Shown piece after piece: positions 1-21,685 of a stretch of DNA of 21,685 bases. Position numbers and translations under genes: made by a program. Numbering within the stretch: position 1 is the first letter of the stretch; each line of letters begins with the position of its first letter. This DNA comes from Nautiliaceae bacterium (lineage in GTDB: Bacteria > Campylobacterota > Campylobacteria > Campylobacterales > Nautiliaceae). The notes beneath the pieces were generated by a model. The model searched no databases. It saw only the letters and a list, made by a program, of their open reading frames with translations, and was not told where the DNA came from. Location of the stretch: contig JBDONT010000025.1 of the NCBI GenBank assembly GCA_039831155.1, forward strand, positions 1 through 21,685. Direction: 5' to 3'.

Positions 1-52
1 TCTCTAAGCTCTCTATCATCTCTCAAACCCCTTCTTCCGTTTGAGGATTGAA

Positions 53-81
53 AGTATATAATATTTCCCTCCCCTTGTCAA
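53..81 (-). promoter_or_regulatory. Near-consensus sigma70 promoter (TTGACA-17bp-TATACT) firing out of the left edge; probable rRNA/stable-RNA operon promoter
   Basis: Minus strand reads TTGACA (81-76), a 17-bp spacer, then TATACT (58-53). A/T tracts lie upstream (UP-element-like). The downstream leader is purine-rich with a 7-bp hairpin (22-28/39-45). The transcribed gene is outside the window. Confidence 0.7.
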
Positions 82-183
82 GTATTTCCTCTAAAATTTT
101 TTAAAAATTTTAAAATTTGTTTTTTAACCGCTTATTTACTTACATATAAAATATAAAGTATATTATTAAATCGAAACAATATA

Positions 184-792
184 TTATTTTATAATCCCTC
201 GTTTTAAAGGAACAAACTCACACTCTTCTATAATCTCTTTTTTCCCGCTCTTATATAATTTTATAATAAATTGTTTCTCTCCCGATTTTATAGGAGCTAA
301 AATAAAACCGTCATCTTTTAATTGATAAAACAATTCTTCTTCTATATCTTCTACATAAGCGGAAAATAATATCCTATCAAAAGGAGCATAAGCTTTCCAG
401 CCTTTTCTCCCATCGTCACATTTGACATTTATATTATATAAACCCAATTTTTTAAATCGTTGTTTAGCAATTTCCACCAATTTACATATTCTATCTATAG
501 TAAACACTCTTCTTACCATTTTACTTAAAATTGCGGCTTGATAACCACTTCCACAACCTATTTCAAGTACACTATCAACATTTGTCAATTCCAAATATTT
601 TGTCATTTTAGCAATTGTAAGAGGAGAACTGATAGTAGAATCATCCGCCAAAGGTAAAGGAGTAATATCATAAGCTTTTCTTTCAAAACCAAGAGGGACG
701 AAATATTTTCTATCTATTTCACAAAAAGCTTTATATTCTTTTATATCCATTTCTAATAAATTCGCCAATTTATCAGCTAAAAATTTACTCAT
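184..792 (-). CDS. pcm: Protein-L-isoaspartate(D-aspartate) O-methyltransferase
   Basis: AYDITPLPL, STISSP, VLEIGCGSGYQAAILS SAM motif, GWKAYAPFDRI, C-terminal FVPL. Confidence 0.93.
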   Translation of the reverse strand: MSKFLADKLANLLEMDIKEYKAFCEIDRKYFVPLGFERKAYDITPLPLADDSTISSPLTIAKMTKYLELTNVDSVLEIGCGSGYQAAILSKMVRRVFTIDRICKLVEIAKQRFKKLGLYNINVKCDDGRKGWKAYAPFDRILFSAYVEDIEEELFYQLKDDGFILAPIKSGEKQFIIKLYKSGKKEIIEECEFVPLKRGIIK

Positions 793-939
793 TTAATTCC
801 CATATTTTTCTATTTTTATAATCATAATACTTTGAATTTTTTATTTATTTAAACATATTTCCCGAACGAATTAATATACGAATTTCGATACTTAAATCGG
901 ATTAAAACGATTTTAAGAAAAAGAAGAAAATAAAAAAGA

Positions 940-975
940 GAAATTAATATAATTTCGTTTATCGATATTAATTTC
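940..975 (-). terminator. AT-rich 11-bp perfect inverted repeat followed by T-rich run on the minus strand; possible terminator of the DUF1566 pair
   Basis: GAAATTAATAT (940-950) / ATATTAATTTC (965-975) with a 14-nt loop; minus strand continues TCTTTTTTATTTTC. Confidence 0.4.
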
Positions 976-1033
976 AAATTGTCATACTTATAAGTTTTAA
1001 ATTCGATTAACAAACAAAGCCTTTAATCAAATA

Positions 1034-1474
1034 CTACTTATTATCCCTTACACAACGTACATAAGCTCCCTCAAAAGAAGCTGTTCCTGTAGCTCCTTTG
1101 CCATTATTAAATCTAACAAACCAAGCATCACTATCATCATACATCGTAGATGTCCAATAGTAAGATAAAGTATCAACATATTTAAAAATCGGACTAATAG
1201 CAGGATTTAGCCTGCTTCTATCCACCAAACTCTCAAGTTCGTTATAATTAGGCAATCTCCAGTCAGAATATCCGGCAAGAGTTAAATTTTCACAATACTT
1301 TAAAGCATTTGTCAAACCCTCACTTACTAAACCGGAAGTATTATTATCAGAATTATCTTGCCACATAAGATTAGTTTTCGTATCTATCACGGTACCGTTT
1401 ATATCGTCTCTTATAAATCTATCTTGAGCGAATAAAGCACTTACTAACAATAAAACAAAAAATACCTTTTTCAT
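1034..1474 (-). CDS. Secreted DUF1566 (Lcl C-terminal domain) protein
   Basis: Signal peptide MKKVFFVLLLVSALFA; motifs VIDTKTNLMWQ, YCENLTLAGYSDWRLPNYNELESL, YYWTST, AWFVRF, YVRCVR. Start moved from 1489 to ATG 1474 because AAGGA lies 6 nt upstream. Confidence 0.85.
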   Translation of the reverse strand: MKKVFFVLLLVSALFAQDRFIRDDINGTVIDTKTNLMWQDNSDNNTSGLVSEGLTNALKYCENLTLAGYSDWRLPNYNELESLVDRSRLNPAISPIFKYVDTLSYYWTSTMYDDSDAWFVRFNNGKGATGTASFEGAYVRCVRDNK

Positions 1475-1488
1475 CTCTTTTCCTTTCA

Positions 1489-2682
1489 TTATTTATTATC
1501 TCTTACGCAACGAATATAATAAGAATCTGTTTTTGGTTTTATATTTTCATCTCCTTTAATAAACCCTACCACCCAAGCTTGAGAAAAATCACCTATATAA
1601 TTAGTAGCCGTCCAATACCAATCCGTATCATCCACGTAATTTCCGTTTTTAACATATTTAAATGTACTGTTTATAGCAGGTGTTTTTCTACCTTTATCGG
1701 TAATACTTATAAGCTCTTCAGCACTCGGCAATCTCCAATCCGTATATCCCCCTAACGTCAAATCTTCACAATATTGAACGGCTTCATTCCAAGTTTTAGT
1801 ACTGGTATTAACTTCCTCATTATCTTGCCAAATAAGATTCGTCGCATTATCAATTACCACTTCTTTCGTATCATCTCTAGTAAAATTTCTATCGGCACCT
1901 TTCGCAATAGTAGCAATAAAACTAGGGTCTTTATAAGAATTTTTTACAATGATTTTATAAAATTTTAAAATATTTTCAATTTCATTAGCACTAATAAGAG
2001 TTTCATCAATAGTCGATATAGAATTAACCAAAGCCAAAAGATTTATTCTTTGAGTCGCATTTAAATTCGAATTATAAATATCATTTTTTATTAATTCCGT
2101 AATATCGGAAAAATTACTTACACTATCATTAGAATCCAAATCATTACTAAAGTTTGTTTTTAAAGAAGTATCGTGTAATACCACATATAAAAATTCGGAT
2201 AACTTAGCAAGAGAAGTATTATTTGTTTCTATATAATCTCCATAAAAATCCCCTACCAAATTCAATTGAGATAATCTGGAATATAAAGAATCGTTACCAT
2301 CTATAAAAGTCGTTACAGGAGAAATTACAAAAGTATTTTCGTTTTTAAGAGTTAAATTAATATCAAAAGCAACATTGGTATCTTCTATTTCCCCTCCGCT
2401 TAAAGTAAGAGGATAAACCGGAGTACCATTAAAAACATAAGTACCGCTTCCATTATATTCGGCAACCAAACCTGAAGAATCTTTAACAATCGCATTTTTA
2501 ATATAACCGTCCACGGCTTTTACCGTTACTGATGCGGAAGAATTTTGTAAATCGGAAGCAATTATATTAGAAACAGTATTAGAAGAACTATCAGCACCTC
2601 CTCCACAACCTGCAAAAAAAACCAAAGCTAATCCAGATACCGTACTCTTTAAGTAATTGTTTTTTAAGATTCTCTTAATCAC
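1489..2682 (-). CDS. Lipoprotein with C-terminal DUF1566 (Lcl C-terminal) domain
   Basis: Lipobox FAGC followed by a Gly/Ser linker; AVDGYI N-terminal domain; C-terminal VIDNATNLIWQ, YCEDLTLGGYTDWRLPSAEEL, YWTAT, AWVVGF, YIRCVR; GTG start. Confidence 0.85.
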   Translation of the reverse strand: MIKRILKNNYLKSTVSGLALVFFAGCGGGADSSSNTVSNIIASDLQNSSASVTVKAVDGYIKNAIVKDSSGLVAEYNGSGTYVFNGTPVYPLTLSGGEIEDTNVAFDINLTLKNENTFVISPVTTFIDGNDSLYSRLSQLNLVGDFYGDYIETNNTSLAKLSEFLYVVLHDTSLKTNFSNDLDSNDSVSNFSDITELIKNDIYNSNLNATQRINLLALVNSISTIDETLISANEIENILKFYKIIVKNSYKDPSFIATIAKGADRNFTRDDTKEVVIDNATNLIWQDNEEVNTSTKTWNEAVQYCEDLTLGGYTDWRLPSAEELISITDKGRKTPAINSTFKYVKNGNYVDDTDWYWTATNYIGDFSQAWVVGFIKGDENIKPKTDSYYIRCVRDNK

Positions 2683-2724
2683 AAAAAAACCCCCTTTTCA
2701 TTTTATTTTCAAATTGCAAATCGA

Positions 2725-2753
2725 ATTTTAAAATAAATATTAATTATTGTCAA
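2725..2753 (-). promoter_or_regulatory. Sigma70 promoter for the DUF1566 pair (TTGACA-17bp-TAAAAT)
   Basis: TTGACA at 2753-2748 and TAAAAT at 2730-2725 with exact 17-bp spacing, ~40 nt upstream of the GTG start. Confidence 0.6.
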
Positions 2754-2805
2754 TATAATATAACTTAAAAACAAGACATAAGTTAAACAAAAGTTAAAAA
2801 GAGTT

Positions 2806-4134
2806 TTAATTATAAACTCTTTTATAAATTTTATCTACGTTTCTCGTATAATAATCATAATCGAACAAACTTCTTATTTCCTCTTTTGTCATAACTTTCA
2901 CCAAGTCTTCGTCTTTAAGTAAATTTTCAAGAAATAAACTTTCCCCTTTTTCATTTATAGGAGCTTTTCCTTTTTGAAGCTCCTCCCAAACTTTCATAGC
3001 GTTTCTTTGAACGATTTTATACGCTTCTTCTCTACTCACACCTCTTTTAGGAAGTTCTAAGAGTACTCTTTGAGAAAATACAAGCCCTCCCGTTAAATTT
3101 AAGTTTTTCATCATATTTTCAGGATATACTACAAGATTAGAAATAATATTATTTAAACGATGAAGCATAAAATCAGTCGTAATAAATGCATCAGGTAACC
3201 AAAATCTCTCAACTGAACTGTGACTTATATCTCTTTCATGCCAAAGTGCTACGTTTTCCATAGCCGGAATCGTATAACTCCTTATGATTCTTGCAAGTCC
3301 GGTTATATTCTCACTTAAAACAGGATTTCTTTTATGAGGCATTGCCGAAGAGCCTTTTTGACCTTTAGAGAAATACTCTTCAGCCTCATACACTTCCGTT
3401 CTTTGAAAATGTCTGATATTTACCGCTATTTTTTCAACTGTTGAAGCAAGAAGACCGAGTGCAGAAGCTAATCTTGCGTATCTGTCTCTTTGAATTACCT
3501 GATTTGAAATAGGCGCGGGTTTAAGACCTAAATACTCACAAGTTAATTCTTCAAGCTCAATCGGAGCGTGAGCGAAATTACCCATTGCACCGCTTATTTT
3601 ACCCACACTGATAACTTCAAGCGTTTCTTCGAGGTTTTTAAGATGTCTTTTCATTTCATCATACCAAATGCTAAGTACCAGTCCAAATGTAATAGGTTCT
3701 CCGTGAATTCCGTGGCTTCTTCCAACCATTAGGGTATATTTATGTTCCATGGCTCTTTTTTTAATACTCTTCATTACCATTTTAACATCGTCGATAATAA
3801 TTTTAAGCGAATCTCTCATTTGAAGAGCAACCGCCGTATCAATTGTATCACTACTTGTCATTCCATAGTGAACCCATCTACTTTCTTCTCCAAGACTCTC
3901 AGCAACACTTGTAAGAAAAGCTATAACATCGTGTTTCGTTTCTTTTTCAATTTCGTGAATTCTTTTTATGTCAAATTTTGCATTTTTTACAATCTTTTCC
4001 ATATCTTCATCAGGAATTAGTCCGAGTTTATTCCAAGCTTTTACCGCTGCTTTTTCGACTTCAAGCCAAGCATTAAACTTTGCATTCTCATCCCACAATT
4101 TTTTCATTTCCTCTCTTGCGTATCTTTCAACCAT
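2806..4134 (-). CDS. purB: Adenylosuccinate lyase
   Basis: MVERYAR start, HYGMTSSD, GRSHGIHGEP, signature GSSAMPHKRNP, WHERDISHSSVER. Confidence 0.98.
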   Translation of the reverse strand: MVERYAREEMKKLWDENAKFNAWLEVEKAAVKAWNKLGLIPDEDMEKIVKNAKFDIKRIHEIEKETKHDVIAFLTSVAESLGEESRWVHYGMTSSDTIDTAVALQMRDSLKIIIDDVKMVMKSIKKRAMEHKYTLMVGRSHGIHGEPITFGLVLSIWYDEMKRHLKNLEETLEVISVGKISGAMGNFAHAPIELEELTCEYLGLKPAPISNQVIQRDRYARLASALGLLASTVEKIAVNIRHFQRTEVYEAEEYFSKGQKGSSAMPHKRNPVLSENITGLARIIRSYTIPAMENVALWHERDISHSSVERFWLPDAFITTDFMLHRLNNIISNLVVYPENMMKNLNLTGGLVFSQRVLLELPKRGVSREEAYKIVQRNAMKVWEELQKGKAPINEKGESLFLENLLKDEDLVKVMTKEEIRSLFDYDYYTRNVDKIYKRVYN

Positions 4135-4155
4135 AAATTATCCTTTTTTAATGTA

Positions 4156-4187
4156 ATTGTATCAAATTAGCTTAGTTGTGATATAAT
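4156..4187. promoter_or_regulatory. Back-to-back extended -10 promoters for purB (TGATACAAT, minus, 4164-4156) and tatB (TGATATAAT, plus, 4179-4187)
   Basis: TGn-TAnAAT motifs typical of Campylobacterota RpoD, each ~20 nt upstream of an SD-preceded ATG. Confidence 0.6.
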
Positions 4188-4206
4188 TCAATAAAAAAGG
4201 TTTAAA

Positions 4207-4533
4207 ATGCCTGATTTAGGTTTTAGTGAAATACTTTTTATCGCTATAATTGCAATAATCGTTCTAGGACCGGAAAAACTCCCCGATGCTATGGTACAAA
4301 TCGGGAGATTTATAGGAAAAATAAAAAGAATGTGGAAAGATGCAACAGCCGATATTAGAAAAGAGATAGAACTTGAAGAGATGAAAGAAGAGATGAAAAA
4401 ATATAAAGAAGAACTTGAAAAGCTCCAAAGAAAAGTAAATGATGATGTAGGAGAAATAAACAAAGGTTTAACAAGTCTTGACGATTTAACGACAATTGGC
4501 AATAAAAGAGACTTTTCGGATATGATAAAGTAA
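4207..4533 (+). CDS. tatB: Sec-independent protein translocase TatB
   Basis: DLGFSEILFIAIIAIIVLGPEKLP transmembrane segment and hinge, amphipathic helix, charged tail. Confidence 0.88.
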   Translation: MPDLGFSEILFIAIIAIIVLGPEKLPDAMVQIGRFIGKIKRMWKDATADIRKEIELEEMKEEMKKYKEELEKLQRKVNDDVGEINKGLTSLDDLTTIGNKRDFSDMIK

Positions 4534-4537
4534 AAAG

Positions 4538-5410
4538 ATGGGATTTGTAGTTAAAGAATTTGATGTAAATGATGTTAAATTAATAGATTTTTTGATAAAA
4601 GAACTCGGCTTTTCTATGAGAGAAGCAAAAAGAGCGATTGACAGAGGGAGAATTAGTGTAAATGATAAAAGAGTAACTCAAAAAGGTGCCAGGGTCAGTG
4701 GAAAATTAAAATGTATAGTATTTGAACCCAACGGATACGGATTAAAGCCAATTTTTGAAACTACCCATTTTGGTGTGTTTAATAAGCCAAGCGGGGTTGC
4801 GGTACATCCTAAAAAACTTGCAAATACTAAGAGTTTACTTGATGATGTAAGGAATTTATGGGGAAGTGAAGCAAACTTAGTCCATCGTCTTGATAAAGAA
4901 ACAAGCGGACTTATTATTGCAAGTAAAAATAAATTTGCAGAGAGTTATTTAAAAGTGGCGTTTCAAAATAAAGATGTTAAGAAAAAATATTTAGCATTGG
5001 TAAAAGGGCATTTAGACAAAGAATATACTATTAAAAAACCAATAGCAGTAAATAAAGATGAAAATATAAAAGTAAAAGTTATTATTTCAGATGAAGGTAA
5101 AGAGGCAACGACAATAATAAAACCTATAAAGCAAACAGGAGAGAACACATTAGTTGAGTGTATTCCTCTAACCGGGCGTCAACATCAAATAAGAATACAT
5201 CTATTTAGCATAGGATATCCAATTGTCGGAGACCCTTTATACGGGGTTGATAACGATTTTGCCAATAGATATTTAAATAAACTGGTAGATGAAAAAGAGC
5301 GTATAGCAAAAACAGGAGCAAAAAGACTAATGCTTCACGCTTATTATTTAGAATTTGAATTTATGAATAATAAATATATATTGACAAATAGAGAATTTGA
5401 AAAAAATTAA
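4538..5410 (+). CDS. RluA-family pseudouridine synthase with N-terminal S4-like domain
   Basis: NKPSGVAVHP, HRLDKETSGL catalytic Asp motif, TGRQHQIRIH, PIVGDPLYG, LMLHA. Confidence 0.93.
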   Translation: MGFVVKEFDVNDVKLIDFLIKELGFSMREAKRAIDRGRISVNDKRVTQKGARVSGKLKCIVFEPNGYGLKPIFETTHFGVFNKPSGVAVHPKKLANTKSLLDDVRNLWGSEANLVHRLDKETSGLIIASKNKFAESYLKVAFQNKDVKKKYLALVKGHLDKEYTIKKPIAVNKDENIKVKVIISDEGKEATTIIKPIKQTGENTLVECIPLTGRQHQIRIHLFSIGYPIVGDPLYGVDNDFANRYLNKLVDEKERIAKTGAKRLMLHAYYLEFEFMNNKYILTNREFEKN

Positions 5411-5444
5411 GCCAATATTAAGCTTTTTTTTATATAATTCTTAC

Positions 5445-5506
5445 TCAATTTCCCCTCCTTAAAAGTTTTAAAACCTCCTCTAAATATTAGGCCTTTTGGC
5501 CTTTTA
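5445..5506 (+). ncRNA. Candidate small RNA with two C/U-rich anti-Shine-Dalgarno motifs
   Basis: TATAAT at 5433-5438; TCCCCTCCTT (5451-5460) and ACCTCCTC (5473-5480); intrinsic terminator at 5489-5505; no ORF on this strand. Confidence 0.5.
5489..5505 (+). terminator. Intrinsic terminator
   Basis: AGGCC-TTTT-GGCCT hairpin followed by TTTATT on the plus strand. Confidence 0.6.
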
Positions 5507-5551
5507 TTAAAAATAAAATAAGTGTCAGTCACTATAATTGATAATTTTAAA

Positions 5552-5627
5552 TGGCTCCGGCGAGAGGACTCGAACCTCTGACCCGACGGTTAACAGCCGT
5601 CTGCTCTACCGACTGAGCTACGCCGGA
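5552..5627 (-). tRNA. tRNA-Asn (anticodon GTT)
   Basis: Minus strand reads TCCGGCG-TAGCTCAGTCGGTAGAGCA-GACGG CT GTT AA CCGTC-GGGTC-AGAGGTTCGAGTCCTCT-CGCCGGA-G-CCA, 76 nt with encoded CCA; TGATATAAT promoter at 5647-5639. Confidence 0.98.
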
Positions 5628-5701
5628 ATGTAAGTGTAATTATATCAAATTTTTTCTTTTTTTCAAGAAAATAAACAAAAATATATAAAAACTATTAATT
5701 T

Positions 5702-5728
5702 TGCAACTCAGTTGCATTTTGATATAAT
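5702..5728 (+). promoter_or_regulatory. Palindromic operator TGCAAC-TCA-GTTGCA (putative Zur/Fur-family box) next to extended -10 TGATATAAT
   Basis: Perfect 6-3-6 inverted repeat at 5702-5716, directly upstream of TGATATAAT (5720-5728) and the Fur-family gene. Confidence 0.7.
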
Positions 5729-5734
5729 TTCGTT

Positions 5735-6133
5735 ATGAATTGTAAAAACGTTGAAAATCTCAAAAAAACGGAACTTAAAATAGCATTGTTGCTTGAAGAA
5801 AAACATCTTTTAAGCGCAAAAGAGTTGCAGGTTATTTTAGAAGTGGATAAAGCTACCATATACAGAAACATTAAAAACATGCTTGAAAAACAGACAATAA
5901 GGGAGATTAAAAACAGCGAAGGTGTGGGTTTTTACGAACTAAACTGCAAAATCCACAACCCCATTCACTCTCATTTCGAGTGTAAAATCTGTAAAAAAAT
6001 CTTTTGTTTAAAACCCTTTAACGCCGAAGATATTTTGAGCCTTTCAAATTACAGTAAATATGAAATAGAGGAAATTGAAGTTAAATTTAAAGGAATATGC
6101 GATGAATGTAAAGAAATTAAAAGTAAAAAGTAA
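5735..6133 (+). CDS. Fur-family transcriptional regulator, probably Zur
   Basis: VDKATIYRN helix, HSHFECKIC and GICDEC CxxC pairs; first gene of a metal ABC operon. Confidence 0.85.
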   Translation: MNCKNVENLKKTELKIALLLEEKHLLSAKELQVILEVDKATIYRNIKNMLEKQTIREIKNSEGVGFYELNCKIHNPIHSHFECKICKKIFCLKPFNAEDILSLSNYSKYEIEEIEVKFKGICDECKEIKSKK

Positions 6134-6905
6134 AAAATTAAAAGTTTTATTAGTAATGTTTTTATTAACTCCGCTTTTTGCGTTGAATATAAGCGTAACG
6201 ATACTGCCGCAAAAAGGCGTTGTTAAGGCAATAGGAGGAGATAAGGTAAACGTAAATGTAATGGTCCCTCCCGGTAATTCACCGGCAACATACACCCCGA
6301 ACTTCAAGCAGCTAAAAGAACTAAAAAATTCGGACATCTATTTTACGATTGGAGTACCGTTTGATAAAAAATACCTCTCAAAAATCAAAGAAATCAATCC
6401 AAACATAAAAATCGTCTATTTCGGTAGTTTCATAAAAACCACAAACAACCCTCATATCTGGCTTAGCCCCGCACTTTTACAGCTTGAAGCAAAAGTCGTA
6501 TTGGATACATTAATTACAAACGATTCGAAAAACAAAACATACTACCTGAATAATTACAAACACTATATTAAAACGCTTGCAAACCTTGAAGTAAAAGGGC
6601 TTGAAACCATCCGCCAAAAAGCCTTTATTACGTTTCATCCGTCATTTTACTATTTCGCAAAAGATTTTCACATTAATCAAATTGCAATCCAAAAAGAAGG
6701 AAAAAGCCCAAGTTTCGCATATCTCGCAAAAATTATAAAATTAGCAAAAAAAGAAAACGTAAAAACGGTAATAATTTCGCCCGAATTTCCGACTAAATAC
6801 GCAAAAATCGTAGCGGCTAAAATAGGTGCGAAAGTTGCGGTTATTTCACCTCTAAACCCTAAACCGGAAAATACGATTAATCAACTGATAGAGGCCCTTA
6901 AATGA
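6102..6905 (+). CDS. znuA: Metal ABC transporter solute-binding protein (ZnuA/TroA, cluster A-I)
   Basis: VMVPPGNSPATYTP, NPHIWLSP, FITFHPSFYYFA, EGKSPS. Start placed at ATG 6102 (AAGGA at 6090-6094) rather than TTG 6075. Confidence 0.8.
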   Translation: MNVKKLKVKSKKLKVLLVMFLLTPLFALNISVTILPQKGVVKAIGGDKVNVNVMVPPGNSPATYTPNFKQLKELKNSDIYFTIGVPFDKKYLSKIKEINPNIKIVYFGSFIKTTNNPHIWLSPALLQLEAKVVLDTLITNDSKNKTYYLNNYKHYIKTLANLEVKGLETIRQKAFITFHPSFYYFAKDFHINQIAIQKEGKSPSFAYLAKIIKLAKKENVKTVIISPEFPTKYAKIVAAKIGAKVAVISPLNPKPENTINQLIEALK

Positions 6906-7624
6906 AAGCGCTTGAAGTTAAAAACCTATATTTTAAATACGAAAAAGAAACCGTCCTTGAAAACATAAATTTCGATTTAAACGACAAAGAGTTTATGGCG
7001 ATTATCGGTCCTAACGGGGGAGGTAAAACCACCCTTCTTAAACTGATACTGGGATTTTTAAAACCCTTTAAGGGTGAAATTAAAATATACTCAAAACCGC
7101 CTCATGAGATTAGCGAAATTATAGGATACGTTCCCCAACATACAAACTTCTCACTCGACATTCCCATTACGGTGTTTGATATAGTTTTGCAGGGAAGGCT
7201 TAAAAAAGGTAAGTTTTTTTATGATAAAAAAGACAAAGAAAAAGCCGAAGAAGTCCTTAAAACACTGAAAATCGAAGAGTTTAAAAACAGAAAAATAAAA
7301 GACCTCTCGGGCGGCCAAAGACAAAAAGTGTTGATTGCAAGAGCTCTTGTAAGCGAACCTAAAATTGTCATAATGGACGAACCGACAAGTGCAATTGACC
7401 CTACGGGACAAAAAGAAATCTTAGACCTCATCGAAAGTCTTGACATTACAAGGGTGGTGGTAAGCCACGATATAAAAATACTTTTAAGAAAGGTGGATAA
7501 AATCGCCTTCATTAACAAAAAAGCGGTAATTCACGAAGGACCGAAACTCAATATTCCAAAAGACAAACATTTCTGCGAAGTGGAGCTAATCGAATTTTTA
7601 AAGGATGAATCGTGTGGGATTTAA
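6902..7624 (+). CDS. znuC: Metal ABC transporter ATP-binding protein
   Basis: GPNGGGKT Walker A, IGYVPQ, LSGGQRQ signature, MDEPT Walker B, VSHD, C-terminal HFCEVEL. Confidence 0.88.
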   Translation: MKALEVKNLYFKYEKETVLENINFDLNDKEFMAIIGPNGGGKTTLLKLILGFLKPFKGEIKIYSKPPHEISEIIGYVPQHTNFSLDIPITVFDIVLQGRLKKGKFFYDKKDKEKAEEVLKTLKIEEFKNRKIKDLSGGQRQKVLIARALVSEPKIVIMDEPTSAIDPTGQKEILDLIESLDITRVVVSHDIKILLRKVDKIAFINKKAVIHEGPKLNIPKDKHFCEVELIEFLKDESCGI

Positions 7625-8391
7625 TAGGAAATTCCGTATATGCCGGAATACTTATCAGCATTGCGATAGGAATAATAGGAAGCCTGATAGTTATCAATAA
7701 AGCAACGGCAATTACCGGAAGTATAGCCCACGGAAGTTTCGGGGGTATCGGAATCGGGATATTTTTAGGCATAAACATTTTACTCTCAACCACTATTTTT
7801 ACCCTCTTTTTAGCCCTGCTTCTCTCAATCATTACGATTTATTACAAACACCGCTCAGACAGTCTCATAGGCGTAATCTGGGCTCTTGGAATGAGTGTGG
7901 GTATTATATTCTTAAATCTTACACCCGGATACAATGCGGATGCGTTAAGTTATCTATTCGGTAACATACTGTTAATCGAAAACAGCGACTTATGGATGAT
8001 GATAGCAGTCGATTTACTGCTTTTAATTTCCATTACCATACTTTACAACAGATTTCTTGCCATGAGTTACGATATCGATTTTCTTAAAGTAAGAGGAATT
8101 AACGGTAACTTGCTTTATACCTATTTCCTGATTCTCACATCCCTTACAATCGTTATGAGTGTTAGGGCCATCGGTATTATTTTAATCTTAGCACTTTTTA
8201 CCATCCCGCCTCTAATTGCTGAAAAATTTACCAAAAAATTTTATCAGATGATTATATTAAGTTCTTTTCTTTCGGCAATTTTTATAATCGGAGGAATAAT
8301 AATCAGCTATTTTTACGATTTAGCCCCGACACCCGTTATCGTTATACTTGCGGCTTCGGGGCTATTTTTGAGTATGTTTAGGAGAAGTTAA
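7612..8391 (+). CDS. znuB: Metal ABC transporter permease (ABC-3 family)
   Basis: Multiple TM helices, IAHGSFGG, LSYLFGNIL, GIILILALFTIPPL. Confidence 0.88.
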   Translation: MWDLIGNSVYAGILISIAIGIIGSLIVINKATAITGSIAHGSFGGIGIGIFLGINILLSTTIFTLFLALLLSIITIYYKHRSDSLIGVIWALGMSVGIIFLNLTPGYNADALSYLFGNILLIENSDLWMMIAVDLLLLISITILYNRFLAMSYDIDFLKVRGINGNLLYTYFLILTSLTIVMSVRAIGIILILALFTIPPLIAEKFTKKFYQMIILSSFLSAIFIIGGIIISYFYDLAPTPVIVILAASGLFLSMFRRS

Positions 8392-8755
8392 AGTTTAACG
8401 GCCATTTCGGCAGGAGTCAAAGTTTTCACTTTTGAGGTTTTAAAGCATTTTTTATCTCTTGTAACTATATAATCTATACCTTTCATATATGTGCTTGAAT
8501 AAACAATACTGTCTTCAAAATCATTAAAACCGCTTTGTTAACCTCGGCTATTTCAAACAGTTTTAAAAGTTTATAGACAATTTCATCCGCCGTTTTTTAT
8601 TAAGAGACTTTGAAATTAAATAATATATTATATCTATATATCTATACTCGAAGCACATAAAAACCCTTCAATCTTTTTATTTTCAACTGCACTGAAAATT
8701 TTATACATCTCCTCAAAAAACGGTTCTCTTTCTAAAAAAAATCTAGTACGACATT
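8388..8755 (-). pseudogene. Degraded PIN-domain (VapC-like) toxin gene, 5'-truncated with several frameshifts
   Basis: Manual translation across frames gives NVVLDFF(L)EREPFFEEMYKIFSAVENKKIEGFLCASSIDI/IYYLISKSLNKK/ADEIVYKLLKLFEIAEVNK/SGFNDFEDSIVYSSTYMKGIDYIVTRDKKCFKTSKVKTLTPAEMAVKL*; the (DT)NVVLD, DFED and IVTRD motifs are PIN_3-type. Confidence 0.85.
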
Positions 8756-8789
8756 ATTTTTAGTATAATTTCAACAAAAAGGAAAAATC

Positions 8790-9401
8790 TTGTATCTTGT
8801 AAGTGAAGAACGCTTTGAAAAAATGAAAAACATATTATATACACGTCAAAACACCTTAAGAGTATTTATGGATTATGTTTATTCTTCTCATAATCTTGCG
8901 GCAATAGTACGTACTTGCGATGCAGTAAATATAGGTAAACTTTATTATAGACATCAAAAAAAAGTTAAATTGAATACTGAAATTACAATGGGAGCTCACA
9001 AATGGATATTTCACGAATATATTGATAATATTGAAGATTTTTACAAAAACATAAAAAAAGAAGGTTATCAAGTCGTTGTAACACTTCTTGATAATGAAAC
9101 GGTTGATTTTAGGGAAATTGATTATACGAAACCCACTCTTATAGTATTAGGCAACGAGGTGGAAGGAGCAAGTGATATAAGTATAAAATATGCCGATAAA
9201 AAAGTAAAAATTCCTATGTACGGAATGAGCCAAAGTCTTAACGTATCGGTAGCAAATGCCGTAATTTTATATGAAGCACAAAGACAAAGAGCGACAAAAA
9301 GAATGTATGACACCCCTTCTCTTCCACAAGATTTAATAGAAAAAACACTTAAAAAGTGGGCTTACGATGATATAATCGAAAAAGAATTAAAAAAAAGATA
9401 A
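8790..9401 (+). CDS. trmH: tRNA (guanosine-18 2'-O)-methyltransferase, SpoU/TrmH family
   Basis: HNLAAIVRTCDA, MGAHKW, VLGNEVEG, IPMYGMSQSLNVSVA, YEAQRQR; TTG start with AAGGA; TATAAT at 8764-8769. Confidence 0.9.
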   Translation: MYLVSEERFEKMKNILYTRQNTLRVFMDYVYSSHNLAAIVRTCDAVNIGKLYYRHQKKVKLNTEITMGAHKWIFHEYIDNIEDFYKNIKKEGYQVVVTLLDNETVDFREIDYTKPTLIVLGNEVEGASDISIKYADKKVKIPMYGMSQSLNVSVANAVILYEAQRQRATKRMYDTPSLPQDLIEKTLKKWAYDDIIEKELKKR

Positions 9402-9402
9402 T

Positions 9403-10527
9403 TTATTTTTCTTTCACTATCAAATTTACGGACCGATTATTTGCGTTAATAACTATTTTCCCCGAATCCCCTTTTATACTAAAATACAAAGTGTTTGCAT
9501 CTTTATAACCTATTTTATAAAAAGTTAAATTCGGACTATATTTATAATTTACTTTCAAAATTCTATCGTATTTATTCAAAGGCTTAAAATACAAAAAATA
9601 AGTGATATTAGGTTTTATAAAAAAAGAAGCTTTTATACCTTCGACTTTTAATAAATTTTTTTGTTTTTCCACTTGAAACGACCAAGAGAAATTATAAAGC
9701 TTCCCATCTATTAAAAATTGAGCTTTTGCTTTATAAGTTTCTCCATATTTTAAACGTTTTAAAGGGAAAAGAACGAATTGAGTCTTTTTTAAAAGATGAT
9801 TAATATCATTTTTATAATCGATGATTTTAGCAGAGACTTTTTTATTTTTTAAAAACAAATTAAAAGAGACCAACTTAATATTTTTAAAATAATAAGGATT
9901 AAAACTAATACTTATAGGATAACCGCAAACTCCGTAATCCGGCATAGGGTCCGGAACTTCATCGTAAAAAACGGCAGGAGTATTTTTCATACCGTCATAA
10001 GGCCACACTACTACTTTAGGATTATGTTTCATTTGAAAATTAAAAATTTCTAAAGGTATAAGTTTATCATATTCTTTACAAACTCCAGCCACACCTGATA
10101 AAATACGATTTTTCTCCGAACATAATTTATTTATAAAAGAATTTCCCATTTCGTACACATAAATATTTTTATAATTATAAAATCCTATTTCATTAATATT
10201 AAAATCTAAAAACCCGAACCTATGATAAATAGCACTAAACAAATCTTTAATAGATTCTTTATAATCAATTTCTCCTTTAGATAGGTTTTCTATTACAAAT
10301 CTAGATTCATAACCACAAGATAAAGCCCTGGAAAAAGGAAATTTTAAAACAGACTCATAATGAGAAAAAGAGTTGTTTTTTAAGTAATCAATATGCATTT
10401 TAGAAGCACATATTAAAGAATTATTAAGAAATAAAATATTTAATCCCGCCAATGTTCTATATTTATTTAACATCTCCAAAGGATTCGCCCATAAAAACAC
10501 TACAAAAAACAACAAAAACCTAATCAA
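9403..10527 (-). CDS. Secreted CAP (SCP-like) domain protein
   Basis: Signal peptide, LNKYRTLAGL, ASKMHIDYL, SHYE, ENLS, SAIYHRFGFL, EVPDPMP, GYPISI. Confidence 0.8.
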   Translation of the reverse strand: MIRFLLFFVVFLWANPLEMLNKYRTLAGLNILFLNNSLICASKMHIDYLKNNSFSHYESVLKFPFSRALSCGYESRFVIENLSKGEIDYKESIKDLFSAIYHRFGFLDFNINEIGFYNYKNIYVYEMGNSFINKLCSEKNRILSGVAGVCKEYDKLIPLEIFNFQMKHNPKVVVWPYDGMKNTPAVFYDEVPDPMPDYGVCGYPISISFNPYYFKNIKLVSFNLFLKNKKVSAKIIDYKNDINHLLKKTQFVLFPLKRLKYGETYKAKAQFLIDGKLYNFSWSFQVEKQKNLLKVEGIKASFFIKPNITYFLYFKPLNKYDRILKVNYKYSPNLTFYKIGYKDANTLYFSIKGDSGKIVINANNRSVNLIVKEK

Positions 10528-11216
10528 AACTCAATAATCCTTCCAACACCACCAGGAATATAATTATCTTTATACTCTTCTTGAAACATTTCAATAGCCA
10601 AATTACCCGAACAATGTGTAGGAGTTACATATTCAACCCCTAAAGCTTTAAGCTCTTTAATAACTTTTTTTATTTCATCTTCTGAACTTCTCATTAAATG
10701 AAATCCTCCAAGAGCATACAAAATCGGTTTATTAATAATTTTTATCGCTTCTTTTACTATATTTACAATTCCCGGATGAGCACATCCGGTAACCACCACG
10801 CCAAACTCTCCCTCATCAATAACCAAACTCTGCTCGCCTATAGGTTCCATAACTCCCGTTGTATAAAAGCTACCGAATAGTTTTTTAGCTTCATTTACAA
10901 CTATTATTTCACGGGAAAGTTTCTTTAAGTCTCTAATATAAAGTTTAGATAAAGAATTAGGCAATATAAGACTCAAACGATTATTAATATCCAAAACACT
11001 ATCAATTCCTCCTATATGGTCCCAATGAGGATGAGAAACAAAAAGATACTTTAAATTATTCAAATCAATACCTATTTTTACCATATTTCTTAATAAAGCA
11101 CGTCCGTTACTTCCCGTATCAAATAAAAAATAATCATTTATTACACAACTAAACCCCCAAAAACTTTCCAGTTTTTCATTTGCTACGTAATTATCGAAAA
11201 CTATTGAAAATTTCAT
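10524..11216 (-). CDS. MBL-fold metallo-hydrolase
   Basis: WGFS, FDTG, SHPHWDHIGG (HxHxDH), TGCAHPG, GGFHL, PTHCSG. Confidence 0.88.
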   Translation of the reverse strand: MKFSIVFDNYVANEKLESFWGFSCVINDYFLFDTGSNGRALLRNMVKIGIDLNNLKYLFVSHPHWDHIGGIDSVLDINNRLSLILPNSLSKLYIRDLKKLSREIIVVNEAKKLFGSFYTTGVMEPIGEQSLVIDEGEFGVVVTGCAHPGIVNIVKEAIKIINKPILYALGGFHLMRSSEDEIKKVIKELKALGVEYVTPTHCSGNLAIEMFQEEYKDNYIPGGVGRIIEF

Positions 11217-11821
11217 TTTTTACCCCTTATAACCTTAAAAGCCCCACCGTTACAATCGTTTATTTTAAATTTTAAATTCTCAAGCGTATCGCCGTATAGA
11301 TTTTCTTTACACTCAAACTCTTTAAATCCGGTTTTTTTCATAAGATTGATTATATCGTCTTTACCAAAAAAATTAGCCGGTGCGTAAAATTTTGAATTAT
11401 GTTTATTCTTTTCATATGTTTTACCAAGAGGAGAATTTTTATCCACAAAAGCTATAAGTAAATATCCACCATTTTTCAAAGCATTATAACAATTCCGAAC
11501 AGCTTTTAAAGGGTCATTTACAAAACAGATAGTAGTTATTATTAAAACAAAATCAAACTCTTCTTTAAACTCCATCTCTTCAACAGTTATTTCAATTACT
11601 TTTATACCCCTATTTTTTGCAAGTTCGGCCATTTTTTTACTTGGTTCAATACCTAATTCTATACCAAGAGGAGCGGCAAACCTTCCACTCCCTACTCCAA
11701 CCTCAAGTCCTTTACCTTTTGGCAAAAGAGTTTTTATAGTTTTTAACTCTTCTTCATAAATTTTAGAGTATTTTTCAAACCACCTTTCATAATCTTCATA
11801 ATACAAATCAAATAAATTCAC
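11213..11821 (-). CDS. Class I SAM-dependent methyltransferase
   Basis: LEVGVGSGRF motif I, GIEPS, FDFVL, TTICFV, LKNGG. Confidence 0.88.
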   Translation of the reverse strand: MNLFDLYYEDYERWFEKYSKIYEEELKTIKTLLPKGKGLEVGVGSGRFAAPLGIELGIEPSKKMAELAKNRGIKVIEITVEEMEFKEEFDFVLIITTICFVNDPLKAVRNCYNALKNGGYLLIAFVDKNSPLGKTYEKNKHNSKFYAPANFFGKDDIINLMKKTGFKEFECKENLYGDTLENLKFKINDCNGGAFKVIRGKK

Positions 11822-12787
11822 TTAAACAACTTTATAAGCAAATCTTTTTCCAGCAAACATTGGTTTTACCTCTCCTACAATATAAGGAGCCGTCCACTCC
11901 TCTTCTACTAATTCAACCTCTTTTTTAGGAATATTCAAATTAAAATTCTCTCTAGCGTTATTACTTATAAATTTTTGAAAAGTATCAACATCACCTTCAA
12001 AAAATTCAGCCAACGCCGGTAAAATAACCGGTGCACTAAATAATCCGGCAGCACCTTTTAGTTTGTTTTTTATAGAATGAGGAGCACTGTCACTTCCGAA
12101 CATTACCTTTTTATGTCCCGATTTTACAATTTCTTGTAAAGCATCTCTGTCTTTTGGAGTTTTAACTACCGGCTTACAGAAATTATAAGGATTTAAACTA
12201 CCGCCTATTAAATCATCAAGAGTTAAAAGCAGATGATGAAGCGTTACGGTAGCGTATAAATTATCATATCTGTCTAAAAGCTCAACTAAATTATAAGTTG
12301 AAATATGCTCCATTATAATTTTTAAGTTCGGAAAATCTTTAGCCATTTTTTCATACACAACGGCAAATTCTCTTTCCCTATCAAGCACAAATCCGTTTGT
12401 TTCTCCGTGTACCGAAAGAGGAATTCCAAGCTCTTGCATAATTTCTAAAACCGGATAAACGTTTTCAATGGATTTCACCCCGTTTTCAGAATTAGTGGTA
12501 ATTCCTGCCGGATAAAGTTTAACGGCAAAAATTTCATCCCTTAATAACTCAAGTTCGTCTTTACTATATTCTCTCATAAAAAGATTCATCAAAGGTGTAA
12601 AGTCTTTAGAGTTGTTTAAAATCTCCTCTTTATAAGAAATAAGTCTGTCGATATTATCAACCGGTGGTACAAGATTTGGCATAACTACAGCAGCTGCAAA
12701 CTGTTTAGTAGTATAAGGTATAACATCGCTAAGCATTTTACCTTCGCGAAGATGTAAATGCATATCAATAGGAGTATCTAAAATCAT
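11822..12787 (-). CDS. pyrC: Dihydroorotase (homodimeric type)
   Basis: DMHLHLR, VMPNLVPP, KLYPAGITTNS, HGE, MEHIST, FCKPVVK, GSDSAPH; TGTTAAAAT promoter at 12815-12807. Confidence 0.95.
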   Translation of the reverse strand: MILDTPIDMHLHLREGKMLSDVIPYTTKQFAAAVVMPNLVPPVDNIDRLISYKEEILNNSKDFTPLMNLFMREYSKDELELLRDEIFAVKLYPAGITTNSENGVKSIENVYPVLEIMQELGIPLSVHGETNGFVLDREREFAVVYEKMAKDFPNLKIIMEHISTYNLVELLDRYDNLYATVTLHHLLLTLDDLIGGSLNPYNFCKPVVKTPKDRDALQEIVKSGHKKVMFGSDSAPHSIKNKLKGAAGLFSAPVILPALAEFFEGDVDTFQKFISNNARENFNLNIPKKEVELVEEEWTAPYIVGEVKPMFAGKRFAYKVV

Positions 12788-12816
12788 AGAAAGCCTTTTT
12801 TATGAAATTTTAACAT

Positions 12817-13062
12817 TTATAAAACAAATTTAATATTTTTATGTTCTTGAAGTCTTTTAAAAAATTCGTTTCTTTCTTCTTCACTTGTTACATAAGCTTC
12901 AAACTTTTGAGAATGGTATTTTCCGTGTGAGTTATTGTCTTCTATTTTACACTCTTGATTGGTAATACACTCTTTTACGGCTTCTCTCATTTTCTCTTTA
13001 TCTTCTCCGATAATTCTAAATCCCCACATTCTTGGATATTCTATTTGTTCCTTTTTAGACAT
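12817..13062 (-). CDS. DUF493 / HP0495 (YbeD-like) family protein
   Basis: IEYPRMWGFRIIG, SHGKYHS, C-terminal IKFVL; strong SD AAGGAGG; TGATATAAT at 13104-13096. Confidence 0.85.
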   Translation of the reverse strand: MSKKEQIEYPRMWGFRIIGEDKEKMREAVKECITNQECKIEDNNSHGKYHSQKFEAYVTSEEERNEFFKRLQEHKNIKFVL

Positions 13063-13132
13063 AATCCCCTCCTTTAAACTTAAAATTTAATTAAGATTAT
13101 ATCAAATTCTTAAGGAAAAGTTAAGAAGCGGT

Positions 13133-14965
13133 TTACATAAAGTAAACCACCGGCACAATTGTAGGATATTTTTTCGTTTTTCTAAATACGTGTTTTCTTA
13201 TAACGTTTCTTAATTCGTTTTCAAAAATTCTGTTTTTCTCATACACATAATCTTTGGCGTGATTGATATAATTAATTAAAATATCTTCCATCTCTTTTGC
13301 AAAATTTTTATCTTCTTTATCAGCAATAATTCCATAAGTTGTCACACGAGGGCGTGAGATAAGTTTTTTATTTTGTTTATCCACTTGGGCAACTATCATA
13401 ATAATACCCTCATTCGCCAATTTTTGTCTATCTACTACAATATCGTTTTCTATTTTTTCATTAATTTGATTGTCAATATAAATTTTTCCTACTTTTACAG
13501 ATTTAACTTTTCTAACTCTCTTTGGAGTAATTTCCCACTGTTCTCCGTCTTCCATAACAAATATATTCTTTTCATACATCCCGATACTCATAGCTGTCTC
13601 TTTATGCTTTACAAGATGATTATATTCTCCGTGTACCGGAAAGAAATATTTAGGTTTTACAAGACGAAGCATAAGTTTTTGTTCTTCTTGAGCCGCATGT
13701 CCTGATACGTGAATTTCACTAAAATCTTGATAAGCTACTTTTGCACCTTTTTTCATTAAAAAGTTTATAAGTTGAGAAACTGTCGGTTCGTTTCCAGGAA
13801 TGGCTTTTGCAGAAATAATAATCTGGTCACCCTCTTTAATTTTTACGTGTCTGTGCTCATCAATCGCCATTCTATATAAAGCACTCATACTCTCACCCTG
13901 ACTTCCCGTAGTAATAATTAAAATTTCATGGTCTTGATATTTTCCTATTTCATAAGGGTCTATAAAAATGTCTCTTGGAAGTTTAATATACCCTAAATCC
14001 ATTGCTACATTTAGGTTTTGTTCCATACTTCTACCGATTATACAAACTTTTCTACCGTATTTAATACCTCTTTCTATTGCTTGATATACTCTATGAATAT
14101 TAGAAGAGAATGTAGACATAATAACCCTGCCTGTAGCTTTTAGGAAAAGGTCATCAAATGTTTTTCCCACTACACTCTCACTCGGAGTCACTCCCTGTTT
14201 ATATGAGTTTGTAGAATCACTAAAAAGTGCTAAAACCCCTTTTTCCCCATAATAAGCAAATCTATGTAAATCCGGTGCATATCCGTCAATAGGTGTATGG
14301 TCGATTTTGAAATCACCCGTATGAATAATAGTACCAACTGGTGTTTGAATAGCAAGCGATGAGCTGTCAATAATTGAGTGAGTCATATGAATCCACTCTA
14401 TTTTAAAATCCCCAATTTGAATAGGAGTTCTCTTTTTAACACTTCTAAAATAACTTTTATACTGCAAAAGCTTATGTTCTTTAAATTTGTTTTCTATCAT
14501 CGCAAGAGGAAGAGAAGTTCCGTAAATCGGAAATTGCATCTCTTTAAACAAATAAGGCACGGCTCCTATATGGTCTTCGTGTCCGTGAGTAATAATAAGA
14601 CCTTTTATTTTATGACGAATTTCTCTTAAATAACTAAAATCCGGAATTAAAATATCAACTCCGTGCATATCTTCATTAGGAAAACTCATCCCGCAATCTA
14701 TAATAACGGCATTGTTTTCAGTTTCAAGTACCGCACAGTTCCCACCAATTTCATCAAGTCCTCCAAGAGGGGTAAATCTAACCCATCCTTTTGCATTATT
14801 ATCTATTTTTGTGTGCGAATTGAGTCTCGCTTGTTGTATTTTTTCATTTTCATTAAAAGCCTTGTTTAAATCTTTAAACCAAACAAAATTTTTAGGGTCA
14901 ACTTTTTTTTGAACGATTTTTCTTGAAGATTTATTAAACACGGCTTTTTGATTTTTTTCTTCCAT
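13133..14965 (-). CDS. rnj: Ribonuclease J
   Basis: PLGGLDEIGGN, THGHEDHIG, HTGDFKID, DSTN, STFSSN, TGSQGE, HVSGHA, PVHGE. Confidence 0.97.
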   Translation of the reverse strand: MEEKNQKAVFNKSSRKIVQKKVDPKNFVWFKDLNKAFNENEKIQQARLNSHTKIDNNAKGWVRFTPLGGLDEIGGNCAVLETENNAVIIDCGMSFPNEDMHGVDILIPDFSYLREIRHKIKGLIITHGHEDHIGAVPYLFKEMQFPIYGTSLPLAMIENKFKEHKLLQYKSYFRSVKKRTPIQIGDFKIEWIHMTHSIIDSSSLAIQTPVGTIIHTGDFKIDHTPIDGYAPDLHRFAYYGEKGVLALFSDSTNSYKQGVTPSESVVGKTFDDLFLKATGRVIMSTFSSNIHRVYQAIERGIKYGRKVCIIGRSMEQNLNVAMDLGYIKLPRDIFIDPYEIGKYQDHEILIITTGSQGESMSALYRMAIDEHRHVKIKEGDQIIISAKAIPGNEPTVSQLINFLMKKGAKVAYQDFSEIHVSGHAAQEEQKLMLRLVKPKYFFPVHGEYNHLVKHKETAMSIGMYEKNIFVMEDGEQWEITPKRVRKVKSVKVGKIYIDNQINEKIENDIVVDRQKLANEGIIMIVAQVDKQNKKLISRPRVTTYGIIADKEDKNFAKEMEDILINYINHAKDYVYEKNRIFENELRNVIRKHVFRKTKKYPTIVPVVYFM

Positions 14966-14987
14966 TTTTAACTCCTTTCTTTAAAGC

Positions 14988-15722
14988 CTAGCGCACTTTA
15001 GAAAAGAGCCGGAAAAAAGTAGAGCCGTCTACTTGATGAGGTCTTATATTTTTGGCAAGGTCAAAATCTTCGGGATTAAAATTTTTATATTTTACGGATA
15101 AATTTTTCTTTAAAGTTTTTCTAGGATTTGCAAACGCAATTTTTAAAAATTTTGCAAAATCCTCATCATATGAATCTTTAAACTTTTCAAATAAAATTAC
15201 ACTGCTTGTAACCTTAGGAGCCGGTACAAAAGCTCCGGGAGGTATATCAAACAGCTTTTTAACATTAGCCATACTATTAGCTAAAATAGCTAAAGAGGAG
15301 TAGTTTTTATCTCCAACTTTAGCTGAAAATTTATCCGCAACCTCTTTTTGTATTAAAACAAGTATGTTTTTTGCATTTTTATCTTTTAAAGCTTTTAAAA
15401 TTATATTCGTTGCAATATAATAAGGTAAATTTGCAATTAAATCATACTTCTCATCCACTAAGCTGTCTTGCCAAATTTCTAAAACATCATCACATATCAA
15501 ATCTAAATTTGGAAATTTTTCTTTTAAAATTTCACAAAGGTCAGTATCAATTTCTACTGCTTTTACTCTTCTTTTTTCCAGCAGCTTTTCCGTTAAATCG
15601 CCTAAGCCAGGTCCAATTTCTACTACCAAATTATTGGTGTTGGGCATCGCTTCGACGATTTTTTCTAAATAGTGTTTATCTTTTAAGAAGTTTTGTCCGA
15701 ATTTTTTCTTTGCCTTGATTAT
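14988..15722 (-). CDS. rsmA: 16S rRNA m6,2A dimethyltransferase RsmA/KsgA; probably starts at ATA 15722 (~244 aa), not ATG 15647
   Basis: VEIGPGLG, ANLPYYI, QKEVA, AFVPAPKVTS. The frame stays open upstream of 15647 and encodes the conserved N-terminus (I)IKAKKKFGQNFLKD; there is no in-frame ATG/GTG/TTG before a TAG at 15788-15786. Confidence 0.9.
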   Translation of the reverse strand: MIKAKKKFGQNFLKDKHYLEKIVEAMPNTNNLVVEIGPGLGDLTEKLLEKRRVKAVEIDTDLCEILKEKFPNLDLICDDVLEIWQDSLVDEKYDLIANLPYYIATNIILKALKDKNAKNILVLIQKEVADKFSAKVGDKNYSSLAILANSMANVKKLFDIPPGAFVPAPKVTSSVILFEKFKDSYDEDFAKFLKIAFANPRKTLKKNLSVKYKNFNPEDFDLAKNIRPHQVDGSTFFRLFSKVR

Positions 15723-15751
15723 ATCATATCCTTTTTTTAATGTAAATAGTT

Positions 15752-15767
15752 TGATAAAATTATAACA
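15752..15767. promoter_or_regulatory. Overlapping divergent extended -10 promoters: hisF (TGATAAAAT, plus, 15752-15760) and rsmA (TGTTATAAT, minus, 15767-15759)
   Basis: Two TGnTAwAAT motifs on opposite strands in the short rsmA-hisF spacer. Confidence 0.5.
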
Positions 15768-15780
15768 AAAAAGGCTTTTA

Positions 15781-16542
15781 ATGGACTATTTTGCAAAGCG
15801 TATTATCCCTTGTCTTGATGTAAAAGACGGGAGAGTGGTTAAAGGAGTAAATTTTATCGGGTTAAGAGATGCCGGAGACCCGGTAGAAGCTGCCGTGCGT
15901 TATAATGAAGAAGGAGCAGATGAACTGACTTTTTTAGATATTACAGCAAGTTATGAAGGAAGAAAACCTATAGTTGATATCATCAAAGAAGTAGCCCGTG
16001 AAGTATTTATTCCCTTAACCGTCGGAGGAGGAATAAGCGAGCTTAGCGATATTTATGATTTATTAAACGTAGGATGTGATAAAGTTTCAATCAATTCGGC
16101 TGCAGTTAAAAAACCTAATTTTATAAACGAATCTTCTAAAAGATTTGGAAGTCAATGTATTGTAGTTGCAATTGACGTTAAAAAAGTAGCTTCTAATAAA
16201 TGGAATGTCTTTATAAAAGGTGGACGCGAAGATACCGGACTTGATGCAATCGAGTGGGCAAAAGAAGTAGTAGACAGAGGTGCCGGCGAAATTCTTTTAA
16301 CTTCAATGAATACAGACGGCACAAAAGCCGGGTTTGATATAGAAATTACAGAAAAAATATCTTCACTTGTAAACGTACCGGTAATCGCAAGTGGAGGAGC
16401 CGGGAAAATAGAACATTTCAAAGAAGTATTCGAACACAAAGCAGACGCAGCACTTGCCGCTAGTATTTTTCATTTTAGAGAAATTGATATTATGGATTTG
16501 AAAAACTATCTAAAAGAAAATTCTATAAGCGTGAGGATATAA
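15781..16542 (+). CDS. hisF: Imidazole glycerol phosphate synthase cyclase subunit
   Basis: [60 protein letters not shown]. Confidence 0.98.
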
Positions 16543-16543
16543 A

Positions 16544-16972
16544 TTGAAAAAACTTTTCCTTTTTTTTCCCTTTTTACTGTTAGCTTTTGAAGTGGAGTTT
16601 ACTAAAATATATACAAAATATGTGATACCGGATAAAAACGCAATTTTAATAGAAACAAAAAAAAATAATTTATCATTTCCTTTTAAATTTATAAAAACCG
16701 AAAAAGGATATATTTTAATAGGAGATTTAGAACAGATAAATATGTGGTTAAATAACGACTTTTACGCCCCGGACGATGCTAAATTTAAAAATATAAAAAT
16801 AGCCGTAGTAGACAAATATGAAATCCAATATAATATCATTCAAAAATTAAAATCCACATATAAAAACTGCTCAATAAAAAAAATAATATTTTTAAGCCCA
16901 GATGAAGAAAAAATAATCACTAAACCTACAAATATCAAAGAAAAATATAAAATTCTTTTGGATTGCAAGTAA
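16544..16972 (+). CDS. Hypothetical exported protein
   Basis: TTG start right after hisF stop with GAGGA upstream; signal-peptide-like MKKLFLFFPFLLLA; no family recognised. Confidence 0.7.
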   Translation: MKKLFLFFPFLLLAFEVEFTKIYTKYVIPDKNAILIETKKNNLSFPFKFIKTEKGYILIGDLEQINMWLNNDFYAPDDAKFKNIKIAVVDKYEIQYNIIQKLKSTYKNCSIKKIIFLSPDEEKIITKPTNIKEKYKILLDCK

Positions 16973-18192
16973 TGTTTCATGTGAAACGTTTAAAATATCT
17001 CTTTTTTTCAGTAATTTTATTTGCAAATGAAAACTCCTACACTATAAAAATAGATAACAAAACCTACACATATAAAAGAATCATAGCCACTGAAATATTT
17101 GAAAATAATAAAAGCACAAAAGAGATAATAGTCTGTTGCAATACTCAATTTAATAACACAAAAGAGCTAAAAGAAGCAATAAAAAACAATTCGATCAAAT
17201 CTTTAAAATACCTAAAACCTACTGTTAATTACCAGTTTACCACTATGAAAGAAACTTATGAATATTTAAAAACAAAAAACTGTAAAGACTTTAAAAAATT
17301 AGACCCTTATAAAAGAGGAGAAGCCATTATTACTTTTTTAATTAACGAAAAATACAATAAAGCAGATAAACTTTTAAACTGCAATCTTAAAATTACTACC
17401 CACTCACTTGCTGAACCGTATATGGCAATTTTTCAAGGGGACTATAAAAAAATAGATAAATTACTAAAAAAACACAATATAAAGATAAGCGATTTTACAA
17501 CTTGTTATATTGCAAAAAGCAAAAGATGGGATTTGTTTGAATATTTTACAAATAAAGAAAAATTCTTCAAAAGAAATTTAACTTTTGCAAGTGGTATTGA
17601 CAATGTAGTCAAAAAGTATGGCTATACTCCACTACCTAAAAAAGATTTAAAAAAACTCTCAAGCAAAGAATTAAGAGTATTAGAAAAATATGATAAAAGA
17701 GATTATATAAAAGCTTTAATTTGTATGAGGGATTTATATTTTTACTTAGGTGACAGTTATCATTATAAATATGCACTTAAATATTTTCCAAATAATATAA
17801 AAGTTTTAGCTGCAAATAAAAAAACAGATTTGCTAATTTCAAAAATAAATAAATCAAATAATCCCCTCTTTTTATCATATCTAGTAAATTTGTATATAAT
17901 TAAAAACGATAAAGAAAATGCAAAAAAAGCGTATAAACAACTTTTAAAAAAAATATATAAAGAAGACTCAATATCTACAAGAATTATAATCTCAATTCTT
18001 GGTCCGTTTATGGGAGTAAAGTATCCCAAAAACAAATATCAGTTAAAACAACACGTTATTGATTTAGCTCTTAATAGATTTCAAGGAGTAAATTTTATAG
18101 AAAAATTTTTAAAAAGATTTTATAATGACTATAACGAAACTCTAAAAAAAGAGATTTTAAAAGAAGTAAACAAGGAGTTTTTGAAAGAATGA
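16972..18192 (+). CDS. Hypothetical exported, helical (possibly TPR-like), Lys-rich protein
   Basis: ~400-codon ORF with signal-like N-terminus (KRLKYLFFSVILFA). Start is probably ATG 16972 (TAATG overlap) or GTG 16981. Very A-rich; overlaps the next gene by ATGA. Confidence 0.7.
   Translation: MFHVKRLKYLFFSVILFANENSYTIKIDNKTYTYKRIIATEIFENNKSTKEIIVCCNTQFNNTKELKEAIKNNSIKSLKYLKPTVNYQFTTMKETYEYLKTKNCKDFKKLDPYKRGEAIITFLINEKYNKADKLLNCNLKITTHSLAEPYMAIFQGDYKKIDKLLKKHNIKISDFTTCYIAKSKRWDLFEYFTNKEKFFKRNLTFASGIDNVVKKYGYTPLPKKDLKKLSSKELRVLEKYDKRDYIKALICMRDLYFYLGDSYHYKYALKYFPNNIKVLAANKKTDLLISKINKSNNPLFLSYLVNLYIIKNDKENAKKAYKQLLKKIYKEDSISTRIIISILGPFMGVKYPKNKYQLKQHVIDLALNRFQGVNFIEKFLKRFYNDYNETLKKEILKEVNKEFLKE
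16973..16988. other. parS-like centromere site
   Basis: TGTTTCATGTGAAACG, 14/16 match to the parS consensus TGTTTCACGTGAAACA. Confidence 0.65.
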
Positions 18193-18743
18193 ATATAAAA
18201 ATAATCAGTGCCGGAAATCAAGAAACATTTAATTTCGCTACCCCTATAGGAGTCGGATTAATTAACTCTGCTATAAATCTCACTAGATTATGTCTGTTTG
18301 ACAAACCCGATTATCTTATATTTATAGGAACTGCCGGTAGCTATGGGGATAAACAGATTTTTAATATTATACAAACTCAAAGTGCTTCCAATATAGAACA
18401 ATGTTTTTTAAATAAAAAATGTTATTCGCCAATAGATAATATAATTTCATTTGCAAAAGATGTTTCCCGTGAAACAATAATAAACTCATCAAACTATATA
18501 ACAACCGATGAAGAAATAGCAAAAAAATACCTAAAATTAAATATTCAGGCAGAAAATATGGAGTTTTATTCTGTAATGAGCGTAGCAAAAGAATTTGAAA
18601 TTCCGACAATCGGAATTTTTGTAATCACAAATTTTTGTCATAAAGAAGCTCATAAAGAGTACTTATCAAACATAAAAAAAGCTAAAGAGCTTTTAATAAC
18701 AACACTTATAGAAAAAAACATTATAAAGGAAAAATATGAATAA
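18189..18743 (+). CDS. Nucleoside phosphorylase-fold protein (PNP/UDP, MTA/SAH nucleosidase family)
   Basis: SAGNQETF, PIGVGLI, FIGTAGSY, NSSNYIT, ENMEFYSV, ITNFC. Confidence 0.8.
   Translation: MNIKIISAGNQETFNFATPIGVGLINSAINLTRLCLFDKPDYLIFIGTAGSYGDKQIFNIIQTQSASNIEQCFLNKKCYSPIDNIISFAKDVSRETIINSSNYITTDEEIAKKYLKLNIQAENMEFYSVMSVAKEFEIPTIGIFVITNFCHKEAHKEYLSNIKKAKELLITTLIEKNIIKEKYE
18461..18476. other. parS-like centromere site (intragenic, encodes VSRET)
   Basis: TGTTTCCCGTGAAACA, 15/16 match to the parS consensus. Confidence 0.75.
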
Positions 18744-19824
18744 AAAAATATTTATGGATTATTTACCTGAAGAACTGCTAGAAATGGGAATAGAACCTAA
18801 ATTTAGAATTAAACAGCTTTACAACTGGGTTTATAGAAAATATGTGGATAATTTTGAAGAAATGAAAAATATACCAAAAGACTTAAGAGCAAAATTAAAA
18901 GAAGAGTTTATTATAAACCCTTTAGAACTTGTAAACCACGAAGTAGCAAGTGACGGAACGGAAAAATTTTTGTTTAAAATGCACGATAACCATACTGTCG
19001 AAACGGTACTTATTAAAATGAAAAACGAAGAAATTAAAGACGGAAAAATAAAAGAAGCAAAATATACGGTTTGTGTATCCACTCAAGTTGGATGTAAAGT
19101 GGGATGTGCTTTTTGTCTAACAGCAAAAGGAGGATTTGTAAGAAACTTAAGTGCCGGAGAAATAGTAGCACAAGTTTGGTGGATGAAAAAATTTAAAAGC
19201 TTTGACGAAAACAAAGCCTTAAATATAGTCTATATGGGAATGGGCGAACCCCTTGATAATTACGATGCTTTGGTAAAGGCAATAAAAATCTTAGCTCATC
19301 AAGACGGAATGAATATATCTACTAGACGTCAAACGGTATCGACTTCCGGAATAGCCCCTAAAATTAAAAAACTGGGTAACGAAAATTTAGGAGTAAACTT
19401 AGCAATTTCACTACACGCAGTTGATGACAAACTAAGAGAAAAACTCATCCCTCTAAATAAAGCTTACAACATAAAAAGCGTAATTGAAGCAATTAGAGAA
19501 TTCCCAGTTGATAAAAGAAAAAAAGTAATGTTTGAATATTTAGTAATTAAAGATGTAAACGACAATATAGAATCAGCAAAAAAACTTGTTAAACTGTTAA
19601 ACGGAATTCCAAGTAAAGTAAATTTAATATACTTTAACCCCTATCCAGGAACCAACTTTAAAAGGCCAGATGATGAAACTATGAAAAAATTCCAAAACTA
19701 TTTAATAAACAAAGGAATTCTTTGTACAGTAAGAAAAAGTAAAGGAATGGATATTAGTGCGGCGTGTGGACAATTAAGAGAAAAAGAAATAAAAAGTTGC
19801 AATATCCCGGAATTTAAGGACTAA
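18736..19824 (+). CDS. rlmN: Dual-specificity 23S rRNA/tRNA m2A methyltransferase RlmN (radical SAM)
   Basis: CVSTQVGCKVGCAFC (CxxxCxxC), MGMGEPL, ISLHA, FEYL, ISAACGQL. Confidence 0.96.
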   Translation: MNKKIFMDYLPEELLEMGIEPKFRIKQLYNWVYRKYVDNFEEMKNIPKDLRAKLKEEFIINPLELVNHEVASDGTEKFLFKMHDNHTVETVLIKMKNEEIKDGKIKEAKYTVCVSTQVGCKVGCAFCLTAKGGFVRNLSAGEIVAQVWWMKKFKSFDENKALNIVYMGMGEPLDNYDALVKAIKILAHQDGMNISTRRQTVSTSGIAPKIKKLGNENLGVNLAISLHAVDDKLREKLIPLNKAYNIKSVIEAIREFPVDKRKKVMFEYLVIKDVNDNIESAKKLVKLLNGIPSKVNLIYFNPYPGTNFKRPDDETMKKFQNYLINKGILCTVRKSKGMDISAACGQLREKEIKSCNIPEFKD

Positions 19825-19826
19825 AT

Positions 19827-20162
19827 ATGGCTGAACTCAAATATTTACCGGCTGGTATAAGACTTCATCTTAAAGAAATAATTTATAAATTAACAGACAA
19901 TCTCAACAGCTATTACTATTTCCATTTTAAAGATATTCCAACCGGTTTAAAAGCAGAAAAGATTCTAAAAAAAGAAAAAATAAAATCAATCCCCGTTCCC
20001 AATGAAATATTTAAAGAGTGTGGAGTTGCAATCTTAACACACGAAAAAGAGAGAATAAAAGAGATATTAAACAAAGAAAATATTGAATTTGAAATATGGA
20101 TTTATGAATACGGATTTAAAAAAATAGAAGGGGATATCCAAACCTCTTCTTGTAAAATTTAA
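19827..20162 (+). CDS. DUF3343-like (putative Se/S carrier-like) small protein
   Basis: Pattern F-x5-LKAEKILK...IPVPNEIFKECGVAI; AAGGA SD. Confidence 0.6.
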   Translation: MAELKYLPAGIRLHLKEIIYKLTDNLNSYYYFHFKDIPTGLKAEKILKKEKIKSIPVPNEIFKECGVAILTHEKERIKEILNKENIEFEIWIYEYGFKKIEGDIQTSSCKI

Positions 20163-20971
20163 TTATAAATTTTTATATACGCCCTATTTTTTAGCTTAGC
20201 AAAATAATCTTTTAAGATATTTTCTCTTTTTTGAGCTACGAGTTTATTAAAAATAATATTTTTTACTTTTTCAAAAGGCAATATAACTTTTCCGTCTTTT
20301 CTAGCAACATAATAATTAACATAATTCATTCCATCATTTACAATAGGAGTAAACTCCCCTACTTTTGTATTTTTAAACAAAAACAGTAAATTAAGAGGCA
20401 ACTCTTCATAAGAAAAAACTTGAGTTTGAGTATTTACTTTAATATTTAACAAAGGGTTTTTTTGAATCTCTTTTAATACTTGAGAATTATTCGCACTATA
20501 TTTAGTTACTTGAATGGTTTTAAAAATAGAAAACTCATTTTTATGCGTATCGTAGTAGTTTTTAACTTCTTGGAGCGAAATATTTAATTTTCTTTTTACT
20601 ATCTGATTAAAAAGTTTCTCTCTTAATAAACTCTCTTTTAGCTGGTTTTTAAACTTTTCATACTCTCCCCTTTGAAGTAAAATACTTTTAAACTCATATA
20701 AACTCATACCGTTACTGTTAGCTACTTTTTCCATTGCATTTTCTATTTCAAAATCATCCACACTAATTCCATTCTTTTTTATCTCACTTTCAATTAAACT
20801 CTTTTGAATTAAATAATTTAAAGCATCTTTATCTCCTATGTTCTTATTCTCTTTTATTTTTTGAATATCATAAGAAGTAATAGGAATATTATTTACCACT
20901 GCTTTTATTTCATCCAAAACTTCAGCTCTTAAAAAAAGACTAAAACCGATTATAATTAATAACTTTTTCAT
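20159..20971 (-). CDS. SurA-like periplasmic chaperone (SurA N-terminal plus degenerate PPIase domain)
   Basis: Signal peptide, IKAVVNNIPITSYDI, EVKNYYDTHKNEF, VGEFTPIV, YFAKLKNRAYIKI. Confidence 0.8.
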   Translation of the reverse strand: MKKLLIIIGFSLFLRAEVLDEIKAVVNNIPITSYDIQKIKENKNIGDKDALNYLIQKSLIESEIKKNGISVDDFEIENAMEKVANSNGMSLYEFKSILLQRGEYEKFKNQLKESLLREKLFNQIVKRKLNISLQEVKNYYDTHKNEFSIFKTIQVTKYSANNSQVLKEIQKNPLLNIKVNTQTQVFSYEELPLNLLFLFKNTKVGEFTPIVNDGMNYVNYYVARKDGKVILPFEKVKNIIFNKLVAQKRENILKDYFAKLKNRAYIKIYN

Positions 20972-21396
20972 TTATCCCCTTCAAAAATATTTCTTATTCT
21001 ACTTAACGTATTAAGCAAATTCATCAAATGCTCTTCCCCTACTTCATCTACTATCTTCTTATGATACTCTTTTGCAATTTTATCTGCCAAAACCAGTTTC
21101 TCTTTTCCAGATTTTGTCAAATGCAATACAAAAGACCTGCTGTTAATGTACTCCTTTTCCAAAAATTCCTTAGCTTCTAAAGATTTAATAATCCTTGTAA
21201 TAGTAGCTTTATCCCTATTTAACAAAGAAGCCAATTGAGTAGGAGTTAAACTTCCAATTTCATCTATTAATTTTAACACTCCGTACTGTTCGGAACTTAA
21301 GTTAAATTTTTTTATTTTTTTATTAAAATGTTTACGAAGTAAATTTAAAGTGGTAGTCAATGCATAACCAATAGATGTTTCTTCATTAAAATCCAT
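20968..21396 (-). CDS. MarR-family transcriptional regulator
   Basis: LSSEQYGVL, TQLASLLNRDKATITRIIKSLEAKEFL, LHLTKSG. Start placed at ATG 21396, 8 nt after AAGGAG. Confidence 0.9.
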   Translation of the reverse strand: MDFNEETSIGYALTTTLNLLRKHFNKKIKKFNLSSEQYGVLKLIDEIGSLTPTQLASLLNRDKATITRIIKSLEAKEFLEKEYINSRSFVLHLTKSGKEKLVLADKIAKEYHKKIVDEVGEEHLMNLLNTLSRIRNIFEGDK

Positions 21397-21421
21397 ATCT
21401 AACACTCCTTTTGGTTATGCA
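21361..21421. repeat. Perfect 11-bp inverted repeat enclosing the marR SD and start codon
   Basis: TGCATAACCAA (21361-21371) / TTGGTTATGCA (21411-21421), 39-bp spacer. Confidence 0.75.
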
Positions 21422-21451
21422 ATTATCTCAATAAAAAAGGGGAAAAGTCAA
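21422..21451 (-). promoter_or_regulatory. Putative marR promoter (TTGACT-18bp-GATAAT with TG extension)
   Basis: TTGACT at 21451-21446, TGAGATAAT at 21430-21422. Confidence 0.45.
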
Positions 21452-21461
21452 GGAGAGAGAA

Positions 21462-21685
21462 TTATTTAGCCGCAGCTTCTTTTAAAGCGTTTAAAGCAGC
21501 TTCATAATCCGGTTCTGCTGTAATTTCGTCTACTAACTCTTTATAAGCGATTTTTCCGTCTTTCCCAACTACAAAAATAGCTCTTGCACTAAGTCCTCTA
21601 AGTAGTCCTTCAGCAATTAAAGTTCCATAAGCTGATGAAAAACATTTATCTCTAAAATCACTTAAAACTTGAAGGTTTTCAATTC
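21462..21685 (-). CDS. tpx: Thiol peroxidase Tpx, 3' part (5' end outside the window; not in the ORF track)
   Basis: Manual translation IENLQVLSDFRDKCFSSAYGTLIAEGLLRGLSARAIFVVGKDGKIAYKELVDEITAEPDYEAALNALKEAAAK*; SDFR, ARAIFVV and EITAEPDY are Tpx motifs. Confidence 0.92.
   Translation of the reverse strand, partial: IENLQVLSDFRDKCFSSAYGTLIAEGLLRGLSARAIFVVGKDGKIAYKELVDEITAEPDYEAALNALKEAAAK

Follow-up and report, generated by a model that had tools for sequence, protein, structure and literature searches.

Several short bacterial sRNAs act on ribosome-binding sites without Hfq. RsaE/RoxS in Firmicutes and LhrC in Listeria are transcribed from their own promoters, end at their own terminators and pair with Shine-Dalgarno (SD) regions through unpaired C-rich motifs (UCCC or CCCC), with more than one such motif per RNA. 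In Campylobacter jejuni, CJnc190 is a C/U-rich RNA that acts against G-rich mRNA leaders, and in RepG the C/U-rich targeting part sits in a hairpin loop. To our knowledge, the Campylobacterota possess neither Hfq nor sigma-32. RepG, from Helicobacter pylori, is reported to target a G-repeat in the tlpB leader (PMC8295292). A further report describes little conservation of Campylobacterota sRNAs, even from Campylobacter to Helicobacter, and RepG and CJnc190 as confined to one species or its close kin (PMC3847290). Passages on HP1043 (HsrA) present this regulator as an activator, with the promoter of the sRNA gene cncR1 among its bound sites, and its boxes as a pair of TTTAAG-like hexamers on the coding strand, separated by 5 bp and lying beside the -10 box, with the consensus ttTAAG-5bp-tTTAAg (PMC5253667, PMC8345958). 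A literature search at the level of titles and selected passages returned no description of an RNA such as the one reported here.

The window is a stretch of 21,685 nucleotides from a Nautiliaceae genome (G000). The element under study lies between a pseudouridine synthase gene and a tRNA gene, and the relevant features are as follows.

4538-5410, plus strand: RluA-family pseudouridine synthase gene (S4 and PseudoU_synth_2 domains; ORF list, PF00849 at E 2.7e-33, PF01479)
5406-5422, plus strand: ATTAAG-N5-ATTAAG (TTAAG-N6-TTAAG), 11-bp phased, a putative HsrA/CosR (HP1043-type) activator box
5407-5411 and 5418-5422, plus strand: TTAAG direct repeats
5433-5438, plus strand: -10 box TATAAT, 10 nt past the second TTAAG and 7 nt ahead of a conserved CAA
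5446-5469, plus strand: invariant unstructured 5' seed CAATTTCCCCTCCTTAAAAGTTTT, 24 bases
5451-5460, plus strand: first C-rich motif TCCCCTCCTT
5473-5480, plus strand: second, less conserved CCUCC motif ACCTCCTC
5489-5508, plus strand: intrinsic terminator, an AGGCC-TTTT-GGCCT hairpin (5489-5502) followed by a T-rich tail (terminator scan; predicted fold)
5552-5627, minus strand: tRNA-Asn, the other flank of the element
12817-13062, minus strand: DUF493 gene, with the RBS AAGGAGGGGA at 13065-13074, 2 nt ahead of the ATG

The TAA stop of the pseudouridine synthase gene (5408-5410) falls within the first TTAAG. A sequence-only reading of this stretch had located the TTAAG pair, TATAAT, both C-rich motifs and the hairpin with its TTT, and all of these coordinates are correct. 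Its observations as a whole are partly confirmed and its interpretation is partly supported; the central claim, an unannotated, lineage-specific, SD-pairing sRNA on the plus strand with its own promoter and terminator, draws strong support from the comparative evidence.

We consider it rather probable that the element, at about 5446-5506, is a Nautiliaceae-specific trans-acting base-pairing sRNA of ~60 nt that represses translation by pairing with ribosome-binding sites, and the regulon under this translational repressor is probably centred on proteostasis. The sRNA would be transcribed from its own TATAAT promoter, with an HsrA/CosR-type box in place of the -35 element, and the transcript would stop at the intrinsic terminator. 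Its unstructured seed CAAUUUCCCCUCCUUAAAAGUUUU would pair with 13-17 nt spanning the SD and its flanks in several mRNAs, occluding the ribosome-binding site and lowering, rather than activating, translation. The best conserved candidate targets are a NifX-like gene (PF02579), htrA, clpB, groEL and grpE; next come cbpA, dnaJ and groES.

The element, recognized by an exact 17-mer together with the same architecture, is kept in 23 of 30 Nautiliaceae genomes from four genera, at one copy per genome, which bears out the conservation among relatives on which the earlier proposal depended. In comparisons of genomes with and without the sRNA, G023 is placed among the bearers although its 70%-complete assembly yielded no copy. 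Across the 23 copies, 21 consecutive columns of the seed are invariant. Of the two CCTCC motifs whose conservation had been at issue, the first lies inside this invariant seed, and the second is dispensable: 19 of the 23 copies keep it, two have a degenerate form (G002, G017) and two lack it (G016, G045). Searched with the full-length element, 140 genomes of 25 other families gave no match (best 28.8 bits versus 62-71 bits). An exact 20-mer scan of a species-genome collection returned 20 stretches, 16 of them titled Nautiliaceae or Nautiliales and the remaining four without the element's architecture. Rfam 15 reported only tRNA for the whole window at the gathering threshold, and at E <=10 positions 5380-5550 gave ten chance-level matches, all with E >1, the best scoring 20.7 bits where the gathering score is 50. 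Its conservation in four genera puts the element itself far above chance. As had been proposed, it appears to be lineage-specific, and on present sequence comparisons specific to the family Nautiliaceae.

Both the box and the -10 were found in all 22 copies having upstream sequence. TTAAG followed by TTAA(G) is invariant in 22 of 22, the final G being at least 90% conserved, and G008 carries four phased TTAAG copies. TAnAnT is likewise invariant in 22 copies, at a fixed distance from the box in 20 and from the RNA in 21, while the spacers, including the 7 bases that separate TATAAT from the seed, vary among copies. An invariant box and -10 at near-fixed spacing with variable spacers is therefore the pattern of a promoter plus an RNA, whose 5' end would lie at about 5446-5448. 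The TTAAG repeat is phased, as noted before, but not merely phased: ATTAAG-CCAAT-ATTAAG fits the HP1043 consensus on the coding strand and occupies the -35 place. The genome encodes an HsrA/CosR orthologue (C37:6439-7107, 222 aa) that aligns full-length to PDB 8uvx (E 4.8e-75) and 2hqr (E 1.2e-67), with the next OmpR-family PDB chain at E 1.4e-22. The combination of box and -10 occurs seven times in this genome versus none for a reversed control. We regard TTAAG-N6-TTAAG as a putative HsrA/CosR activator box replacing the -35 element; the promoter ahead of the conserved RNA, and its likely dependence on HsrA, are read from the DNA sequence.

These data also bear on whether the conserved stretch instead belongs to the pseudouridine synthase mRNA as its 3' UTR and terminator, perhaps as an RNA processed out of that 3' UTR, with no promoter of its own. 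No terminator lies between the rluA stop codon and the element, the pseudouridine synthase gene is directly upstream of the element in 18 of 21 related loci, and a consensus sigma-70 -35/-10 scan listed no promoter at 5433-5438, the scan missing it because there is no TTGACA-like -35. One RNA-library contig, X1, is continuous from the gene through the spacer. Among 24 matched sequencing runs, two metatranscriptome runs from one sample contain 0.86 and 0.77 of the words, and in contigs assembled from four runs, which carry neither transcript ends nor strand, X1 spans 4900-5579 unbroken, X2 ends at 5455, and X3 and X23 cover tRNA-like parts only. The continuity of X1 fits rluA read-through or DNA carry-over, and it counts neither for nor against the sRNA. 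Against a 3' UTR stand the invariant TAnAnT and box with free bases between them, and the fact that in this genome rplM and a tRNA gene are also preceded by the same box plus -10. We judge the 3' UTR origin unlikely, and the complementarity between seed and leaders described below argues for base-pairing even if the RNA arises in this way.

The predicted plus-strand fold contains only the terminator hairpin (MFE -11.6 kcal/mol, z -3.0), and none of 200 shuffles was equally stable. In the MFE structure, as in the centroid, neither C-rich motif is paired; what had been described as two anti-SD loops is thus part of an unstructured 5' region. A consensus terminator scan also calls the 5489-5502 hairpin. 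In an alignment fitted to a model that used the hairpin of this genome as its structure, the stem shows compensatory changes in five of five pairs, and 91% of cells are paired versus 68% for shuffles (none of 500 reached the real value) and 29-63% in slid controls. RNAalifold predicted no pairs on a plain MAFFT alignment, because the hairpins are misaligned there.

That the locus acts as DNA alone, as a site bound by HsrA or another protein on behalf of its neighbours with no functional RNA, is very improbable. The TTAAG box does fit a DNA-binding consensus, and an insulating role is conceivable because the downstream neighbours differ between genomes. The longest invariant block, however, lies downstream of the -10, where a transcript would begin, and the hairpin is present in every copy, its sequence changing while its pairing is kept, which therefore points to selection on RNA and not on DNA.

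The sequence-only reading had offered a minus-strand alternative, a 13-aa peptide (SD AAGGAGGGG and TTG, 5448-5407), to which a 41-aa GTG ORF (5532-5407) may be added. In this genome a strong SD does stand 5 nt before the TTG. Among 22 copies, however, the frame encodes 13 aa in only six, 6 aa in three, 4 aa in one and two codons in ten, and two copies have no start codon; the peptide was rejected because it is intact in so few. The peptides are unrelated save for the letters that TATAAT forces, and the supposed SD and 5' UTR are invariant while the supposed coding part varies. The minus strand folds about as well as shuffled sequence (z 0.12), and it is on the plus strand that the hairpin is followed by a T-rich tail (on average 3.3 of 6 bases past the stem are T, versus 1.7 of 6 that are A ahead of it). 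We find a minus-strand coding function scarcely credible. A CsrA-type sponge on the minus strand, which has GGA motifs, was also considered and was rejected on the orientation of promoter and terminator and on the unstructured minus fold.

Outside the sRNA gene, all 17-mer matches (<=1 mismatch) examined are reverse complements of RBSs that lie immediately ahead of start codons. In a scan of this genome with the seed, covering 2349 candidate start sites from a caller that favours starts with an SD, the NifX-like gene ranked 1, HtrA 6, GroEL 8, CbpA 9, ClpB 10, DnaJ 11 and GrpE 15, with GroES (19) and DnaK (48) lower. The eight heat-shock genes, a set chosen after the ranking was known, have a median rank of 10.5. 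None of 30 flank-shuffled seeds that kept CCTCC equalled the real seed (best median rank 29), and a generic anti-SD tail gave these genes a median rank of 40. Part of the heat-shock signal reflects strong SDs, since these genes rank fairly high with any CCUCC probe.

The top of the target list also holds pilin-like, ABC ATPase, Cas1 and 2OG oxygenase genes and unknowns. An SPFH/Band-7 gene ranked 2 and was dropped as a core target because it is found in just 4 of 30 genomes. The DUF493 RBS, singled out earlier as a target, is indeed a perfect complement of 5451-5460 and ranks 17 of 2349, and its 10-mer AAGGAGGGGA occurs at eight of the 2349 sites. As a conserved target it fails, since only 7 of the 21 genomes that bear the sRNA keep strong complementarity (median -12.8); DUF493 is a possible, weakly conserved target in this genome.

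The RNA might alternatively bind a protein or act as a decoy, for example titrating an RNA-binding protein or a factor with affinity for the C/U-rich 3' tail of the 16S rRNA, so that the RBS match is a by-product of CCUCC. The seed does contain CCUCCUU, a string shared with the 16S tail CACCUCCUUUC of relatives, and its 21 invariant bases exceed most sRNA seeds; the heat-shock ranks obtained with any CCUCC probe lean the same way. The invariant flanks UUUCCCC and AAAAGUUUU, however, are unlike the 16S tail, and in four genera the NifX-like, clpB and htrA leaders carry their exact complement, in leader flanks that decay where the sRNA is missing. The RNA also lacks GGA motifs for CsrA. A protein-binding or decoy role therefore seems to us quite unlikely.

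Nor does extended pairing with the ribosome account for the leader flanks. No 16S 3' end was found in this genome, and the tail was taken from five relatives as GAUCACCUCCUUUC(A/U). An RBS in this genome typically reads AAGGAG and then A or T, and the next three positions carry G at only 13-23% of sites. Because both this pattern and the tail differ from them, the GGGG and CUUUUAA flanks of the leaders match the sRNA rather than the ribosome, and extended 16S-tail pairing was rejected as their source. Over the range 37 to 75 C, duplexes of the leaders with the sRNA are predicted to have roughly double the stability of duplexes with the 16S tail.

The NifX-like, clpB, htrA, groEL and grpE leaders are complementary to the seed in most sRNA-bearing genomes. 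Median duplex energies, which ignore target accessibility, with and without the sRNA were -26.0 (n=20) versus -13.0 (n=4) for NifX-like, -24.8 (n=22) versus -14.8 (n=4) for ClpB, -22.2 (n=22) versus -8.9 (n=6) for HtrA and -22.7 (n=22) versus -13.5 (n=5) for GrpE; in this genome the 1% tail of background duplex energies is -19.1. This contrast is not a statistical test, because the sRNA-less genomes represent only about two to three independent lineages; Mann-Whitney p values were set aside on account of the relatedness of the genomes. There are exceptions: the GroEL site persists in the sRNA-less G022 and G044 (-23.2 and -24.1), and G007 has a NifX-like homologue without the site (-8.2). Genomes with the sRNA thus tend to keep the leader sites, and in lineages that lack it the sites have mostly decayed.

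A more specific and doubtful extension of the base-pairing sRNA is that this HsrA-driven anti-RBS RNA keeps a chaperone/protease set and the NifX-like gene in translational check, its duplexes weakening on heat shock. The chaperone/protease set would comprise groESL, grpE-dnaK, dnaJ, cbpA, clpB and htrA. If so, A/U-rich 13-17-bp duplexes would beat the 16S tail at growth temperature, the RNA would form an instant post-transcriptional layer above HrcA/HspR in thermophilic Campylobacterota, and the leaders would have co-evolved with it and decayed after its loss.

A seed of 21 nt that does not vary among four genera of deep-sea vent thermophiles, together with leaders that track the presence and loss of the sRNA, offers a concrete regulon for testing in organisms whose RNA biology has hardly been studied. 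Dependence on HsrA/CosR would tie this essential regulator to post-transcriptional control, and should the chaperone targets hold, the core heat-shock machinery would be acted on by a single sRNA, a rare situation.

Compared with RsaE/RoxS and LhrC, the element belongs to another phylum and shows no sequence or Rfam relationship to them; its conserved seed, at 21-24 nt, reaches well past the anti-SD core, and its predicted regulon consists of chaperones, proteases and the NifX-like gene rather than central metabolism. With RepG and CJnc190 it shares the phylum and the use of a C/U-rich RNA against G-rich leaders. It has no Rfam match to either, and its C-rich motifs are unpaired instead of loop-presented, so that it is not RepG-like in this respect. 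As far as Rfam shows it is also unrelated to CncR1. Its promoter resembles HP1043-dependent promoters in having a hexamer pair that overlaps the promoter at the -35 place, next to a -10 box, in a genome that encodes the regulator's orthologue. Unlike Campylobacterota sRNAs such as RepG and CJnc190, the Nautiliaceae sRNA is invariant over four genera.

The 141-bp spacer between the rluA-family pseudouridine synthase gene and tRNA-Asn contains, at the positions listed here, every motif that the sequence-only reading had placed there.

Features of the spacer and its flanks
4538-5410: pseudouridine synthase gene, rluA (PF00849 plus S4 domain)
5407-5411 and 5418-5422: TTAAG repeats (from sequence)
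5433-5438: TATAAT (from sequence)
5451-5460: first C-rich motif, TCCCCTCCTT (from sequence)
5473-5480: second C-rich motif, ACCTCCTC (from sequence)
5489-5502: terminator-like hairpin AGGCC-TTTT-GGCCT, then T's (sequence and a simple terminator scan)
5552-5627, minus strand: tRNA-Asn

Folding of 5445-5510 gives the terminator hairpin as the sole structure (-11.6 kcal/mol, z -3.0, equalled by none of 200 shuffles). Both C-rich motifs are unpaired in this predicted fold and hence do not form the two anti-SD loops proposed for them. For the minus strand of the spacer, the fold is no more stable than in its shuffles (z 0.12). At the spacer Rfam returned no family, whether at its gathering threshold or with E relaxed to 10.

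A conserved near-palindrome, AGTGTCAGTCACT (5522-5534, within 5512-5551), lies between the sRNA terminator and tRNA-Asn. Beside other tRNA-Asn copies, in the same genome (G000, C43:15521-15646) and in relatives, about 40 nt around it recur with 91-93% identity; variants GTGACTGTCAC and TTTGACAC stand 3' of the sRNA terminator in many genera, even without an adjacent tRNA, and in the relative G004 the near-palindrome occurs twice, around an insert of ~330 bp with another tRNA. It may be a minus-strand tRNA terminator or a separate element. Farther along, a strong promoter-like site (TTGCAA-16-TATAAT with TG; 5700-5730) shares bases with a perfect palindrome, TGCAACTCAGTTGCA (5702-5716), and precedes a Fur-family gene (5735-6133; PF01475); 3' of that gene come an ORF of 276 aa and one resembling an ABC-type ATPase (5735-7624 in all). 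TGCAACTCAGTTGCA looks like an autoregulated Fur/Zur-type operator. A near-identical palindrome is present in the relative G009 (L030).

Orthologous loci in relatives were found with a 341-bp query around the spacer, and the sRNA unit occupies the spacer at 18 of the 21 loci having the 3' end of the synthase gene. In G009 and G022 a tRNA directly follows the synthase gene, without the unit, and in G006 the contig ends ~35 nt past the synthase stop. The 17-mer TTTCCCCTCCTTAAAAG is exact, inside the unit and present as one copy per genome in 23 of 30 family genomes (genus g1, 6/6 including G000; g3, 8/9; g4, 2/2; g5, 7/10; g2, 0/1; g6, 0/2); a raw tally of 24 also includes G023, which has only 1-mismatch matches, all RBSs. 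All 22 copies with upstream sequence share one layout, (A/T)TTAAG-N5-(A/T)TTAAG, ~10 nt, TAnAnT, 7 variable nt and a 21-nt invariant block, with spacers and discriminator free to vary. The distance from box to -10 is off by one base in two of the 22, and in G008 TTAAG is repeated four times in phase. Of 23 copies, 19 have the second CCUCC motif, two have it in degenerate form and two lack it. A G+C-rich hairpin of differing sequence closes each copy; under a 5-pair model, compensatory changes occur in 5/5 pairs and 91% of cells pair, against 68% in shuffles (0/500 as high) and 29-63% when slid, although the alignment was re-fitted to this model and the fitting favours pairing. On the plus strand, T's are more frequent 3' of the stem (mean 3.3 of 6) than A's are 5' of it (1.7 of 6).

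The same copies bear on the alternative that these bases encode a 13-aa minus-strand ORF. The frame after TTG runs for 13 aa in only 6 of 22 copies, for 6 aa in three, for 4 aa in one and for two codons in ten, and lacks a start codon in two. The ORF was rejected, as its supposed 5' UTR is invariant and its supposed coding part is not.

A model built on sequence alone, covering promoter and seed (the invariant, unpaired 24-nt 5' part of the sRNA, 5446-5469), matched G000 and nine of ten other sampled family genomes over its full length (62-71 bits); it had no such match in 140 genomes from 25 other families of the order, where the best score was 28.8 bits, mainly over the promoter part. A search of the species-genome collection for exact 20-mer matches returned 20 stretches, 16 in records titled Nautiliaceae or Nautiliales and four in unrelated bacteria, without promoter or terminator. 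Together these distributions argue that the element is family-specific, which bears out the lineage specificity suggested earlier.

HP1043 (HsrA) of H. pylori has a binding consensus of two TTTAAG hexamers that replace the -35, with 5 bp between them on the coding strand (PMC5253667); PMC8345958 refines it to ttTAAG-5bp-tTTAAg and describes HP1043 as an activator. Judged by sequence, the TTAAG repeat is this consensus, and the invariant box columns in the sRNA copies are exactly TTAAG and TTAA(G). One of nine OmpR-family genes in G000 (C37:6439-7107), coding for 222 aa, matches over its whole length chains 8uvx and 8uuz (E about 1e-75) and 2hqr (1.2e-67), all described in the tables only as response or transcriptional regulators; the next response regulator scores E 1.4e-22. 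We take 2hqr to be HP1043, and 8uvx and 8uuz to be CosR. Dependence of the sRNA promoter on HsrA is something we infer. Box-N9-11-TAnAAT occurs seven times in G000 versus none for the reversed control; given these sites, and promoter-only partial matches to the model that are common across the order, we read the box as a general promoter type of the group. The six further TTAAG-N6-TTAA(A/G)-N9-11-TAnAAT promoters (C38:198, C41:34881, C13:22286, C40:30606, C38:29284 and C32:34876) precede rplM-like, PEP-synthase-like, CbiM-like and TusA-like ORFs, named from their N-termini, and a tRNA-like gene, and give an initial outline of what an HsrA/CosR-type regulon in Nautiliaceae may contain.

All eight other sites in G000 within two mismatches of the 17-mer are the reverse complement of an RBS directly 5' of ATG. 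The usual G000 RBS is AAGGAG then A or T, with an A-rich upstream flank; across 426 aligned sites, the three positions after AAGGAG hold G in 13-23%. The seed complement, AAAACUUUUAAGGAGGGGAAAUUG, is therefore not a generic RBS. The 16S tail in five relatives reads GGAUCACCUCCUUUC(A/U)AG, so the CUUUUAA flank and GGGG extension give no better ribosome pairing. G007 has two kinds of 16S 3' region (C1:30226 vs C1:148709; L317, L322), which differ between the 1492 primer site and GGATCACCTCCTT (GTAGGAGAACCTGCGG vs GTATCGGAAGGTGCGG) and in the following spacer.

RNAduplex was used to scan the seed against -32 to +6 of 2349 candidate starts, from a custom ORF caller preferring SD-preceded starts, with target names from Pfam. 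The NifX-like gene (PF02579) ranked 1, followed by an SPFH/Band-7 gene (2), an unknown 395-aa protein (3), YfdX (4 and 13), HtrA (6), a DUF308 gene (7), GroEL (8), CbpA-like (9), ClpB (10), DnaJ (11), GrpE (15), the DUF493 gene of the window (17), GroES (19) and DnaK (48); ClpA, ClpX, Lon, HslU, ClpP and FtsH lie at ranks 180-1389. A longer 43-nt scan gave a similar top list, plus pilin-like, ABC-ATPase, Cas1 and 2OG-oxygenase genes. The median rank of eight HrcA/HspR-type genes, a set picked after the ranking was seen and whose strong SDs are part of the signal, is 10.5, compared with 40 for a generic anti-SD 13-mer; none of 30 seeds with flanks shuffled around CCTCC reached it (best 29, typically ~130). 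Calculated without accessibility terms, seed-leader duplexes are about twice as stable as those that the 16S tail would form with these leaders, at all temperatures tried (at 55 C, -14.8 to -18.4 vs -5.7 to -9.6 kcal/mol), which would allow competition with the 30S subunit at thermophilic growth temperature and graded weakening with heat.

The SPFH/Band-7 RBS is a perfect 10-mer match to the seed, and only four of the 30 family genomes carry the gene. Its copies in two genera (G000:C21:17617-18510 vs G015:C10:11549-12148) share 98% identity over the 200 N-terminal residues searched, which suggests a recent horizontal transfer.

Orthologous leaders were taken from the 30 family genomes and compared by presence of the sRNA.

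Median seed-leader duplex energies in genomes with and without the sRNA
NifX-like: with, -26.0 (n 20); without, -13.0 (n 4)
ClpB: with, -24.8 (n 22); without, -14.8 (n 4)
HtrA: with, -22.2 (n 22); without, -8.9 (n 6)
GrpE: with, -22.7 (n 22); without, -13.5 (n 5)
GroEL: with, -22.2 (n 23); without, -16.8 (n 5)

In the G000 background, the 1% tail is at -19.1. G023 (70%-complete assembly, rluA locus unassembled, no copy seen) was grouped as sRNA-bearing. AAAACUUUUAAGGAGG is kept in the NifX-like leader in 19 of 20 sRNA-bearing genomes (exception G007) and altered in 4/4 sRNA-less ones. The entire short clpB leader, AACUAAAACUUUUAAGGAGG, is kept in g1, g3, g4 and g5 and diverged in G009, G022, G010 and G014. 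In htrA, (A/U)ACUUUUAAGGAG(U/C)GGAA adjoins ATG in g1 and most of g3, and CUUUUAAGGAG is missing in all six sRNA-less genomes. The grpE leader has AAAGGAGGGGA in most sRNA-bearing genomes, and GGAGGGA or weaker in sRNA-less genomes and in the two whose sRNA has no second motif, G016 and G045. The GroEL site is retained in sRNA-less G022 and G044. A rough, midpoint-rooted tree of three partial proteins unites G009, G022 and G044 and makes G016 plus G045 their sister group, with g6 a deep branch and the placement of G006 uncertain. The absences would represent about two or three events, so the with/without contrast is descriptive only. The most telling evidence on leader co-variation is the comparison of sister groups: for clpB, htrA and the NifX-like gene, G016/G045 retain the site and G009/G022/G044 show a decayed one. 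DUF493, the target first proposed, fares poorly: strong complementarity is kept in only 7 of 21 sRNA-bearing genomes (median -12.8).

The 1-mismatch 17-mer matches examined in other genomes are mostly RBSs, most often of the NifX-like gene; others within one mismatch belong to htrA, a DUF308 gene, cbpA (G007), a PAS-domain gene and some unknowns, and the single G012 match has no start codon downstream. The PAS-domain protein (169 aa, PF08447) is encoded in G018:C87 (L044:991-1500, minus) and G016:C56:48756-49372; its RBS is complementary to the seed at 17/17 and 16/17 positions, respectively, making it a candidate genus-specific target.

Upstream of clpB (G000:C2, upstream of 76233; orthologues L083-L111), a conserved TGACTAAA (ACTCAA in g4) lies a few bases 5' of TGnTATAAT in most family genomes. 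It may be half of an HspR-type operator; we liken it to the HAIR motif. In the complete genome G004, clpB (C1:575813-576414) gives two overlapping matches, the second containing one TGA; their open frames are 163 and 727 aa long, and the gene may be frameshifted or split.

In two metatranscriptome runs from one sample, most of the region is present, as assembled contigs only; one covers 4900-5579 and another stops at 5455, which is compatible with rluA read-through. We consider the existence of the RNA gene very probable. For the mechanism and the kind of target, we lean modestly towards one proposal: most likely, the seed would occlude the RBSs of a small regulon and cause translational repression, with the NifX-like gene and the chaperone/protease genes htrA, clpB, groEL, grpE, cbpA and dnaJ as its core. 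The bolder idea of a proteostasis thermostat seems improbable. Literature searches on Nautilia/Nautiliaceae sRNAs and on sRNAs acting on clpB or groESL leaders brought up no description of such an RNA, though supplements might list unnamed candidates. PMC3847290 reports a general lack of sRNA conservation between Campylobacter and Helicobacter. In our preferred reading, the element encodes a new plus-strand sRNA that is specific to the family, acts by base pairing, is served by an HsrA-type promoter and has an anti-RBS seed whose invariant stretch is unusually long.

Follow-up and report, generated by a model that had tools for sequence, protein, structure and literature searches.

A candidate Nautiliaceae-specific small regulatory RNA gene downstream of a pseudouridine synthase gene

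Anatomy of the unit and its predicted promoter

The window analysed here, a 21,685-nt stretch of contig JBDONT010000025.1 from a Nautiliaceae bacterium, carries on its plus strand an RluA-family pseudouridine synthase gene (4538-5410; a 290-aa ORF matching the PseudoU_synth_2 and S4 domains) and, on its minus strand, a convergent tRNA-Asn(GTT) (5552-5627). The preliminary description of this DNA had named both neighbours and put the gap between them at 140 bp; counted, it is 141 bp. A compact plus-strand unit (5406-5506), to which the tRNA does not belong, shows the same four-part layout in each of its copies: an activator box, TATAAT, the 21-mer ATTTCCCCTCCTTAAAAGTTT and a terminator hairpin. 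The motifs were found, base for base, where they had been described, that is, TTAAG at 5407-5411 and 5418-5422, TATAAT at 5433-5438, TCCCCTCCTT at 5451-5460, ACCTCCTC at 5473-5480 and the hairpin AGGCC-TTTT-GGCCT at 5489-5502, followed by TTTTATT. These parts predict a small RNA of about 61 nt (5446-5506, plus strand), free of ATG and GTG, that would end in the T run past the hairpin and that would carry the 21-mer as its seed (5448-5468, delimited by its invariance in the aligned sequences), ACCTCCTC as a second, accessory motif resembling an anti-Shine-Dalgarno (anti-SD) sequence, and an intrinsic terminator composed of the stem AGGCC/GGCCT, the TTTT loop and the T run (5489-5506). Within the locus, TTAAAAGTTTTAA is nearly palindromic, and a conserved palindrome, GTGTCAGTCAC, lies 16 nt beyond the T run.

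The upstream part of the unit had been described as a phased TTAAG-N6-TTAAG repeat. Its position holds, and it is better read as two ATTAAG hexamers (5406-5411 and 5417-5422) separated by a 5-nt spacer, ATTAAG-CCAAT-ATTAAG, and it matches the published activator box of the HsrA/HP1043 type, whose consensus is ttTAAG-5bp-tTTAAg with TAAG and TTAA as the critical bases (excerpts of PMC5253667 and PMC8345958). The first repeat overlaps the stop codon TAA (5408-5410) of the rluA-like gene, and the TTAAG and TTAA of the box are invariant in 17/17 sequences (the window and 16 relatives). The box ends 10 nt before TATAAT, a distance kept in 16 of the 17 sequences (11 nt in G017), and the -10 box itself reads TATAAT in most of them, TATACT in G007 and TAAAAT in G016 and G045. 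Between the -10 box and the seed block there is a gap of 7 nt whose sequence is free to vary, after which the sequence is fixed from CAATTT, and it is at this point, 7-8 nt after the -10 box and where conservation begins, that the transcript would start (5446 ±1). No -35 hexamer was called, and a σ70 scan, which requires one, did not list 5406-5438 as a promoter. According to excerpts of several sources, PMC5253667 among them, HP1043 is a transcription activator whose box stands in for the -35 element.

An orthologue of HsrA/CosR is encoded in the genome (L061:1078-1743, 222 aa), with E-values of 4.8e-75 against 8uvx and of 1.2e-67 against the solved HP1043 structure 2hqr, and with a DNA-binding half that is nearly identical to that of 8uvx in the alignment. 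A strict pattern combining the box with the -10 element has 10 matches in the genome, all of them at promoter positions: besides the one discussed here, they precede tRNA-Phe, tRNA-Leu, rplM and the genes for a PEP-utilising enzyme, ferredoxin, TusA, CbiM and ThiC, as well as a TP_methylase gene that starts 330 nt downstream. The module lies 11-13 nt ahead of tRNA-Phe and tRNA-Leu in this genome, and it was also found before a tRNA in another family. The class of genes behind the box resembles the ChIP targets of HP1043 in Helicobacter pylori, as far as these are given in excerpts of PMC5253667, and the same excerpts report binding of HP1043/HsrA to the promoter of an H. pylori sRNA, CncR1. 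The likeness to CncR1 consists of an sRNA promoter in which a TTTAAG-N5-TTTAAG box replaces the -35 element; sequence and targets are unrelated, and in the present case HsrA binding is suggested by the motif and by the orthologue. By analogy, then, the promoter may depend on HsrA, and the range of HsrA/CosR-type boxes is widened from gastric Helicobacter to deep-branching vent relatives, with tRNA promoters included.

At the other end of the unit, the sequence of the terminator hairpin drifts among relatives and its pairing is kept. Compensatory changes occur at 5/5 pairs, 93.5% of the stem cells are paired and the observed covariation score was reached by 0/500 shuffles, in an alignment that had been fitted to the covariance model. 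The hairpin is the sole terminator-like site that the terminator scan detected on the plus strand of the gap, and the T run follows it on that strand only. Together with the box and the -10 element at their fixed spacing, from which the promoter is predicted, it supplies an intrinsic terminator for the predicted short transcript. No terminator of its own was seen for the rluA-like gene ahead of the unit, so the gene probably uses that of the sRNA, which would make the terminator common to both.

Is the element, then, a gene at all? Instead, the rluA-like mRNA might simply end here, the block forming its 3' UTR and terminator and possibly being released as a fragment by processing, with the promoter motifs conserved for some other reason. 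This reading accounts for the constant position of the element behind the rluA-like gene, for the shared terminator and for the missing σ70 call, and contigs from RNA libraries join gene and element. These contigs come from two metatranscriptome runs of one sample: one is unbroken over 4200-5579, taking in the rluA-like gene, the whole element and a portion of the tRNA, and another spans 4200-5455 (in run X2, positions 5456-5550 have no cover and are uninformative). Contigs give neither strand nor ends nor abundance, DNA may be present in RNA libraries, and the longer contig fits read-through and overlapping transcripts equally. Against the 3' UTR speak the 20-60 unconserved nucleotides that separate the stop codon from the box in G019, G007, G011 and G008, with conservation resuming exactly at TTTAAG, the fixed distances from box to -10 element and from -10 element to seed, and the use of the same module shortly before tRNA genes, while the absence of a -35 element is natural to HsrA-type promoters (excerpts of PMC5253667). 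We therefore hold this reading to be quite unlikely, and an RNA derived from the 3' end would, in any case, bear the same seed and could act alike.

Conservation of the seed and phyletic range

A covariance model of the unit finds one copy per genome in 22/30 Nautiliaceae genomes, at 76-108 bits; the locus in the window scores 88.7 bits and is the single match at E<=0.01 in its genome. At that threshold the tally is 24/30, the two additional matches being an incomplete copy at the end of a contig (G020) and a doubtful 38-bit one in G023. The latter lacks the C-rich seed and the box; the rluA-like locus is unassembled in that genome, whose sRNA status is treated as unknown, and which was placed on the side of the sRNA carriers in the orthologue counts given below. 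Among the relatives in which the locus reaches at least 300 nt past the stop codon, the unit lies downstream of the rluA-like gene in 16/17, well beyond what chance would give. The upstream gene is constant and the downstream neighbour varies: the tRNA-Asn is some 330-370 nt distant in G001 and G004, and a different gene is found there in G015 and G021.

Lineage specificity, put forward as a possibility at first, is borne out by the genomes searched, since no strong match turned up in 140 genomes of 25 sister families. Four weak ones (32-36 bits) were obtained there, and the two of them that were inspected are not this RNA, one being an HsrA-box tRNA promoter and the other unrelated. The exact 21-mer occurs at 18 loci among 185,579 species genomes, 16 of them titled Nautiliaceae or Nautiliales; the other two, at 18-19 bits in MAGs that carry the titles Cellvibrio and Robiginitalea, come without promoter and terminator and were discarded. 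As for the six Nautiliaceae genomes counted as lacking the sRNA, four are only 70-83% complete, and absence from the syntenic locus was directly seen in G022 and G009 only. In Rfam 15, no family for the RNA exceeds its gathering threshold in the window, where only the tRNA passes. The best overlapping candidate at E<=10, HPnc0260 (32 bits against a threshold of 59, E 0.14), was rejected because its score comes from the antisense of the tRNA T-arm. The literature examined on small RNAs and transcriptomes of Nautilia, Nautiliaceae and Caminibacter, which included passages of PMC3847290 and PMC10092268, yielded no account of this RNA and none of any other small RNA in Nautilia or the Nautiliaceae.

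The seed is what conservation singles out most clearly within the unit. The 21-nt block at 5448-5468 is identical in 17/17 aligned sequences (the window and 16 relatives) and in 23/24 rows of a larger alignment, the exception being the doubtful G023 match, whereas the rluA-like proteins share merely 76-97% identity, and the 7 nt before the seed and the sequence after the terminator are variable. It is unpaired in the minimum-free-energy and centroid folds of the window RNA and largely so in the folds computed over 75 nt for the relatives, in some of which its 3' A/U end is base-paired to flanking sequence downstream, so that the predicted sRNA has a conserved and unstructured seed. Concerning the two CCTCC-type motifs, the expectation that both would be conserved holds for the first, which is part of the invariant block, and fails for the second: ACCTCCTC is present in most relatives, weakened or degenerate in G017 and G002 and absent in G016 and G045.

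Moreover, the block is not simply an anti-SD sequence, as it is antisense to whole translation-initiation regions, from the upstream flank through the SD and the spacer to where the start codon begins, whose first bases are included. Of its 41 look-alikes in the genome, ten were examined, and all ten are reverse complements of ribosome-binding sites. The ACUUUU flank is not explained by the tail of the 16S rRNA, whose 3' end reads ...CACCTCCTTTCAAG in the same genus (3' ends were taken from genomes of the same genus and the same family, that of this genome being unassembled).

Such a sequence could equally be viewed from the opposite strand, where AACTTTTAAGGAGGGGAAATTG is a textbook start region for this genome. 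The locus would thus be one more start region of the ACTTTTAAGGAG type, in which a strong ribosome-binding site serves a TTG-initiated micro-ORF or leader, as in the 13-aa ORF that had been named as the alternative to an sRNA; the 13-codon frame does exist in the window, and the CsrA encoded in the genome is a binder of GGA motifs. This ORF did not survive the comparison. Its TTG is lost in G016, G011 and G045, its frame has 2 codons in 7/17 aligned sequences (the window and 16 relatives) and 6-13 codons with unrelated peptides in the remainder, and the residues that are shared are dictated by the plus-strand TATAAT and TTAAG; neither start, nor frame, nor peptide is conserved as in a small-protein gene. 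Furthermore, the T run behind the hairpin is found on the plus strand alone, and 21 nt are invariant here, while the real start regions of htrA and clpB vary. A function of the minus strand is, hence, very improbable. Very improbable, too, is an element acting solely as DNA, for example an operator or another protein-binding site: the palindromic and the nearly palindromic sequence at the locus would suit it, but within the invariant block the C-rich half lacks such symmetry, covariation in a hairpin followed by a T run marks a terminator that is transcribed, and the complementarity to start regions elsewhere would be left unexplained.

Predicted targets and their co-occurrence with the RNA

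Duplex energies were calculated over 1531 start regions of the genome, as delivered by a heuristic ORF caller, and have a median of -10.2 kcal/mol. The top duplexes are those with the start regions of a Nitro_FeMo-Co gene (-35.8 kcal/mol), an SPFH gene (-32.9) and htrA (-29.8), and groEL, clpB and grpE rank within the top 13. An energy of -20 kcal/mol is attained by 37/1531 start regions when the 43-nt single-stranded part of the RNA is considered, and one of -19 kcal/mol by only 19/1531 when the 24-nt seed is used. In the window itself, the preliminary description had singled out the ribosome-binding site of a DUF493 gene, and AAGGAGGGGA is indeed located at 13074-13065 on the minus strand, 3 nt before the ATG of the 81-aa ORF. 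With a duplex of -21.0 kcal/mol, this start region (13060-13095, minus strand) is a plausible, moderate predicted target site, albeit not the best one, being only about the 29th of 1531; htrA, clpB and the Nitro_FeMo-Co gene, which are not genes of the window, have complementarity that is longer and is conserved.

The predicted pairing can be traced with the target 12-mer ACTTTTAAGGAG, which covers start regions of htrA, clpB, Nitro_FeMo-Co-domain, HtpX-like, YfdX and DUF308 genes. There are 6 sites in this genome, and the word occurs in only 4/1531 start regions, which, together with the lack of pairing between ACUUUU and the 16S tail, led to the rejection of ACUUUU as a general translational enhancer. 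Each of the 22 genomes with a full match to the sRNA has 2-8 sites, compared with 0-1 in the six without it; this amounts to 117 sites (the antisense copy of the sRNA itself counted) versus 2, while the reversed control word gives 23 versus 9. Of 19 sites retrieved from five genomes, 18 are followed by a start codon at a distance of 5-6 nt, and they include 4 clpB, 2 DUF308, 2 YfdX and 1 M48/HtpX-like gene. G023, the genome of doubtful status, carries 6 target 12-mers, on htrA, clpB, HtpX-like and other genes.

The orthologue counts, made at a threshold of -19 kcal/mol and with G020 (partial copy) and G023 included among the sRNA carriers, agree with this census. That energy is reached by 18/19 Nitro_FeMo-Co orthologues in genomes with the sRNA and by 0/4 in those without it, by 17/22 versus 0/6 for htrA and by 21/22 versus 0/4 for clpB, so that the target sites are conserved across species in these three genes; the carriers without a site are G007 for the Nitro_FeMo-Co gene and G015, G021, G024 and G020 for htrA. 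Regarding groEL and grpE, the result as conserved targets is mixed and they were not retained as such: groEL reaches the threshold in 23/23 genomes with the sRNA and also in 3/5 without it, its G-rich SD being kept in two sRNA-less genomes, and grpE is weakly discriminating (19/22 versus 0/5, with two of the five at -18.2). The genomes without the sRNA fall at four separate places on the HtrA tree; since the genomes are related, the counts represent, on this single-gene tree, only about four independent contrasts. They also provide a natural loss experiment: the long target sites, too, have disappeared from the lineages in which the RNA is absent.

With these data, a further explanation can be weighed, namely that the plus-strand RNA has no defined regulon and either imitates the 16S anti-SD tail in a general way, competing for strong SD sites genome-wide, or serves as a decoy for some protein with affinity for C/U-rich RNA. 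It has two CCUCC-type motifs, the second one resembling the 16S tail, its promoter falls into one class with those of tRNA and r-protein genes, as many as 37 start regions are within reach of its single-stranded part at -20 kcal/mol, and the groEL SD remains G-rich in two genomes that lack it. However, the invariant part goes well past the anti-SD, into AAAAGUUU and AUUU, the more 16S-like motif is precisely the dispensable one, and the matching 12-mer is rare in this genome and follows the presence of the sRNA across genomes. A mimic or decoy thus seems unlikely to us.

Proposed mode of action and relation to known systems

Altogether, 5446-5506 (+) is likely to encode a small regulatory RNA that is specific to the Nautiliaceae and undescribed, most probably a translational repressor of a small regulon of proteostasis and envelope-stress genes. 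A trans-acting, possibly lineage-specific anti-SD sRNA of about 60 nt on the plus strand was what the preliminary description had proposed, and the promoter parts, the seed, the covarying terminator, the phyletic range and the target words all speak for it. The sRNA would be made from its own promoter, in which the HsrA/CosR-type box overlapping the stop codon of the rluA-like gene replaces the -35 element, and would end at an intrinsic terminator probably common to that gene. Its first ~23 nt, predicted to be single-stranded, are the exact antisense of an initiation region of the type AAAACUUUUAAGGAGGGGAAAU.... Through a duplex of 16-24 nt that reaches from the sequence 5' of the SD into the start codon, the sRNA would block 30S binding. 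Because this free 5' end mirrors the ribosome-binding sites of htrA and clpB, translation of the targets is most likely blocked, and repression would be the outcome of pairing. It would affect htrA, clpB and the Nitro_FeMo-Co-domain gene, in some lineages also HtpX-like, YfdX and DUF308/HdeD-like genes, and possibly groEL and grpE. An Hfq gene was not found in this genome (96.7% complete), for which reason the long and strong pairing would replace the chaperone. The computational case joins a promoter class, a seed, a terminator, a phyletic range and a small, coherent set of targets, which are protein-quality-control genes of the periplasm and the cytosol. The system is therefore suited to asking two questions: how do bacteria without a detected Hfq gene achieve sRNA regulation by means of long seeds? 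And how do vent thermophiles tune the synthesis of chaperones and proteases?

The predicted RNA is an addition to the C-rich anti-SD kind of sRNA, of which there are examples in the same class and in another phylum. RepG, from H. pylori, is a C/U-rich sRNA whose pairing partner is a G-repeat in the leader of tlpB (excerpts of PMC8295292). Both belong to the same bacterial class, and the predicted RNA would, like RepG, be Hfq-independent and oppose a C/U-rich unpaired stretch to a G-rich leader in the control of translation. There is no sequence or Rfam relationship to RepG, and where RepG faces a variable homopolymer, the seed described here extends over SD and start codon in several genes. 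In RepG the pairing stretch is a terminator loop, whereas the present seed forms the free 5' end. RsaE/RoxS and the “UCCC-motif” sRNAs pair with SD regions through several short C-rich unpaired motifs. They share with the RNA described here the use of such motifs against several SD regions and the conservation across genera of one lineage, but this RNA has one 21-nt seed instead of several short C-rich loops, its predicted targets belong to proteostasis instead of central metabolism and it has no Rfam match at E up to 10. RsaE/RoxS and the “UCCC-motif” sRNAs, moreover, belong to another phylum, the Firmicutes (excerpts of PMC6435200). Certain Hfq-dependent sRNAs also have a promoter that overlaps the end of the upstream ORF and a terminator in common with that mRNA; they differ in that no Hfq gene was found here and in the much longer pairing of the present RNA.

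A last comparison leads to a more speculative version of the proposed repressor. ROSE and fourU thermometers act in cis: in heat-shock and protease genes, an intramolecular hairpin of the mRNA, which loses stability as temperature rises, occludes the SD and the start codon. The predicted duplexes would likewise cover these two elements and weaken on warming, with the difference that the masking strand would be a separate RNA and that temperature control is, in this case, a calculated property. The sRNA could be a trans-acting RNA thermometer and growth governor of the proteostasis regulon in these moderate thermophiles, a possibility we consider unlikely. In balanced growth, the HsrA-type promoter, of the tRNA and r-protein class, would supply the sRNA, which would mask the start regions of htrA, clpB, the HtpX-like, YfdX and DUF308 genes and, possibly, groEL and grpE; a heat shock would melt the A/U-rich intermolecular duplex and release translation at once, without new transcription. 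The calculated net duplex energies are about -13 to -18 kcal/mol at 65 °C and about -4 to -9 kcal/mol at 85 °C, which, by this calculation, would turn tight binding into weak over temperatures at which such organisms would be stressed.

Anatomy and coding strand of the unit

The 141 bp between the gene of an RluA-family pseudouridine synthase (4538-5410, + strand, 290 aa, matching PseudoU_synth_2 plus S4) and the convergent tRNA-Asn gene (5552-5627, - strand) contain a compact unit that is predicted, from its sequence, to encode a new, lineage-specific regulatory sRNA with an unusually clear predicted regulon. A preliminary description had proposed a trans-acting sRNA here, an interpretation that the present analysis supports on comparative grounds, and every motif on which it was based lies at the position assigned to it. 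In 5' to 3' order, from position 5406, the unit consists of two (T)TTAAG repeats separated by 5 nt; a TATAAT box 10 nt 3' of them, or 11 nt in a single genome; a variable stretch of 7 nt (6 nt in a single genome) and after it the block CAATTTCCCCTCCTTAAAAGTTT, whose inner 21 nt (the seed, 5448-5468) are identical in 17/17 sequences; a second (A)CCTCC motif, usual but not universal; and a GC-rich hairpin, changing in sequence between relatives, that ends in T's. The latter (5489-5502) is the sole terminator-like site of the + strand in the gap. The placement of the candidate resembles that of DapZ- and MicL-type sRNAs, whose genes occupy the 3' end of a protein-coding gene, have a promoter of their own and share the terminator of that gene.

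Several features point to the + strand as the functional one. When the 24 matches are aligned by the covariance model, all five pairs of the terminator stem show compensatory changes and 93.5% of the cells are paired; the observed covariation score was reached by none of 500 shuffles, in an alignment fitted to the structure, which favours this result. Furthermore, only on the + strand is the hairpin succeeded by a T run, and the seed is unpaired in the predicted fold of the window RNA. Most of the seed is likewise free in 75-nt folds of the relatives; in some of these its 3' A/U end is engaged by the downstream flank. The same bases had alternatively been read as a 13-aa ORF on the minus strand, a reading that the comparison does not bear out. 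Its TTG is absent in three relatives (G016, G011 and G045). Of the 17 sequences aligned, from the window and 16 relatives, seven have a frame of only 2 codons and the others one of 6-13 codons, in which the common residues are solely those imposed by the opposite-strand TATAAT and TTAAG. In the Rfam search the tRNA was the sole match and the element was unmatched; a partial HPnc0260 match (32 bits, loose thresholds) was rejected, its score coming from the antisense of the tRNA.

As to the surroundings, a palindrome, GTGTCAGTCAC (5522-5532), lies 16 nt 3' of the T run, and variants of it (GTGTCTGTCAC, GTGACTGACAC and others) occupy the same position in about 11 of 17 relatives, also where the tRNA is distant. 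The pattern GTG[AT]CNG[AT]CAC has just 3 copies in the genome, each intergenic, and the palindrome may be an operator or part of a minus-strand promoter. Further on (5735-7624) a gene for a Fur-family regulator, probably Zur, precedes those for ZnuA and an ABC ATPase; as listed, from a TTG at 6075, the ZnuA frame shares 59 nt with the regulator gene, which ends at 6133, and translation of ZnuA therefore probably begins at a more internal codon.

The unit is conserved within one family

In a DNA search covering 40 relatives, similarity to the rluA-like gene often extends beyond the stop codon. The post-stop sequence was extracted at 20 loci, two of them on contigs that are too short (one stops inside the gene, the other 35 nt past the stop), and the unit is present at 17 of the 18 usable loci, window included, genome G022 being the one without it. 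This holds among relatives whose flanking RluA-like proteins share only 76-97% identity and whose downstream neighbour differs (a close tRNA-Asn, a tRNA-Asn several hundred nt off, or another gene). A covariance model made from the 17 sequences found a full match in 22 of 30 family genomes (76-108 bits), additional matches within those 22 reaching at most 37 bits (E at least 0.001). The match in G020, where a contig begins, is partial; that in G023 is doubtful (38 bits) and lacks the C-rich seed; and six genomes (G006, G044, G022, G009, G010 and G014) have none. A sample of 140 genomes representing 25 further families of the order gave no strong match and four weak ones, of which two were inspected: one is an HsrA-box tRNA promoter (G121) and the other is unrelated. 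The exact 21-mer occurs at 18 loci among 185,579 species genomes, 16 of them titled Nautiliaceae or Nautiliales. Because of these model-search and 21-mer results, the element is regarded as family-specific and single-copy.

The other two 21-mer loci, in MAGs titled Cellvibrio and Robiginitalea, were rejected as sRNA copies, promoter and terminator being absent; they share a 24-nt string that includes the 21-mer (395-425 in both extracted loci, L091 and L104) within unrelated surroundings, which could be coincidental or could reflect a mobile or synthetic sequence common to both, or contaminated bins. Two genomes whose sRNA has no second CCTCC motif (G016 and G045; rows L048 and L049 of the alignment) are sisters of the sRNA-less G009 in an HtrA tree, a pattern that may represent stepwise decay of the sRNA within one lineage. 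The tRNA promoter of G121 (L058, 1500-1560) reads TATAAT-TTCAACT-CAACTTCCCC and runs into the tRNA, closely similar to the TATAAT-N7-CAATTTCCCC of the sRNA; this likeness may hint at an origin of the sRNA by duplication of a tRNA promoter with its leader.

A predicted HsrA-type promoter

The H. pylori transcription activator HP1043/HsrA binds the consensus ttTAAG-5bp-tTTAAg, which takes the place of the -35 element in its target promoters (PMC5253667, PMC8345958). The repeats upstream of the sRNA fit this consensus, and the genome encodes an HsrA orthologue of 222 aa (PDB 8uvx at 4.8e-75; HP1043, 2hqr, at 1.2e-67), whose DNA-binding half is nearly identical to that of 8uvx in the printed alignment. 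Motif and orthologue together suggest that HsrA may control the sRNA. A stringent pattern consisting of the box, a 9-11-nt spacer and TAnAnT has 10 matches in the 1.53-Mb genome, nine outside every predicted ORF and the tenth 13 nt 5' of tRNA-Leu, within a doubtful 92-aa opposite-strand frame. Besides that of the sRNA, the modules lie on contigs C13, C22, C32, C35, C38 (two sites), C40 and C41 (two sites), and the genes 3' of the matches are those of tRNA-Phe, tRNA-Leu, rplM, a PEP-utilising enzyme, ferredoxin, TusA-DsrE, CbiM, ThiC and the sRNA, together with a tetrapyrrole methylase gene 330 nt downstream of its match. This list is a draft HsrA/CosR regulon of one vent Nautiliaceae genome, parallel to the H. 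pylori ChIP-seq list, which comprises tRNAs, rRNAs, ribosomal proteins, energy metabolism and the sRNA cncR1 (PMC5253667); the promoter of cncR1, as described there, is of the same class.

Two metatranscriptome runs from one vent sample contain the region as contigs, one spanning 4200-5579 without difference and the other 4200-5455, with the element contiguous with the rluA-like gene; such contigs carry no strand, ends or abundance, the libraries can hold DNA, and this evidence is neutral as to the sRNA. No Hfq gene was found in the window's genome (96.7% complete), which does encode CsrA.

Complementary start regions co-occur with the sRNA

The element has 41 short look-alikes in its own genome, and ten were examined, the eight best among them: nine are reverse complements of ribosome-binding sites plus start codons, and in the tenth (on C41) the similarity is confined to the A/U-rich stretch 3' of the seed. 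Genes were called by a simple ORF and SD heuristic (1533 in total), and for 1531 of them the pairing of positions -35 to +10 with the 43 nt of the sRNA that are predicted to be free was computed; the median duplex energy is -10.2 kcal/mol, and -20 kcal/mol is reached by 37. The top group includes a Nitro_FeMo-Co-domain protein of 160 aa (-35.8 kcal/mol), an SPFH/Band-7 protein (-32.9) and HtrA (-29.8); YfdX (-25.5), GroEL (-25.5), ClpB (-24.9) and GrpE (-24.7) are within the top 13, and a J-domain-like protein, so named from its N-terminal sequence by eye, belongs to a lower group (-23.0). Pairing runs from an A/U-rich flank 5' of the SD through GGAGG(GG) to the AU of the start codon. The DUF493 gene, formerly suggested as a target within the window, does form a duplex (-21.0 kcal/mol), but only at about rank 29. 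The complementary 12-mer ACTTTTAAGGAG occurs six times in the genome, once as the sRNA gene itself and in four of the 1531 start regions, so it is not a general start-region consensus; the 16S 3' end of same-genus genomes, ...GGATCACCTCCTTTCAAG, pairs with AAGGAGG only, and ACTTTTAAGGAG is unexplained by ribosome pairing.

The 22 full-match genomes have 117 such sites (2-8 each; reversed control word, 23), and the six sRNA-less genomes have 2 (0, 0, 0, 0, 1, 1; control, 9). Among 19 sites fetched from five genomes, 18 have a start codon 5-6 nt 3', followed in 17 by an ORF of at least 60 aa. They belong to clpB (four), DUF308 of the HdeD type (two), YfdX (two), an M48/HtpX-like gene, and one each to phage capsid, CMD/AhpD-like, FeS_assembly_P, DeoC aldolase and beta-propeller lipoprotein genes, and four to genes without a Pfam match; in G023, too, clpB and an HtpX-like gene are among the genes with sites. 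Exact copies also lie at the starts of prophage-like genes (C24:497-1684 in the window's genome; loci L174 and L175 in G001), namely a Phage_cap_E capsid gene and an adjoining gene without a Pfam match, and the sRNA may damp a resident prophage as well.

Orthologous start regions were compared against the 24-nt seed at a cut-off of -19 kcal/mol, reached by only 19/1531 in the window's genome, with G020, whose copy is partial, and G023, whose locus is unassembled, counted among the sRNA-bearing genomes. With and without it, respectively, the cut-off is reached by 18/19 and 0/4 Nitro_FeMo-Co, 17/22 and 0/6 htrA, 21/22 and 0/4 clpB, and 19/22 and 0/5 grpE orthologues (two at -18.2); the groEL site (23/23 and 3/5) does not discriminate. 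The clpB leader of G022 and G009 is still site-like, but with a deletion or substitution in the flank. The sRNA-less genomes fall at four places on the single-gene HtrA tree (the basal pair G010 and G014; G044 with G022; G009; G006), and therefore the association amounts to roughly four contrasts, not 28; four of the six are 70-83% complete, and only in G022 and G009 can the lack of the unit be seen at the syntenic locus itself. The clpB frame of the complete genome G004 (L222/L177) is open for about 160-163 aa, versus about 870 aa in relatives, which may reflect a frameshift, a pseudogene or a sequencing error.

The comparisons above show the anatomy of the unit, its conservation and range, the complementarity and its co-occurrence with the sRNA; where transcription starts, what activates it and which way the effect goes are inferred, as follows. 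The HsrA-type promoter would yield an sRNA of about 61 nt, with a length of 44-68 nt among relatives, and the unpaired 5' end of this sRNA would form duplexes of 16-24 nt with a few mRNAs whose leaders are very short. For clpB, DUF308, YfdX, the HtpX-like gene and several other fetched sites, the site is preceded by a -10 box at a distance of no more than about 12-16 nt, so pairing would span almost all of the 5' UTR plus the start codon, and such masking should stop initiation. RepG, a C/U-rich, Hfq-independent sRNA of Campylobacterota, and the C-rich anti-SD sRNAs RsaE/RoxS of Firmicutes work in a like way; the candidate is placed outside these families because it has no Rfam match, and it is undescribed in the literature searched. 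In a bolder reading, the intermolecular duplex might act as a temperature switch for heat-shock and envelope proteases; by calculation, its net energy lies between -13 and -18 kcal/mol at 65 C and between -4 and -9 kcal/mol at 85 C.

Follow-up and report, generated by a model that had tools for sequence, protein, structure and literature searches.

We propose, with a probability of roughly two in three, that rsmA (ksgA), the gene for a universal enzyme of ribosome maturation, is translated from an AUA start codon in this genome and in 5 of the 6 sampled genera of the Nautiliaceae, a family of bacteria from hydrothermal vents. The window, by which we mean the whole 21,685-nt stretch of DNA that was analyzed, carries the gene on its minus strand and belongs to an incomplete assembly (1.53 Mb in 43 contigs, 32% G+C), the nearest named proteins being those of Nautilia profundicola, Caminibacter, and Lebetimonas. 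The ATA in front of rsmA is real and conserved, and it is unusual for this gene, although the kind of feature is already known. Actual initiation at AUA, and a low level of expression, are what we infer from the sequence.

The rsmA gene and the bases around its start

The rsmA frame, which runs open from 15785 to its stop at 14988, contains no ATG, GTG, or TTG upstream of 15647. The first in-frame canonical codon is thus the ATG at 15647-15645 (residue 26), which is where the gene caller placed the start, and the claim of the earlier note that rsmA lacks a canonical start is borne out. The note had also held that this placement leaves out a conserved N-terminus, and indeed I-I-K-A-K-K-K-F-G-Q-N-F-L is encoded in frame upstream of 15647 and is missing from the gene caller's product; FGQNFL is kept only if translation starts upstream of that position. 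Read from the ATA at 15722-15720, the coding sequence (14988-15722, minus strand) specifies 244 amino acids followed by a TAG stop. This product scores 222.8 bits against the equivalog profile TIGR00755 (ksgA; cut-off, 171); its residues 2-241 align with positions 1-254 of the 256 in that profile, and it matches Pfam RrnaAD over residues 3-216 (E = 7.4e-44). The product of the ATG at 15647 aligns with TIGR00755 only from position 29, having lost positions 1-28 and FGQNFL with them. KKKFGQNFL, EIGPGLGDLT, and ANLPYY are all present in the rsmA translation; FGQNFL, the SAM motif GPGxGxLT, and NLPY we take to be motifs of RsmA/KsgA, the 16S rRNA (A1518/A1519) dimethyltransferase. With the equivalog cut-off passed over the full length and the motifs in place, the predicted product is that of RsmA/KsgA.

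Downstream and in the same orientation is rnj, the gene for RNase J (13133-14965, minus strand; TIGR00649, 650.9 bits), and the divergent neighbor is hisF (15781-16542, plus strand; TIGR00735, 375.8 bits), used below as a spacer control. A comparison of the window around 14966-14990 with loci L003-L022 shows that in the genus of this genome a gap of 22 nt parts rsmA from rnj, which has a GGAG of its own; in most other genera, a basic C-terminal extension of rsmA runs into the rnj coding sequence, so that the two genes overlap. The RNase J of the window carries about 60 lysine-rich residues before the start of the TIGR00649 profile.

Around the proposed start, the minus strand reads AAAAAAAGGA-TATGAT-ATA-ATC-AAG-GCA. 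The Shine-Dalgarno sequence AAGGA occupies 15733-15729 and is invariant in the 23 loci that were compared; its AGGA ends at 15729, and 6 nt later comes the ATA at 15722-15720, just as the earlier note had it and as can be read directly from the minus strand. The ATC that follows (15719-15717) is either the second codon or an alternative start. The sole ATG (15727-15725) stands 1 nt past AGGA, is out of frame, and is stopped after two codons, the resulting mini-ORF being ATG ATA TAA (15727-15719), the stop of which overlaps both ATA and ATC. The same bases spell a perfect extended -10 element, TGATATAAT, at 15726-15718, overlapping the start codon. This candidate promoter, called P2 here, has a -35-like TTTACA (15746-15741) 17 nt upstream of its -10, and the pair gives 11 of 12 hexamer matches plus the TG. 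Mini-ORF and -10 element had both been pointed out before, and both are confirmed by direct reading, as is everything else that the earlier note states of the sequence.

Existing annotation reflects the difficulty of the locus. Public N-termini come in four versions: MKAKKK, from the ATC; MIKAKKK, from the ATA; MPNT..., from residue 26; and upstream-extended. The first, or its variant MRAKKK, is found in RefSeq for Nautilia profundicola, Caminibacter pacificus, C. mediatlanticus, and Lebetimonas; the second is found in some NCBI records; the third is found in many metagenome gene calls, which are 25 residues short and have lost FGQNFL. A non-canonical start for rsmA has, in other words, been silently accepted by an annotation pipeline, and among these conflicting annotations it is spacing and collinearity, taken up below, that argue for ATA.

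Conservation of the start region and the choice between ATA and ATC

The family-wide 15-mer and the block of invariant bases around the start are, by the counts that follow, more than chance. The pattern GGATATGnTATAATC is present in exactly one copy in 26 of 30 Nautiliaceae genomes, including all 15 of high quality (at least 90% complete), and only n varies, taking all four bases (A in 10 genomes, C in 9, G in 4, and T in 3). The 15-mer GGATATGNTATAATC, too, has a single copy in 26 of the 30 family genomes, and a reversed control pattern had 0 matches. The earlier note had suggested looking for recurrent ATA or ATC starts among relatives, and the ATA is common to these 26 genomes. The 4 genomes without the motif are one that is 88% complete and has no rsmA match (G005), one that is 69% complete (G045), and the two of genus g6, where rsmA has an ATG or TTG start. 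Over the 23 loci, the stretch 15734-15716 differs at just one of its 19 consecutive positions, the other 18 being invariant, and the bases farther upstream vary freely, whereas in codons 3-70 only 18 of 68 third positions are invariant. By itself, TGNTATAAT is unremarkable in a genome of 32% G+C, with 280 copies on both strands. In 20 metagenome contigs chosen via the downstream coding sequence only, the 15-mer was found in 19, and TG, TATAAT, ATA, and ATC were kept in all 20; one contig (L149) has TTG in place of the mini-ORF ATG.

A sequencing indel or a frameshifted allele, which the earlier note had kept in view, is ruled out by this family-wide conservation, the bases being identical in 26 genomes and 19 of 20 metagenome contigs, and the whole class of such readings, from an assembly indel to a programmed frameshift out of the ATG, has next to no credence with us. 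The prfB frameshift site is laid out as a Shine-Dalgarno sequence, a short spacer, a codon, and a stop, and the arrangement here is superficially similar, but a ribosome that began at the ATG would have to shift by -1 or +2 to enter the rsmA frame, and its P-site tRNA could re-pair only where N is A. Since N takes all four bases, re-pairing is not available in all members of the family. Two DNA runs (X3 and X4, examined as contigs) span the motif with no listed difference: depth was present in 30 of 30 bins, and between 15640 and 15830 no other letters were seen except an extra A behind 15736 in one contig of each run. These contigs give weak support to an unchanged motif. The run of A residues before the Shine-Dalgarno sequence (15732-15738) also varies in length among relatives. 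As to RNA, contigs (Logan; X1 and X2, from one sample) match exactly from 15200 to 15591/15592 and then end, inside rsmA; that of X2 runs into adapter letters, and the end may be that of a fragment or a processing site. None of the contigs extends over 15593-15772.

An in-frame canonical start upstream is lacking in 19 of the 23 family loci, and AAA-GGA-TAT-GNT-ATA-ATC is immediately preceded by a stop in 8 of the 23, leaving only ATA or ATC as possible starts in those loci. Past the ATC, codon changes are synonymous or conservative (AAG/AAA/AGG/AGA and GCA/GCG/GCT/GCC), and the frame between ATA and Met26 is, by this pattern, evolving as coding sequence.

The best candidate for the rsmA start is then the ATA, which we place well ahead of the ATC, both being non-canonical, because of Shine-Dalgarno spacing, outgroup collinearity, and TIGR00755 coverage. 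For spacing, AGGA sites were counted within 25 nt upstream of first canonical starts, giving 722 sites from 1382 long ORFs, with spacers of 6 nt at 244 sites, 5 nt at 201, 9 nt at 21, and 1 nt at 6. The 6 nt before ATA is the mode of the genome, the 9 nt before ATC is in the tail, and the 1 nt before the mini-ORF ATG is at background level. For collinearity, outgroup loci (L028, L048, L059, and L102-L104) have a TTG or ATG one codon before I/V-K-A-K-K, precisely where the ATA stands, and 83 of 84 loci outside the clade have a canonical rsmA start. For coverage, position 1 of the TIGR00755 profile aligns to residue 2 of the ATA product.

All three points bear against the reading in which the ATC at 15719-15717, and not the ATA, is the start codon, and we regard it as unlikely. 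In its favor, four RefSeq proteins (P0002, P0007, P0011, and P0015) begin MKAKKK or MRAKKK, the N-terminus that would follow from an ATC start, Met-Lys, is a common one, and the ATC is invariant down to its third base, a C in all 23 loci although ATT and ATA would be synonymous. Two NCBI records (P0009 and P0012), on the other hand, begin MIKAKKK, as the ATA predicts. An unusual AUA-reading tRNA was also considered and rejected, there being no UAU anticodon, and three CAU, among the 35 tRNAs that ARAGORN finds in this incomplete assembly.

Candidate promoters and a second signal on the start bases

The likely promoter of rsmA is P1, an extended -10 (TGTTATAAT) at 15767-15759 that matches the genome's own promoter logo, ttTGnTAtAATt, and whose flanks, by their score, rank at the 52nd percentile of promoter-like sites; the transcription start itself is a prediction. 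As TGnTATAAT, P1 is found in 20 of 23 loci, 27 to 39 nt before the ATA. Genomic -10 elements mostly end 15 to 29 nt before a start codon (81 of 135 sites), so the 36 nt from P1 to ATA puts it in the upper tail here; in genus g5 the distance is 27 nt, and in that genus, with its shorter leader, the TTTACA is absent. In Campylobacter jejuni, a dRNA-seq study places the -10 motif, gnTAnaAT, 4 to 8 nt before the transcription start, with no -35 element, and gives aAGGa as the ribosome binding site and 30.6 nt as the mean length of the 5′ UTR (PMC3847290). P1 fits this sigma-70 pattern. The leader would be close to unstructured, with a computed fold of -0.3 kcal/mol (z, +1.43; 192 of 200 shuffles fold at least as well) and, from RNAalifold on 23 sequences, a value of -1.0 and no consensus structure. 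A mimic of helix 45 and a riboswitch were accordingly rejected as candidates, since the leader has no stable fold.

By the definition of leaderless genes in the same study, a -10 box followed by an ATG at 5 to 9 nt (PMC3847290), rsmA in the window does not qualify, no ATG lying 5 to 9 nt past P1 or P2. The window differs in this from many outgroup rsmA genes, which fit a -10-N6-10-ATG arrangement. In Sulfurimonas-like and Arcobacteraceae loci (L042, L044, L046, L108, L117-L141, and others), the rsmA ATG is 6 to 10 nt past TAnAAT or TATACT and no Shine-Dalgarno sequence precedes it, a layout that suggests a leaderless or near-leaderless rsmA mRNA. Sulfurospirillum-like loci have rsmA with a Shine-Dalgarno sequence and TTG.

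The bases between the Shine-Dalgarno sequence and the ATA pose a separate question. Of the six positions of this spacer, TATGnT, five are invariant, while the corresponding hisF spacer takes 14 different sequences, in two lengths, in 16 of the same genomes. The rsmA spacer is thus far more conserved than the hisF spacer, which implies a constraint besides ribosome binding, and whatever else acts on TATGnT could be the primary mechanism. Two candidates for this overlapping second signal are a genuine internal promoter (TGnTATAAT) and the mini-ORF ATG-NTA-TAA. When a genome is rich in A+T, nine bases can hold a -10 box, a start codon, and a mini-ORF at once, and which of them selection acts on cannot be told from conservation alone.

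P2 may be such an internal promoter, its core being perfect and invariant and its one free base being the very one that the consensus leaves free. The flanks score within the promoter range, ranking at the 37th percentile among promoter-like sites and at the 90th among matches within coding sequence, but two of the flanking bases are minority bases in the genome logo (the A before TG, 25%; the C after the hexamer, 4%). In the metagenome variant, the TTG brings the sequence closer to the promoter consensus. A transcript made from P2 would begin near 15711 and so would not contain the rsmA start. A further reading is that the element is mainly a promoter for rnj or for a 5′-truncated transcript, that ATA and mini-ORF are by-products, and that the protein starts elsewhere, for example at Met26. 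Beyond the P2 core and its flank score, the invariance of the bases around the ATG at 15647, two four-fold degenerate sites included, would favor this. We nevertheless consider it very improbable, as a Met26 product would lose FGQNFL and 28 profile positions, the codons from ATA to Met26 evolve as coding, 15647 has no Shine-Dalgarno sequence before it, and the 70 nt from P2 to 15647, the next ATG, compares poorly with the 15 to 29 nt that prevails at 81 of 135 genomic sites. The invariance around the internal ATG is an observation in its own right: GCG ATG CCC AA (within 15650-15636) is identical in 23 loci, four-fold sites included, whereas over codons 3-70 only 3 of 8 four-fold degenerate sites are invariant.

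The mini-ORF supplies the other account of the second signal. On this account, ATG-NTA-TAA is translated and ribosomes re-initiate after the UAA, on AUA (AUAA) or AUC (UAAUC), so that rsmA is coupled to the mini-ORF. The classical overlaps of translational coupling are AUGA and UAAUG, which the stop/start overlaps here mimic, and the ATG and TAA of the mini-ORF are invariant in 26 genomes. Moreover, the A of that ATG is the minority base (25%) in the genome promoter logo, and its invariance is therefore something the promoter reading does not explain. Against coupling, an ATG 1 nt from AGGA is found at only 6 of 722 sites, all of the mini-ORF bases are also explained by a -10 element together with the ATA and ATC codons, and in L149 the ATG is replaced by a TTG, toward the promoter consensus. 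On these grounds we hold the coupling of rsmA to the mini-ORF to be quite improbable.

Proposed non-AUG initiation and ribosome maturation

Returning to initiation at the ATA, the steps we envisage are as follows. Transcription from P1 (15767-15759) would produce an mRNA whose leader is about 30 nt long, rich in A and U, and unstructured; on this mRNA the AAGGA would set the AUA at 15722-15720 in the P site at the commonest spacing in the genome. The AUA would be read by the initiator tRNA with a third-position mismatch, initiation would be inefficient for that reason, and RsmA, as a maturation factor of the 30S subunit needed in sub-stoichiometric amounts, would be held low. A weak AUA start thus probably keeps RsmA scarce. 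The second conserved signal, TATGnTATAAT, would on the same bases most likely serve as an internal sigma-70 promoter into rsmA-rnj.

A non-AUG start that is fixed in a family on a ribosome biogenesis factor is a natural candidate for control based on the start codon. The earlier note proposed just such control, in which under-methylated or immature 30S subunits tolerate AUA, so that a shortage of RsmA raises rsmA translation and sufficiency lowers it. In E. coli GFP reporters with AUG, CUG, AUA, and AGG starts, loss of KsgA raised the error index for near- and non-cognate initiation, and ksgA complementation restored start-codon discrimination (PMC6868393). This phenotype of increased near- and non-cognate initiation, as given there, supplies the physiological link that feedback needs, although that work deals with GFP reporters, the start codon of ksgA itself not being its subject (PMC6868393). 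The loop is plausible from these E. coli data, and the ksgA mutant results mean that a simple reporter experiment would be informative. The ATA has also been conserved for long across the family, and one unrelated Halarcobacter genome has a Shine-Dalgarno sequence and ATA on rsmA. Yet the data are explained equally well if a weak codon does no more than hold RsmA at a low level; ATT or CTG seems to serve as the start of at least 4 further genes in the genome, which means that non-AUG starts are not specific to rsmA; and the Halarcobacter ATA is that of one genome as against ATG in its sampled kin. Feedback by KsgA on the AUA start is, on balance, a possible but doubtful reading. We are no less tentative about the fuller scheme, in which the AUA start acts as a read-out of 30S maturity in a homeostatic loop and TATGnTATAAT, whether as an internal promoter or as a decoy AUG mini-ORF, would contribute further control over the number of transcripts or ribosomes that use AUA. 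Autogenous translational control of E. coli ksgA was reportedly described in 1989; our literature search on autogenous ksgA regulation found nothing relevant, and the search for a non-AUG start of rsmA/ksgA found no paper describing one.

Near-cognate starts of this kind have precedents elsewhere. For infC, ccpN, and citZ of Staphylococcus aureus, AUA starts were shown by Ribo-Ret, with about 10% of the output of an AUG reporter (PMC13009471). The likeness to these and to E. coli infC (AUU) is in a conserved near-cognate start with a good Shine-Dalgarno sequence, on genes that are translation-related or regulatory and yield less than AUG would (PMC13009471). The differences are that the gene here is rsmA, with a start predicted from sequence, and that a perfect extended -10 and a two-codon ORF lie over this start, an overlap not described for infC, ccpN, or citZ in the text consulted (PMC13009471). 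The infC of this genome starts with ATG, so the clade is without the classical infC arrangement.

The Halarcobacter case merits a separate word. A Halarcobacter ebronensis MAG (L106; L112, 1480-1510) reads TAGGAG-N6-ATA-GTT-AAA-GCA with no canonical rsmA start, and in 29 sampled kin of this MAG rsmA has ATG. The ATA may have arisen there independently or be an artifact of assembly, and a single genome was judged too little to establish independent recurrence.

Within the present genome, a good Shine-Dalgarno sequence precedes 853 ATG, 120 TTG, and 72 GTG starts. A strict screen for other starts (AGGA, a spacer of 5 to 7 nt, then ATA, ATT, ATC, or CTG, with at least 8 codons before the first canonical start) returned 10 sites in 8 genes. 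The ATA of rsmA is the only convincing ATA start that this screen of the sequence brings up. Besides rsmA, a Pfam domain begins before the first canonical start in 4 genes, less clearly so in truA. Three of them combine a well-spaced AGGA with a Pfam domain upstream of the first canonical start: flhA (contig C20, 247415-249610), with CTG, and the genes for a MoxR ATPase (C20, 109939-110781) and a small kinase-like protein (C20, 62368-62913), each with ATT. In truA (C20, 20880-21596), a well-spaced AGGA precedes an ATT that is confined to about two genera, whereas the rsmA ATA is family-wide; truA was accordingly rejected as a spacer comparator, having too few sequences. A ComF-like protein (contig C2, 66184-66738) likewise has an ATT as its apparent start, behind a well-spaced AGGA.
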